A stretch of DNA of 58,885 nt, filler included. It is 2 parts of 2 records of this genome, joined end to end, with 100 filler letters (N's around TTAATTAATTAA, not from the genome) between each part and the next. Parts side by side here need not be neighbours in the genome. Positions count along the whole stretch, not along the records: positions 30,402 to 58,885 come from SRR31156797_8699; 1 more part is not named here. One strand, 5' to 3'. This document shows, piece after piece, positions 1 to 58,885 of the stretch. The translations under genes were made by a program, and so were the position numbers. Numbering within the stretch: the first letter of the stretch is position 1; every line of letters starts with the position of its first letter. The notes beneath the pieces are model-generated. The model made no database searches and had not been told where the DNA came from. It saw nothing but the letters and a program-made list of their open reading frames with translations.

Positions 1-1
1 T

Positions 2-2065
2 TTCATTAAGAATCGAACTCAGGTTATTACCATCTTCATCTTCGTAAGCTGCATACCAAAAAAATTGATTACTCGTTAAACCATCTTCCTCATAAAAATT
101 AGTAAAAGTTTCTGTTTTGTAATTAAAACGAGATAGTCCGTTTGCTGTACTAATCCACAAATTAGAATGATTATCGCTCAGTATTTCAACCACCAGATTA
201 TCACTCAAGCCATTATCTTCTGTATAATACTTAAATTCAACCGTACTGGCATCGAAAATATCCAATGTATTGGTAATTACTTTTACCATTCCACTTCCCC
301 TGGAACCTATCCATAATGTACCGTCATTATCTGTATGAGAGGTTAACAACATACGGGGTAAAGTATTAGGCAAATCTCTACTATATTTAAAATGAAGAAT
401 GTCATTCTTAGTAGGATTAAGTTGCCTTTGATAATCTTTCTGTGGTCTGATAATAATGAGCCCCGTTGATTCTGTGGTAACAACAATATTTCCACTTACA
501 TCTATTTCAATATCTCCAAAATAGCGAATATCATTTCCAAGAACCTGATGTAGTTGAACGGGATTAAACTGGCCAGTTTCCTCATCTCTCACTAACACTC
601 CTTCTGATGTGGATACCCAAAGCCGATTGTATTTACCTTCAACAATTCCTGCAATAAATACGTGAGGTTCCGAAAGAACCGTTGTAAACACAGGCTTTCC
701 ATCTAAAGAATCCAAACGATTTAATCCCCAGCCCCAGGTACCAAACCACATAGTTTCATCTTTATCACATAGTATTGCCGAAATTACATCTCCAGAAATT
801 GTTGATGCATCATTGTCATCGTGCTTAAAACTTGAGAATTTTCCAGTTGTCCGATTATAATGATTTAAACCTTGTCCAGAAGTACCAATCCATAAATCAT
901 TATCACTATTGGTAAATATTGAATTAATAATATTTCCTTGTAATCCTTCGGGGTTGCTATCCGATTGTTGAATCCAGTAAAAAACTTTAGTATTTCTATC
1001 TATTTTACTAACTCCTCCGTTTTCTGTTCCAATCCAAATAATACCATTACCATCGTCAAAAATACAATGAATAAAATCGTTTGTTAAACTGTTTTCATCA
1101 TTGGGATCGCTATAAAAGTTTACAAATTCATTATATTTCTTATCATAGTAACTTAATCCTCCATAAGTACCAAGCCATAAGTTTCCGTCTGTATCTTCTA
1201 TAAGATCCTGAACATGATTACCAGCCATCCCATTGTAATCATTTGTTCTATTATAAAAGGTTTTTAAAAGGTTTCCATCCTTATCCAGAACGTACAAACC
1301 TGTACTTGTTGCCACCCAAAGCTCATTCTGTTTATTGTGTAAAAACTTATTAATCCTACTCACTAAAACATCATTCTGATCATGTAAGATAATGGTTCTT
1401 ATTTCGTTCTTTTTTGTATCTAACCTAAAAAGTCCATCATCTGAAGTTCCCAGCCAAATCACTTCATCCATCTTATGAGCAGAGCGTATATTACTATGTT
1501 TTATGGTATAATTAAAGTCATCAAAAACCTGGTATTTATGAAATGATAATTGGGGAACTCTTTCCTTGAGTTGTATGGAGACTACCGCTACTCCTAAATT
1601 GGTTCCCAAAAGAAAACTATTTTCACTGTACCTCTCTACAGAATAAATATAATCTCCCGGTAAAGTTTGACCTTTTTTTGTAGAATCATTATAAAACCGA
1701 TAGAATCGATCCATCTTGGTATCATAAATATTTAATCCATCATAAGTACCAATAATTAAAAACCCATCTTTAAATTCTTTAATACTTGTTATGTAGTCAT
1801 GACTTAGCGAGTTAGTATTATTAGGATCGCTTTTAAAAACTTTAAACTCATAACCATCAAAGCGATTTAATCCTGTAACCGTCCCAAACCACATAAATCC
1901 CAGACTATCTCTACAAATACAATCAACCCTATTCTGCGATAAGCCATCCTCAGTTGTCAGATTTTCAAATTTAATATTAAACTGCTGTGCGAAAAGAGGT
2001 TGAATTGAAATTAACAGAAATAACCCAATAATCTTTAACCTAGATATTTGCTGTTGTACAATCAT
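2..2065 (-). CDS. Two-component regulator beta-propeller sensor protein (hybrid two-component system-like N-terminus), truncated at window edge
   Basis: Not in the ORF track because it runs off the edge. Manual translation of the ends gives MIVQQQISRLKIIGLFLLISIQPLFAQQFNIKFENLTTEDGLSQNRVDCICRDSLGFMWFGTVTGLNRFDGYEF at the start (ATG 2065) and FYEEDGLTSNQF near the edge: signal peptide plus Reg_prop-type DGLS/WxGT repeats. Confidence 0.85.
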   Translation of the reverse strand, partial: MIVQQQISRLKIIGLFLLISIQPLFAQQFNIKFENLTTEDGLSQNRVDCICRDSLGFMWFGTVTGLNRFDGYEFKVFKSDPNNTNSLSHDYITSIKEFKDGFLIIGTYDGLNIYDTKMDRFYRFYNDSTKKGQTLPGDYIYSVERYSENSFLLGTNLGVAVVSIQLKERVPQLSFHKYQVFDDFNYTIKHSNIRSAHKMDEVIWLGTSDDGLFRLDTKKNEIRTIILHDQNDVLVSRINKFLHNKQNELWVATSTGLYVLDKDGNLLKTFYNRTNDYNGMAGNHVQDLIEDTDGNLWLGTYGGLSYYDKKYNEFVNFYSDPNDENSLTNDFIHCIFDDGNGIIWIGTENGGVSKIDRNTKVFYWIQQSDSNPEGLQGNIINSIFTNSDNDLWIGTSGQGLNHYNRTTGKFSSFKHDDNDASTISGDVISAILCDKDETMWFGTWGWGLNRLDSLDGKPVFTTVLSEPHVFIAGIVEGKYNRLWVSTSEGVLVRDEETGQFNPVQLHQVLGNDIRYFGDIEIDVSGNIVVTTESTGLIIIRPQKDYQRQLNPTKNDILHFKYSRDLPNTLPRMLLTSHTDNDGTLWIGSRGSGMVKVITNTLDIFDASTVEFKYYTEDNGLSDNLVVEILSDNHSNLWISTANGLSRFNYKTETFTNFYEEDGLTSNQFFWYAAYEDEDGNNLSSILNE

Positions 2066-2224
2066 TAAATGAGTATGAATTCTCTCCAATTTAATAATTT
2101 TTGGGCATATATAAGTATAGAATTACCACTATATTATTACAATATAAAAGGGTATAATTTTAGACCTATTAATTTTATTATTCCAGGTATAGATTTTTTT
2201 ATGGTATTGATATTAAGACATTAC

Positions 2225-2265
2225 AAAAAACAAAGGGGCTACCTCAATTAAGATGAAATAGCCCC
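2225..2265 (-). terminator. Intrinsic terminator of the OmpA-lipoprotein-DUF5723 operon
   Basis: GGGGCTA(2235-2241)/TAGCCCC(2259-2265) stem followed by a U-rich tract on the minus strand, just after the stop at 2291. Confidence 0.65.
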
Positions 2266-2290
2266 AATATTTTGTATATATTATTGTGTT

Positions 2291-3757
2291 TTATCGACCA
2301 ATCATTGGTTTATTACGATACCCATGTTTTCCAAATACAAAGTTTATCCCTGTCATTACAGAAAAAGTTTCTGCTTTGGTTGGTGCAATAAATTTGCTAT
2401 CATCTGACTCAATCTTATCATAATAAAACGGAATGTGATTTAACATCAAATAAAACTGAAATGGCCCACCTCTTAACGCAAAACCAAGTCCCAAATCTTT
2501 AGAGCCTTTGATTTCATGGTTATAAGCCAGTGTGGTACTAAATGCTTTATAAAGATTAAAATTAGCCGACAACACAAACTCTTGTCTAAAATTATACTTT
2601 GCAAAAGTGCTCCTTGAAAGAAAACCTAAATCCAAAACATGATTTGCATGATACACTGAACCCAGCATCAACTCAGGACTCAAACCTGTCGAGAATTTTA
2701 CTTTACCTGTATTAGCATCCATAACGTCTCTGATGCTATCACCAATGGCTTCATATGATTCACCAATATCATCACTCTCTTGAATGCTAATATTTGGCCC
2801 TTCGAAATGGTAAGTTCCCGATGCTTCTGTTGAATTCAGGTTCGATTTCCAGTTAACATAGCCTAGGTTATTCAAGGCTGCTGAAAAAGAAACTTTACTA
2901 TTAAAATCATAAACAGCACCCAAATCTAAAGCAATTCCGAAATTTTTAAACTTTGGAGTTGCCTGATTAACAAAATCTGAGCTTTCTAAATCTTCATCTG
3001 AATCAATTTCATCAGGAAAGCCATTTTCATCCTCAGTTACCTCTACAAAAGGAATAGAAGAATATACACTTCCATCTACATTTAATGTGTAAGATGTAAG
3101 ATTATTACTAATGGATAGCTCATTAAATTTCATCTGAGCAGCTGCAATTCCAGACAACGGTTTCAAGTGTACACCAACAGTTAGTTTTTCATCTATCTGA
3201 TGCGCATAACCAAAAGATAATTCATGATATGAAACCAATTTAGTTTGCATGGATTTAAAATCTAAAGTTTCTCCATTTCCAAATCCTTTTTCGGCCAGGC
3301 GAAATAAATCCTTTGGTAACCCAAAACGCGCATTTATCTTCTGTTGCAAAGAAAAGGTGAAATATCCTTTTTTAGTTCTAAATCCAAAATAAATAGGAGC
3401 ATAAGCTACCGATGCATTTATCGATGCTGATTTTCCAAAGCTTTTGTAAAACTCATCATAATTAAAATCAGCATCTAAAGGCTGAACCCAGATACCTCCA
3501 GATTTTTGTATTAAATCTTTAGGTGCTATATCCGATTTAAAATCCAAGGCAATTCCACTAGCTCCCGGTAAACCAACGAAACTATTGGCTCTTGGCATCA
3601 TAGCCGGATTTAAATAGTTGCTTTGAGGCAAATTCTCAAAATAATATAATAAGCTTGAGTTTTGAGCCAGCACCCCGGTGGAGGAGAAACATAATATTCC
3701 CATCCATAATAAAATATTTTTTCGTATTAGACTGATCACTTTATTCATTTTATTCAT
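2291..3757 (-). CDS. DUF5723-family outer-membrane beta-barrel protein
   Basis: Signal peptide; PQSNYLNPA motif, GIALDLGAVY, alternating beta-strand pattern, C-terminal GINFVFG. Confidence 0.75.
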   Translation of the reverse strand: MNKMNKVISLIRKNILLWMGILCFSSTGVLAQNSSLLYYFENLPQSNYLNPAMMPRANSFVGLPGASGIALDFKSDIAPKDLIQKSGGIWVQPLDADFNYDEFYKSFGKSASINASVAYAPIYFGFRTKKGYFTFSLQQKINARFGLPKDLFRLAEKGFGNGETLDFKSMQTKLVSYHELSFGYAHQIDEKLTVGVHLKPLSGIAAAQMKFNELSISNNLTSYTLNVDGSVYSSIPFVEVTEDENGFPDEIDSDEDLESSDFVNQATPKFKNFGIALDLGAVYDFNSKVSFSAALNNLGYVNWKSNLNSTEASGTYHFEGPNISIQESDDIGESYEAIGDSIRDVMDANTGKVKFSTGLSPELMLGSVYHANHVLDLGFLSRSTFAKYNFRQEFVLSANFNLYKAFSTTLAYNHEIKGSKDLGLGFALRGGPFQFYLMLNHIPFYYDKIESDDSKFIAPTKAETFSVMTGINFVFGKHGYRNKPMIGR

Positions 3758-3771
3758 TATTATTTTGGGAA

Positions 3772-5448
3772 TTACTCTTCAATTTTTCCAATTGCCGTAA
3801 ACCAACTTACTGCTTTTAAATAATTGTCTTTAGCTATCTGCACAAATTTATCTCCCCCACTTGTTCCTGCTTTAGTATAAATGATAATGTATTTAACATC
3901 TCCATTCTTCCATTGATCCAGGTTTTCCTTAGTTACTTCTGCATCGAATGTTGAAAATGAGCTCTTGGTTACTTTTCCAGTAGTTAAATCAATTTCAGCA
4001 GCTTTAATCACCTCTTGTTCGTCTTTTGTTTTAAAAAGGGAATCAACCAAAGTATAGTTTTCATCAGCAAAATAAACCTGCAGATTGATATCGAAAGGCA
4101 TTCCATTTTCAAATTCAAAAGAAGCTTTTAACTTTTGTAATTTATCAGATAATGACTCATCATCAGATTCAAACTCATCATTATAGTCGAACTCAATTGT
4201 ATCTGAACGATGATAATTAGAAGTCTTTATCCATAATGGTACATTCATTCTCAATTTGGATTTAATCAAACTTGCATCTGAAAGAAAATTTCTATTTCCT
4301 GTGTCTCCATCCGGATTGGTCATAATTGTAATATCGGAACTTAATTTATACGGTGTAAATTCCGTTAACTTTAATATTCCTTGTTCTACCAAGTCGGTAT
4401 TTTCACTGTTAAATGATTTGATAGTAGTAACTGGAGAATCAACATTAGGAGCGGATTCTAAATAGATTACATTTGAATCATCTAAAAGGTTAACCGACTT
4501 AATTTCCTCATCTGAACTTTCTGTTTTTCCTGTAAATGTTAAATTATCTGCAGTAAAAAGAAATGGTAAACCATAAGAATTTTCAGTCTCTATTTCAATT
4601 AAGAAATCTTTGAATTCAATATCCACACCGATATTTTTAGTTTCAAAAGTTTCAAATTCGATATCTAAAGTTTTATTATCATAAATGTGATCCTGTCCGA
4701 AATAACCAACAATTTTATCCGGTACAATATCACTAATATTGTAACTAATAAACACAGGAGTTGGATTTACAGGAATATAATCTTCCCGCAGTTTTATTTC
4801 TGTAATCAAATCTATATATCCTGTAGGAGCTTGCTGATCTATAAAACTCATATAGCCATCTGTAACATCGATAGAATAGTAACTTGTTGTTTCCGGATTA
4901 ACTACATCTTCGAATGATTGCCCGCCAATATATAATTGAGGAATCTTTATTGTGATAGATTCAACAGCACCCGGAGGAACATTAAAACTCATATGAATAT
5001 CAGCGTTCTCCAAGTAAATTGAATCTACTCTAACATCCTCATTGTCGTTTAAATATATTCGTTCAGAATTCTCAATAATATACTCAGTTTTATTTGCTCC
5101 ACTTTTAAGAGTTTTAAAAGGAACTTCTGATACAATATCTACTGAATAAGTTCCGGAAGCATCTTTAACTTCTAATACCGTAGGCCAATGCACATCAAAT
5201 TCTGTTTCGTAAAACAAATACAGCAAACCATTTTCATCATACTTAACAATGGTATCAGCACCGTCGAACTCATCAACTAAATGACTTAATGAATCTATTC
5301 TTAGCGTCAGTCCTGGTAAATCCAACCTGTATTCTCTGTTTGCCTTATCCGAAATATCATCTACATTGATGGTATCCTTTACGCAACCTTCCATAAGCAT
5401 TAGAAACAGGAGCACTCCTACCACAAAATGAATTTTCAAACTCTTCAT
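3772..5448 (-). CDS. Acidic beta-rich lipoprotein of unknown function
   Basis: Likely start MKSLKIHF at 5448; lipobox-like LMEG-C followed by VKDTINVDD; lies between ompA-like and DUF5723 genes. Confidence 0.7.
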   Translation of the reverse strand: MKSLKIHFVVGVLLFLMLMEGCVKDTINVDDISDKANREYRLDLPGLTLRIDSLSHLVDEFDGADTIVKYDENGLLYLFYETEFDVHWPTVLEVKDASGTYSVDIVSEVPFKTLKSGANKTEYIIENSERIYLNDNEDVRVDSIYLENADIHMSFNVPPGAVESITIKIPQLYIGGQSFEDVVNPETTSYYSIDVTDGYMSFIDQQAPTGYIDLITEIKLREDYIPVNPTPVFISYNISDIVPDKIVGYFGQDHIYDNKTLDIEFETFETKNIGVDIEFKDFLIEIETENSYGLPFLFTADNLTFTGKTESSDEEIKSVNLLDDSNVIYLESAPNVDSPVTTIKSFNSENTDLVEQGILKLTEFTPYKLSSDITIMTNPDGDTGNRNFLSDASLIKSKLRMNVPLWIKTSNYHRSDTIEFDYNDEFESDDESLSDKLQKLKASFEFENGMPFDINLQVYFADENYTLVDSLFKTKDEQEVIKAAEIDLTTGKVTKSSFSTFDAEVTKENLDQWKNGDVKYIIIYTKAGTSGGDKFVQIAKDNYLKAVSWFTAIGKIEE

Positions 5449-5476
5449 ATAATTATTATTTATCACTATTTTCAAT

Positions 5477-7960
5477 CTATTCAATAACTTTTATTTCCAC
5501 TCTTCGGTTTTGCGCTCTTCCTTCTGCTGTATTATTAGGTGCAATAGGTTGATCTAAACCATATCCTTCATACTCTAAACGCTCTTCTTCAACTCCTTTT
5601 GTTATCAAATAATTTCGAACGGCTAGGGCACGAGCTTTAGATAGTTTTTTGTTTACTGTTGCAGAACCGGTATTATCAGTATGACCTGAAACCTCAATTC
5701 TAATATCTCTGTTTTCGTTTAATAAATTCGCCAGTTTATCGAGTTGAGCAAAAGATGTAGGTTGTAATGAAGTTTTTCCTGAGTTAAACAGAATATTCTC
5801 CACTACAATTTTTGCACCTCGTTGCATTTTCTTCAAGGTAAAATCAACCGTTTTATGCAGGCTATCTGTTTCTAAGAATTGAATGCTATCATTGATAAAG
5901 AAGTAACCTTCAGATTTAACCTCCACCTCAAAAGGACCTGCTGAATCAAAAACTACTTTGTACATTCCCAATGAATCGGTATCTGTTGCTTCAAATGGAT
6001 ATGCTTCTCCTGACTGGTAAAACAACAACGAAGCATCTACAGTTTCGGCCATCCCTTCAGCTTGAACTTTTCCGTCTAAATAATACAGGGTTTTACTACT
6101 TACTAAATCGTAGGTTCTTTTTATATAGGCAGAATCAATAAACTGAGTATTAATACTATCTTTTAAAGTAAAATAATCTTCTGCATTAATCTCTATTCTC
6201 AACAGATACTTATCGGCAAACGTAACACTATACTTTCCATTTTCTTCGTTGGTCACCTGTCTGGTTAAAAGTGTGTCTGCTACCGCATCATAACAATTAA
6301 TGGTTGCTAAAACGGGTTCATAAGTAGCCGAATCTCTAACATATCCTCTGATAGTAAAAGGAGATTTCAGTTTATTTAATTCAAAATTCATTACAAGCTC
6401 AGCATGACGCTCAGTTGGGCAAATAATTGTATCTCCCAAAGATTCATAACCTTCTGCATCTACCTGAATAAAATAGTTGCTGACATCTTCAAATGCCATA
6501 CTGTATAGCTGCGATATTGAATCTGAAACGGCTGATGCAACTAATTCATTTGTTTCCAAATCAAAAACATTTAAAGATGCCTGCAAAGTATCCTGATTTT
6601 TTTGATCTGTTACAACTCCTGACAATGTAAAAGGAATACGGTTATCATTGATAATCTTATAAATATCTAATCCTCCATGGCCATCAGCTCTTACTGCAGA
6701 ATAAAGTGCAATATCAGGATCCTGAGTAGTTCGATAAAATAATTCATCAGAAGGACTATTTATTGGATATCCTAAATTAATAGGTTCTCCCCAAGTTCCA
6801 TTCTCCTGCTTTTCTGATTTAAAAACATCAAATCCGCCCATTCCATCATGTCCATTGGAAGAAAAATATAAAGTTTGTCCATTGGGAGTAACATATACAC
6901 ACTCTTCATCAAATGGTGTATTAATCAAATCTCCGATATTTCTGCGTCTGGCATATCTGTTTTTACCTTTTTTCTTACAATACCAAATATCCTTGCCTCC
7001 TTCTCCTCCTCTACGATCGGAAATAAAATAGGCCATTCCATTGTCGTCAATTGCAATAGATGTTTCTTTGTATGCAATATGGTTAACAGCTCCATTTAAA
7101 CTTTTTCTCTTTTTCGCTTTCCCTTTTACTACATCAGTAGTATATATTTCTCCGGTCCTCTTTTTTCCTTTATAATAGTATAGTAAATCCTGCTGATGAT
7201 CATAACCGGCAACAGCATAGTGTTTTTTGCCTCTTAAACCTTTTAATGATTGTGCCAATGTTGGATCATCCTGTAAACTTCCTTCGGCCAATATGATTTG
7301 TTCATTAAACTTAAAGCGAGAAACTCTTCTGGATGGCTCTTTATCAGGACGACGAGATGTAAAATAAAACAAGGAATCCTCGCTTATATTTACAGCTCCA
7401 TAATCGTCGTAGTAAGTATTTACAACAGGTCCAAGATTGAATATAAAAACCGGAGTTGAATCCTGCAGGGCAACCTGACCAAAAGTACACTCACGTTTCT
7501 GCTGCATCAGCTGATTTAGCTTTCCTTTTCGATTCCATTTATTTTGCAGCTCAAAATGCTTCTCAAAGGCTTCCCTTGCTTCAGTATACTGATAATTATA
7601 CTGATAAGCTTTTCCAAGTAAAAAGTAATAATCTTTAGCAACAGAAGACTCACTACTCAATAAATATTGTAGTGCCGCTTTTTTATTTGATCCTCCCAAA
7701 TAACAAGCTGCAATTTTATAGTTAAGAGCAGGGTCGTTTGTATAATACTCATGCAATCTTAAATAATACTTTAGTGCTTCGTCATGCGTTCCTACACCCA
7801 TACGATAGTACTTTTGAGCTTTCTTCATTTCCTTTTGCGCTTTAGTCTTATCTGTTGCGCTACCTAAGATACTGTCTTTATTTAGGCTAGGATTTTTTTG
7901 AGACATAGCTGACAAGCTTACCAGCAATGCAACACTAATTAGTGTAAAAATTTTAGGCAT
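5477..7960 (-). CDS. OmpA-family peptidoglycan-binding protein with TPR, PD40 propeller and carboxypeptidase-regulatory-like repeats (PorE-like architecture)
   Basis: N-terminal helical repeats, PD40 motifs (YFSSNGHDGMGGFDVF, NLGYPINSPSDE), C-terminal OmpA_C motifs GHTDNTG, LSKARA, NRRVEI. Confidence 0.9.
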   Translation of the reverse strand: MPKIFTLISVALLVSLSAMSQKNPSLNKDSILGSATDKTKAQKEMKKAQKYYRMGVGTHDEALKYYLRLHEYYTNDPALNYKIAACYLGGSNKKAALQYLLSSESSVAKDYYFLLGKAYQYNYQYTEAREAFEKHFELQNKWNRKGKLNQLMQQKRECTFGQVALQDSTPVFIFNLGPVVNTYYDDYGAVNISEDSLFYFTSRRPDKEPSRRVSRFKFNEQIILAEGSLQDDPTLAQSLKGLRGKKHYAVAGYDHQQDLLYYYKGKKRTGEIYTTDVVKGKAKKRKSLNGAVNHIAYKETSIAIDDNGMAYFISDRRGGEGGKDIWYCKKKGKNRYARRRNIGDLINTPFDEECVYVTPNGQTLYFSSNGHDGMGGFDVFKSEKQENGTWGEPINLGYPINSPSDELFYRTTQDPDIALYSAVRADGHGGLDIYKIINDNRIPFTLSGVVTDQKNQDTLQASLNVFDLETNELVASAVSDSISQLYSMAFEDVSNYFIQVDAEGYESLGDTIICPTERHAELVMNFELNKLKSPFTIRGYVRDSATYEPVLATINCYDAVADTLLTRQVTNEENGKYSVTFADKYLLRIEINAEDYFTLKDSINTQFIDSAYIKRTYDLVSSKTLYYLDGKVQAEGMAETVDASLLFYQSGEAYPFEATDTDSLGMYKVVFDSAGPFEVEVKSEGYFFINDSIQFLETDSLHKTVDFTLKKMQRGAKIVVENILFNSGKTSLQPTSFAQLDKLANLLNENRDIRIEVSGHTDNTGSATVNKKLSKARALAVRNYLITKGVEEERLEYEGYGLDQPIAPNNTAEGRAQNRRVEIKVIE

Positions 7961-8273
7961 TATATATTCAAGTTTAATTTCTGTTATTCACTAAAGTTGA
8001 TACTCTCCAGCACTTTCTTCTTTGTATACAATCAACCTTACAATTCAAACGCAGATAGCTTGAATTGGTTGATGAAATTACATAAAACGACAAATTATTT
8101 CTATAAGTCTATTTTGATATTAGGTTAAAACTACAATAACAAAAATGTAGCATGTAATTCTTGAAAAATCTTTTTCGAAAATAATATTAAATTCAATTTG
8201 AATAAAAGATTTAATTTACAAAAGATACTCTTCAAATAAGATAATTCTGAAGATATAAAACTTCTATCTTCAA

Positions 8274-10952
8274 CTACCCCCCTTCATTTTCGACTTTATC
8301 CTTTAATAATTTATAATTAACCTTTCCTGTACCTAAAACCGGTATTTCAGGTAATATTTCAACTCTTGATATTTTAGCTATTGGTGGAGCATTGTTTTTC
8401 CTTAAGCATTCATTGGCTTCCTTAATACTTATATTTTTAATGGTAAAAAGCACAATTTGAGGTGCACTTGTTTTATCACTTCCTTCTACAGCCACGGTTA
8501 TTTCATCCTCACTTCCAAAGTTTTCTAATAAAATTTGCTCTATTGAAGGAAGGCTGATCATCTCCCCTGCAATTTTTATGAAACGTTTTAACCTTCCGGT
8601 AATAAATAAATAATTCTCATTATCCAGATAACCCAGATCTCCTGTTTTATAATACCATTCTTTGTGTATTTGTATAAATGGTGATTCTATACTTTTATTA
8701 AGATACCCTTTAAATATATTTTCCCCTCTAAAACAAATCATTCCTTCCTGGTTAGGGGACAAAATCTCATTAGTTTCCAAATCCAGAATTTTACAATCCA
8801 CATCCTTAATCACCTGCCCAACACTCCTATCCTTTTGTTTTTGCAACGGATTTAATGATAACACCGGGGCACATTCTGTAATACCATAACCTTCAATGAG
8901 CAATGCTTTGGGTAACATTACCTGAAACAATTTCTTAAGATCGGAAGACAGGGCCTCTGCACCTGACACCACATATTTAACTGAACTCAATTCATCCGAA
9001 TTGGCATTGGATAAAATTATTTTTAAAAAACTGGGCGCAACCACTAACAATGAAGCTGAAGTTTGCTTTATCATAGCCACAATTCCTTTTCCATCTGTTG
9101 GATCAGGATAATATGCAGTTCGAACCCCGGTAATTAATGGTAAAATACTGAGAACAGTAAATCCAAAACTATGAAATGGAGGAAGAATAGCCATTAGCTT
9201 TTCATTTCGACTAAAATCTACTGTTGTTAGTGTACTGGATAAATCATGCACAATATTCCCGTGTGTTAAAGGCACAGCTTTGGGCAGATTTTCACTACCC
9301 GAAGTAAAAAGAATAACAGCTGTATCATCCAGCTCTTGACGAATCCTTAAAGTTTTAGGAAATTTACTTTTTACCAAGCCTTTAAGCTTAGTGACTATAC
9401 TTGCTTTGGCCACCTCTTTTTCCATCATAATTAACTTACTATGTATGGATTGAGGTAATTGATCCTTAATTTTTTCTACGAATGATGTTGCTGTAAAAAC
9501 ATGCTCAACTGAAGCTTCTTTAACACAATGCTCCAGCACCTTATTTCCAACTGTCCAGTTCAGCATAACCGGAACTTTACCGGCCAAATATGTAGACACA
9601 ATAAGTAATGATGTACTTTGTAGTGCAGGTAACATTATTCCAACATGATCTACTTTGCATTTCTTTTTAATGATTTCAGCAACTACGCAAGCTTTTAAAA
9701 AAAATTCGCCCCGGGTTGACTCTCCCATCACAGCATCATAAAAAACAGGTAGTCCTTTATGAGAACTACTCCTTTTTATAAATTGCTTTGGAATACTATC
9801 CAGGTTTTTAATTTTAATAAAGTCATAAAAGGGTGCTCTTCGACCAAACGAACAATCCGGCAATATTTTATTTTCCTGCAAATTCCCATTTGCCAAGGCA
9901 TACAAGTGTTTCACATTTGTAAAAACAGATATTTCCACATCTGATGAAACCTTAAACTCACTTTCAATTTCTGAAATAATTTCAACTAAACTTAAAGAAT
10001 CAGCTCCCAAATCATTCACTAAATGGTCCTCTTTGGAAACATCTACCTCGCCACGCTCTAATTTCTTATTTATAATTTTATTAACACCCTTAGTTATAGC
10101 TAAAGGAAAACTTTCAGGTATTACATTGAGTCCTTCTTTTTCTGATGGTTCATTTAGCAAAGATGTAGGCAGCTTTCTTTTTAAAGAAGTAGTGTAAAAA
10201 AATCCTTTTAAGAAAAGAGGTTTTTCAACACCTTTTGAGTTATAAAATTTTTCCAAATATTGATTAAAACTTTTACGGCTACCCACCGCTTCTTTTTTAC
10301 AACTTTCCGTTATATCCTCAAAGCTAATTTCAACTTTCCTGCGTGGCATAAAAAACAAAAAATTAGCCAAACACATCAACATTCCCTTAAGAACATTGCT
10401 GGCAAAAGCCGGAGTTTTACCGGTCCAGGCCTTAGACAACCGGCTGCCCCACAAACCCTTTATCTTAACGCCTACAACCTGCACATTTCCCGGCAATTCA
10501 CTTACAATTTGATAGGCTGCTTTTTTATTTAATATCTTTTCAAATCCTTGTTCTGCTATTTGTCCTGATGGATAGATTACAATACTTCGCTGGTAATTAA
10601 ACGCAGTTTTTACTGCTGTAGAAATATCATTTAATACATTTACATTACGACTTCCTCTCTCAATATCACTTACTCTAACAGCTCCCCAGTTTTTAAAAAA
10701 ACGATTCAATATTGGTAAATCATAATAAGTTGACGTAACAACCGGAACTATATTTTTATAAGGGTAAATATGACTTACTAATATCATCGGATCTACAACA
10801 GCCTGATGGTTTGGTAAAAATAAAACCGGACGTTTTTTATCAATACTGTCGGTATTTACCATTACAACCTTATAACGAAGAGACAGTAATAATCTGCCTA
10901 TAAAAAATATAAACTGAGCTATTGCCTTAACAATAAAATGTCTTTCCTTCAT
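8274..10952 (-). CDS. Aas-like bifunctional acyltransferase / acyl-AMP ligase with internal acyl-carrier domain
   Basis: PlsC HxxxxD motif NHQAVVD; phosphopantetheine motif LGADSL; AMP-binding motifs FTSGSENLPKAV, EGYGITE, YKTGD, GRLKRFIKIAGE. Confidence 0.85.
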   Translation of the reverse strand: MKERHFIVKAIAQFIFFIGRLLLSLRYKVVMVNTDSIDKKRPVLFLPNHQAVVDPMILVSHIYPYKNIVPVVTSTYYDLPILNRFFKNWGAVRVSDIERGSRNVNVLNDISTAVKTAFNYQRSIVIYPSGQIAEQGFEKILNKKAAYQIVSELPGNVQVVGVKIKGLWGSRLSKAWTGKTPAFASNVLKGMLMCLANFLFFMPRRKVEISFEDITESCKKEAVGSRKSFNQYLEKFYNSKGVEKPLFLKGFFYTTSLKRKLPTSLLNEPSEKEGLNVIPESFPLAITKGVNKIINKKLERGEVDVSKEDHLVNDLGADSLSLVEIISEIESEFKVSSDVEISVFTNVKHLYALANGNLQENKILPDCSFGRRAPFYDFIKIKNLDSIPKQFIKRSSSHKGLPVFYDAVMGESTRGEFFLKACVVAEIIKKKCKVDHVGIMLPALQSTSLLIVSTYLAGKVPVMLNWTVGNKVLEHCVKEASVEHVFTATSFVEKIKDQLPQSIHSKLIMMEKEVAKASIVTKLKGLVKSKFPKTLRIRQELDDTAVILFTSGSENLPKAVPLTHGNIVHDLSSTLTTVDFSRNEKLMAILPPFHSFGFTVLSILPLITGVRTAYYPDPTDGKGIVAMIKQTSASLLVVAPSFLKIILSNANSDELSSVKYVVSGAEALSSDLKKLFQVMLPKALLIEGYGITECAPVLSLNPLQKQKDRSVGQVIKDVDCKILDLETNEILSPNQEGMICFRGENIFKGYLNKSIESPFIQIHKEWYYKTGDLGYLDNENYLFITGRLKRFIKIAGEMISLPSIEQILLENFGSEDEITVAVEGSDKTSAPQIVLFTIKNISIKEANECLRKNNAPPIAKISRVEILPEIPVLGTGKVNYKLLKDKVENEGG

Positions 10953-11032
10953 ATCCTCATCCTTCTCGTTAAACTTTCACTGAATTCTTCTAGCAGTTTG
11001 TATACTTATAATTCTAATATATTGCTAAATTC

Positions 11033-12289
11033 TTATGTATCCTTTCTTTTTCCAGCTCCCGGCAGTTTTAAATAAATAATAACAGTAGACAATAAGGTAA
11101 GCAAAAGAACGGTTAAAAACACTGTTTGAGCATTAAATAACTTAATAATAAGTGAGAAGATTCCTGAAGAAATAAGAATTGCCACAAAAACCATTTGGTT
11201 GTTATAAGCAATTACCGGCCCCAACTCCCTGCCTTTAACTCTATCCTGTATAAATGCATTTAATGGTATTTTAAAGAATCCGGCAAAAAACGCAAATACA
11301 ATAATCAACACTGTAAATACAGTAGCGTCAGGTTTTACCAGCAAAATAGCTAACATGGTTAAACTCATTCCCATACCTCCTATTGGAACTAAGCTCGTTT
11401 TAACTTTATGATTGGAAACTACACCTGCAACATAACAACCAACTCCAATTCCAACTGCTACCAAGGCCATAATTGAACCTGTTGCTGTGTTAGATAGTTG
11501 CAATACTTTTTCGCAATAAATGTAAAGATTCATTTGTATCATTGAACCGATCAACCAGAACATCGATAAACCCAACACGGTATAATTTAATCCGACAACT
11601 TGCTTGCACCACTTAAACCATCTAAACGGAAATAAAAATGGATTTAAAGTATCCTCTGAATCATCTTCCGGATCTGTTTCTATAGGATGAATTTTTAAAC
11701 TCGTAAACCATCCAACAAATGCCAAAAACATTAAAACCGCACTCAATACAATGGTTTCTTTTTTAGGATCACCAAGGTACTGATCTAAATCAGAAATAAA
11801 TCCACCTAAAAAAGTTCCCAATAAAACAGCTATAAAAGTAATCATCTCCATAGCTCCTGTTCCAAACGAAATTCCTTCTTTTCCTCCAATATCGCGTATA
11901 ATACCGTATTTACTGGGTGAATAAATACAACTTTGCACACCCATTAAAAACATACTTACTAACACAACATAAACATTGGATGTAAAAAAACCAGTTATCG
12001 CAATTACCATAATAGGTATCTCTGCCATTTTTGCCCATTGAATAATTTGAGCTTTGGGGTGTTCTTTGGCTAATTTTCCCGACCACGGCGAAAGAAAAAT
12101 ATAAGGTAACACCAACAATGCAGCAGCTGCTGATACCAAGGTGGCTTTACTATCCTCTCCCAACCATGCTACGCAAACAAAACCAATTAAAGTTTTTAAC
12201 AGGTTATCGTTTAAAACCCCTGCAAAGTTGGTACTAAACAACGGAAACCATTTAAATCTTTTCACAACTATCCATTTTAAGATGATCAA
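11033..12289 (-). CDS. LplT-like MFS lysophospholipid transporter
   Basis: About 12 hydrophobic segments; NDNLLK and YSPSKYGII motifs typical of the MFS domain associated with Aas; adjacent to the Aas-like gene. Confidence 0.8.
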   Translation of the reverse strand: MIILKWIVVKRFKWFPLFSTNFAGVLNDNLLKTLIGFVCVAWLGEDSKATLVSAAAALLVLPYIFLSPWSGKLAKEHPKAQIIQWAKMAEIPIMVIAITGFFTSNVYVVLVSMFLMGVQSCIYSPSKYGIIRDIGGKEGISFGTGAMEMITFIAVLLGTFLGGFISDLDQYLGDPKKETIVLSAVLMFLAFVGWFTSLKIHPIETDPEDDSEDTLNPFLFPFRWFKWCKQVVGLNYTVLGLSMFWLIGSMIQMNLYIYCEKVLQLSNTATGSIMALVAVGIGVGCYVAGVVSNHKVKTSLVPIGGMGMSLTMLAILLVKPDATVFTVLIIVFAFFAGFFKIPLNAFIQDRVKGRELGPVIAYNNQMVFVAILISSGIFSLIIKLFNAQTVFLTVLLLTLLSTVIIYLKLPGAGKRKDT

Positions 12290-12398
12290 ACATACATTTT
12301 TAAATTCACTATCGGTAAAAACATGTGTAAAGAAATTGTAATTGATTGGATTGAGAGATAAAAAATAGATGCTACGCTATGTTTCTTTATCTATTTTG

Positions 12399-12429
12399 TT
12401 GATTTTTTTGCTTAGGAATTATAGCTTTG
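12399..12429 (+). promoter_or_regulatory. Bacteroidota sigma-70 type promoter of yebC
   Basis: -7 element TAGCTTTG (12422-12429, matches TAnnTTTG) with TTG ending at 12401, 20 nt upstream. Confidence 0.5.
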
Positions 12430-12462
12430 TGCGTTTAAAAAATTGTAAGTAAATAATATATA

Positions 12463-13179
12463 ATGGGACGCGCATTTGAATATCGTAAAGCCACCAAGCT
12501 CAAAAGATGGGCAGGTATGGCAAAAACATTTACCAAGCTAGGTCGACAAATAACAATGGCTGCTAAAGAAGGTGGCCCGGAACCGGATGCTAACCCGCGC
12601 TTGCGAATGCTTATTCAAAATGCCAAGGCGGCTAACATGCCAAAAGATAATGTAGCCAGAGCAATTAAAAAAGCAACAGAAAAAAACAACGAGGACTGGA
12701 AAGAGATTGTTTACGAAGGTTATGGTCCTTTTGGAATTGCTGTTTTAGTTGAAGCAACTACAAATAACAATACCAGAACTGTTGGTGCCGTTAGAAGTTA
12801 TTTTAATAAAGCAGGAGGTTCGCTGGGAACTACTGGAAGTGTTGAGTTTTTGTTTGAGCACAAATGTCACTTTAAAGTTGCCAACAAGGAAGGTTTAGAT
12901 TTGGAAGAATTGGAATTGGAAATGATTGATGCAGGAGCCAACGAAATATTTGGGGAAGAAGGCAATATCATAATTTATGGTGAGTTTGAAAGTTATGGAT
13001 CTATTCAATCATTTTTAGAAGAAAATGATTTTGAAATCATCAGTTCTGAATTTGAAAGACTTCCTACTACAACAAAAGAATTAAGCGAGGAAGAAACTGT
13101 TGTATTTGAAAAAATGCTGGCTAAATTTGATGAAGACGAAGATGTGGCAAACGTATACCATACTGCTGCCGGGCTATAA
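12463..13179 (+). CDS. yebC: YebC/PmpR family protein
   Basis: MGRAFEYRK start typical of Bacteroidota YebC; NPRLR, NMPKDN, YEGYGP, NNNTRT motifs. Confidence 0.95.
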   Translation: MGRAFEYRKATKLKRWAGMAKTFTKLGRQITMAAKEGGPEPDANPRLRMLIQNAKAANMPKDNVARAIKKATEKNNEDWKEIVYEGYGPFGIAVLVEATTNNNTRTVGAVRSYFNKAGGSLGTTGSVEFLFEHKCHFKVANKEGLDLEELELEMIDAGANEIFGEEGNIIIYGEFESYGSIQSFLEENDFEIISSEFERLPTTTKELSEEETVVFEKMLAKFDEDEDVANVYHTAAGL

Positions 13180-13193
13180 TTCCGAAACAAAAT

Positions 13194-13237
13194 AAAAAAG
13201 AAACGCGATCCTAAAAAATTAAGATCGCGTTTTTTTT
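13194..13237. terminator. Bidirectional intrinsic terminator
   Basis: AAACGCGATC(13201-13210)/GATCGCGTTT(13223-13232) stem with A and T tracts, between convergent genes. Confidence 0.8.
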
Positions 13238-13460
13238 ATGCTTTTACCTGAGCTTGAGAACCGGCTACCATTTGTCCGCTCGGCATCATATCATCCGAAG
13301 GTTTAACTCCATGCTCTTTTTTATAGGCCATTCTTTTACATTCCATCATTCGATCGCCTTTACAATACATCGAAATAAAACCTTTACATACTAAATTCTT
13401 TGTTTCTCCATATTTTACGAAGAAACCACAGTTGCTTAAATTTTCACATTCCTTACTCAT
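13236..13460 (-). CDS. Small cysteine-rich hypothetical protein, possibly metal-binding
   Basis: 74 aa with C-x5-CxFF...C...YCxG...CKR; flanked by terminators; fills the intergenic space. Confidence 0.65.
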   Translation of the reverse strand: MSKECENLSNCGFFVKYGETKNLVCKGFISMYCKGDRMMECKRMAYKKEHGVKPSDDMMPSGQMVAGSQAQVKA

Positions 13461-13519
13461 AACAATTTATAATTTGGTAATTTTTGAACAACAAGGTAGA
13501 AAATTTAACATTTGTTTAC

Positions 13520-13552
13520 AAAAAAGCCTGTATGAATATCACACAGGCTTTT
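13520..13552 (-). terminator. Intrinsic terminator of the sulfur operon
   Basis: AAAAGCCTGT/ACAGGCTTTT stem just downstream of the stop at 13575. Confidence 0.75.
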
Positions 13553-13574
13553 ATATATCATTATATTTTATTGA

Positions 13575-14774
13575 TTAACTGCATCCTCCGGCTACACGAG
13601 TAGCCTTTTTAATAACCGGTTTATCTAAATTAGCAACAGACTCTTCTATCTCCTTTAACTTTTCCGCTGCATGTTTTCTAAATGTATACAGCTCAACGTC
13701 TTCTTTAGTACTGTAATCAGTTAATTCAGATATGTTATAATATTGCTGTTCATATTTATCAGCTGTAATATGCAAAGCAAAATTATCTGATTTACCAAAA
13801 TATTTAGAAACCATACAAGCTCTTTGTGCCTGCATCATATCATCTCCATAAAATACATTGGTTTTAATATTTTGAATAATTATACCCAGGTTTTGCTGAC
13901 TACTTAATTCCTCTAACGGAATGTTTATAGCTGTAGGAATATGAAAAGCTTTGTATGCCTCAGGAGAGCGAACATCAATTACATTATACTTGTAATATTG
14001 ATTCATAAGCTCATAAGTTAATTTATCCGCATCCATTAGCCTTGGGTTACATTCTCCAGCTGCAATTTTCTCATCAATACGTGTATTCATCACTTCCGTT
14101 TTATTTGGAGTGAGAACAACTAACAGTACAATTAAAATTGGAGTTGCAATTAAAATACTGTTCTTTATTAAAACAGGTTTAAACCATTTCGTTTCCTTAC
14201 CATTAATTCTGTTTTCAATTATTTGTGTCATCACAAAAGCTCCGGCGGCAACAATTATCATAACCAGGCCAAATCCCTCACGCGACATACCTAACTGATC
14301 AGACATTAAAACGGGTCCCCAGGATTCTGCCAAATACAAATCCTTTAGTAATGGATAACCTTCTGCAAATCCTAATATTCCAATAATACTACCTACAATA
14401 AATGCCATTCCATCCACTCTTCCTGTTGCAGCAGCACAAGCACTAGTTCCGGGACAAAAACCTCCTATTATAAAACCAAGTCCCATTATTCCTCCACCTA
14501 TAAGTGCCGACCATAAAAAGGTTGGATTAATATAGATAATACTTACATCTAGTAGATTTAAATGATTTAATACGATAACACCTACCATAGCAGTTACTCC
14601 CGCAGTGAAAAACACTCGTAAAACGGTAAAATCGTATCCGTAAAACAGACCTACTAATTTTTTTGTTGAGGCAAACCCTGCCTGTTCCAATGCAAACCCG
14701 AACCCTATTCCAATAATCAGGGCTATTATATAATTCAGTTCACCACTTATTAATTCCGGTACTAACGGTCCCAT
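13575..14774 (-). CDS. YeeE/YedE sulfur-compound transporter fused to rhodanese-like domain
   Basis: TM region with GFALEQAGF and GFCPGT; rhodanese-type IDVRS...HIPTAINIP; C-terminal GGCS. Confidence 0.85.
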   Translation of the reverse strand: MGPLVPELISGELNYIIALIIGIGFGFALEQAGFASTKKLVGLFYGYDFTVLRVFFTAGVTAMVGVIVLNHLNLLDVSIIYINPTFLWSALIGGGIMGLGFIIGGFCPGTSACAAATGRVDGMAFIVGSIIGILGFAEGYPLLKDLYLAESWGPVLMSDQLGMSREGFGLVMIIVAAGAFVMTQIIENRINGKETKWFKPVLIKNSILIATPILIVLLVVLTPNKTEVMNTRIDEKIAAGECNPRLMDADKLTYELMNQYYKYNVIDVRSPEAYKAFHIPTAINIPLEELSSQQNLGIIIQNIKTNVFYGDDMMQAQRACMVSKYFGKSDNFALHITADKYEQQYYNISELTDYSTKEDVELYTFRKHAAEKLKEIEESVANLDKPVIKKATRVAGGCS

Positions 14775-14776
14775 AA

Positions 14777-15310
14777 TTATTGTTTTTTAATCCATAAATT
14801 TCTAAAAAAATATGCGGTCATATAGGCCATTCCGAATATGGCCAACATGGTAATAATACCTCCAAACGACATGACTGCCATTCCGCTTAATGCCGAACCG
14901 GAAGTACATCCCCGTCCGAGCTGACTGCCAAATCCAAACAAAGCTCCTCCTATAATTGCGCCTACAATTCTGGTAGAATTATTTACACCATGCCCTTTTT
15001 CCAACTTTAAGCCTACTCTGTTAGAAGCAATCCCTGAGAGAAAAGCACCAATTAATACACCTAATACTTCGAAAACTAACCAAGATTTTAAAGGTCCTTC
15101 CGGGTGAGATGCATTATAATCTGCATAATACTTTGTATTTTCTGCATGATCAGGAGCAACCTTATCTACTGTCTCAATTACTACACTTTTAAATGCACCA
15201 CTGGCACCAAGACCTCTTCCGGTAATATAAATTGTTGCCAACAAAACGAATCCTAAAAAGAAACCGGCTAAATACGGATTCATATATGGCTTTGGTGATT
15301 CTTTCATCAT
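14777..15310 (-). CDS. YeeE/YedE family sulfur transporter subunit
   Basis: NPYLAG, GLGASG, GCTSGSALSG motifs; start overlaps the upstream stop (ATGA). Confidence 0.9.
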   Translation of the reverse strand: MMKESPKPYMNPYLAGFFLGFVLLATIYITGRGLGASGAFKSVVIETVDKVAPDHAENTKYYADYNASHPEGPLKSWLVFEVLGVLIGAFLSGIASNRVGLKLEKGHGVNNSTRIVGAIIGGALFGFGSQLGRGCTSGSALSGMAVMSFGGIITMLAIFGMAYMTAYFFRNLWIKKQ

Positions 15311-15963
15311 GACTTCTTATTTTCAGGTTTCTCAATATCTTCCTTTTCAACTTCTTCATCCTCATCTAACATTTCCCAACCAGTTATCATGGCCTTAATA
15401 TTTGACGTTAACGAATGCCCTGTAGTGGTCATATACACATGCACAACTATAAAAGCAATGAGTAAAAAAGCTCCTACTGTATGAGCTACAGCAATCCATT
15501 CCAAAGGAATTCCAATAGCCACTACAAGATCATTTTCATCAAATGTTTTATAATACATGTACAACAAACCCGATAAAATAACAACCGGAGCCATCACTAA
15601 CTTAAAACCTAGATAAACGACAGCTTGCAATGGATTTAGTTTTTTATGAACCGATTTAATGGTAGGATGCGGTTCACCTTTAAACATTCCGAAAGTATAA
15701 TACTGTATTTGTGCCTTTAATTTAGAAATAGTAGGAATATACTGTTTCCACTCTCCGGTAGTAAAATGCCAGAAAATACTAAAGGCAATTAAACCTAGCA
15801 ACAACCACGAGGCTGAACGATGGAATGCCACTGCTTTTTCAAAGCCAAACAAATGGATTGAATCATGAATTTCAAACCCTGTTAAGGCTAAAAATATAAT
15901 CAACGCTGCCTGACTCCAATGCCAGAAACGCTCAAATTTTTTATATATATAAACTTTTTGCAT
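15307..15963 (-). CDS. Di-heme cytochrome b membrane subunit (PhsC / Ni-hydrogenase cytochrome b family)
   Basis: ERFWHW, FHR, NPLQ, AHTVG and VHVY: four His in TM helices; NIKAMITGW. Confidence 0.9.
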   Translation of the reverse strand: MQKVYIYKKFERFWHWSQAALIIFLALTGFEIHDSIHLFGFEKAVAFHRSASWLLLGLIAFSIFWHFTTGEWKQYIPTISKLKAQIQYYTFGMFKGEPHPTIKSVHKKLNPLQAVVYLGFKLVMAPVVILSGLLYMYYKTFDENDLVVAIGIPLEWIAVAHTVGAFLLIAFIVVHVYMTTTGHSLTSNIKAMITGWEMLDEDEEVEKEDIEKPENKKS

Positions 15964-15980
15964 ATTTTTCGTTTGTCTAG

Positions 15981-17564
15981 TTAAACATCAATTTCTTCTG
16001 ATTCCACCTCATTTTTTCTTAAAGAATTGGCAAACCTGGCCAATGCATGCAGAAATACACCTATTAAGGATCCCCAGAATAATAATCCGCCAATCATATC
16101 TACCCATTTATTTCTATCTCTACCTGGCATATAAAATCCGGCTACATTAGCTAATCTTCCTTTATCTGAGGTATGACAATCCACACACTGCAGCGACTGA
16201 TCTTTGGGAGCAACCATATGGTTAACCGGCCAATACATTTCTGTTTCAATAAAATCATATTTGCCACTATAAGGAAGCCCCAACCTTTTCATTCCAGCCT
16301 CTGCAGCTAAATTCCAATCAAAATCAACCCAAAATGCACTATCTCCTTTTTCAGGCGCATATAACTTAGGTTGGATCAACATTTTATTTTCTGGATCGTA
16401 AATCTGATCTCCTCGATGCACCTTCATCGGATAAATTTTAGCATGAATGTCTTCTGCAGATCCTAACAATTTATTAATCTGAACAGGAATAGAATCGACC
16501 TTATCACCTACAATATAATGTTGCGCTGTTCCATTAAACCAGGCATATTCTGGCTCTACGTTGCGACCCCATTTAAACTCTCCCTTTATAGACAAATACG
16601 TATGGTTTCCTAAAGAATCCTCTTCATGATAAGGTTTACCATCTTTTAATCTTCCCGCTTCAGACCATTTCCAGGCCATTTTTGTTGCATTTTCTTTGGC
16701 GTAAGTTGGAATATGACAAGTTTGACAGGCAATTCTGGAATAATGACGATTTAACAAATCATCTAAGTGAGGCTTAGATGTATGACACTCTTCGCAATGT
16801 AAACGATTTACATTGGTTGAAGAAACCGAATATAACTTTCCTTTTATCTTATGATTCTCGCCTCCATGACAATCCACACAAGTCATGTTTATACCATTTT
16901 GTGCCATGTGCACATCGGTATTTCTATCACATGCAAGCAGGGCTTCTTCCAAATCTCCGTGCTTCACATTATTACCGCCTCCACTATAAAAGTGACAGCT
17001 ACCACAATTTATTTTTGATGGCCTACTAACATGCTGTGCAACCTTTGTAAGGTTTACACTGCGGTCTGGATATCCAGCCATAGCTGCTCCTTTTATGTAT
17101 TCATCACTTCCATCATGACAAACCATACAATCCACATTTCGTGCATTGTTAAAATCAAACCTGTTTCCTGTCATACCAAATCCAATATGACACTTGGCAC
17201 AGGCTTGTTCATTACTGTTTGCTCCAATACAAAAGTTATTTAATACATTTTGCTTTCCAATTTTGGCAATACCCTTGCCTTCAACATAAGCAACCCGTCC
17301 CCAGTTCCAGTGGCTGGAATGAATAATCTCTTCATGGGTTTTATTATGACAACTTAAACAGGCTTCAGTTACATCTTGAGGCGTTTCAAATTCTTGATGT
17401 AAAATTTCAAATTGAGCATGATCAACTGAAGGGATTGGACTGGTAGCAAAACTTTGCTTTAATTCATATTGCGACAAATTTATTGGTTCATTTTTATGGA
17501 AGATATTAATCCCTACCAAAATAAGAATCGTCACAACAATGGAATAAATAATTACCTTATTCAT
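15981..17564 (-). CDS. otr: Octaheme tetrathionate reductase-family c-type cytochrome
   Basis: Eight CxxCH motifs (CLSCH, CAKCH, CMVCH, CGSCH, CVDCH, CEECH, CQTCH, CVDCH); GKxNxLNNFC, GGGNNVKHGD, NHMVAPK; N- and C-terminal hydrophobic segments. Confidence 0.9.
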   Translation of the reverse strand: MNKVIIYSIVVTILILVGINIFHKNEPINLSQYELKQSFATSPIPSVDHAQFEILHQEFETPQDVTEACLSCHNKTHEEIIHSSHWNWGRVAYVEGKGIAKIGKQNVLNNFCIGANSNEQACAKCHIGFGMTGNRFDFNNARNVDCMVCHDGSDEYIKGAAMAGYPDRSVNLTKVAQHVSRPSKINCGSCHFYSGGGNNVKHGDLEEALLACDRNTDVHMAQNGINMTCVDCHGGENHKIKGKLYSVSSTNVNRLHCEECHTSKPHLDDLLNRHYSRIACQTCHIPTYAKENATKMAWKWSEAGRLKDGKPYHEEDSLGNHTYLSIKGEFKWGRNVEPEYAWFNGTAQHYIVGDKVDSIPVQINKLLGSAEDIHAKIYPMKVHRGDQIYDPENKMLIQPKLYAPEKGDSAFWVDFDWNLAAEAGMKRLGLPYSGKYDFIETEMYWPVNHMVAPKDQSLQCVDCHTSDKGRLANVAGFYMPGRDRNKWVDMIGGLLFWGSLIGVFLHALARFANSLRKNEVESEEIDV

Positions 17565-17932
17565 AGATGTTTATTTTAGTTCTACTGCTTGGGCTTATTA
17601 AAGATAAATAGTTTTACTTACATATTTTCATACGAAAAGGAAAACAAATGTATTCATTTATCTATATATTTTTATTGAGATATATTTAGATCACTATAGT
17701 TTAAATTCAATCTACATAAAAACTACTTATATCAAATTGAATATGTGCCACTTAAAATCAACAATCACCTTTTAATTCGGTAAAAAACAAAACTTATCTA
17801 TTTAATTAGAATCACTCTAAATTATTATTTAATAATAATACCAGATGGCGTAGTTCTACAATATTATCAGTATATCCAGAAGTTTCTTTATAAATCACTA
17901 CCATACACATGCTTAACTCAAAAGAAAATAAA

Positions 17933-17964
17933 TTTGACAACATTCAAATTTTCTCTTACTTTAG
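17933..17964 (+). promoter_or_regulatory. Bacteroidota promoter of the NrtR-family regulator operon
   Basis: -33 TTTG (17933-17936), 20-nt spacer, -7 TACTTTAG (one mismatch to TAnnTTTG). Confidence 0.55.
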
Positions 17965-17977
17965 CCTCAAATTACTT

Positions 17978-17994
17978 AGTGTATTTTATACACT
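17978..17994. promoter_or_regulatory. Putative NrtR-family operator
   Basis: Perfect 7-bp arms AGTGTAT-TTT-ATACACT containing the GT-N7-AC core known for NrtR-family sites, just downstream of the promoter. Confidence 0.7.
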
Positions 17995-18019
17995 TTTATA
18001 AAATTCATTTGATATAAAA

Positions 18020-18760
18020 ATGACAAATAAAGTATTAAATAACTACATTTCTGTAGACTGTGTAATATTTGGATACGATTTTGAAAAGCTGAATATCCTT
18101 CTTGTAGATAGAACACTTAAGGATGAAAACACAAAAAAAACTTTATTTAGTGATCAAACACTAACCGGTAATCACATTTTTGAAGATGAAGATATAGACG
18201 AAGCTGCCAATCGTATTCTTTTTGATTTAACAGGACTCCAAAATATATATCTGGAACAATTTAAAACTTTTGCTCACCCGGATAGATTAAACAAACCCAA
18301 CGATAGAAAATGGCTTTTACACAACGATAGAAATCCAGACACCCGCATTGCCTCCATAGCATACTTCGCCTTATTGGCAACACAAGACGTTACATTGGAA
18401 TGGAAAGGGCGCAATGTAAAGTGGGTTCCTTATCATGAAATTGGTGAATTAGGCTTTGACCACAATCAAATTGTTGAAGCGGCAATCATAGAACTTCGCA
18501 ATAAAATTAAGCATGAACCTATCGGCTTTGAATTATTACCTGACAAATTTACGCTTAGTCAACTTCAGAATGTTTATGAGATCATTCTGGATACCGAATT
18601 CGATAAAAGAAACTTCAGAAAAAAAGTTGCACGAATGAAATACCTCATCCCTTTGGATGAAAAACAAAAAGGAGTAGCTCACAAACCGGCAAGACTATAT
18701 ATGTTCAGTCGAGAGGTGTATGAAAAAACGAAAAAGGAACTATTTGACTTTTGGATATAA
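18020..18760 (+). CDS. NrtR/AraR-family Nudix-wHTH transcriptional regulator
   Basis: SVDCVIFG, degenerate Nudix box, LEQFKTF, FDHNQI, FTLSQLQNVYE, DKRNFRKK, KPARLY. Confidence 0.92.
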   Translation: MTNKVLNNYISVDCVIFGYDFEKLNILLVDRTLKDENTKKTLFSDQTLTGNHIFEDEDIDEAANRILFDLTGLQNIYLEQFKTFAHPDRLNKPNDRKWLLHNDRNPDTRIASIAYFALLATQDVTLEWKGRNVKWVPYHEIGELGFDHNQIVEAAIIELRNKIKHEPIGFELLPDKFTLSQLQNVYEIILDTEFDKRNFRKKVARMKYLIPLDEKQKGVAHKPARLYMFSREVYEKTKKELFDFWI

Positions 18761-18817
18761 AATCACTTACAACAAAATCTACTTTATTAAATCAGCATTG
18801 AAAATTAATCTACATCA

Positions 18818-20428
18818 ATGAAAGAAATTTTAACACAGAAATTAAAAATACGAGAAAAAATAGGATATGCCCTTGGAGACGGTGCTGCAAACATTGCTTG
18901 GAGAGGCGTTTCTACTTTCTTGCTATTTTTTTACACCGATGTATACGGAATAGACGCTGCAGCTGCTGGAATTTTACTTTTTGTTGCACGACTTAGTGAT
19001 GGCGTCAGCGATGTGGCCATGGGTATAGTAGGAGATAGAACCAACTCTAAATATGGAAAATTCCGTCCTTGGGTACTATGGACTGCTTTTCCGTTAGCTG
19101 CTATCTTATCCATGCTTTTTACTACACCTGATTTAGGCGAAACGGGTAAAATTGTTTATGCATATGTTACCTACATCTTGTTTACTCTAATTTATACGGC
19201 TAATAATATTCCATACGGAGCCTTAATGGCGGTGATGACCGGAGATAATAAAGAACGCACCAGCATTGGATCGTACAGAATGGTTGGTGCATTTGCCGGA
19301 GGAATGTTAGTTCAGGGTGCACTTTTGTTTCTGGTACTTCATTTCGGGAATGTAAATCCAAAAATTCAGGTAAATCAACTTGAGGCTGAGAAATTCGAAG
19401 TTGTTGTATCTACTCCTGAATTTGTTCCTAACGCCAACATTAAAACGAAAGATGGTATTGCCTTATTTACCAGGGCTAATCAAAAACCCGATACCACTAA
19501 AAAAGCAGCAAACTACATTAGTTTTACTATGGATGCTGCAAAAGAATATCACTTTATTGCTGAAGGTGAAAAAGAATTAAGCGCAGCAAAAATCAGACTA
19601 ATCGATCAAAAGAAAGGATACAGCTACTCCATCTATCTGCTATCTGTATTTCTAGCTGTTTTTATGATTATTACCTTTTACAGCACAAAGGAAAGAGTAC
19701 AACCACCTAAAACGCAGCAAAGTAATTTATCAAAAGACTTTAAAGATCTCATCAACAACAAACCCTGGCTTATATTACTTATTGTAGGTTTGTTATTTAT
19801 TATTTACAACTCCATAAAGCAAGGAATTGTAATTATATATTTCACACATTATATGCACAACCAATTATTAGCGGCTTCATTTTTAGTTGCCTTAATGATT
19901 GCTTCTATTGGAGGTGCTATGGTTACAGCTCCTTTAGGCAAAAGGTTAGGAAAAAGAAAATTATTTATTTACGCTTTAATTTTTTCCGGGGCAGTAAATG
20001 CTTTATTCATTTTCTGTAAGCCACAAGATTCTATCGCGATCTTTTCAATTGGAATTATTTCTGAATTTGCTGCAGCTATCTTCCCCACATTATTTTTTAC
20101 CATGCTTGGTGATGTAGCCGATTATTCGGAATACATAAATGGACGACGTGCTACCGGATTGGTTTACTCTGCAGGATCATTTGTCACCAAGTTTGGAGGA
20201 GGACTGGCAGGAGCCATTATTGGAATTATTTTATCAATATATAAATATGATGGAATGGATGCCAGTACTATTCCAGAAGCCATACCCGCCATTAAAATGC
20301 TGATGAGCTGGGTACCTTCTGCAGTCGCCATTTTAGCAGCGCTACTTATGACTCTCTACCCGCTAAATCAAGAGAAGCTTGATGAAATTACGCTTGAATT
20401 AAACAATAGAAGAAGCAACGAAGCATAG
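18818..20428 (+). CDS. Glycoside-pentoside-hexuronide (GPH) MFS sugar:cation symporter with an inserted soluble domain
   Basis: EKIGYALGD, DRTNSKYGKFRPW, NIPYGAL, TKERV, DVADYSEY...RATG motifs. Confidence 0.9.
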   Translation: MKEILTQKLKIREKIGYALGDGAANIAWRGVSTFLLFFYTDVYGIDAAAAGILLFVARLSDGVSDVAMGIVGDRTNSKYGKFRPWVLWTAFPLAAILSMLFTTPDLGETGKIVYAYVTYILFTLIYTANNIPYGALMAVMTGDNKERTSIGSYRMVGAFAGGMLVQGALLFLVLHFGNVNPKIQVNQLEAEKFEVVVSTPEFVPNANIKTKDGIALFTRANQKPDTTKKAANYISFTMDAAKEYHFIAEGEKELSAAKIRLIDQKKGYSYSIYLLSVFLAVFMIITFYSTKERVQPPKTQQSNLSKDFKDLINNKPWLILLIVGLLFIIYNSIKQGIVIIYFTHYMHNQLLAASFLVALMIASIGGAMVTAPLGKRLGKRKLFIYALIFSGAVNALFIFCKPQDSIAIFSIGIISEFAAAIFPTLFFTMLGDVADYSEYINGRRATGLVYSAGSFVTKFGGGLAGAIIGIILSIYKYDGMDASTIPEAIPAIKMLMSWVPSAVAILAALLMTLYPLNQEKLDEITLELNNRRSNEA

Positions 20429-20473
20429 CAATTTTTAAACTAATACAATAATCAAATATTTAAGAAGGGAAAA

Positions 20474-22921
20474 ATGAAGTACGGATATTTCGACGACCAA
20501 AACAAAGAGTACGTTATTACTACTCCTCAAACTCCATGGCCATGGATTAATTACCTTGGTAATGAAGATTTCTTTTCTCTTATCTCCAATACCGGAGGTG
20601 GATATAGTTTTTACAAAGATGCCAAATTTCGCCGTTTAACGCGCTATCGTTACAATAATGTTCCGATGGATAATGGTGGAAGATATTTTTATATAAAAGA
20701 TGCCGATACCATCTGGTCACCGGGCTGGAAACCATGCAAAACACCGCTTGACAATTACGAATGCCGTCATGGTATGAACTACACCAAAGTGAAAGGTGAG
20801 AAAAACGGTATTGTTGCCGAATGTCTGTATTTTGTTCCGCTTAAAACCTGGGCTGAAGTTCAAAAAGTAACCTTAAGTAATACCTCTTCTGAAACCAAAA
20901 AAATTCAATTATCATCCTTTACTGAATGGGCACTTTGGAATGCAGCCACTGATATGGAAAACTTCCAGCGCAACCTTTCTACCGGAGAAGTTGAAGTGGA
21001 TGGTTCAACCTTGTATCATAAAACTGAATACAGAGAACGCAGAAATCATTATGCATTTTATTCGGTTAATGAAACGATTCAAGGCTTTGACACAGATCGG
21101 GAAACTTTTATTGGGATGTACAATGGCTTTGAAAATCCACAAGCGGTTAGCAATGGAAAACCGGGCATGTCAGTTGCGCATGGATGGTCGCCAATTGCCT
21201 CTCATTATTTAGAATTCACATTAAAACCAGGAGAAAGCAAAGATTTAGTTTTTGTTTTAGGTTATGTTGAAAATAACGAAGAGGAAAAATGGGAAAGCAA
21301 AGGGGTCATCAATAAAACTAAAGCCAAGGCAACCATTGCCAAATTTGATACGGCAGAAAAAGTTGATCAGGCACTTGCCGAATTAAATCAATACTGGGAT
21401 AAATTACTGGGCATTTATACGGTTAATACAGGTGACGACAAACTGGACCGAATGGTGAATATCTGGAATCAATATCAATGTATGATCACATTCTGTTTTT
21501 CCAGATCGGCTTCCTTCTTCGAAAGCGGAATTGGGCGTGGCATGGGATTCCGAGATTCCAACCAGGATTTAATCGGTTTTGTACATCAGGTTCCGGAAAG
21601 AGCACGCGAACGAATTATTGATATTGCCTCAACCCAATTCCCTGATGGCGGTTGTTATCACCAATATCAACCATTAACCAAAAGAGGAAACGATGATATA
21701 GGTGGTGGTTTTAACGATGATCCAATGTGGTTAATTCTTGGAACCACAGCTTACATTAAAGAAACAGGCGATTTCTCCATTTTAGATGAGATGGTGCCTT
21801 TTGATAATGACATGAGCGTAGCCAAAACCTTATTCGATCACCTCACGGTTTCTTTTAATCATGTGATTAATAACCTTGGACCTCATCAATTACCTTTAAT
21901 CGGAAGAGCCGACTGGAACGACTGTTTAAACCTAAATTGTTTCTCTAACGACCCAAATGAATCGTACCAAACTACTGAAAATAAAACAGAAGGTTCGAAA
22001 GCTGAATCATTAATGATTGCCGGGTTATTTGTGGTATATGGAAAAGATTATATTGAATTGTGTAAAGTTTTAGGAAAAGAGGACGAAGCTACTCGAGCGC
22101 AAAAACATGTGGATGCTATGACAGAAGCCATTAAAAAACACGGTTGGGATGGTGAATGGTTTTTACGCGCTTACGACTTTTTTGGCGAGAAAATTGGCAG
22201 CAACGAAAATGAAGAGGGAAAAATCTTTATTGAATCTAACGGTTGGTGTGCCATGGCTGAAGTAGGACTTGAAGAAGGTTTGGTTGAAAAAGCGATGGAC
22301 AGCGTTAAAGATCGATTAGATACGCCATACGGAATTGTGCTTAACAATCCGGCCTTTAGCGAATATATTATGAAGTACGGCGAGATATCGAGCTACCCTC
22401 AGGGCTACAAAGAAAATGCAGGCATCTTTTGCCATAATAATCCATGGATTATCATTGGTGAAACTAAACTGGGACGAGGAGAACAAGCCTGGGACTATTT
22501 CAGAAAAATTTGCCCTGCTTATCTCGAAGAAATAAGCGATTTGCATAAAACAGAGCCTTACGTGTATGCACAAATGATTGCTGGTAAAGATGCCTTTAAA
22601 CCTGGTGAAGCCAAAAATTCATGGTTAACTGGAACTGCAGCCTGGAATTACTATACCATTACCCAATATATTTTGGGAATTCAGCCCGATTACAAAGGAA
22701 TAAAAATAAATCCTTGCATTCCTAAAGATTGGAAAGGTTATAAAATTACACGACAGTTTAGAGGAGCTACCTACAACATAGAAATCAAGAATCCTAATGG
22801 CGTGAATGGTGGCGTAAATTACATGTATGTAAACGGTGAAAAAACCAAAGGAAGCACGATTCCTTTAATGCCGGAAGGTACTTATAATATTGAAATTACT
22901 TTGGGAGAAACTTTCGACTAA
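20474..22921 (+). CDS. GH94 cellobiose phosphorylase
   Basis: [39 protein letters not shown] (catalytic Asp), [22 protein letters not shown]; motifs resemble cellobiose rather than chitobiose phosphorylases. Confidence 0.88.
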
Positions 22922-22940
22922 TTTTATTATAGTTTTCTTT

Positions 22941-22981
22941 AAAAGGAATACGTTTGGATTCAAACCAGATGTGTTCCTTTT
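22941..22981. terminator. Bidirectional terminator between GH94 and DUF1287 genes
   Basis: AAAAGGAATACGTTTGG/CCAGATGTGTTCCTTTT stem with G-U pairs, between convergent genes. Confidence 0.65.
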
Positions 22982-23561
22982 ATTTTTTATAACGATAATG
23001 CCCTATTATTTTAAATGCAAACAAACAGTCCTCTGCAACTTGTCCTGCTCCAATATTATGCACAATTAAATATCGCTTACTATCTGCAGATTTCCGATGA
23101 CTGACTATTCCAATATGAGTAACAGCGCCTCCTAAATTCCAACAGACAATATCTCCAGGTCGATAATCTTCCGTCTGATCAGACTGCGATAAAACCTCGC
23201 CATGACGACTAAAAAAAGTCATCAGATTAGGAACTCTTCGATGATCAATATTAGAATCCGGCCTTGTTAACCCCCATTGTTTAGGATAGAGCTGAAAATG
23301 CGCTTTCATATCTTCATGCACTTCCTTTTGCAAATCAATTCCTAATTTTCGGTAAGCTCTAATCACCACATCTGTACAAACACCTTTACCTGCAGGAATA
23401 TCTCCATTAGGATATGAAATAGAAAAATACGACGGATCATAAACCACCTCATCCTGCGTTAGCAACAAAGCAGCTTCTGATAGCTTTTGCGCAAAAGCAT
23501 CCTGCGCATGCAACGCCAAACTGCACACCCATACAAATAGTGTAAATGATATTGCCCTCAT
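22980..23561 (-). CDS. DUF1287 (YijF-like) exported protein
   Basis: YDPSY..YPNGD, GVCTDVVIRA, IDHRRVPNL, HIGIVS, HNIG motifs; signal peptide. Confidence 0.9.
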   Translation of the reverse strand: MRAISFTLFVWVCSLALHAQDAFAQKLSEAALLLTQDEVVYDPSYFSISYPNGDIPAGKGVCTDVVIRAYRKLGIDLQKEVHEDMKAHFQLYPKQWGLTRPDSNIDHRRVPNLMTFFSRHGEVLSQSDQTEDYRPGDIVCWNLGGAVTHIGIVSHRKSADSKRYLIVHNIGAGQVAEDCLFAFKIIGHYRYKK

Positions 23562-23713
23562 AACATTAAAAATAGTGAGTATTGTCTTCTCTGTGTATCA
23601 AACGCAAAAGCTGTTTAAATATTGAGTTTTACGATAAACCCAGCAATATTTTTCTTCTCCCTGTAACATTTCTTTCTTTTGCAGGAATATGATGCATTTT
23701 TAAACTGTCGCAC

Positions 23714-23890
23714 GCGTGTTTCACCTTTTGCAAGTTTGCAATAAGTAAAAACAAATATGTTTTTGTCCATATCAAATTGAAATAAGCTAAAACATGCGTG
23801 TTTTGGTCTTTTGCAAGTTTGCAATAAACAAAAACACGCATGTTTCTGTCTATATCAAATTGAAATGAGCTGTTGCATGGATGTTTTTAG
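23714..23890. repeat. Tandem ~82-bp repeat composed of palindromic subunits
   Basis: Copies begin at 23714 and 23796 and share CTTTTGCAAGTTTGCAATAA and ATATCAAATTGAAAT; perfect 15-bp inverted repeat 23790-23804/23831-23845. Confidence 0.85.
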
Positions 23891-23929
23891 CCTTCGTATG
23901 TTTTCAAATGTTATCACACATCATTTCCA

Positions 23930-23962
23930 AAGGTTGAAAATTTAGATAAGGTTGAAAATTTA
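23930..23962. repeat. 15-bp direct repeat upstream of ung
   Basis: AAGGTTGAAAATTTA at 23930-23944 and 23948-23962. Confidence 0.8.
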
Positions 23963-24007
23963 TTTTTCTCGGCTATTTTTATTTTTTTTGCCTCCAAACT
24001 AAATACC

Positions 24008-24670
24008 ATGGATGTAAAAATTGAAGAAGGCTGGAAAACATTACTTCAGGATGAATTTAACAAACCCTATTTTACGGAGTTAACTCATTTTGTGCGAGAA
24101 GAATATAAAACGCAAACTATTTTTCCTCCGGCTGCAAAAATCTTCAATGCATTCGACCTTTGTCCTTTAAACGAAACCAGAGTCGTCATACTGGGACAGG
24201 ATCCTTACCATGATGTAAACCAGGCACACGGATTATGCTTTTCTGTAAACGATGGGATAAAAATCCCACCTTCTTTAGTCAATATTTACAAAGAAATTAA
24301 AAGTGATTGCGGTGTAGATATTCCTGCCAGCGGAAATCTGGAACGTTGGGCTAAACAAGGTGTGTTACTTTTAAATGCCACACTTACGGTTAGAGCGCAT
24401 CAGGCGGGTTCGCACCAAAAAAAGGGTTGGGAAGAATTTACCGATAGTGTGATAAAATTATTGGCTAAAGAAAAAGAAAATGTGGTATTTCTACTGTGGG
24501 GAGCTTATGCCGGCAAAAAATCAGCCTTTATCGACCCGAATAAACATTGTATTTTAAAATCGCCACATCCATCGCCTTTATCAGCTCACCGTGGATTTTT
24601 AGGCAATCAACATTTTAGCAAAACCAACGAGTTTTTAAGAAGCAAGGGATTAAAGGAAATTGAGTGGTAA
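24008..24670 (+). CDS. ung: Uracil-DNA glycosylase (family 1)
   Basis: GQDPYH, GLCFSV, PPSLVNI, LLLNA, HPSPLS motifs. Confidence 0.98.
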   Translation: MDVKIEEGWKTLLQDEFNKPYFTELTHFVREEYKTQTIFPPAAKIFNAFDLCPLNETRVVILGQDPYHDVNQAHGLCFSVNDGIKIPPSLVNIYKEIKSDCGVDIPASGNLERWAKQGVLLLNATLTVRAHQAGSHQKKGWEEFTDSVIKLLAKEKENVVFLLWGAYAGKKSAFIDPNKHCILKSPHPSPLSAHRGFLGNQHFSKTNEFLRSKGLKEIEW

Positions 24671-24677
24671 AAGAAGT

Positions 24678-24714
24678 AAGACAAAAGACGTGGTTCCAAA
24701 TTGTCTTTTGTCTT
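24678..24714. terminator. Terminator hairpin between ung and the peptidase
   Basis: AAGACAAAAGAC/GTCTTTTGTCTT perfect 12-bp stem between convergent genes. Confidence 0.7.
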
Positions 24715-24750
24715 TACCTATTTCATTTTTTTTAAAACACCAACTGCATC

Positions 24751-26838
24751 CTATTCATTCGATAAGTAATCCATAATAAAAGCATACATTTCGGCTTTAT
24801 CCTGCAAATAACCCGAGTAAGTTGTTGCTCCGTGATGACCTGCATTTTTAAGTACACTTAAATAAACAGGATTTGTTTGTGCAGGTCGGGATTGAAGGGC
24901 TGCCACAAATTTATACGAATGAAATGGCGGAACCCGGTCATCGTGATCGGAAGTTACCACTAACATCGCCGGATAATTCTGCTCTTTTTTAATATGATGA
25001 TAAGGTGAATAATCCAAAAGCTTCAGAAAACTGGCGCTATCAGTAACCGTACCATATTCATCTTTATGAAAATGCCCAACCGTAAATTTTTCAAATCGTA
25101 ACATGTCAGTTGGCGCAACTTTGGGAACAACCAATTTAAATAAATCCGGTCGCTGCGTTGCTGCTGCTGCCACAACCAATCCTCCGTTAGAACCTCCCGT
25201 AATGGCTAATTTATTTGCACTTGTATACTTATGTTGAATCAAAAACTCGGCACCAGCAATAAAATCATCAAAACTATTTTGCTTATCATCTCCTCTTCCA
25301 TCCTGAGCCCACTGTTTTCCTTTATCTCCGCCACCTCTGATATTCGCAAAAGCAAAAACACCACCATTTTTAATAAAGTAAACTATTCCGGCATCAAACC
25401 TTGGCATCGAAATACTTCCAAAACCTCCATAGGCTTTTAAAATAGCAGGATTATTCCCATCCAGCTTTAATCCTTTTTCATACACCAATGTCATAGAAAC
25501 GGCAACACTATCCTCCGAAATATACTCCACTTGTTTTGTTTCTATATCCTTATAAAAGTATGATATCTCGGCAAAATGAACCAGTTCCGTCTTCATGGTT
25601 TCCAGGTTCATTTTATATTTGATTGGGGGAATGGTATATGAACCAAACTCAAAGAAAAAAGCTTCATCTTCAAATTCTCCTTCCAGATTCGACAAAGAGG
25701 TTCCTGCCTCATATTCTTTTTTGTACAATACTTCTCCCGAATATTTGTAGATCAACATCACAGGACATCTATCCGAATAATATGTAGCAATAAACACATC
25801 CTTCATTGGCTTCACATTCAATAACACCGATTTTTCCAGATTATGCGTAATGGCTCTCCACTGAGTAGGATTTAAGGGATCAATTTCTACCACAACACCA
25901 CAATTATTTTCTTGCGTAGAAATAGCAATAAACTTCCCATCATGTTTCTCCAGTATATTTAAACCGTATTTATAATTCATTACCAAAGGCCTAAAGCCAG
26001 GATTGCTTGCCTGATAATCTTTTATAAAAACATTCGTTACACCTGCCTGCTCGTTTTCTTCAGTAATAATTAAGAATCTTTCATCGTGCGACACTTTAAA
26101 TTCAAAAAAGAGATATGGATTATTCCGATGAAATACAAGTTCATCCTCACTTTGCTCTTGTCCTAATTGGTGATAGTAAATTTTCTGTAATTTGGTTTCC
26201 CCAAACTGATGATCCTGTTCAAAAGTGGAATAGAAAAACCCATCTCCCATCCAGGCAATATTCGAAAATTTAATACCTGTTAAATGATCCTTTAAGTGAA
26301 CGCCATTTTTTAAGTTGACTACTTTCATTTCAGCCCAATCGCTTCCGTTTCGATTAAACTGATAAGCTAAATATGCTGAATTACCGGATACTTTATACCT
26401 TTTTATATCTACAACATCATCTTTAGAAATATAGTTGGGATTAACAAGCTCGGTAAATTCTCCATTGTACTTTGATTTATAAAATAAGCAGGGAACTTCT
26501 ACACTACTATAAAAACCATAAGTAAAAAAGTACTTTCCATCCTTATGGTAGTTTTTGTTTTTATAGTAACCATACTGGTCAATCCACCTCCTTGCATTGG
26601 TTTTAACCAAACTTTTATTTAATGCCCGTTGCGAAAATTTATCCTGTTCTTTCACCCATTCCATTACTTCAGGACTTTGCGTTTTTTCAAGCCATCTATA
26701 GTCATCTGAAATAATATATTGATGATAGAAAGTATCTTTTACGGCAATTTTTGGTGTGGCAACCGGGCACTGCTGTGCATTCAAAATAAAAATAGAAGTG
26801 GATAAAAAGAATAATAAATTACAAACGAAGTGCTTCAT
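24751..26838 (-). CDS. Prolyl oligopeptidase (peptidase S9A), exported
   Basis: DDYRWLE, YGGF, NIRGGG, GGSNGG (catalytic Ser), DHDDRV (Asp), AGH (His); signal peptide. Confidence 0.95.
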   Translation of the reverse strand: MKHFVCNLLFFLSTSIFILNAQQCPVATPKIAVKDTFYHQYIISDDYRWLEKTQSPEVMEWVKEQDKFSQRALNKSLVKTNARRWIDQYGYYKNKNYHKDGKYFFTYGFYSSVEVPCLFYKSKYNGEFTELVNPNYISKDDVVDIKRYKVSGNSAYLAYQFNRNGSDWAEMKVVNLKNGVHLKDHLTGIKFSNIAWMGDGFFYSTFEQDHQFGETKLQKIYYHQLGQEQSEDELVFHRNNPYLFFEFKVSHDERFLIITEENEQAGVTNVFIKDYQASNPGFRPLVMNYKYGLNILEKHDGKFIAISTQENNCGVVVEIDPLNPTQWRAITHNLEKSVLLNVKPMKDVFIATYYSDRCPVMLIYKYSGEVLYKKEYEAGTSLSNLEGEFEDEAFFFEFGSYTIPPIKYKMNLETMKTELVHFAEISYFYKDIETKQVEYISEDSVAVSMTLVYEKGLKLDGNNPAILKAYGGFGSISMPRFDAGIVYFIKNGGVFAFANIRGGGDKGKQWAQDGRGDDKQNSFDDFIAGAEFLIQHKYTSANKLAITGGSNGGLVVAAAATQRPDLFKLVVPKVAPTDMLRFEKFTVGHFHKDEYGTVTDSASFLKLLDYSPYHHIKKEQNYPAMLVVTSDHDDRVPPFHSYKFVAALQSRPAQTNPVYLSVLKNAGHHGATTYSGYLQDKAEMYAFIMDYLSNE

Positions 26839-26955
26839 TTTAGTTTAGATTGTTTTGATTAAAAATATTACAGGCAAAAATATAATTCTCCTAACGTTTA
26901 TCATCATTTATATATAATTATTGTGCAAAATTTGGTTCCATAAAACAATAGTTAA

Positions 26956-27873
26956 ATGCAACAAAGTACATCTCATATATTTCTGGTGCGCCCTGCATCA
27001 TTTGGGTTTAATGCCCAAACAGCGATTTCTAATGCTTTTCAGCAAAAAAGCAAGCAATCAGCTTCTGATAATAGCCAAAAAGCCATTGAAGAATTCGACT
27101 TATTTGCCAGTCGTTTGCAGGAAAAAGGCATTGATGTCACGATCATTCAGGATACGGAAACGCCGGTCAAACCTGATGCTGTTTTCCCAAACAACTGGGG
27201 AACATTCCATCACAACGGAACGGCCATTTTATATCCTATGGCTACTCCGAATCGTCAGGCAGAAAAACGTCCCGAGATTATAGAAACGATAAAAGAAAAG
27301 TTTCAGATTTCAAGAATCATCGACTTATCAGAATATGAAACGCAAAACAAATTTCTGGAAGGAACCGGTAGTATTATTTTCGATCACGTTCATAAAAAGG
27401 CCTATGCCGGATTATCTCCCAGAACCGACAAAGATGTATTGACTGAACTCTGCAATCAGATCGGTTACGAAACAGTGCCGTTTACTGCTATCGATGCCCA
27501 CGGAAAAGAAATTTATCACACTAATGTGATGATGTGCCTGGCCGAAAAGTTTGCGGTTATTTGTTTAGAAAGTATTTCCGATGAAAACGAAAAAACGAAT
27601 GTGATAGAAAATCTGGAAAATACAGGACATGAAATCATTGATATTAGTCTTGAACAAGTAAATCAGTTTGCCGGCAATATGATTACCTTAAATAATAAGC
27701 AAGCTGACATTACGGTGATGTCGCAAAGCGCTTACAACGCCCTTACTCCAGACCAATTAGAAAGCATCTCTTTCTATTCAGAAATTTGCCCGATGAATGT
27801 AAGTACCATTGAAAAAATTGGAGGAGGCAGTGCCCGCTGTATGATTTCGGAAATATTTTTACCTGTAAAATAA
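26956..27873 (+). CDS. Amidinotransferase / arginine deiminase-related protein (CtlX-like)
   Basis: VRPASFGFN, PDAVFPNNW, LEGTGS, YHTNVMM, IEKIGGGSARCM (catalytic Cys). Confidence 0.88.
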   Translation: MQQSTSHIFLVRPASFGFNAQTAISNAFQQKSKQSASDNSQKAIEEFDLFASRLQEKGIDVTIIQDTETPVKPDAVFPNNWGTFHHNGTAILYPMATPNRQAEKRPEIIETIKEKFQISRIIDLSEYETQNKFLEGTGSIIFDHVHKKAYAGLSPRTDKDVLTELCNQIGYETVPFTAIDAHGKEIYHTNVMMCLAEKFAVICLESISDENEKTNVIENLENTGHEIIDISLEQVNQFAGNMITLNNKQADITVMSQSAYNALTPDQLESISFYSEICPMNVSTIEKIGGGSARCMISEIFLPVK

Positions 27874-28147
27874 ATTTCAACTCCTTTACCAAACCTATTC
27901 CTAAACCAATTCAATTTTAAGAGTGTGCTCCCTTAAATAGTCCTATTGTTTTGATTAAGCTCTATTATTTCTATATGAATAGAACACGGCATACCACTTT
28001 TTATATCTATTTTTGAAAGGATAAAAAAGCCACCTAAACAATCCTCACTTTTAATTCTATCAATTTCTGAAAACTATTTTCGTGAAATTAGGACTAAAAA
28101 ATGAACCCGATTGTATGTGCTGCATCAAAAATAAATTGAGCTAGTTA

Positions 28148-28837
28148 ATGAAAAACCTTTTGTACATAGCCGTCATGTCAATTGTCATACAAAGTTGTGT
28201 CAATAAGGAAATTCAAAACGAGCGACCGGATGCGGGAACCATTACTTACAGCATTAAATATCCTGAAGAAATTGCTGATCTTCCAACAACAAGCTTAATG
28301 CCTAAGCATATGAAATTTAGTTTTTGGCAGGATCATACCAGAATAGGACTCAAAGGAAGCTTCAATATTTTTGCACTCGATTTTTATTCTCCGTCAACAA
28401 AAGATTCCTGCTCTACGCTATTTCGTTTTATCGATAACAAATTGATACATACAGCGCCCTTGGCTTCCAATTTCTTTTTCTTTGATCAGGATATCAAACC
28501 CAGCATCAATTTAAACTATACCGAAACAAAAGAAATTGAAGGACTAACATGTAAAAAAGCGCAGATTTCGTATCCTAAAGGAGATCCGTTTTTTGTGTAT
28601 TATACGCAAGATATCAAACTAAATAACCCGAACAGACATACTCCTTTGGCTGATGTACCAGGAGTTGTTTTAGATTTTTATGTAGACTATAATGATATTC
28701 GCTTTCATTTTTCTGCTTGCAAAATAGATTTCGAAACACCGGAGCATAAACTCTTTGAACTACCTACCGACGCTAAAACCTCCTCTAAATCAGAAATCGA
28801 AGGTATGGTGTTAACCTTAATCAATAACTTTCAGTAA
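28148..28837 (+). CDS. Lipoprotein, GLPGLI-like fold
   Basis: Lipobox IQS-C; GTITYSI, ETKEIEGLTCKKA, YYTQDI, VPGVVLDF segments resemble GLPGLI-family proteins. Confidence 0.55.
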   Translation: MKNLLYIAVMSIVIQSCVNKEIQNERPDAGTITYSIKYPEEIADLPTTSLMPKHMKFSFWQDHTRIGLKGSFNIFALDFYSPSTKDSCSTLFRFIDNKLIHTAPLASNFFFFDQDIKPSINLNYTETKEIEGLTCKKAQISYPKGDPFFVYYTQDIKLNNPNRHTPLADVPGVVLDFYVDYNDIRFHFSACKIDFETPEHKLFELPTDAKTSSKSEIEGMVLTLINNFQ

Positions 28838-28970
28838 ATCCTGAAATCATCTTTACTTGAGATTCACCTTTCTTCTTTTATCTTAAGCCTAGAAATCAAG
28901 ACATAATATCCTTCCTTGAAAATCGTTATAAAAGAATCTGCTTTTTCATTAAAAAAGGGATGACATTTAT

Positions 28971-28978
28971 TAATTTTG
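28971..28978 (+). promoter_or_regulatory. Bacteroidota -7 promoter element of ftsK
   Basis: TAATTTTG matches TAnnTTTG, 37 nt upstream of the ATG. Confidence 0.45.
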
Positions 28979-29015
28979 TCTCGACGCAAAGCTTCTTATT
29001 AACAAAATATTTTCA

Positions 29016-30301
29016 ATGGGCATTAAATCAAAAAAACCTAAATCTAAAACAGCAAAGAAAAAAAGCTTAATCCACGATTTAAAAAACAGATTCACTGATT
29101 TCAGGGTACGTTTTTTCACAGGTTTATTTCTCATAGCCTACTCTATATTTTTATTGGTAGCTTTTGTTTCATTCATTTTTACCGGAGGAGCCGACCATAG
29201 CAAATTCAACATTCGTTTCTTTGAATTTATAATGGATTCTGATATTACCGTTCAGAATAAAACAGGAAAGTTAGGCGCCTGGTTTGCCGATTTATTTATC
29301 AACTCCGGTATTGGAATTCCTGCTTTGGTTATTGTAGTGGCGCTTTTTGTAATCGCTTTTCGATTAATAAACATCAAACTCACTTCCATAAAGAAAACCC
29401 TGTGGCATTGCTTTTTTACTGGAGCCTGGTTGTCTATTTTATTAGGTTACTTGTTTTTTGATACCGTTAATAACCATTACATTCTTTTGGGTGGTGAAAT
29501 GGGCTATTTTATGAGTAAATGGTTAATAGCTGCTATCGGAAATGTAGGTATCATCTTATTTTTGTTTTTTACTTTAATTGCATATCTGACCTTTACCTTC
29601 GAAGGTTTTTTACCTCTTATTAGAAAACCTTTCACTTCCAAAATCGCAGTTCCAGTAAACAATACTTTCGATCCGGCAAAAGATGATACCAGTTTGATTG
29701 AAGAAAAAGTGGAAGAGCCAGATCATTCTGATTCAGAAACAGAAGAAGCTGTAACTGAACCCCCTGCTTTTGACGAAGTGTTGTCGGTAAAAATAGATTT
29801 AGATGAAGAGCCGGAATTTATGGTAAAACAAATTTCAACTCCTGCAGATGATAGTATACCTGATGAAAAAATAGCGGTTGAACTGGATATTTCAGAGAAT
29901 AACGGCTCCGATAATGAAGAAGAACAAAACTTTACCATTGAAAAAATTGAAGAAGAAGAAAACTTTGAAGTAAAAGGAACACAACCTTTGGGAGATTATG
30001 ATCCAACGCTGGATTTAAGCAGTTACCAATTGCCTTCAATTGATTTATTGGAAGATCATCATGCCGGAAATGAACCGGTAACCGATGAAGAGTTAAACTC
30101 CAATAAAGATAAAATTGTCAATACCCTTATCGATTATAAAATTGAGATTAAGAGTATTAAAGCAACCGTTGGACCAACCGTTACTTTATACGAAATTGTT
30201 CCTGCCCCGGGTGTGAGAATTTCAAAAATTAAGAACCTGGAAGATGATATTGCCCTATCGCTAGCTGCATTGGGAATTCGAATTATTGCACCTATTCCGG
30301 G
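29016..30301 (+). CDS. ftsK: DNA translocase FtsK, N-terminal part (truncated by contig end)
   Basis: N-terminal TM domain, acidic linker, [51 protein letters not shown]. Confidence 0.95.
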
Positions 30302-30401
30302 NNNNNNNNNNNNNNNNNNNNNNNNNNNNNNNNNNNNNNNNNNNNTTAATTAATTAANNNNNNNNNNNNNNNNNNNNNNNNNNNNNNNNNNNNNNNNNNN
30401 N
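30302..30401. other. Artificial contig-joining spacer
   Basis: 44 N + TTAATTAATTAA (stop codons in all six frames) + 44 N; genes on both sides are truncated and base composition changes. Confidence 0.98.
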
Positions 30402-30735
30402 TGATGCCTTGCAGCTCAATGAGGAGTTGGGCCGTAAAGTAGGTATGGCTTCTGATTATGGTAATCTCGGTAATATCCGTCGAATTCAGGGGGACCTTGA
30501 AGGTGCTGAAAAATATTATCGTGATGCCTTGCAGCTCAATGAGGAACTAGGTCGCAAAAAAGGTATGGCTTTTGATTACGGCAGTCTAGGGACAATCTGT
30601 CATGCTCAAGGGGATCTTGAAGGTGCAGAGAAGTATTGGAGAAAATCACTTGTTCTATTTATTGATATCGACGCAAAATCTATGGTTAAAAAAGTACAAA
30701 GTTGGCTTGAAGGATTAGCTGCGAATGGTGGTTGA
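30402..30735 (+). CDS. C-terminal fragment of a tetratricopeptide-repeat protein
   Basis: Two 40-aa repeats (GMAxDYGxLGxI...QGDLEGAEKY); 120-bp DNA repeat starting at 30402 and 30522; open from the contig edge. Confidence 0.85.
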
Positions 30736-31440
30736 TGCTGTTCTTTTTTTATGCCCCCAAGGACAACTAGCCACACAAACCCCGCAAATATATGGCATCA
30801 AATTTCCGTATCCCGATACCTTGTTCAAATGATCCACGCAGGAAGATAAGTCGATAGCTTCATTTCGTGATGCGTAATGAAAGGAAGTCTTGACGTTTTT
30901 AATTGCTCCGGCAGGGCAGGCATCGGTGCATTTTGTGCATTTTCCGCAACGGTTTTTGATTGGTTCATCTGTCTCAATACCTAGGTCAGTGAGGATAGTT
31001 GCCAGTCGAATTCGTGGGCCGTATTGCGGAGTAACCAGCAGTAATGATTTGCCTTGCCAGCCTAATCCGGCATTAATCGCTACTGCTTTGTGGGAAAGAT
31101 AGGAGACGAAACGTTCTTCGCAGAGAATTTGACTGGCTGGAATGGGCAGTGCTTTGCCGCCATTGTTCTGGATAAAACTGCTTACCCGGCAGGCAATATT
31201 ATCGAGAAGGGAGTTAACGCGTTGGTAATGCTGGGAATATATTTCGGTGGGAGTATCGACTATAGTGTCGATGATTCCATCTGCCAGCTGAACTGCTATT
31301 GAAATTGCTCGCGGGAAATTATTCAGCAGATCGTCCGGCCTGGTTTCCATCCCTGTCATGCGGGTTGTGTCTGCAACGCCAATCAGGTCCGCGCCCCATT
31401 GTTTTGCGTTGCCGAACAGCTCTTTTTTCAGGTCAGTCAT
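30715..31440 (-). CDS. QueG-like (epoxyqueuosine reductase family) 4Fe-4S protein
   Basis: GADLIGVA, SHKAVAINAGLGWQGKS, YGPRIRLATILTD, CGKCTKCTDACP and CGVCVASCPW; RBS AGGAG before ATG 31440. Confidence 0.75.
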   Translation of the reverse strand: MTDLKKELFGNAKQWGADLIGVADTTRMTGMETRPDDLLNNFPRAISIAVQLADGIIDTIVDTPTEIYSQHYQRVNSLLDNIACRVSSFIQNNGGKALPIPASQILCEERFVSYLSHKAVAINAGLGWQGKSLLLVTPQYGPRIRLATILTDLGIETDEPIKNRCGKCTKCTDACPAGAIKNVKTSFHYASRNEAIDLSSCVDHLNKVSGYGNLMPYICGVCVASCPWGHKKRTASTTIRS

Positions 31441-31548
31441 TAATTCACTCCTGATCAATCATTCTTGCTACATATGAACACACTAGATAATGTCAGAGCA
31501 ACCTTAATTGATATAGAATGAAATTGACATTAACCGTTAGAAACTGAG

Positions 31549-32640
31549 CTATTCCTCCACAACTTCAACCAACTTTCGCAAAACCAGCGGCGTATTAAAA
31601 TTTTCCAGCACTCGCTGACGTCCCGCAGCACCCATCTTCTTTCTTAATTTCACATCAGTAATCAATTTTTCTAAGGCCATAGCCAGCTTCTCGGGATTTT
31701 CTACCGGAACAAGAATACCGGTTTCACCGTCCGCAACAACTTCTGGATTAGAGCTGATGTTAAATCCTACTACGGGTTTTTCCAAGGTCATGGCTTCAAC
31801 TAGGGCATAACCGAACCCTTCCCAGAGGGAGGGTAGGCAGAAAATATCCTGTGAAGCATGGAAGCTTTTCATGTTTTCGATGAAACCTAGGAACGAAACC
31901 TTGTCGGGTACGTCAAGTTCTTTGGCGTAATCTTTCAGCTCTTGTTCCATTTCGCCTTTTCCAGCGATGAGTATTTTGAAATTTAAGCCCTTTGCTTTGA
32001 GCAGTTTTGCGGACTCTATAAGGTGTTTTTGACCCTTTTGAGCGGTCAAACGGGCCGCATTTCCGATTACAACTTCATCGTTTTCAGGAGTGTAGAGCGA
32101 GGAAAAGTCTTGCTTATCGAATTCGAAAACATCGAAGCCGTTGTAAATTTGGCGGATTTTGTTTTCGTCAATGAGGCTGGGGTTATTGGTTAAAACTGTC
32201 CGTTTTGTTTCAAGTGAGTTGACGATTAAGCGGTCAACAACGTTTTTGAATATGTAGCGGTTGAGGATCGAATTTTTTACCGGGACGGCGATTCCTCGGC
32301 GGTAAATGACTCTGTTAACCCCGGCGCGTTTGGCGGCAATGCCTCCGCTTTTGAGATCAGAAGGCAGGGCGGTGATTAAAGTCTGAATGTTGTTGGCCTT
32401 AAAAAAGGATTTCAAGCGGCCCATTAAAATGGGATTCAGGAAGGAAAGATTGCCGATCGGCTCGCTGTGCAGGGTGATGCCCGGTTCGTTTTCAAGGCGG
32501 GTTTTCAATTCGGATTTATGGTTGGTTACCACGAATACGTTGTAACCTTGATCCCGGAGGAGCAGGGAAAAGTGGTGATTCCACTTCTCCCCGCCGCCCC
32601 AGGCTTTATTGCTATTGAAGAAGCATATGTTTTTATTCAC
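31549..32640 (-). CDS. Glycosyltransferase family 4
   Basis: WGGGEK, IYNG, RLTAQKG, PSLWEGFGYALVEAM (EX7E), GETGILV. Confidence 0.93.
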   Translation of the reverse strand: MNKNICFFNSNKAWGGGEKWNHHFSLLLRDQGYNVFVVTNHKSELKTRLENEPGITLHSEPIGNLSFLNPILMGRLKSFFKANNIQTLITALPSDLKSGGIAAKRAGVNRVIYRRGIAVPVKNSILNRYIFKNVVDRLIVNSLETKRTVLTNNPSLIDENKIRQIYNGFDVFEFDKQDFSSLYTPENDEVVIGNAARLTAQKGQKHLIESAKLLKAKGLNFKILIAGKGEMEQELKDYAKELDVPDKVSFLGFIENMKSFHASQDIFCLPSLWEGFGYALVEAMTLEKPVVGFNISSNPEVVADGETGILVPVENPEKLAMALEKLITDVKLRKKMGAAGRQRVLENFNTPLVLRKLVEVVEE

Positions 32641-34729
32641 TTAACTTAATTCCAAGTGCGTCTGCTGTCAGCTGTGGGATTGACTCAAGGCTGGGGCAGA
32701 CTGTGAATCCTGCTTCACGCATTTTTTCCAGCTTGCCTTGTACCCCGGTTCCTTCTTGGAGGATTGCACCTGCGTGGCCCAGACGTTTGCCCGGAGGTGC
32801 GGTCTGACCAGCAATAAAGGAAAGTACGGGTTTGTCAAATCCTGTTTCGATCACGTAGTCTGCAAGGTCCTGCTCTGCGGTTCCGCCGATCTCACCTAGA
32901 ACCATGACGGCCTTGGTTTCATCGTGATTGCGGAGCATTTCAAATACATCCGCAAAGGTGGTGCCGATGTAGGAGTCCCCGCCGATACCGATGGACAGGG
33001 ACTGGCCGATACCCACCTGATTGAGGCGGTCGGCGACCTCGTAGGTCAAGGTGCCGGAACGGGAAAGAACAGCCACCGGACCGGGAGAGAACGGGGTGGT
33101 GGGCAGGATGCCGATTTTGGTCTGTCCGGGTACAATCATGCCCGGAGTATTGGGACCGACAATGCGGGATTTACCGCCTTTGACCTGTTCCAGAACATTG
33201 AGCATGGCCGACTGGACAATGCCTTCGGTGATGCAGACAACCCACGGCACTTCGCAGGATGCCGCTTCCAGAATGGCGTCAGTTGCCAGCTTGGGCGGTA
33301 CGAAAATGATGCTGGCTCCGATTTCATGGTGCCGCTGGGCATCTTTGATAGAGTTGTATACCGGAACTCCGAGCACTTCCTGACCGCCCTTGAAAGGGGT
33401 TACCCCGGCAACGATGTTGGAGCCGTATTCGAGCATAAGCTTGGTATGCAAGCGGCCTTCAGCACCGGTAATACCTTGCACAAGGATGGGGGTGTCCTTG
33501 TCGATACCGAAGGTATGCGGCGATTTGTAGCCGATGTCCTTGGGACGGGAGTCAGGCATGGCCGCGATGGGTTCGGGAAATTCAATTTTCTGCGCATCAG
33601 CAGGCTTGAGCTTGGTCAGCAGGTCGAGGGCTTCCTGCATGTTTCTGGCCCGATGCAGCTTATCGCCTTTAACTTGCTTGAGCACTTCAAGTCCTTCCTC
33701 GGCGCTGTTACCGGACATGCGCACTACGATTGGCTTTTCAGGCTCTTTGCCGCCTAGTGCTGCCACGAGGGCCTTGGCAACCAGTTCGCAGGAAAGGATG
33801 CCGCCGAAAAGGTTGATCAGGATCGCTTTGACCTGATCATCATCAAATAGCAGACGCAGGGCTGTCTCAATGCGTTTCTGGTCCGCAGCACCGCCGAGGT
33901 CGAGGAAGTTGGCCGCCGGGAGATCAGAGAAGTTGAGTGCATCCATAGAGGCCATGGCCAGACCTGCGCCGTTGGCGATCAGGCCAACCCAGCCTTTGAG
34001 GGAGACAAAGCTCATCCCGGCGTCGCGGGCGATGTTTTCCACCGGGGTGGAGTGTTCGGGCTGGTAGTATTTTTCAAGTGCGGGGTTGAGATCGACGATG
34101 TTGTCATCCATCTCAATTTTACCATCAAGGGCAAGCAACTTGCCGTATCCGGTCAGGGCCAGCGGGTTTATTTCAGCCAGCAACAGACCGTAATCGATCA
34201 TGGTGTTGTAGAGATTTTTAACGATGTTGCTGAAATCCGCGAAAAGTTCTTTGGCAATGCCGATATGGAAGAATGCAGCGCGAATCTGGTTGGGTTGCAA
34301 TCCGCCGGGAAGGCTGATTTCCTGAATGAGCAGGTTTTCAGGACCCATATTTTCGATTTCCACCCCACCTTCACGGCCTACAGTCATGATGACTTTGCGA
34401 CGCTGGCGGGAGAGAGTCAGGGAAAGATAAAATTCCTTACGGATATCCACCGCAGGCTCGGCCCGCAGAAAGGGGACCTTGTTGCCCTTGATCTCCATGC
34501 TGAGAATCTGGCGGGCAATCTTCTCGTATTCGTCCCGTGAATCAACCTTCTGGATACCTCCGGCCTTACCGCGGCCACCAACAGGGACCTGAGCTTTAAG
34601 AATCCACGGCAGGGGGAAGTATGGTTCCAGCCCGGGCAAATCTTTTTCAGTGATTTTTACCCCGGTGGGTACGGGAAGTCCGGCAGCCTCTTTGAGCAGT
34701 ACTTTACTTAAGTGTTCGTTGAGCAGCAT
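32633..34729 (-). CDS. sucCD: Fused succinyl-CoA synthetase beta/alpha subunits
   Basis: Beta motifs KAQVPVGGRGKAGG, EINPL, NGAGLAM, ANFLDLGG, then alpha motifs VQGITG, VGPNTPG, SRSGTLTYE, GHAGA (phospho-His) in one ORF. Confidence 0.93.
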   Translation of the reverse strand: MLLNEHLSKVLLKEAAGLPVPTGVKITEKDLPGLEPYFPLPWILKAQVPVGGRGKAGGIQKVDSRDEYEKIARQILSMEIKGNKVPFLRAEPAVDIRKEFYLSLTLSRQRRKVIMTVGREGGVEIENMGPENLLIQEISLPGGLQPNQIRAAFFHIGIAKELFADFSNIVKNLYNTMIDYGLLLAEINPLALTGYGKLLALDGKIEMDDNIVDLNPALEKYYQPEHSTPVENIARDAGMSFVSLKGWVGLIANGAGLAMASMDALNFSDLPAANFLDLGGAADQKRIETALRLLFDDDQVKAILINLFGGILSCELVAKALVAALGGKEPEKPIVVRMSGNSAEEGLEVLKQVKGDKLHRARNMQEALDLLTKLKPADAQKIEFPEPIAAMPDSRPKDIGYKSPHTFGIDKDTPILVQGITGAEGRLHTKLMLEYGSNIVAGVTPFKGGQEVLGVPVYNSIKDAQRHHEIGASIIFVPPKLATDAILEAASCEVPWVVCITEGIVQSAMLNVLEQVKGGKSRIVGPNTPGMIVPGQTKIGILPTTPFSPGPVAVLSRSGTLTYEVADRLNQVGIGQSLSIGIGGDSYIGTTFADVFEMLRNHDETKAVMVLGEIGGTAEQDLADYVIETGFDKPVLSFIAGQTAPPGKRLGHAGAILQEGTGVQGKLEKMREAGFTVCPSLESIPQLTADALGIKLSE

Positions 34730-34997
34730 ACTCCCTCCAGTATGTCTATTGCAAATGTACAGTTAAATTGAGCAGGTATTTAACGGTTAATATTTGTACG
34801 ACAATCATCTTGAGCTTTTGATGATACTCGTACCCATGGCGTATAATTCAATTATATGGCACTCTCAAGGTTAATTAGTAATTTCATTTGCGGTTTGAAT
34901 GCTTGTCTAGTCCGGGAAACGTTAAAAATAAAAGGATAGGGCGGAAATAAAAAATTTCCGTATAAAGTTTTTGAACTGCACTCCTAAAGGAAATTTT

Positions 34998-35783
34998 ATG
35001 GCAGATTTTAAAGATTTAACCGATGCTTTAACGGATGAGGTCCTCAGCGATATGGCGGATTCCTTTTTTGGCGCCCGTGTGGACGTGGATGATGCCATTG
35101 AGTTGTTTCATGAGGTTTCGGAGAAGCTTCATGTTAAACTTTATCAGGTTTTCCGGTCCTGTGCGCTGCTTGAGAAGATCTGCCTCGGCCCTGACGGGTT
35201 TAATGATTTTTGGGTCTCAGCCGGGATGAGCAGGAACCGTTTTTATCATCCTGCCGGAGTTGAGTTCGCTCAGATTATTGATAAACCGCCTTTCGCTTTC
35301 ACCGGCAGGGGGGAATATATCAAGTGGTTTGGTATCGGTTACGATATGCTTTCCGCAAGCATTGAAGAATACATGCACGGCTCAATTAAAGAAGATGGAA
35401 ACGGGCGCAAGGTGCGCACTGTTAATCGTGATGATTTTTTCAAGATGGCTGAGGAAATCAATATTCAGATTGAAAAGGTCAACAAGAATGTTACTGCTTC
35501 GGACGTGCTGAAATTTACCAAGTCTCTTGATCCTGAATCTGTGAAGAAGGAGAGCATTGCCGGATGTGTAGGGCCGCAATGTAAGATTATTGATGACGAG
35601 ATGGCTTTCACTGTAATTACGGTTAAGGATATTGATTTTCCAGCTTTTCCGGACCTGCCGGACCGTAAGGATATGGCAACGTATATTTCCGGGTATTGTT
35701 CACAGGTCTGGACCCGCGATAAGGTTCGGGTCAAGGCTTTGATTGAAGATTTGAAAGAGAATGTGAATAAGGAGTTGTTATGA
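34998..35783 (+). CDS. Hypothetical protein
   Basis: Long ORF; ATG at 34998 after AAGGA; stop overlaps the next start (ATGA). Confidence 0.7.
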   Translation: MADFKDLTDALTDEVLSDMADSFFGARVDVDDAIELFHEVSEKLHVKLYQVFRSCALLEKICLGPDGFNDFWVSAGMSRNRFYHPAGVEFAQIIDKPPFAFTGRGEYIKWFGIGYDMLSASIEEYMHGSIKEDGNGRKVRTVNRDDFFKMAEEINIQIEKVNKNVTASDVLKFTKSLDPESVKKESIAGCVGPQCKIIDDEMAFTVITVKDIDFPAFPDLPDRKDMATYISGYCSQVWTRDKVRVKALIEDLKENVNKELL

Positions 35784-36271
35784 AGAAAATGCTTGTTTCA
35801 GTGTTGATCCTGCTGCTTGTGCTGTGCTTGGGAACAACTGTTATTGCTGAAGAGAAAAAGGCTTTGCCAGATTCCAAGGCTAAACCCGCTCCGGTAGAAA
35901 AAGTAAACCAGACTGCTGAAAAACAAGGGGTTCCAGTGGTTGTTATTCACAATGGAGATGACGTGTTAGGCGGCACTCTGGCTTTAAAGTTGAAGGAGAA
36001 CTTTAGGAAATCTGTTCTTTTTACTTTGGCTGGGAAGGATACTAAATCTGTACGGGTTGTTGTTGAATCCCGCAGTGAATTTAATGAAAGGCCTGAAATC
36101 GGTTCGGTTTATTCCGTGGTCTGGACTTTTGCGGAAAGCGAAGGCGTAGTACCTTTTTATCTTAAGCAGGAGCTGGGCCTTGTGACTTCTCGCAATGTGG
36201 AAAACAGTGCAGCCGGATTGATAAATGAAACTGACAAAGTGGCTGGAGAATATAAGTATTTGTTTGAATAA
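35780..36271 (+). CDS. Hypothetical exported protein
   Basis: RBS AAGGAG; signal peptide MKKMLVSVLILLLVLCLGTTVIA. Confidence 0.75.
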   Translation: MKKMLVSVLILLLVLCLGTTVIAEEKKALPDSKAKPAPVEKVNQTAEKQGVPVVVIHNGDDVLGGTLALKLKENFRKSVLFTLAGKDTKSVRVVVESRSEFNERPEIGSVYSVVWTFAESEGVVPFYLKQELGLVTSRNVENSAAGLINETDKVAGEYKYLFE

Positions 36272-36416
36272 TTTAGTGACGGTGAAATTGAAGCGATTGT
36301 TGCTGTCTTTCTTTGTTTTTGTTTTGCATTATTCTGCCTGGGTGTGTAGTGTGCCTCTATAGTAGAGTTGTTAAGGGTCAGATTGTATTGTTTAACTGTA
36401 TTGAATGGAGGGGCAA

Positions 36417-36779
36417 ATGCAGAAGTTTTTATCATTTACTTTGTTGTTCGTTTTTCTTTATACAGCAACCGCTCTCGCTGATGATTTTATTCCGATTGAA
36501 GTTGAAAATAAATGTTCATGCTACCTGTCTATCCCTTCTGTAGTAAAAGGGACAACTCATAAAACCAATGGTCTGGTTTCCCCCGGTGAATCTAAGGTTT
36601 TGTACTATAATAAAGATTATTTGAAGTGGACCAACAATAAGGTCATAATTTATATGCAGACCAGTAAGTTGCAAAAGCTTAAGGATGAAGCTTATCCCGT
36701 TGGTTCGCGTCCTAAGAAAATTGTGGTGAAAGCTTCAGGCGTTGATTTGGGTTGTAATGCAAAAGTTAGCGTCCAGTAA
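36417..36779 (+). CDS. Small hypothetical exported protein
   Basis: RBS GGAGG; signal peptide ending ATALA; beta-rich mature part with Cys residues. Confidence 0.65.
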   Translation: MQKFLSFTLLFVFLYTATALADDFIPIEVENKCSCYLSIPSVVKGTTHKTNGLVSPGESKVLYYNKDYLKWTNNKVIIYMQTSKLQKLKDEAYPVGSRPKKIVVKASGVDLGCNAKVSVQ

Positions 36780-37943
36780 TTAAATCCTCCTTCTGCTGCC
36801 GCAAAAGGTCTTGATTTTCATGGCCCGCATATTACGCAGTTTTTCTCCTGATTCTTTACCAAGATTCCTCTCGTGGGCTGGCAGGGAGACTTTCAGAATC
36901 TCTGCCAGATCTGCGGGAGCGTGTCCAAGTACCCCTTCTCCTCGGTCTGCATTGCAAAGATTTATCATGTTTCCAAGTAACCCGGAGACATGCAGTTTCA
37001 TCAGCAGGTCTACCTTGGTTCCGGGTCTCAGTTCCTGATAATTACCAGCTTTCATGTGTAATTCTGCAGCGTTTTCCCCGGCACGGATGAATTTTGCCGG
37101 GAGCATGAGTCTGCTCCCCAGTTCTTTCGCAGGAAGCATGCCTACTTTGTCATGGCCGTAGTGTGAGGGCAGGATGTCCGGTGCAGTCAGCACTTTGCCC
37201 AGATCATGACACATGGCCATCCAGCAGGTTAGTGGATCACCTGCAACTTTATCCATTATTTCAGCTGTATGTCCGGCAACGGATTTATCGTGATATTCAG
37301 GAGGGCCGGCCGGAATTTGATCCGCTCCGGAAAATTCAGTGAACCACGGTTCAAGGCAATTTCCCTGAATTAGTAAACGCAAGAAGTTTCCGGGTTTTTG
37401 ACCATTTAAGCCCTTACGCAACTCCACGCCGATCCGATCCGGGGCAATGTCTGCAAACCAGCCGTTAACAACACAACGCTTCATTTCCGAAAGCAGTTCC
37501 GGGTGAGGGCTGAAATCCGGGAACCGGGCCATGAAAGTTGCTGCTCTGAATATACGTAGAGGGTCTTCTTTGAAGGTGTCCGGGAAAGATGGGCGTAAAA
37601 TTCGGTTGTGTAGGTCTTTTAACCCCTTAGGGTGGGCGTATAGTTCTCCGTCTTCAGCCAGTGCGAAGCTATTAACAGTGAAGTCACGTGCTTTTAGGTC
37701 AAGGTCGATAGTTTCCTCTGTGTTGTTGCCTCTGGCCCTTGGGAAGGAAAATTCGAGACCTTTAAGATAAAAAATTTCATAAGATTTGCCCACTGGGCGG
37801 GCCTTAGGAAATGCAGCGAGAAACTCTTCGGCAGAACCGGATGCGATAAGGTAATCCAAATCTTTTGGAGTTCTACCGAGCAGTAAGTCTCTTACAGATC
37901 CTCCTGCAATTAATATTTTTAAATTATTATGATTTTTGCTCAT
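36780..37943 (-). CDS. Class II tRNA nucleotidyltransferase with HD domain (probably CC-adding)
   Basis: GGSVRDLLLG..DLD, RDFTVN, EDPLR, CHDLGK. Confidence 0.85.
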   Translation of the reverse strand: MSKNHNNLKILIAGGSVRDLLLGRTPKDLDYLIASGSAEEFLAAFPKARPVGKSYEIFYLKGLEFSFPRARGNNTEETIDLDLKARDFTVNSFALAEDGELYAHPKGLKDLHNRILRPSFPDTFKEDPLRIFRAATFMARFPDFSPHPELLSEMKRCVVNGWFADIAPDRIGVELRKGLNGQKPGNFLRLLIQGNCLEPWFTEFSGADQIPAGPPEYHDKSVAGHTAEIMDKVAGDPLTCWMAMCHDLGKVLTAPDILPSHYGHDKVGMLPAKELGSRLMLPAKFIRAGENAAELHMKAGNYQELRPGTKVDLLMKLHVSGLLGNMINLCNADRGEGVLGHAPADLAEILKVSLPAHERNLGKESGEKLRNMRAMKIKTFCGSRRRI

Positions 37944-38032
37944 TTGTAGATCTTTTGATTTTAATGGCCGATAACAAATCTTTAATGATTAGCGTTCTTG
38001 ATTAATTTAAGTTTGATGGTATCGTATGATCA

Positions 38033-38713
38033 ATGAAAAATAAAATACTCATAATAATGTTTTTTGCTGTTGTTGTGGTGCTGTTTTTTGCCTTTGATTT
38101 GGATAAGTTCCTGACTCTTGAATATTTAAAAAATTCACGGCAGGAGTTTCAGTTTTTTTATGATCAGAACCCATTTCTAACTGTTTTTTCTTTCTTTTTG
38201 GTTTATGTGCTGGTTGTGGGCGTAAATCTTCCCGGAGCAACGGTGCTTGGGCTTGCTGGTGGAGCCTTGTTCGGCTTTACCGTGGGTGTGTTGACCATTT
38301 CTTTTGCCAGCACTATCGGTGCTACATTGGCCTGTCTTTTTTCACGTTATCTGTTTAGGGATTACGTGCAGCGTAAGTTTGGGGACCGGCTGGAAAAAGT
38401 TAATCGGGGCATTGAAGAAGAAGGTGCGTTTTATCTTTTTACCATGCGGCTTATCCCGGCCATTCCTTTTGTGGTTATCAACTTGGTCATGGGGCTTACT
38501 CCGATCAGGTTAAGGACTTTTTATTGGGTTTCACAGCTGGGTATGCTACCTGGAACAATGGTTTATGTTAATGCCGGAAAGGAACTCGGCCAGATTGATT
38601 CCTTATCTGGGATTGTTCAGCCTGGAGTTTTGATTTCGTTTGTGCTGCTGGGGATATTCCCATTGGTTGTGAAGAAGGTGGTAGGACTTGTTAAGGTCCG
38701 TCGGAATGTGTAA
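38033..38713 (+). CDS. TVP38/TMEM64 (DedA/VTT-domain) membrane protein
   Basis: LPGATVL..GGALFG, GATLA...SRYL, RLIPAIPFVVIN, GMLPGT. Confidence 0.9.
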   Translation: MKNKILIIMFFAVVVVLFFAFDLDKFLTLEYLKNSRQEFQFFYDQNPFLTVFSFFLVYVLVVGVNLPGATVLGLAGGALFGFTVGVLTISFASTIGATLACLFSRYLFRDYVQRKFGDRLEKVNRGIEEEGAFYLFTMRLIPAIPFVVINLVMGLTPIRLRTFYWVSQLGMLPGTMVYVNAGKELGQIDSLSGIVQPGVLISFVLLGIFPLVVKKVVGLVKVRRNV

Positions 38714-38752
38714 TATTTAGAAAAAATTTATTTTTATTAAGTACGGTTAAAG

Positions 38753-39928
38753 ATGATTGTCAGGACAGCGCCAAGTATTCGGACCTACCATAAGGGTAAG
38801 GTTATTTTTCACGAAGGACAGGAAAGCAAGATTGCTTATATGATCAAGTCTGGAACTGTCGATATTTTCAAGATAATCGACAAGAAAAAGACCGTCATGG
38901 GAACCCTGCGCCAAGGTGATATTTTTGGTGAAATGTCTTTGCTTGCTAATCAGAAACGCACGGCCAGTGCAGAGGCCTCCAGTTTCTGCGAATTGGTGGT
39001 ACTGACCGAAGAGATGATGAACAAGTTGCTTCGGGCATCTCCCGAGACAGTGCGTAAGATGTTGGAACTGTTGGCTAAGAGGGTTGCTGCTACTGATATG
39101 AAAGCTTCCAACTCTGATCAGAATGATTCTTTTATCGCTCTTGCAACCATTCTTGATCTCGCTTACCGGGAATTTGCCTATACCCCCCGTAATAAACAGC
39201 GTGAAATCGAAAATTACGAAATGGGTCTTTCTGTGCAGTCATATACCGATACAGTCAAAAATCTGGCCGCCTTTTCGAATCTTGAGATTGAATCTTTTTT
39301 GGAAATAGTTTTCAAGCTGCGATTGATTGATATAAAAAGCGTCAAAAAGGGTGATAAAAGCGCATTTGTTGAGCGATATATCAACATTAAAAAATTTGAG
39401 CAGTTTATGCCTAATTTGCGCAACCTTTATAAGCAGATGAGGGAACTTGGTGCGAATGTGGATCAGCGCATGACTTTTATGAGTTTCAGTGATCTGGCAC
39501 AAAGAACCGGCAGTACTCCAGATCTGATTTATAAAAAGGTAATTAAAGAAGAGATGCCTGAAAATCTGCTCTTTTTTAATCGGGAAAAAGCGCTTGAGTG
39601 GGGCAAAGGCAAGGATCCTGATTTTTTTAAGAAGTTTCGCAGACCTCGCAAAGCCCTTGAAGATCTTGAATCTGTGGAAGATATTATTTTTATTGATAAT
39701 CCAACCCTTAAAAAGGCTCTTGAAGGATTCAATTATTATAATATTTCGGTTCTCTATTCGGCCATGGATCAGCAGGGGAGGGATAAGCTTAAGCGAAACA
39801 TAGGTAAGAAGGTTGCTCAGATTTTACTTCGTGAACCACCTACCAATCGTGACCCCAGTGATCCGGAAGTCCTTGAATGTTGTGATGAACTCCTTGATAT
39901 TGTCCGAAAATTGAAGGGAGTGAAGTAG
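38753..39928 (+). CDS. Cyclic-nucleotide-binding protein with HTH-like middle region and FliG-C-like C-terminus (paralog 1)
   Basis: IFHEGQ, YMIKSGTV, FGEMSLL...RTASA phosphate-binding cassette; C-terminal EDIIFIDNPTLKKAL...RNIGKKVAQIL...LLDIVRKL. Confidence 0.85.
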   Translation: MIVRTAPSIRTYHKGKVIFHEGQESKIAYMIKSGTVDIFKIIDKKKTVMGTLRQGDIFGEMSLLANQKRTASAEASSFCELVVLTEEMMNKLLRASPETVRKMLELLAKRVAATDMKASNSDQNDSFIALATILDLAYREFAYTPRNKQREIENYEMGLSVQSYTDTVKNLAAFSNLEIESFLEIVFKLRLIDIKSVKKGDKSAFVERYINIKKFEQFMPNLRNLYKQMRELGANVDQRMTFMSFSDLAQRTGSTPDLIYKKVIKEEMPENLLFFNREKALEWGKGKDPDFFKKFRRPRKALEDLESVEDIIFIDNPTLKKALEGFNYYNISVLYSAMDQQGRDKLKRNIGKKVAQILLREPPTNRDPSDPEVLECCDELLDIVRKLKGVK

Positions 39929-39929
39929 T

Positions 39930-41069
39930 ATGGCAGCTGTCAGGCCACAAACTAAAACATTTCTTAAGGGTCAAGTTATTTTCCGGGAAGGAGAGAAGGG
40001 GCATGTTGCCTACATGATCCAGTCCGGTTCTGTAAATATTGTTAAAAATATTAAAGGAAAAAGACAGATCCTTGCTACCTTGGGGCCGGGAGAGCTTTTT
40101 GGTGAAATGGCTATCATTTCGAAATGTGAAAGGGTTGCCGGAGCAGAAGCTGGTACAGAGTGCGTTCTTCTGGAATTAACCGCACGGTTGATTCTTTTGC
40201 TGCTTAAGAAAAGTCATCCTACCGTGTTCCACTTAACCAGAGTGCTGGCTTCACGTCTTGCCCGTGCCGACCGCGCAGTATCTGAAAGTCGCAGTGATAA
40301 TTCGTGGCTTACTTTTTGTCGATTGCTGCATATGAAACACCGTATTTTTGAGATTGCTCCCAAAAGTGAGGATGCGCCTATCGGGATTACCCTTGAAGAT
40401 TTATCCCGGGAATTTTCCGAAATTACAAACGCTACGCAACATGAGATTGACCGTCACCTTAAGTCTGCAATCGGTTTTAATATGGTTTCGGTTAACAAAA
40501 TAGCTTCACAAAGTTATCTATCTATCAACAATCCTGACGATTTTTTGGAAATAGCCAAGAATCTTTCAGAGGATATCAATAAGTTCAGCGGTAAGGTTTT
40601 TCTTTCAGATTTTGTGGACATTTATGATTTTTCATCCATTGTCGATTCCAACCCTGAGATGATCTATAAAAAAATAGGGGTCCGAGACTTTCCGGAAGAT
40701 ATCTGCATGTTGCATAAGGAAGCAACTTCCAAATGGGTCGAGAAGAAAGGAGCGCAATATTTCAAGGAAGTTAAGCGTAAGCGCAAGTCCATTGATGAGC
40801 TTGAAGGCGTTGAAGATATCGTCTTTGTAGATATCGGAACTTTGAAATTGGTTTTCCGCCAGCTTGGCTATTATAAGCTGGGTATCCTACTGGCAATTGC
40901 CGGGGATGAAGCGAAAAAACGTATTCTGGCAGCCATTTCGACAAAGATTGCCGCAGCCATTACCCGGGATTCTCGCTCTTCTGATGCCATTGACCAGAGC
41001 GAAGCCGATGATGTGGAAGAAGAACTCATTGATATGATCAGGGAGATCAAGTCTTCTAAAAAAGAATAA
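39930..41069 (+). CDS. Cyclic-nucleotide-binding protein with HTH-like middle region and FliG-C-like C-terminus (paralog 2)
   Basis: IFREGE, YMIQSGSV, FGEMAII...RVAGA; colinear with paralog 1; C-terminal EDIVFVD...KRILAAISTKIAAAI...LIDMIREI. Confidence 0.85.
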   Translation: MAAVRPQTKTFLKGQVIFREGEKGHVAYMIQSGSVNIVKNIKGKRQILATLGPGELFGEMAIISKCERVAGAEAGTECVLLELTARLILLLLKKSHPTVFHLTRVLASRLARADRAVSESRSDNSWLTFCRLLHMKHRIFEIAPKSEDAPIGITLEDLSREFSEITNATQHEIDRHLKSAIGFNMVSVNKIASQSYLSINNPDDFLEIAKNLSEDINKFSGKVFLSDFVDIYDFSSIVDSNPEMIYKKIGVRDFPEDICMLHKEATSKWVEKKGAQYFKEVKRKRKSIDELEGVEDIVFVDIGTLKLVFRQLGYYKLGILLAIAGDEAKKRILAAISTKIAAAITRDSRSSDAIDQSEADDVEEELIDMIREIKSSKKE

Positions 41070-41174
41070 TGTTGCACATCGCGCTGGCTTTGGTTAATAA
41101 TATAATTAAGCTAAAGTATTAATAAAAACAGGGTTAACCTTGTCAACCAGCCTTAGAACATGGGATAGTGCAGC

Positions 41175-42098
41175 ATGATTACACGAATTACCATTATCAG
41201 CGGTAAGGACCCCAGTCCTCTCCCCAAGACTAATCCGGAAAATCTTTTTCAGGCCCATCCCCTCTGGGCGCGTGATATTGAAACTTTCGGTCCTTGGAAC
41301 AGCGAGGATGCAGAGTACAGGACTTATTCAACATGGATATCCGGTTCACGGACCGGGGTTCCTGTTGCGGTTTGCGGCTCTTGTGTTTCCAGTCTTGATG
41401 TTGCTTGGCGACTGAATGCCCTTGAGGATCTTGCGGAATGGGGAAGCGTACTGGCTGTTGAACAAAATACCGGACGCGGACAAGTTCGCCGCGAATGGAT
41501 TTCTCCTCCCGGAAATGTATACGGCACCATCAAGTGGCCTGCACTGCCGGAAGTAAAGCCCGGTGAAGTCCGGCCTGTCTGGAACCGTATTCTCCCTCTT
41601 ATTGTCGGCTATCTGACCTGTAATGCTCTGCGTGATCTTGGTGTGGACGCCCAGCTTAAGTGGCCTAACGATATTTTGATCGACGGGAAGAAGGCTGGTG
41701 GTATACTTATCGAAGAGCGCGGAAACGCAACTATGGTCGGCATTGGCTTGAATCTGTCTTATGCACCTGCTCGCGAATTGCTTCGGGTTGACCATGCTGT
41801 GCCCGCCGGACAGCTGAATACTGATACAATGCAGCTTGGACCTTTGGAAACTTGGGTTGAATTAATCAAGTATTTCAGGGGTAATTTTGATCAGGTTATT
41901 TCCATGAAGAATACCGATGATTTTCTTTATGAACTTCAAGACCGTCTGGTCTGGTTCGGTGAGGAAGTGAAGATTGTTGATGGTCCGGAAGGAGTAGAAC
42001 GTGGTGTTATTTGCGGCTTACGGTCCGATGGCGGACTTGTCGTTGATCACAATGGTGAGCAACACGAGATTTATTCCGGCTCGGTAATGCCTTTATAA
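41175..42098 (+). CDS. birA: Biotin-protein ligase
   Basis: QNTGRGQVRREWISPPG, KWPNDILIDGKKAGGILIE, VGIGLN; no obvious N-terminal HTH. Confidence 0.93.
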   Translation: MITRITIISGKDPSPLPKTNPENLFQAHPLWARDIETFGPWNSEDAEYRTYSTWISGSRTGVPVAVCGSCVSSLDVAWRLNALEDLAEWGSVLAVEQNTGRGQVRREWISPPGNVYGTIKWPALPEVKPGEVRPVWNRILPLIVGYLTCNALRDLGVDAQLKWPNDILIDGKKAGGILIEERGNATMVGIGLNLSYAPARELLRVDHAVPAGQLNTDTMQLGPLETWVELIKYFRGNFDQVISMKNTDDFLYELQDRLVWFGEEVKIVDGPEGVERGVICGLRSDGGLVVDHNGEQHEIYSGSVMPL

Positions 42099-42400
42099 TG
42101 CAGCTAGATACTGTTTTTGCTTGACATACGGGCTTTGCTGGGGAATTTGTTTTCTGTTGCCGGGTGAACTGAAGGGAAGCTTTTCATCCGATCACAGCAA
42201 CCCCGGAATGCAGCGGAGTTCTTCCGTTTGCGCCCGAATCAGTATCATTTATTGTCAGCGCCCTTGTCTTTTTGCAAAGCAGGGTGCTATGTCTGTTTAT
42301 ATTCTGTTAATTTCTTTTCGATTACTGATTATCTTATTTACCCGGATTTTATAGAAAAAATCCAAGAGCATATCTTTTAATGATGTGTAAGGAGGAAGTG

Positions 42401-45400
42401 ATGGCTGGTAAGACGGAAGAAGCAGTTTCCGCGAAAAATGCGGGAACAGCAGCTCCCAAGAAGTCTCAGGCTAAAAAACAGCTTGAAAAGAAGCTGATTC
42501 TAACCGGTGCCGATATCGTTAAAATCGGTGAAGATGCAGAACTTCTGGTCGGCGGAAAGAACTACAATACCGCATTGATCAGTCAGGTTGAAGGCATCAG
42601 ATCTCCCCAGTTCAGGGCTGTTTCATCTATTGCATTCCATACGCTGCTGGATGAAACCAAAGTCAACGCAAGTGTTGTCAGGGCTGTTGTAGACAGTGAA
42701 TATAACGCAGTGGACTGGAGCAGTGAAGAAGTTAACAGTGACAGTGAATTTTTACAGAAGTTTGTCCGTTCCATCGCTCAGGTAATTAAGAAAGAAGCGG
42801 GCAAGCATACTGAAACTCAGATTCAGCTACGTACTTTTATTAATAACGTTGTTGAAGGGTTTGCAACCTCTCCTGAAGGAATCGACCAGTTACGCAAAAG
42901 ATCAGTGCTTGTTCAGAGTGCTATTCTTTCAGTGGTACTGCCTAAGGACGTCGAAACTGCAGTCAGGGAAGCTTATCTCTCAATCTGCAAAGATGCAGGG
43001 CTTGAGAATGAGCCAGTGGCTGTACGTTCCTCCGCAGCCGGTGAGGACAGCCGTAAGAAGGCTTTTGCCGGACTTCAGGATACCTACCTTAATATTGTCG
43101 GCGAAGACCAGTGCGCCGAAGCATATCATTGGGACTGCGCATCTGCTTATAACCTGCGCAGTATGACTTATCGCCGTGAAGCCATTCTTGATGCCGTTAC
43201 CTTGGCCGAGAATACCGGCGACGCTTCTATTGCTGAAGATGCCAAGAAAGAGTGGGCTATTGAGAATACCTCCCTTTCTGTATGCATCATGCGTATGATC
43301 AACCCGGTGATTTCCGGTACCGCATTCAGTGCAGATACTGCTACCGGTTGCCGTGGGACTGATCGTAAGGATCTTGTTTCCATTGATGCCAGTTATGGTC
43401 TCGGCGAAGCAGTTGTTGGTGGTATGGTCACCCCGGATAAATTCTACGTATTCCAGCGTGATGACGGTTCTGAAGTTGTTGTCCGTAACATGGGTAGCAA
43501 GGATAAGAAGATCGTTTACAGCGAAAAAGGCGGAACCAAAGTTGAAAAGGTTCAGCCTGGTGCTGTTTATCGCTGGGCTTTGTCCCTTGCTCAGGCTGAA
43601 GAAGTAGCCAAGGGCGTGCGTTCCATCAGTGAGGCATACGGCGGTATGATTATGGATACCGAATTCTGCCTTGATGCGGCTGACCGTCTCTGGTTTGTTC
43701 AGGCCCGTCCTGAAACCCGCTGGAACGAGGAGTTCGAGCAGCATCCCGATTCCATATTCATGCGCAGGCTTGAGGTTGACCCCAAAGAGCTTGAAGAAGC
43801 TGAAGTCGTACTTGAGGGTAACGGTGCATCACGCGGAGCAGGACAGGGAACAGTTAAATACCTCCGTTCAGCTCTTGAGCTTAATAAAATCCATAAAGGC
43901 GATATTCTCGCGGCTGAACGTACCGACCCGGATATGGTTCCGGGCATGCGTATTGCCTCCGGTATTCTTGCCGATGTGGGTGGAGATACCAGCCATGCCG
44001 CGATCACTTCTCGTGAGCTCGGAATTCCGGCAATTATCGGAATCCAGAGACTAGAAGTTCTGCGCTCTCTTGAAGGGCAGGAAATTACTGTTGATGGTTC
44101 CCGTGGTAAGGTCTACCGCGGCGCACTGCCTCTCATCGAGGTGGGCGGAACCATCAATGTGGCTGAACTTCCGGCTACCAAGACCAAGGTTGGTTTGATT
44201 CTCGCTGACGTGGGGCAGTCTCTGTTTCTTTCCCGTCTGAGAGAAGTGCCTGATTTTGAGGTCGGTCTGTTGCGTGCTGAGTTCATGCTCGGTAACGTGG
44301 GTGTGCATCCGCTGGCCCTTGAAGCATATGACAACGGCACTCTTGATAGGTTGGTTCAGGATAAGCTTGATGAGCTGGATGGAAAACTGACCACAGTTAT
44401 GAAAACCCAACTCGATTCCGGCCTTATTACTCTGAATATTAATCTCAGGGAATATATTGGTGCGTTGACCGGTCTGACCGAAGAAATGGATTCGATGGCC
44501 AACGCCAATACCGCCCGCGGTACTGAAGAGGTTTTGGCCATGCACCGCAAGCTGCGTGAGCTGGACAAAAAACTCGATTATTACCTCGAGCATGCCACTG
44601 AAAGCCTCTACACCCTGAAAACTTCCGTGGACATTGAAGAGCATCTTCGCGGTGTTCTCGGTATTCACGCCGGGGAGCATGCTGATTCCAAGTTCATCTA
44701 CAAACGTACTGAATCCCTTGATGAACTGCCGGAGATGCTTGTTAAGGCCAAAGATAACCCCGTGGTTCTCGAATACATTGAACAGATCAAAGCACTGCGT
44801 GAAGAAGTGGCTCTCAAAATGGGCCTTAAGTCCGAGATGGATGAAGTCACCACTCTTCGCCAGCGCATTACCGATATCATTAAATCCCGAGGTCTGAGAA
44901 CTGGTAAGGAAAACTATATCCAGACATTGTCTCAGGGCTTGGCTCTGTTTGCCATGGCTTTTTATGGCAAGGATATTGTTTACAGAACCACCGACTTTAA
45001 GACCAACGAATACCATAACCTGCTTGGCGGTCTGCTCTTCGAGCATTTTGAGGACAACCCCATGCTTGGGTATCGCGGTGTTTCCAGAAATATCCATGAC
45101 TGGGAGTTGGAAGCCTTCAAACTGTCCCGTGGTGTTTTCGGCGGTAAGAACCTTCATATCATGCTGCCTTTCGTACGCACTATTGAAGAAGCGCGCAGCA
45201 TGAAGCGTTATCTCTCACAGGTTCATAATCTTGATTCCGGCAAGGACGGTCTGAAGCTGATCCTCATGGCCGAAATTCCCAGTAACGCCGTACTCAGCAA
45301 GGAATTTATCAAGGAAGTCGACGGATTCTCCATCGGTTCCAACGATATGACCCAGCTGGTGCTCGGTACTGACCGTGATAACCCCAGTCTGCAGCATATC

Positions 45401-45979
45401 TATGACGAAGAAGATCCGGCTGTCGTCTGGGCTATCCTTTCCGCAATCTTTACTGGACAGAAGTTCAGCAAGAAGATCGGTTTCTGCGGACAGGGTGTAT
45501 CCAACAGTGTTATCCTGCGCGGCGTAGTCTGCATTGCCGGGATTGTCTCCGCATCTGTCGTACCTGACACATACCTGCAGACCAAACTTGATATGGCGGC
45601 GGTTGAAGCGGAAAATATCAAGGTTAGCGAACTGGGACAGTGGATCAGGGCCCGTCATTTCGAACGTCTTGCTAAGCTCATGGAAGAAAATGGTTACAGC
45701 CATATCATCAAAAAGTACAAGACCCCCGAAGACCTCGAGGACTGGTATGAAGGTGAGATAAGAAGGCTTAACGAACAGCTCCGTGATAACATGGATTCTC
45801 CTAGAGAATCCTTTATCAGGCAAGAGATGGATACCTTCCGCGGAACTTTCCACAAGCCGGTTATCTATTCTGCGTGGGATTGGAACCAGACTGTTGAGGA
45901 TGCTATGCATCATGCAGGTTTTGCCACTTTTGAAGAACAAGAAGCAGCTCTTGAGGAGCAGCGCAAGAAGCAGTGGTAA
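42401..45979 (+). CDS. ppsA: Phosphoenolpyruvate synthase (pyruvate, water dikinase), long form
   Basis: VGGK, AVRSSA..ED...FAG, GLGEAVV, QARPET, TSHAAITSRELGIP, LLRAEF, NPMLGYRG, SIGSNDMTQ, FCGQ; RBS AAGGAGG. Confidence 0.93.
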   Translation: MAGKTEEAVSAKNAGTAAPKKSQAKKQLEKKLILTGADIVKIGEDAELLVGGKNYNTALISQVEGIRSPQFRAVSSIAFHTLLDETKVNASVVRAVVDSEYNAVDWSSEEVNSDSEFLQKFVRSIAQVIKKEAGKHTETQIQLRTFINNVVEGFATSPEGIDQLRKRSVLVQSAILSVVLPKDVETAVREAYLSICKDAGLENEPVAVRSSAAGEDSRKKAFAGLQDTYLNIVGEDQCAEAYHWDCASAYNLRSMTYRREAILDAVTLAENTGDASIAEDAKKEWAIENTSLSVCIMRMINPVISGTAFSADTATGCRGTDRKDLVSIDASYGLGEAVVGGMVTPDKFYVFQRDDGSEVVVRNMGSKDKKIVYSEKGGTKVEKVQPGAVYRWALSLAQAEEVAKGVRSISEAYGGMIMDTEFCLDAADRLWFVQARPETRWNEEFEQHPDSIFMRRLEVDPKELEEAEVVLEGNGASRGAGQGTVKYLRSALELNKIHKGDILAAERTDPDMVPGMRIASGILADVGGDTSHAAITSRELGIPAIIGIQRLEVLRSLEGQEITVDGSRGKVYRGALPLIEVGGTINVAELPATKTKVGLILADVGQSLFLSRLREVPDFEVGLLRAEFMLGNVGVHPLALEAYDNGTLDRLVQDKLDELDGKLTTVMKTQLDSGLITLNINLREYIGALTGLTEEMDSMANANTARGTEEVLAMHRKLRELDKKLDYYLEHATESLYTLKTSVDIEEHLRGVLGIHAGEHADSKFIYKRTESLDELPEMLVKAKDNPVVLEYIEQIKALREEVALKMGLKSEMDEVTTLRQRITDIIKSRGLRTGKENYIQTLSQGLALFAMAFYGKDIVYRTTDFKTNEYHNLLGGLLFEHFEDNPMLGYRGVSRNIHDWELEAFKLSRGVFGGKNLHIMLPFVRTIEEARSMKRYLSQVHNLDSGKDGLKLILMAEIPSNAVLSKEFIKEVDGFSIGSNDMTQLVLGTDRDNPSLQHIYDEEDPAVVWAILSAIFTGQKFSKKIGFCGQGVSNSVILRGVVCIAGIVSASVVPDTYLQTKLDMAAVEAENIKVSELGQWIRARHFERLAKLMEENGYSHIIKKYKTPEDLEDWYEGEIRRLNEQLRDNMDSPRESFIRQEMDTFRGTFHKPVIYSAWDWNQTVEDAMHHAGFATFEEQEAALEEQRKKQW

Positions 45980-46002
45980 TTATCCTTTAAAGAATAATTA
46001 TG

Positions 46003-46032
46003 AAAAGCCGTCCCTTTTGGGGCGGCTTTTTT
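46003..46032 (+). terminator. Intrinsic terminator of ppsA
   Basis: AAAAGCCGTCCC-TTTT-GGGGCGGCTTTTTT. Confidence 0.85.
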
Positions 46033-46133
46033 GGTTATAATTCTGCTCAGAACCCTTTATTAGTCTTGTAAACAGGCGCATAGTCTTGACAGAGAACTGG
46101 AGCAGGGGCATATATTTATGAACAGGAGATAAA

Positions 46134-46574
46134 ATGATTAAATCTAAAAGATTTGTAAAAATATTGCTTATCGCAGTGGCCTTGTCTTCAATGCTGCTTG
46201 GCGGTTGCTCCCTTAATTCCGCTAACTATGTCGGAAATGAAGAAAATTATTCAGATCGTGCTCCGCGGAAATTGGGTCGGGGTATGACCAATATTTTGAG
46301 CGCTCCGTTGGAGATTCCTAACCAAGCTATTGATCTTGCTGCTGAAAATGATGAGCCAGCTGAACAGGCTGCCGGATATGTGGGCGGCTTGTTTGTCGGT
46401 TTTGCATATGCTGGCGGACGAGTGGTTTCCGGTGTGTATGATATTGTCACTTCACCTTTCGGTGGACCTTCTGTCCCCACAATGGACCCGGATCTGGTTC
46501 ATTCTGACTTTTGTGAGAAAGTAGATGAGAGAACGGATTCTTTTGATGATGTCTGGAATATTGGAGCTGACTAG
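46134..46574 (+). CDS. Lipoprotein resembling the TIGR04073 (exosortase system-associated) family
   Basis: Lipobox LGG-C; RKLGRGMTNILSAPLEIP and GRVVSGVYDIVTSPF motifs. Confidence 0.6.
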   Translation: MIKSKRFVKILLIAVALSSMLLGGCSLNSANYVGNEENYSDRAPRKLGRGMTNILSAPLEIPNQAIDLAAENDEPAEQAAGYVGGLFVGFAYAGGRVVSGVYDIVTSPFGGPSVPTMDPDLVHSDFCEKVDERTDSFDDVWNIGAD

Positions 46575-46604
46575 GCTCGTCTCTGTCTAAAAAAATTATA
46601 TTAC

Positions 46605-46637
46605 AACCTCCACAGCATGATTGCATGGAGGTTTTTT
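46605..46637 (+). terminator. Intrinsic terminator
   Basis: AACCTCCA...TGGAGGTT stem followed by a T tract. Confidence 0.6.
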
Positions 46638-46663
46638 CTTGAACTGCTGCTGAAGAGGATTTT

Positions 46664-47488
46664 ATGCTAAAAAGAATTGCATTTGCGCTTTGCTTAGTTG
46701 TGATGGTTTCTGGTTGTGTGAATAAGCAGATGCTTAAGGATCAGGTTGCTGAAGTTATACGTGATAATCCCCAAATTGTTCTTGAAGCTATGCGTGAAAA
46801 CAGTGTGGATATGCTGGCTATTGTTGAGCAGGGAATTGACCAGCGTGAGAAGCTTAAGCGTGAAGCTATGCTGGCAGCAGAAATTGAAAATCCCTTTAAT
46901 CCCCGTATTTGGGCCGAAAGACCCATGCGCGGTAATCCTGATGCTCCGGTAACTATCGTTGAATACACTGATTTTCTTTGCCCTTATTGCAGCAAGGGAG
47001 CAAAGGTTGTGAGCAAGCTTGCTGCTGAACAGCCCGAGAAATACAGGCTTGTTTTCAAACACCTGCCCATGCATCAGAGTTCACGTGAGCTTGCTCTCGT
47101 TTTTGAGGCAATTGCACAGTTTGATAAGGATAAGGCATACAAATTTCATGATCTTGCATTTGAGCACCAGAAGGAACTTTATGAAGATAAAGAAGGTGTT
47201 GTTTTAGGTAAGATTCTGGCAGAAGTTGGAGTTAATCCTGAGCAACTTCAAAAGAACCTTAGCTCCCCTCAGTTGCAGGAATTTTTGCTGGCTGATGAAA
47301 AAGAAGCCGCTGCGTTTAGAATTGATGCAACACCTACATTCCTTGTTAACGGTGTTTCCGTTCGCGGATATCTGCCTATGGATAGATTTGAGCAAATGGT
47401 TAATATGATCATGGAAAAATCTGCCAAAATAGTTCCGGCGGAAACACCTGAAGGTGAAGTCTGCGAAGATTGTCTTAACCAGATGTAA
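46664..47488 (+). CDS. DsbA-family thioredoxin-fold lipoprotein
   Basis: Lipobox VSG-C; GNPDAPVTIVEYTDFLCPYC; cis-Pro motif ATPTF. Confidence 0.9.
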   Translation: MLKRIAFALCLVVMVSGCVNKQMLKDQVAEVIRDNPQIVLEAMRENSVDMLAIVEQGIDQREKLKREAMLAAEIENPFNPRIWAERPMRGNPDAPVTIVEYTDFLCPYCSKGAKVVSKLAAEQPEKYRLVFKHLPMHQSSRELALVFEAIAQFDKDKAYKFHDLAFEHQKELYEDKEGVVLGKILAEVGVNPEQLQKNLSSPQLQEFLLADEKEAAAFRIDATPTFLVNGVSVRGYLPMDRFEQMVNMIMEKSAKIVPAETPEGEVCEDCLNQM

Positions 47489-47498
47489 GCGGTGTAGT

Positions 47499-48233
47499 AT
47501 GAGAGATGTTAACAATATTCCTGAACCGCCTGCGGATTTGCATATTTGCTTTGGTGGAGGAAATTTTCGCAATGTAGGAAACAAAATGGTCGGCTTGTGC
47601 CGGGATAAGCTGAACCTTCAACCTGATGAAAAAGTGCTTGATATCGGGTGTGGAATCGGGAGGCTTGCCTTTCCTTTGCTTGAATATCTTTCCGAAGAAG
47701 GGGGCTATGAGGGGTTTGATACCTTTCCAGTAGGTATAAAATGGTGCACGGAGAATATTACCCCTGAATTTCCTAATTTTAGGTTTCAACTGGTTGATAT
47801 ATTTAATTCAACATACAACCCTTACGCCCAGAGCAAAGCAGCTGATTTTATTTTTCCATACGATGATAGCAGTTTTGATCTGATCATGCTCAACTCCGTG
47901 TTTACTCACATGATGCCGGAAGACATAATGAACTACATCAAGGAAATGGATCGCGTTCTTACTGATAAAGGACGTATCTTTGCTACTTTCTTTCTGGTTA
48001 ATGAAGAATCCAATGCACTGATGGAGCAGGGTAAGAGCACGCATGATTTTTTCAAATACGGTGTTTTTTATACAGCTGATCCTAAAGATCCCATGGATGC
48101 TGTGGGCTATGACGAGAAGTTTGCTTTAAACATGTTTGAGCAGCGCGGGTTTAAGATTAGAGAAATACTATTTGGTGATTGGTGCGGGCGTAAGGCCACG
48201 AACCATCAGGATATCGTATTGATTACCCGTTAA
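47499..48233 (+). CDS. Class I SAM-dependent methyltransferase
   Basis: VLDIGCGIGR, FDLIMLNSVFTHM; ATG at 47499 after the dsbA stop. Confidence 0.88.
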   Translation: MRDVNNIPEPPADLHICFGGGNFRNVGNKMVGLCRDKLNLQPDEKVLDIGCGIGRLAFPLLEYLSEEGGYEGFDTFPVGIKWCTENITPEFPNFRFQLVDIFNSTYNPYAQSKAADFIFPYDDSSFDLIMLNSVFTHMMPEDIMNYIKEMDRVLTDKGRIFATFFLVNEESNALMEQGKSTHDFFKYGVFYTADPKDPMDAVGYDEKFALNMFEQRGFKIREILFGDWCGRKATNHQDIVLITR

Positions 48234-48256
48234 GTATTGTTCATTTGTACTAAATG

Positions 48257-48300
48257 AAAAAGCTGGAGTTTACGGCACAAGACGCCAACTCCAGCTTTTT
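48257..48300. terminator. Bidirectional terminator
   Basis: AAAAAGCTGGAGTT/AACTCCAGCTTTTT perfect 14-bp stem between convergent genes. Confidence 0.85.
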
Positions 48301-48319
48301 ATTCTTTATGGTTTGGATT

Positions 48320-49306
48320 TTAGAATGCTGGATTCTTATGCCAGCGATAAGCTGTTTTAATGATTTCGCGCAGGTCGGCGTATTGCGGGGTCCACTTGAG
48401 CATTTCAGCAGCTTTTGAGCTGTCGGCCACCAGTCTTGGGGAATCACCAGCCCTTGCCGGTTCGTAATCAAATTTGATTTCTCTTCCGATCACTTCACTT
48501 GAAGATTTAATCACATCAAGGATACTGAATCCTTTGCCGTTTCCAAGGTTGAAAGAGTGGGCGCCCTTGTTGCTGTTCATAAAACCGATAGCTTTGAGAT
48601 GTGCGTCACAGAGGTCCAGAATATGGATGTAATCGCGCACACAGGTTCCGTCCGGTGTGGGGTAGTCGCTGCCGAAAATTTTCAGTCTACGTTCTTCGTC
48701 AATACTGCTGAGCAGGATGTTGGGAATGAGATGGGTTTCAGGTGAGTGCGCCTCCCCGAGAGTACTGTCCGGGTGTGCGCCTGCGGCATTAAAATATCTG
48801 AAACAGACCGAGTCCAGCCCGTAAGCAACCGCGTAGTCCTGTAAAATTTCTTCAACCTGAAGTTTTGTTCTGCCGTACGGGTTCAGAGGTTTGAGCGGAT
48901 GCTCTTCGGTGATCATTTCCATTACCGGTTCTCCATAAACTGCTGCAGTGGATGAAAATATAAATTTTTCTACGCCGTGCTTGTACATGGCCTGCAACAG
49001 ATTAAGAGTTCCGGTTACGTTGTTGTCGTAATACTCAAACGGTTTTTCCACTGATTCACTGACCACGATCAGCCCGGAGAAGTGGAAGACTGCATCAAAA
49101 GAATTTTCAGCAAAAAGTCTTCCAAGGTCTTCGGGGTTACGCAGGTCTCCTTGCACAAATTTTCCCCATTTAAGTGCTTCCACATGTCCTGTGGATAGGT
49201 TGTCGAAGACTGTGACATCGTGTCCGGCCTCGGCAATCATTCTGGTCATGTGTGAGCCGATATATCCTGCACCGCCGCAGACGAGCAGGGATAGTTTATT
49301 GCTCAT
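48320..49306 (-). CDS. galE: UDP-glucose 4-epimerase
   Basis: GGAGYIGSH, SSTAAVYG, YGRTK (YxxxK), RYFNAAGA, DGTCVRDYIH. Confidence 0.97.
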   Translation of the reverse strand: MSNKLSLLVCGGAGYIGSHMTRMIAEAGHDVTVFDNLSTGHVEALKWGKFVQGDLRNPEDLGRLFAENSFDAVFHFSGLIVVSESVEKPFEYYDNNVTGTLNLLQAMYKHGVEKFIFSSTAAVYGEPVMEMITEEHPLKPLNPYGRTKLQVEEILQDYAVAYGLDSVCFRYFNAAGAHPDSTLGEAHSPETHLIPNILLSSIDEERRLKIFGSDYPTPDGTCVRDYIHILDLCDAHLKAIGFMNSNKGAHSFNLGNGKGFSILDVIKSSSEVIGREIKFDYEPARAGDSPRLVADSSKAAEMLKWTPQYADLREIIKTAYRWHKNPAF

Positions 49307-49520
49307 TATTATGCTCCGGTTTTAGTGAGTAAATTTAAAATCAACCGCAACGACTATTTATCAAAATGGATGATTTGTCGAGAGGAGCTGAACTTAAGGC
49401 TATAAACGGTGAGAATCTATTTGAGCGGGTGCTGATTGAGAGTTGTTGAACCTGATTGATATCTGTTATGATGTTCAATCTGAAATTATTTCAATTTGAT
49501 TATTAACCGAGGATGATGAT

Positions 49521-51083
49521 TTGCGAAAAAAAATTATATGCATGACTCTGGCTTTGTACGTTTTGTTTTGCAGTTCAGCTTTTGCAGTTTCAGAGAGGGT
49601 TGTTTTTTATCCCTCAGGTGCTGATTTCAGTAGTAAAGTTAAAGCTGACCTGAAGCGTGATGTAAACGGTGATTATGTAATGTTTACCTTGTCCGGGCAG
49701 GCTGTACCGGAAACATTCACCATAGCATCTTTGACCAAAGGGGTGGCAATTAATGATGTTTCATGGACCCGGAGTGATTTGTCCCGTTCTCCTGCGGCAA
49801 TCGAATTGGGTAAAAAAATTGACCAGCTTAAGTTTAAGAGGGATGCCGTAATCTCCCAGAAACAGGCTGTGGATGGCGGGATTTCCTTTTGGAAGGAGCG
49901 GGGGATTGATCAGCAGATTAAACCCGCAGATTTGGGGAATATAGCTGGGCAGGTGGTTAGCAACCTTTCCAAGCTTTATACTGAATCTGCAAAGCTCAAG
50001 GTCAAAATTAATGAGTTGCAGGAACTTATTGATGACTTACAGCGTCAGTTGAAGGAAATGTCCGGAGGCGACAAGCTGGTCTGGAATGTTATAGTTTCAG
50101 TAGCTGCTAACGGAGCCAAAAGTGCTGATTTTAAAATAGGCTATATGCTGCGCAATTGTGGTTGGTCGCCCAAGTATAAGCTCGATGCATTTCCAGGTGC
50201 CGGAAAGGTAAAGTTTACCTTCGAAGCGGAAATTTATCAGGGAAGCGGCATGGATTTTATGAATTGTGATGTAGCACTTGCAACGGTTAAAAAACATTCC
50301 CGAATTTCACCGCCTGAGCTTGGACGCTGGATAATTGAACCCAAGCCTGAGCCTGAGCCTGAGCCGGAAATGGCCCGTTATGCCATGGATGGAATGAATA
50401 TGGCCATGGAAGCAGCTTCAGCCCCTGCTGGAGGTGGAGGAGGTAGAGACTTTAAGCGGGCTCCCAAGCGGGTAAGTAAGACAACATATTCATTGTGGGA
50501 AATGGGTAGGAAGTCCATCCCGGCCGGAAGTACCCGTAAATATGCAGTTGAAAGTGAAATATGGAAGTCTGATTTTACATTTATAGCGCGTCCTTCTCTT
50601 AGTCCTGATATTTTTGTTTCCTCAAAAACGTTGTTGACTGAAGCCAAGGATTACCCTGTTGGAGTGGCTCTGATGTTTATGGAAGGAACCATGATTGGCA
50701 AAAAACGCTTTTCCTTCTCCGGTAAGGAAAAGAAATTGTTTTTTGGTTCTGATCCCATGCTTAAGGCGGAGCGCAAAACTGTAGAGAAGAAATCAGGTGA
50801 ACTGGGTATGTTTAGCTCTAAGCAGACATATAGCTGGAAGTACCGTCTTGAGCTTGAAAATAGCCGTAAATCGCCCGTGAAAGTGCTGGTCCAGGAGCCG
50901 TCACCAGTGTCAGGAGACAAGCGTATAAAACTGGAAATTATAACCGAGCCTAAGGCTGAAATTAAGGATGATAATTTTGAGTGGCTGGTAGAGGTTCCCG
51001 CTGCCGGTAAATATGTTGTTAATTACGGAGTTGAAATGAAGGCTCCGGACGATATGGATCTTGATCTGGGTATTGGCAGATAA
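49521..51083 (+). CDS. DUF4140/DUF4139 (mucoidy inhibitor MuiA-like) exported protein
   Basis: Signal peptide, VVFYPSGA, coiled coil, WSPKY, QGSGMDF, FFGSDP, ENSRK..V.VQEPSP; TTG start after GAGG. Confidence 0.85.
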   Translation: MRKKIICMTLALYVLFCSSAFAVSERVVFYPSGADFSSKVKADLKRDVNGDYVMFTLSGQAVPETFTIASLTKGVAINDVSWTRSDLSRSPAAIELGKKIDQLKFKRDAVISQKQAVDGGISFWKERGIDQQIKPADLGNIAGQVVSNLSKLYTESAKLKVKINELQELIDDLQRQLKEMSGGDKLVWNVIVSVAANGAKSADFKIGYMLRNCGWSPKYKLDAFPGAGKVKFTFEAEIYQGSGMDFMNCDVALATVKKHSRISPPELGRWIIEPKPEPEPEPEMARYAMDGMNMAMEAASAPAGGGGGRDFKRAPKRVSKTTYSLWEMGRKSIPAGSTRKYAVESEIWKSDFTFIARPSLSPDIFVSSKTLLTEAKDYPVGVALMFMEGTMIGKKRFSFSGKEKKLFFGSDPMLKAERKTVEKKSGELGMFSSKQTYSWKYRLELENSRKSPVKVLVQEPSPVSGDKRIKLEIITEPKAEIKDDNFEWLVEVPAAGKYVVNYGVEMKAPDDMDLDLGIGR

Positions 51084-51106
51084 AGTTGCTTTTTCCGTTC
51101 AAAAAG

Positions 51107-51139
51107 AAAAGGCCCGTTCCATTCGGAACGGGCCTTTTT
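51107..51139. terminator. Bidirectional terminator
   Basis: AAAAGGCCCGTTCC-ATTC-GGAACGGGCCTTTT perfect stem between convergent genes. Confidence 0.9.
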
Positions 51140-51161
51140 GTATGCTTTGCAATATCTGAAA

Positions 51162-52451
51162 TTAGAATTCGAATCCAACGTCAAGAGAGACAATGTGGGT
51201 GCGGGAATTGCTGATTTCAGTATCGAGAATGCCTTCAGTCGGTCTTGCCTCGATGGTGCGGTCTTTCATCCAAAGGTAGTTGTATGCAGCATCGATTTTG
51301 AAGTTATCATACTTCCAGCCGATACCCAGAGATACGTTCTGACGGTCACTGGTAGGAAGCATGTAGTCGATGTATCCATCGGGGATGGGGCTCTGATCGT
51401 AGAAGTAGCCGACTCTGAGGGCGAGGTCTTCGATAGGCAGATATTCAACACCTACTTCGAATCTCCATACGTCATTCCATTTTTTTACGGCTTGAACGTC
51501 GTTAACACCAACTGCTGTAGTCTTGTCAAAATGGTAATCAATGGCGCTGTAATCGCTCCACAGGGACCAGATAGCATCAAATTCGATGCTTAGATTTTTG
51601 ATGGGTTTGTATTCAACACCACCGAAAACCATGTGCGGTGTGTTCATGTCCATGGAAATGTCAGAATCATTGAATCTGTTGGCAGGAACTGCAAGTCCGG
51701 TGGGAACATTGTAGCTTGCGGAACCGGAAGCTCTATGATCCATCTTGCTGCGCCATGAGAGACCGATTGCCCACTGATCGTTGGGGGTAATGTGAATACC
51801 TGCGTTAATGCCGGGAGTGAATCCGTTAACAATGATACGCTGGTCAACATCGGCGGCGTAAGTGGTTGGATCTTTTAAGCCAGCAGCATCAAGTTTCTTT
51901 CTGAGGTCCGCACGGACTTTCATGAATTCAAGACCAACTGCCATGGAGAAAAATTCGTTGAATTTATAGGCAAGGTTGGTGTTGAGCGAGTAACTTTCAA
52001 TGGCAGTGTTGTAGGAAGCATATCTACCTGCCCAGTTTTCGTCGAATTCAGTTCCGAGGCCGAAGCGGGTAAATGTACCAACACCCAGCCAGATTTTATC
52101 ATTAATCTGATGGGTAATGAAAGCATTGGGCGGAAAGAAAGAGTTCTCGGTCATACTGGATTTAGTGCTAACACCATTGTAGGTGGTGCTCAGATCCATC
52201 TTCGGAGAGATCATGGCTACACCAGCATGAATATGTGTTCCTTCCAGTTGTGTGATACCCGCTGGGTTCCATGCAACAGCTGACGGATCATCTGCTTTTG
52301 CTACCATGGCACCGCCAAGTGCGTTACCTCGAGCTCCCCACTCGTAGATGGCAAAGCCTGCTGCTTCAGCCTTGTTGCTGAATCCGGGGACTATTGCCAG
52401 TCCCATTAAAATAATTAGCATGCTGAGGCATGCTGTAAATTTGGTCCTCAT
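51162..52451 (-). CDS. FadL/OmpP1-family outer-membrane transporter
   Basis: Signal peptide, then AGFAIYE; GGAMVAKADDPSAVAWNPAG hatch motif; FGLGTEF; C-terminal Phe. Confidence 0.92.
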   Translation of the reverse strand: MRTKFTACLSMLIILMGLAIVPGFSNKAEAAGFAIYEWGARGNALGGAMVAKADDPSAVAWNPAGITQLEGTHIHAGVAMISPKMDLSTTYNGVSTKSSMTENSFFPPNAFITHQINDKIWLGVGTFTRFGLGTEFDENWAGRYASYNTAIESYSLNTNLAYKFNEFFSMAVGLEFMKVRADLRKKLDAAGLKDPTTYAADVDQRIIVNGFTPGINAGIHITPNDQWAIGLSWRSKMDHRASGSASYNVPTGLAVPANRFNDSDISMDMNTPHMVFGGVEYKPIKNLSIEFDAIWSLWSDYSAIDYHFDKTTAVGVNDVQAVKKWNDVWRFEVGVEYLPIEDLALRVGYFYDQSPIPDGYIDYMLPTSDRQNVSLGIGWKYDNFKIDAAYNYLWMKDRTIEARPTEGILDTEISNSRTHIVSLDVGFEF

Positions 52452-52856
52452 ATACACTCCTTCAAATAATGCTGAAAATGCTTAATGACTTAGCTATGAT
52501 AAAGTCATCCCCTCAAGAAAATGCATATACTGACTATCTTGAATGTTAAATTAAGTAAAGTAAAATTGACGCAATTGTAAATTGTTGTGAAAATAATACA
52601 GGGTTAAATCAATTTATATTTGCATACATGTGTGTATGTTTAATTGTTGTGAAGAGTTGTGTTAAGTTGTTGGTCTTGTATGAGTTGGGTATTGCAATGT
52701 TGATGCTAGTCTGTTGTGTGTAAATAATAGTGATAATGAATTGAGTAATGTTGTGAGGAATAGTAGGTTGTACTGTTTTGGGTTTGCTTAATATTGTTTC
52801 GTATTTTGTATGCTTGAGTTTGTGTCGATTTAGATGAGAACTACGTTGATTAACAT

Positions 52857-52889
52857 AAAAAAGGCAACCACATCCCTGTGACTGCCTTT
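52857..52889 (-). terminator. Terminator of the rplI-dnaB-paaK-thrC-tlyA gene run
   Basis: AAAGGCA/TGCCTTT stem with a U tract on the minus strand, downstream of tlyA. Confidence 0.6.
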
Positions 52890-52913
52890 ATGATCTTCTA
52901 TAGATTTAATTAA

Positions 52914-53657
52914 TCAGCGAACAAAATACGCAAGATATTCCTGATTTCCTTTAGGTCCCTTAATGCTTGAAGGGACTAAACCCTTGAGCTGGAGGCCAAG
53001 CTCGGTAGAAGCAAAATTAACAATCATATCTACGGCTTGTTGCCTGAGTGCTTTATCACGAACGACTCCTTTATCTGTCTGGCCGAGGCCGACTTCGAAT
53101 TGCGGTTTGATCAAACAAACGATCTCGCCATTCTCCTTAAGGAATCGTACTAATGCCGGAAGTATCTTGGTCAAAGAAATGAAGGATACGTCGCAGACTA
53201 CCAGATCAACTTTCTCAGGAATCAGGTCTTCTTCGGCATGGCGTAGGTTGATGCGCTCAAGGTTGGTAACCCGTTCATCCTGTTGCAGTTGCCAATGCAG
53301 CTGCCCGTAACCAACGTCTGCGGCATAAACACGAACAGCACCGAATTGGAGCATACAGTCGGTAAATCCTCCCGTGGAGGCTCCTGCATCAAGAGCAACC
53401 TTGTCCTTGGGATCAAGACCAAGTTCTTCGATAGCTGTAAGTAGTTTGTAGCCGCCACGGCTCACAAAACGGTCACGGCCTTTGACCACGATCTCTAGAT
53501 CGGGATCAAGCTGCATTCCAGGCTTGGTTACCGGAAGTTTTTGTCCGTCCTTGAGGTAGTGGGCCTGTCCGGCCATAATCATGCGCTTGGCCTGCTCTCG
53601 GCTTTCTGAAAGTCCTTGAGCAAAGAGCATCTGATCTGCGCGTTCCTTCTTTGCCAC
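52914..53657 (-). CDS. tlyA: TlyA-family rRNA (cytidine-2'-O)-methyltransferase
   Basis: S4 domain, FVSRGGYKL, DAGASTGGFTD, DVSFISL, IKPQFE, GPKGNQEY. Confidence 0.95.
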   Translation of the reverse strand: MAKKERADQMLFAQGLSESREQAKRMIMAGQAHYLKDGQKLPVTKPGMQLDPDLEIVVKGRDRFVSRGGYKLLTAIEELGLDPKDKVALDAGASTGGFTDCMLQFGAVRVYAADVGYGQLHWQLQQDERVTNLERINLRHAEEDLIPEKVDLVVCDVSFISLTKILPALVRFLKENGEIVCLIKPQFEVGLGQTDKGVVRDKALRQQAVDMIVNFASTELGLQLKGLVPSSIKGPKGNQEYLAYFVR

Positions 53658-55109
53658 TTATTTTTTCTCCAGACCGAGCATGGAAACAACGTTGTCTGCT
53701 GCTTTGCAAATGTAATCAGCTTCGGACATTTTCTCTTTTTCACTACCTTCAATTACTAATTCAGGCTTGTTGGCGCGGGTTGAGTCCGGGGTCACTTCAT
53801 ATTCAGCAGGGAAGTCGTTCTGGTAATACATGTCTTGAAAGCCGATGAATTTGAGCTGGTGGGCAGTGGAATCGAGTACAGCGCTTTCATTTTCGCTGAT
53901 CAGATTAAGTTCTTTGGCACGGATCAGTCCGGCAAAACATTCACCACCCTGAGTGCAGGCGATGTGTCCGTGAGAGTTAGCAAGGAGCATGGAGTCCATG
54001 ATCATCTGTTCGCTGACCTGAACCACCTGAAATGCTTCTTTGCCACCGATAGCCTCAAATTTTCCAGCAAAATGCTTTACGCGCGGAAAGGAAACCGGGT
54101 TTCCGATCATTGCTGCCTGTGCAACAGAAGGCTGGACTTTAACGGGGTGGTATTCGCGCTCGTTAACGTCTTCAACGGAGTAGTAACGGTAAACCGGATC
54201 GGCATGAGCTGACTGCACACCGAATACGCGGGGCAGGTCGGTGATGATTTTAAGTTCGTAGAGTTTAAGGAAACCGGCCATAATGGCAGTGATGTTACCT
54301 GCATTTCCGATGGGAACGAAGATGCATTTGTCTTTGAGATCCCAATCGTACCACTGAGCAACTTCAAAGGCGTAGGATTCCTGGCCCAGAATACGCCAAG
54401 AGTTTTTGGAGTTGAGCAGGGCTACACGGTAGTTGTCAGCAAGATTCTCAACAACCTTCATGCAGTCATCAAATACTCCGGGAACTTCCAACACTGTTGC
54501 GCCGCTGCCCAGAGGCTGTGCCAACTGCTGCGGGGTAACTTTGCCTTGTGGCAGGATAACCACGGATTTAACACCGCTTTTCATATAAGAAGCGTAAAGA
54601 GCTGCTGCTGCTGAAGTATCGCCGGTGGAAGCGCAAACAGTCAGGATTTCATCCCAATCGTTTTTGTTCATCAGGGCATTGATGTAGCTGAATGCACAGG
54701 CCATGCCTCGATCTTTAAAAGATGCGCTGGGGTTCTGGCCGTCGTTTTTATAAGCGGTCTTGATTCCGGTAACGTCATTAAGAGCCGGACTGGAGGCAAC
54801 AATAGGAGTGTTGCCTTCACCGAGGTAAAGAATCTCATCTTCTTCCATTACCGGAGCGAAAAGTTCGTAGAAGCGGAAGATGCCGCGCAGGGCATCATTT
54901 TTAGTGGAGCAGCGAGCATCAAAGATTTCGCGCCATTCTTTGCCGCTGGTCTTTTTCAGTTCGTCGAAGTTCAGGTCTTCAAGAATGAAAACAGAACCGC
55001 ATTCCGGGCAGGTGTAATGCAGTTCGTTCACGTCATAACGGGCATTACAGCCCAGACAGTGGTATTCCATTTTGCCGCGATATTTCGGAAATTCATTAGC
55101 AAGAGTCAT
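53658..55109 (-). CDS. thrC: Threonine synthase
   Basis: N-terminal CxxC...CxxC, LGEGNTP, NPSASFKDRG (PLP Lys), CASTGDTSAA, PIGNAGN. Confidence 0.95.
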   Translation of the reverse strand: MTLANEFPKYRGKMEYHCLGCNARYDVNELHYTCPECGSVFILEDLNFDELKKTSGKEWREIFDARCSTKNDALRGIFRFYELFAPVMEEDEILYLGEGNTPIVASSPALNDVTGIKTAYKNDGQNPSASFKDRGMACAFSYINALMNKNDWDEILTVCASTGDTSAAAALYASYMKSGVKSVVILPQGKVTPQQLAQPLGSGATVLEVPGVFDDCMKVVENLADNYRVALLNSKNSWRILGQESYAFEVAQWYDWDLKDKCIFVPIGNAGNITAIMAGFLKLYELKIITDLPRVFGVQSAHADPVYRYYSVEDVNEREYHPVKVQPSVAQAAMIGNPVSFPRVKHFAGKFEAIGGKEAFQVVQVSEQMIMDSMLLANSHGHIACTQGGECFAGLIRAKELNLISENESAVLDSTAHQLKFIGFQDMYYQNDFPAEYEVTPDSTRANKPELVIEGSEKEKMSEADYICKAADNVVSMLGLEKK

Positions 55110-55152
55110 ATTGTTCCTCCACAGAAGAAGATATTTTTATACGAAAGATTAT

Positions 55153-55656
55153 TTAAGCAGGCCAGATTTTGGGAATACTCATGGCAAACATCCAGACGCC
55201 GAGGCTGATCTTGATGGCCATTCCAAAGGCTTTGCCCCAGAACGCGCCACATGCGGAATGTTTGGCTTCGTCAAAGGATCTGCCATGGGTAAGCTCCAAC
55301 ACAAGGCAGCCGCCGAAAGATCCGAGCAGCGCACCGGGCAGGGCGCCGAGTCCGAAAAAGAACGGTGCTCCGAGGATAGCTCCGCCAATGGCACCGATGA
55401 ACGCGCCGATATTGCCGCGTCCGGTTGCGCCGTATTTTTTGCCGCCAAAATACTGGGCCACAAATTCGAGGATTTCGCCGACAAGGGCGATTACCCCGAG
55501 AATTATGATGAAGTTCCAGGTCATTGTTTCGGGCTGGTAGAATTTCCAGCCAGCCACAAGGGCCAAAACCAGCCAGTTCGCCGGTAGCCCGAACACATGC
55601 AGTGCCAGCGAGCACAACATGAGCAGAATAACCAGAACTGCCAATGCAGTAATCAT
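55153..55656 (-). CDS. DUF456 membrane protein
   Basis: GLPANW, GGKKYGAT, Gly-rich TM helices GAFIGAIGGAILG. Confidence 0.85.
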   Translation of the reverse strand: MITALAVLVILLMLCSLALHVFGLPANWLVLALVAGWKFYQPETMTWNFIIILGVIALVGEILEFVAQYFGGKKYGATGRGNIGAFIGAIGGAILGAPFFFGLGALPGALLGSFGGCLVLELTHGRSFDEAKHSACGAFWGKAFGMAIKISLGVWMFAMSIPKIWPA

Positions 55657-55659
55657 GTT

Positions 55660-56955
55660 TTATTCCTCATCCCTGAGGTCGACAACGCGCACAGCTTTAC
55701 CTTCCGTTTTGGGGATAGAGTTGTGCTGTACAAGTTCTACTCTTGGGGTGATCAGAATCTCATCGCGCAGCATTCCGGCGATTTTTTTCTGGATGCCTTG
55801 CAATGCGCGCATATCTTCGATGAAAAATTCTTCCTTAATTTCTACCTTGACTCTGATCTGGTCCATGAGGCCTTCTTTGATCAGCTCGATGAGGTAGTTC
55901 TGGCCCACTTCAGGGATACCCATGATGATTTTTTCAATCTGCATGGGATAGATATTTACACCTTTGAGGATGAGCATATCATCGGCGCGGCCCATGATGC
56001 GATCTATGCGGCGTGAAGTACGTCCACATTTACACTGGCCGGGGATAAAGCGGGTCAGGTCACGGGTACGATAGCGGATGATGGGCATGCCTTCGCGGGT
56101 TAGAGTGGTCATGACCAGTTCTCCAACTTCGCCTTCAGCAACATGCTCACCTGTTTCGGGATTAATGATCTCTGCAATGTAGGAATCTTCCCAGACGTGC
56201 ATGCCGTCCTGCTCGGTGCATTCAAAAGCTACACCCGGACCGTTCATTTCAGACAGGCCGTAAGAGTTGTAAGCTTTAATGTGCATTAGCTCTTCGATTT
56301 TGCGGCGGGTGTGCTCGGTGTGCGGTTCAGCTCCGATGAGGGCAATTTTCCAAGGCATTTCAGCCGGATCATAACCTTCTTCGCGAACTTTAGCTGCAAA
56401 GTAGAGGGCGAAAGATGGGATGATGTGTAGGGCGGTGACATTGAAATCACGGATCAGTTTGATCTGGCGTTTGGTATTACCTGCCCCTGCGGGAACAGTC
56501 AGGCAGCCGAGGCGCTCGGAACCATAATGAATACCGAGGCCTCCGGTAAACAGACCGTAACCGGACATGTTCTGGAGTACATCACTTTTGCGCACGCCTA
56601 CTGCGTACATGGAGCGGGCCATGAGGTCAGCCCATGTATCGAGGTCCTTCTGCGTGTAGAGGACGGCTGTGGGAGTTCCGGTGGTACCGGAAGAAGCGTG
56701 CAGGCGTACAAAATTATCCAGCGGCTGGGTCAGTAATCCGTAGGGATACTGGGAGCGCAGGTCATCTTTTGTGGTAAAGGGTAGCTTCTTTACATCATCA
56801 GCTGTTTTGATGATGGATGGATCGATGCTGTTTTTCTTGAAAACTTCACTATAATACGGAGAATTTGCAGCCAGTTCGATGGTTTTCTTCAGTCTTTTAA
56901 CTTGGAGTTCTTCCAGTTTACCCCTTTCAAGGGTTTCGGCTTCATGAAAATACAT
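55660..56955 (-). CDS. paaK: Phenylacetate-CoA ligase family protein
   Basis: LPFTTKDDLR, HASSGTTGTP, YGLFTGGLG, YGLSEM, RYRTRD, GRADDM. Confidence 0.92.
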   Translation of the reverse strand: MYFHEAETLERGKLEELQVKRLKKTIELAANSPYYSEVFKKNSIDPSIIKTADDVKKLPFTTKDDLRSQYPYGLLTQPLDNFVRLHASSGTTGTPTAVLYTQKDLDTWADLMARSMYAVGVRKSDVLQNMSGYGLFTGGLGIHYGSERLGCLTVPAGAGNTKRQIKLIRDFNVTALHIIPSFALYFAAKVREEGYDPAEMPWKIALIGAEPHTEHTRRKIEELMHIKAYNSYGLSEMNGPGVAFECTEQDGMHVWEDSYIAEIINPETGEHVAEGEVGELVMTTLTREGMPIIRYRTRDLTRFIPGQCKCGRTSRRIDRIMGRADDMLILKGVNIYPMQIEKIIMGIPEVGQNYLIELIKEGLMDQIRVKVEIKEEFFIEDMRALQGIQKKIAGMLRDEILITPRVELVQHNSIPKTEGKAVRVVDLRDEE

Positions 56956-57008
56956 TAATTTTCTCCGTGTAGATGTTTTCTGTGCATCACGTCATAAATA
57001 TTATCCGA

Positions 57009-58436
57009 TTACTCATCGTCGTATTCAGACGGATATGGTTCGGCAGCAAGGTTCTCAAAAGCGGTATAGGGGCCGAGAAAGGCCAGTTTTACAATACCAG
57101 TGGGGCCGTTACGCTGCTTACCGATGATAACTTCCGCAGTATTGGTGATAGGTTTGTCTTCTTTCTTGTTGTAGAAATCTTCGCGGTAAAGGAAAAGAAT
57201 AATATCAGCATCCTGTTCGATTGCACCTGATTCACGCAGGTCAGACATCATGGGACGTTTGTCAGTACGTTCTTCAACCTTACGGTTAAGCTGTGACAGG
57301 GCAATGACAGGGATATTCAATTCTTTAGCCAGTGCTTTCAGTGTCCGTGAAATATCGGAAATTTCCTGTTCTCGGGAATCAACACGGGCACTGGAACGCA
57401 TAAGCTGCAGGTAATCAACCATTACCAGCCCAAGGTTGTGCTGGGATTTTAGACGTCTGCACCTTGCGCGTAATTCCATAGTGGAAATAGCGGGAGTATC
57501 ATCAATAAAAATGGGCGCTTCTGTCAAGTCCTGAGCAGCATCATAGAGCTTGGCCCAGTCTTCATCATCCAGCTGTCCGGTACGCAAGCGGGAAAGATCA
57601 ACTTTTCCGTGGCAAGCTAACATACGGGTCATAAGCTGCCCCATTGCCATTTCAAGAGAAAAAACAGCAGTGGTTACCCCGGAATGCAATGCCGCACGCA
57701 TGGCAACGTTCAGGGCAAAAGCTGTTTTGCCCATACTGGGACGTCCAGCGATAATGATCAGGTCAGAATTCTGGAGCCCTGCGGTCATCTCGTCGAATTT
57801 GTGGTATGTGGTGTTTATCCCAGTAACGAGAGATTTCTGGGCCACTCTGTTTTCGAGATCTTGAAATACTTCTTGGATGAGGGCTTTACTGCCCTTGATA
57901 GTGGTATTCTTTTTGTTGTCAGTAATGTCAAAGATGGCCTGCTCGGAATGATCGAGCAGTTCTTTAACATCCTGAGCTTCGAAGCTCTCATTGATGATGT
58001 TGGCCGCAGTGTCGATCAGACTACGCTGGATTCCTTTTTCCGCTACAATTTCAGCATGGTGCAGGGCATTGGCAGAGCTGACAACAGAGTTTGCCAGTTC
58101 AGCAAGGTATACAGGCCCGCCTACTGAATCTATTGTATCTTTAGCAGTGAGGTATTCGCTGACAGTAATCAGGTCGATGGGCGCATTTCGGCCATAGAGC
58201 TCTTCAAAGGCTCGAAAAATTTCCTGATGGGCAGGGGAGTAGAAATCGTCGGATTTGACGATATCAACGAGGTCGTTGAATATGGTATTGCTTAGAAAAA
58301 CTCCGCCAAGAACAGCCTGTTCGGCTTCAAGGTTGTGCGGCGGGACTTTACGCAAAAGATCGGACGAAGCGTCGTTAGACGCTCCGCCCGAATTGTAGTC
58401 TGAGCCTGATTTACGCTTCTGCTTCTGCTTCTGCAT
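57009..58436 (-). CDS. dnaB: Replicative DNA helicase
   Basis: PPHNLEAEQAVLG, Walker A GRPSMGKT, VDYLQL, LSQLNR, SDLRESGAIEQDAD, KQRNGP; no intein; exact start uncertain. Confidence 0.98.
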   Translation of the reverse strand: MQKQKQKRKSGSDYNSGGASNDASSDLLRKVPPHNLEAEQAVLGGVFLSNTIFNDLVDIVKSDDFYSPAHQEIFRAFEELYGRNAPIDLITVSEYLTAKDTIDSVGGPVYLAELANSVVSSANALHHAEIVAEKGIQRSLIDTAANIINESFEAQDVKELLDHSEQAIFDITDNKKNTTIKGSKALIQEVFQDLENRVAQKSLVTGINTTYHKFDEMTAGLQNSDLIIIAGRPSMGKTAFALNVAMRAALHSGVTTAVFSLEMAMGQLMTRMLACHGKVDLSRLRTGQLDDEDWAKLYDAAQDLTEAPIFIDDTPAISTMELRARCRRLKSQHNLGLVMVDYLQLMRSSARVDSREQEISDISRTLKALAKELNIPVIALSQLNRKVEERTDKRPMMSDLRESGAIEQDADIILFLYREDFYNKKEDKPITNTAEVIIGKQRNGPTGIVKLAFLGPYTAFENLAAEPYPSEYDDE

Positions 58437-58884
58437 CTGCTTCCGCTACGGGTGCTTCTTCGGTTTCAGCGGGTGCTGCAACCTCTTCTGCGGGCTCTTC
58501 TTCAACCGGTCCGCCAACTTTGGCTACAACCAGTTTAACTTCACCGCGAACTTCGGGGTGGAGCTTAATTTCGATGTCGTACTCACCGAGGGAACGGATA
58601 GGCTCGGACAGCAGGATTTTTCTGCGGTCGATGTCGAAATCCATTTCCGCGAGAGCTTCAGCGATGTTAACTGCGGTTACAGAACCGTACAGTTTATCGC
58701 CTTCACCGACACGAACTTCAATGTTAACTTCAATTTCAGCCAGCTTGTCTTTGAGACCTTCTGCCTGAGTGCGGAGATTGTCAGCCATTTCCTGAAGCTT
58801 TCTTTTCTCAAGGTCAAACTGCTTGAGGTTAGCTTCGGAAGCGGGCATAGCCAGTCCCTGAGGAATCAGGTAGTTGCGGCCATA
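58411..58884 (-). CDS. rplI: 50S ribosomal protein L9 (5' end beyond the window)
   Basis: Frame extends upstream as YGRNYLIPQGLA; KLYGSVT, IRSLGEY, KLHPEV; acidic Ala/Glu tail. Confidence 0.97.
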   Translation of the reverse strand, partial: YGRNYLIPQGLAMPASEANLKQFDLEKRKLQEMADNLRTQAEGLKDKLAEIEVNIEVRVGEGDKLYGSVTAVNIAEALAEMDFDIDRRKILLSEPIRSLGEYDIEIKLHPEVRGEVKLVVAKVGGPVEEEPAEEVAAPAETEEAPVAEADAEAEAEA

Positions 58885-58885
58885 A

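Follow-up and report, generated by a model that had tools for sequence, protein, structure and literature searches.

Results

Tandem cyclic-nucleotide sensors with a rotor-like end

Why would a protein that begins like a CRP-type cyclic-nucleotide (cNMP) sensor end like FliG, the flagellar protein that meets the MotA stator? The question is raised by two adjacent genes, here called cNMP1 and cNMP2, in a 58,885-nucleotide stretch of DNA (filler included), the whole of which is referred to as the window. The relevant features are as follows.

38033..38713, + strand: gene for a VTT/DedA-type membrane protein (Pfam VTT_dom, 90.8 bits)
38753..39928, + strand: cNMP1, the upstream paralog; ORF of 391 aa with a cNMP sensor, a CRP-like middle and a FliG-C-like end
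38780..39037, + strand: cNMP-binding domain of cNMP1, residues 10-95 (Pfam), cassette FGEMSLL...RTASA
39668..39916, + strand: FliG-C-like six-helix module of cNMP1, residues 306-388 (Pfam below cut-off, hhalign; register from the 1qc7 alignment)
39809-39811, 39830-39832 and 39833-39835, + strand: torque-helix equivalents K353, R360 and E361 of cNMP1
39916..39932, + strand: gene junction, with GGGAG at 39916-39920, TAG at 39926-39928, one spacer base and ATG at 39930-39932
39930..41069, + strand: cNMP2, the downstream paralog; ORF of 379 aa with the same architecture as cNMP1
39954..40208, + strand: cNMP-binding domain of cNMP2, residues 9-93 (Pfam), cassette FGEMAII...RVAGA
40296..40541, + strand: CRP-like winged-helix region of cNMP2, residues 123-204 (Foldseek, AF2 model), net charge -4
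40611..40763, + strand: small helical domain of cNMP2, residues 228-278, with the family-invariant Y246, K248, P255 and W269
40797..41063, + strand: FliG-C-like six-helix module of cNMP2, residues 290-378 (Pfam, PDB profile, AF2, Foldseek, VIA)
40944-40946, 40965-40967 and 40968-40970, + strand: torque-helix equivalents K339, R346 and D347 of cNMP2

The two proteins are paralogs with 28% identity, and their ORFs lie 1 nt apart. The junction reads TAG-T-ATG, with the Shine-Dalgarno-like GGGAG inside the 3' end of the cNMP1 gene, a layout that is compatible with translational coupling; cNMP1 and cNMP2 are probably translated together and may form a heterodimer. Between positions 37800 and 42500, promoter-like sites (9, against 8.8 expected) and terminator-like sites (9, against 5.2 +/- 2.4 expected) were uninformative on operon structure.

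The cNMP-binding domain was recognized by Pfam at 74.2 bits in cNMP1 and 73.1 bits in cNMP2 (cut-off 27.5), and the phosphate-binding-cassette residues G58, E59 and R68 are invariant in an alignment of 25 family sequences. Together with the AF2 model of cNMP2 (pLDDT 77), these comparisons show the domain order of each protein: a CRP-type cNMP-binding domain with a long C-helix, a CRP-like winged helix, a small helical domain, a basic linker and the FliG-C module. The ESM Atlas yielded no usable match. A Pfam scan of ORFs on the right-hand contig of the window revealed no flagellar gene. The initial annotation, made by eye, was thus right about the coordinates and lengths of the two ORFs and their 1-nt spacing, about the N-terminal cNMP-binding domain with its cassette, and about the lack of flagellar genes nearby.

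The C-terminal module is a FliG C-terminal domain

The same annotation had likened the last ~85 residues of both proteins to FliG-C. In cNMP2, residues 291-375 matched Pfam FliG_C at 29.2 bits, above the cut-off of 23.3, and cNMP1 reached 19.2 bits, below it. When the last 152 residues of cNMP2 were searched as a profile against the PDB, the best seven matches were all FliG chains (1qc7, E 1.5e-6). For the upstream paralog, the profile of the cNMP1 clade aligned with a true-FliG profile in hhalign over 82 columns (97.7%, E 2.2e-12). HMMER and hhalign reproduced the register that had been read by eye, in which EDI.. aligns with EDI/L.. and ..KK/TK-IA.. with ..KR/ER-A...

The structural comparisons gave the same answer. 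When the AF2 model of the C-terminal part of cNMP2 (pLDDT 80) was searched with Foldseek, the top 16 of 28 matches were all FliG, and 1qc7_B was aligned with a target-normalised TM of 0.85 and an rmsd of 1.8 A. In a VIA comparison with 48,161 chains, FliG-C domains scored Z 13.0, 12.4, 11.9 and 11.3, and the following rows fell to 7.7. The best of them, T. maritima FliG-C (1qc7), covered 88 of 89 residues at 1.8 A, and the MotAB-bound FliG-C of 8ucs was also superimposed at 1.8 A. These results confirm that the module is a genuine FliG C-terminal six-helix domain in both proteins, as the annotation had proposed.

The likeness to the FliG C-terminal domain (PF01706) extends over six homologous helices; 86-88 residues could be aligned, at 1.6-1.9 A, and the sequence register is shared, EDI start and torque helix included. 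The rest of FliG is absent: FliG_M had no Pfam match at E<=1 in cNMP1 or cNMP2, and the sole FliG_N match (13.8 bits, cut-off 25) was a cross-match within the C-terminal module, at residues 315-374. True FliG proteins retrieved by the family profile, in contrast, all carry FliG_M. The window proteins thus lack the FliF-binding and FliM-binding parts by which they would be incorporated into the rotor of the flagellum, and have a cNMP sensor fused instead. A FliG-type helical fold outside the rotor has a precedent in the N-terminal domain of MgtE, although the match to it was weaker (Z 5.4 and 4.8, compared with 13.0 for FliG-C) and MgtE_N had no Pfam match at E<=1 in the window proteins.

The core family member is encoded with a dedicated stator

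Proteins of this architecture were found in 76 of 251 sampled genomes and are nearly confined to records labelled Desulfovibrionaceae. A further 55 profile matches lacked the family cNMP domain or middle region; of the 15 checked with Pfam, 14 were FliG-type and one was a false match to a spidroin, and the other 40 are, by length, mostly short fragments or FliG-length proteins. Two of the relatives, G001 and G002, have three class III cyclases each.

The core and founding member of the family opens a three-gene operon, in which a dedicated, accessory motA-motB follows it. These two genes lay downstream in 9/9 single-copy loci and in 30/30 best loci, and at locus L004 the stop codon of the family gene overlaps the motA start (GTGA). 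The MotA encoded there is of a distinct type, scoring at least 436 bits, compared with at most 206 bits for other MotA paralogs in 18 genomes. This linked type was present in 66 of the 251 genomes, in every case directly downstream of a family gene (66/66), and in none of the 175 family-negative genomes. Nine divergent members come from genomes that lack a linked-type stator, and are neighboured by genes for RNase Y and response-regulator-TPR proteins, indicating that the module can exist without that stator.

The linked stator is, from its sequence features, of the flagellar type. Its MotA has PomA and MotA as closest PDB chains; among NCBIfam models, PomA/MotP/MotA and MotD/MotS come closest to the stator. 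It retains the channel Asp as well as the TM prolines, and its MotB has a plug helix and a peptidoglycan-binding OmpA domain. In all 17 of 17 genomes it was additional to one to four other MotA-type stators. Across loci L002-L010 only the three operon genes are shared, with no further conserved gene, and the L004 operon does not lie in a flagellar gene cluster, with phospholipases and glycosyltransferases as neighbours.

A defence reading (Zorya or Pycsar) was considered and set aside as generic domain likeness. The linked MotA (258 aa) had no PADLOC match and the linked MotB had a generic ZorB/MotB likeness only; unlike Zorya ZorAB, the linked stator has neither a long-tailed MotA of the ZorA type nor partners of the ZorC/D type.

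The initial annotation had suggested that the module could act on the motor, a role against which homologs common in non-flagellated genomes would speak. Such homologs were not common: true FliG was present in 75 of the 76 family-positive genomes and in 153 of the 175 family-negative ones (Fisher p 0.003), a test of low power because 228 of the 251 genomes carry FliG anyway. The window pair, however, is not the operon member; it sits between the VTT gene and birA and not beside stator genes.

Torque-helix residues differ between the operon members and the window pair

According to the accessible text of a study on the E. coli motor, R90 of MotA pairs with D288/D289 of FliG, and E98 of MotA with R281 of FliG (PMC12505986). 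At the positions equivalent to R281, D288 and D289, the window proteins have K, R and E (cNMP1) and K, R and D (cNMP2), and so depart from the FliG charge set. The alignment bears out the earlier reading that the torque residue is kept as Lys, in place of the Arg of FliG, and that the acidic pair is altered to RE and RD. The true FliG proteins of the same relatives are canonical (R...ED).

For the motA-linked members, the R281 position was K in 35/35, the D288 position was D or E in 28/35, with no acidic residue in the other 7, and the D289 position was E in 34/35. For the pair members, the Lys at the R281 position (K112) and an acidic D289-equivalent were both kept in 16/16. The D288-equivalent is K or R in 7/8 members of the cNMP2 clade, where it would repel a basic MotA residue, and is variable in the cNMP1 clade (H, R, Q, S, S, D, D, E). 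No clade resembles FliG at the R297-equivalent, where the residue is acidic or neutral throughout.

On the stator side, the rotor-facing, R90-type motif of the linked MotA no longer has its first basic residue and differs from that of the four unlinked MotA paralogs of G001 and G002, where this residue is retained. The charge pairing in the linked system thus cannot be exactly of the FliG type. A search by eye for charge compensation between variants at family position 119 and the linked MotA loop gave no clear pattern.

Taken together, the suggested action on the motor or stator is supported in part. The motA adjacency (66/66) and the K...(D/E)E signature of the linked relatives give it strong, if indirect, support, whereas the pair in the window is itself located away from stator genes.

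The same observations bear on an alternative that we consider quite improbable, in which the operon copy and its MotAB would form a separate, non-flagellar machine, either a 5:2 motor driven by ions or an ion path gated by cNMP. Contact with FliG is thought to unplug the stator; here, the soluble FliG-C protein would be the only 'rotor' or activator, a dimeric sensor with two torque domains that would switch on ion flow or be mechanically driven, and the window pair would supply extra inputs or outputs. The one-to-one co-occurrence and adjacency with a distinct MotA clade (66/66; 0/175) would fit such a machine, as would a linked stator that is never the sole stator, the position of the L004 operon, the lost basic residue of the linked MotA and an acidic R297-equivalent unlike that of FliG. 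The stator itself argues against it, since its MotB has the plug and OmpA domain and its MotA is nearest to flagellar PomA/MotP/MotA; furthermore, 75 of the 76 family-positive genomes are flagellated, no fourth conserved gene that could act as load or output is found across L002-L010, and neither a ZorA-type nor another defence match was obtained.

The window pair appears to be a derived duplicate

In a tree from a quick IQ-TREE search, rooted at the midpoint, the cNMP1 and cNMP2 clades each had 100% support, mirrored each other in internal branching and were nested among the motA-linked members. The pair was found only alongside the operon copy (10/10 three-copy genomes). Both pair clades have long stems (0.98 and 0.62), and every domain of the pair evolves faster than its counterpart in the operon copy; within the pair, conservation of the FliG-C module (0.55 and 0.64) matches that of the remainder of each protein. 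A set of 388-aa homologs, considered as orthologs of cNMP1, was ruled out as a third group with a different gene context.

The gene order VTT-pair-BirA was seen in 8/8 pair loci, and in 4/5 pair-less genomes BirA abuts a CCA/HD gene. This pattern suggests that the pair and the VTT gene are a three-gene insertion that travels together, in which a functional link to the VTT protein is putative. The comparisons as a whole indicate that the window pair is a derived, co-inherited duplicate, which has moved away from the stator genes with the VTT gene. VTT orthologs occur without the pair, in an unrelated context, in 4/5 pair-less genomes. In 2/4 pair-less genomes, the VTT ortholog lies ~1.2 kb from another MotA-type gene, which was judged a coincidence and not a stator link: a glucokinase gene separates the two, and the constant neighbour of VTT is a pyridine-nucleotide-disulfide oxidoreductase gene.

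For the window pair alone, these results raise the alternative that the FliG-C fold has left the stator and was re-used after duplication for protein-protein contact or oligomerisation, for example to hold the two paralogs together or to bind a different partner, such as the VTT protein inserted with them. The absence of adjoining stator genes, a D288-equivalent that is reversed or unconstrained, the long stems with faster evolution in every domain, and movement as a block with the VTT gene are all in its favour. However, the Lys and the acidic D289-equivalent are kept in 16/16 members, the FliG-C module is conserved as much as the remaining protein, the operon copy accompanies the pair in every case (10/10), and VTT orthologs exist without the pair in unrelated surroundings. 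We hold this re-use to be rather improbable.

The middle region resembles CRP

The region between the sensor and the FliG-C module, overlooked in the initial annotation, is like that of CRP/FNR transcription factors. In Foldseek, the full cNMP2 model was aligned over 200-215 columns with whole CRP, GlxR and CAP chains, DNA-binding domain included, and the winged-helix region is a helix-helix-hairpin in the AF2 model. The best NCBIfam match of both proteins was CRP, at 55.6 and 43.0 bits, short of the equivalog cut-off of 266; for cNMP1 it extends to model position 178 of 214. Database sources label the family as Crp/Fnr regulators. The cNMP-binding domain, the long C-helix and the winged-helix-like region stand in the same order as in CRP/FNR proteins, but the family proteins are ~180 residues longer at the C-terminus, and neither HTH_Crp_2 nor any other HTH was matched in Pfam at E<=1 in either window protein. 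The winged helix carries a net charge of 0 in cNMP1 and -4 in cNMP2, with means of -0.3 and -1.4 for the pair clades and +4.0 for the operon copy. The small helical domain has a net charge of -0.3 to -5.1 across all three groups and, in VIA, a weak likeness to MerR, the RdfS excisionase, TipAL and BldC (Z 3.5-4.1). HTH_17 was considered for this domain after a match at E 8e-4 in one divergent member and was rejected, with 0/13 members matching at E<=1.

This likeness raises the possibility of stator-tethered transcription factors, that is, CRP-type DNA binders held on and released from free stators through FliG-C, with gene expression tracking both cNMP levels and the stator pool (its state or its occupancy). 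The whole-chain fold alignment, the CRP match with the Crp/Fnr annotation, the basic winged helix of the operon copy and the weakly MerR/excisionase-like small domain all speak for such factors. Nevertheless, they are unlikely in our view: no HTH is recognized by Pfam, the winged helix of the pair is neutral or acidic, as is the small domain in all three groups, and the middle region shows some of the lowest conservation within the pair (0.47-0.60). In addition, coupling to motA at the level of translation is suggestive of a stoichiometric partner and not of a regulator.

Discussion

We give about an even chance to the reading that these proteins are cNMP-gated FliG mimics, which would dock on MotA, a contact that we infer, and control the use of the stator. 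The FliG-C module would dock on the rotor-facing cytoplasmic surface of MotA as the torque helix of FliG does, and cNMP binding to the CRP-like dimer would switch this surface between a captured and a released state. Capture and release would then set whether the accessory stator engages the real FliG ring; masking the stator, holding it in reserve or priming it are all conceivable, and the proteins might serve as a brake, a clutch or an activator. Given that such pairs occur in relatives only with the operon copy, evolve faster and have an altered D288-equivalent, we read the pair in the window as modulating the same stator circuit in an auxiliary, cNMP-dependent way, with a stator specificity that may have been changed or broadened.

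The family thus points to what may be an undescribed mode of flagellar stator control, in which the stator-contact domain of the rotor has been copied and fused to a cAMP/cGMP-type sensor, and the core member is encoded with a private stator. If docking takes place, these proteins would be the first cNMP-controlled regulators to act directly on the motor and not via transcription, a natural 'FliG decoy', and a handle on stator choice in bacteria with up to five stator sets. They may also offer stator structural biology a soluble, naturally evolved ligand of MotA, with the charge variants K...RE and K...RD to set against the K...DE of the operon copy. Were the operon instead to encode a machine apart from the flagellum, it would be a new kind of 5:2 motor, with a rotor domain detached from the flagellum under second-messenger control.

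The initial annotation knew of no characterised protein with this architecture, and literature and database searches agree: no publication on a cNMP sensor joined to FliG-C was found in the literature search. Known post-translational regulators of the motor reach the stator-rotor interface by c-di-GMP and PilZ domains or as dedicated scaffold proteins. The PilZ-type c-di-GMP regulators are YcgR, FlgZ and MotI.

Among scaffold proteins, FapA of Borrelia burgdorferi (preprint 10.64898/2026.10.14.759253) is the example whose action is of the kind proposed here. It differs in that it binds by a beta-solenoid and a coiled coil and not by a FliG fold, and in being a motor-resident scaffold component; the accessible part of that report describes no nucleotide sensor. 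FlgX of Campylobacter jejuni, as presented in the available portions of two reports (PMC11725899, PMC6686046), is small and cytoplasmic and attaches to stator units at their cytoplasmic region, as the family would, but it is a tetrameric stator stabiliser of the PilZ family and not a FliG mimic. YcgR is described, in the accessible text of a review, as a brake acting on motor components (PMC13432727). With YcgR, FlgZ and MotI, the family shares a second-messenger receptor and a proposed post-translational action at the stator-rotor interface. In contrast to these c-di-GMP receptors, the window proteins carry a cNMP sensor and have no PilZ match at E<=1, and the family is proposed to make its contact through a copied rotor domain, encoded together with a dedicated stator.

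Gene pair and contig structure of the window

The two genes of the window pair are ORFs of exactly the positions and lengths that the initial annotation had assigned to them.

38753-39928, + strand, ORF of 391 aa (cNMP1)
39930-41069, + strand, ORF of 379 aa (cNMP2)

At the junction, the sequence reads TAG, one base and ATG, and a GGGAG lies nine bases 5′ of the cNMP2 ATG within the 3′ end of cNMP1, a layout consistent with translational coupling. Compared along their full length, the proteins share 28% identity, and both match Pfam cNMP_binding (74.2 bits for cNMP1 and 73.1 bits for cNMP2; cut-off, 27.5). In an alignment of 25 family members, the Gly, Glu, and Arg residues of the phosphate-binding cassette showed no variation. 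Three class III nucleotidyl cyclases each were found in G001 and G002, two close relatives.

An artificial six-frame-stop linker, an N run with TTAATTAATTAA in the middle, joins two contigs at 30303-30401, and the pair lies entirely in the right-hand, Maridesulfovibrio-like contig. The left part (1-30302) has a GC content of 0.33-0.39 and carries Bacteroidota-type genes (DUF5723, PD40-OmpA, GH94, and DDAH); the named relatives of its DUF5723 protein are labelled Bacteroidota (Marinilabiliaceae, Bacteroidales), and its FtsK gene, cut off at the linker, encodes the 4TM and alpha domains only. From ~30745 on, the gene order of the right part follows that of Maridesulfovibrio relatives. Directly after the linker, 30402-30740 holds TPR-like coding repeats, in which the stretch starting tgatgccttgcagctcaatgagga repeats ~120 bases on, with 68-70% similarity to three overlapping places in G001. 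Two ORFs 5′ of the pair, 34971-35783 (270 aa) and 36405-36779 (124 aa), matched no Pfam family at E≤1; the former is 77% identical to its counterpart in L001, the locus of a relative with a window-like pair.

The C-terminal module is a FliG-C domain

Pfam assigned FliG_C to residues 291-375 of cNMP2 (29.2 bits), and scored cNMP1 at 19.2 bits, under the cut-off of 23.3. When a profile of the last 152 residues, built from 13 sequences, was compared with all PDB sequences, the best seven matches were all FliG chains (E of 1.5e-6 for 1qc7, ~1e-6 for 3ajc, 4fhr, and 1lkv, and 4e-4 for Salmonella 8umd), and the alignment to FliG ran without gaps across the torque helix. All 13 C-terminal pieces also matched FliG_C individually. 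The AF2 model of the 152-residue part (pLDDT 80) gave 28 Foldseek hits, the top 16 of which were all FliG structures, with a target-normalised TM of 0.85 and 1.8 Å over 86 columns for 1qc7_B, and 1.8 Å over 79 columns for the FliG-C chain in the MotAB-FliG complex 8ucs. In VIA, a Foldseek-independent fold search of 48,161 chains, FliG-C domains scored Z 13.0, 12.4, 11.9, and 11.3 with 86-88 residues aligned, followed by FliG-M (7.7, 7.1), FliG-N (7.0, 6.3), and the MgtE N domain (5.4). For the cNMP1 clade, a C-terminal profile of eight sequences was compared by hhalign with one built from 19 true FliG proteins; the match (probability 97.7%, E 2.2e-12) covers 82 columns and keeps the same register. 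These results indicate that the alignment of both C-termini to FliG-C, which had been made by eye, is correct: the module is homologous to FliG-C and shares its fold, and the proteins combine a cNMP-binding domain with FliG-C.

A search of 1.84 billion representatives with the module profile (E≤0.001) found 128 proteins; a cNMP domain is present in 62, and a further 11 are fragments of family members. Fifteen of the other 55 were checked, and comprised 14 FliG-type proteins and one spurious spidroin. Within this search and at this extent of checking, the FliG-C module outside FliG itself appears confined to the cNMP-FliG-C family. Separately, a 366-aa protein beside glutamine synthetase in G001 (L087, G001:C1:1224671-1225771) has as its sole Pfam signal a sub-threshold N-terminal FliG_C-like match (17.8 bits), and is a candidate for a further detached FliG-type domain in that genome.

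Pfam found neither FliG_N nor FliG_M in the window proteins, which therefore cannot be rotor subunits.

The core family member is genomically coupled to a private stator

The names of full-length relatives are restricted to Desulfovibrionaceae (Maridesulfovibrio, Pseudodesulfovibrio, Salidesulfovibrio, Desulfovibrio inopinatus), besides one record labelled with a Bacteroidota genus, and their annotations say no more than Crp/Fnr or cNMP-binding protein. In a scan with one genome per species, 10 of the 80 loci retained, all from Desulfovibrionaceae, matched the whole protein; the other 70 matched N-terminally only, mostly in the cNMP domain. L001 has the window gene order (83-84% identity). The remaining nine (L002-L010) hold a single family gene at a different site, 35-41% identical to both window proteins, and in 9/9 motA and then motB follow directly 3′. 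In L004, the family-gene stop overlaps the motA GTG start (GTGA).

In a wider sample of 251 genomes of the same taxonomic family, 76 had a member at E≤1e-10 (one copy in 62, two in 4, and three in 10). Linked-type MotA, defined by at least 436 bits where other MotA paralogs reached at most 206 bits (18 genomes), was present in 66 of the 251, and, by coordinates, each of the 66 genes comes immediately 3′ of a family gene and shares its strand; none occurred in the 175 family-negative genomes. The ten family-positive genomes lacking it comprise nine with a divergent subfamily and one in which the family gene is broken by a contig end. The core member of the family is thus obligately coupled, in the genome, to a private flagellar-type stator.

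The divergent subfamily without a linked stator was seen at L138-L145 (G059, G117, G042, G097, G067, G102, G023, G150). Neighbours in L138, L139, L141-L143, and L145 include RNase Y, a response-regulator-TPR protein, CBM48-like proteins or glycosyltransferases, and the torque-helix region of the L145 member is absent from the alignment.

The linked stator is flagellar-type and accessory

The nearest PDB matches of linked MotA are PomA (E 6.5e-36) and flagellar MotA chains, and its nearest NCBIfam models are PomA, MotP, and MotA, each under its cut-off. The prolines of TM3 and TM4 are kept in linked MotA; linked MotB has a plug motif, an OmpA-type peptidoglycan-binding domain, and the channel Asp. 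In 17/17 genomes examined, one to four other MotA-type stators accompany the linked stator, which is therefore never the only one. The MotA-type paralogs number five in each of G001 and G002 (L091-L102), besides ExbB/TolQ-type genes, and two to five in family-positive genomes without the pair.

True FliG, marked by FliG_M, was found in 228 of the 251 genomes, in 75/76 family-positive and 153/175 family-negative ones (Fisher p 0.003, a comparison of little power); the one family-positive genome without it, G074, has a fragmented assembly. Homologs common in non-flagellated genomes, which would have counted against the motor hypothesis, were not seen in this sample.

A stand-alone, non-flagellar machine built on the stator, to which the private motA-motB operon would lend itself, is improbable given that background; PADLOC gave no ZorA-type match for linked MotA. 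Such a new kind of machine is less likely than a regulator at the stator-rotor interface.

Torque-helix contacts differ between the operon copy and the pair

In E. coli, MotA R90 contacts FliG D288/D289, and MotA E98 contacts FliG R281, according to the excerpted text of PMC12505986.

Table. Residues of 63 family members at FliG contact positions (register from the 1qc7 alignment); values are for motA-linked members; cNMP2 clade; cNMP1 clade
R281-equivalent: K 35/35; K 8/8; K 8/8
D288-equivalent: D/E 28/35 (K 2, A 2, G 2, S 1); K/R 7/8; H, R, Q, S, S, D, D, E
D289-equivalent: E 34/35; D/E 8/8; E 8/8
R297-equivalent: D/E 34/35; D 7/8, N 1; S 3, D 3, V 1, N 1

The FliG-like charges are conserved in the motA-linked core member, except that the acidic R297-equivalent is opposite in charge to FliG. 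The true FliG proteins of G001 and G002 have the canonical R...ED...K, and, by this comparison, the operon copy (the member directly 5′ of motA-motB) resembles a FliG torque helix in which Lys replaces Arg. The window pair is altered specifically at one of the two positions facing MotA R90 in FliG.

In the rotor-facing loop, the motif R(R/K/M)...LE still begins with a basic residue in the four unlinked paralogs of G001 and G002. The prevailing reading in the linked MotAs is (T/S/A)(S/A)K-G-E-E-x-L-E, without that first basic residue but with the next Lys and the Glu.

The pair is derived and co-inherited

In a quick maximum-likelihood tree (63 rows, midpoint root; one 263-aa fragment and identical copies dropped), the cNMP1 and cNMP2 genes each form their own clade with 100% support and long stems (0.98 and 0.62). 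The order of branching within one clade mirrors that within the other, and the two fall inside a clade of 46 rows, the rest of which are motA-linked, with one exception. The solitary operon copy is also present in 10/10 genomes with the pair. The order VTT gene (a VTT/DedA-type membrane protein gene, 38033-38713, +), cNMP1, cNMP2, birA is constant in 8/8 pair loci (window, L001, L147-L152), and birA adjoins the CCA-adding-enzyme gene in 4/5 pair-less genomes; as gene orders, these indicate a three-gene insertion of VTT-cNMP1-cNMP2. The window pair is derived and co-inherited.

In pair-less L159 and L160 (G154, G208), the VTT ortholog lies between glucokinase and pyridine-nucleotide-disulfide oxidoreductase genes. 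It is one gene from another MotA-type gene, itself without motB directly after, in 2/4 pair-less genomes.

Measured over a common set of seven genomes, each domain has diverged faster in the pair than in the operon copy (mean identity per domain, 0.47-0.69 vs 0.72-0.90). That the pair has lost stator contact and re-uses the FliG-C fold for another role would suit this rate and the altered D288-equivalent, and is a distinctly unlikely account: the Lys at the R281-equivalent is invariant in both clades, and the FliG-C modules are as conserved (0.55 and 0.64) as the rest of the protein. In addition, L133 (G044) and L134 (G099) hold an independent tandem pair directly upstream of motA-motB, so that duplication of the family gene is recurrent and a duplicated pair can remain stator-linked.

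The middle region resembles CRP

The full-length AF2 model (pLDDT 77, pTM 0.34) aligns in Foldseek with whole CRP, GlxR, and CAP chains over 200-215 columns, which suggests that residues ~123-204, after the long C-helix, have the CRP winged-helix topology. Residues 228-278 form a small helical domain (Y246, K248, P255, and W269 invariant across the family) with weak likeness to MerR/excisionase HTHs (VIA Z 3.5-4.1), and the linker before the FliG-C module is basic (net charge +4 to +5). A stator-tethered transcription factor would accommodate the CRP-like and HTH-like features, and we regard it as rather unlikely: Pfam detected no HTH family by sequence in the window proteins, and HTH_17, matched at E 8e-4 in one divergent member, was found in 0/13 members scanned.

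Proposed role and comparison with known systems

We favour, at about even confidence for the reading as a whole, a regulator of the accessory stator. The FliG-C module would dock on the rotor-facing surface of MotA, cNMP binding to the CRP-like dimer would gate this docking, and the result would be control over the accessory stator engaging the C-ring. The pair would feed into the same stator circuit with altered specificity. The two-gene cNMP and FliG-C architecture of the initial annotation stands, and its motor-modulation reading is borne out in part.

No published description of a cNMP sensor joined to FliG-C (PF01706 with PF00027) was found among the papers listed in full-text searches outside subscription journals; the architecture is real, conserved, and uncharacterised. 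FlgZ and MotI are c-di-GMP/PilZ motor regulators. YcgR, another, is a brake acting on motor components, and the effect of cAMP on motility is described as solely via CRP-dependent transcription, both in the excerpted text of PMC13432727. FlgX is reported to bind the cytoplasmic face of the stator (PMC11725899, PMC6686046), and FapA of Borrelia masks the MotA-FliG interface by a beta-solenoid and coiled coil (10.64898/2026.10.14.759253). The PilZ regulators, and FlgX and FapA as binders of the cytoplasmic face of the stator, are the nearest functional analogues of the family; none of them, as far as these sources describe, has a FliG fold or a cNMP sensor. By the preferred reading, the family would belong among the second-messenger regulators acting at the stator-rotor interface.
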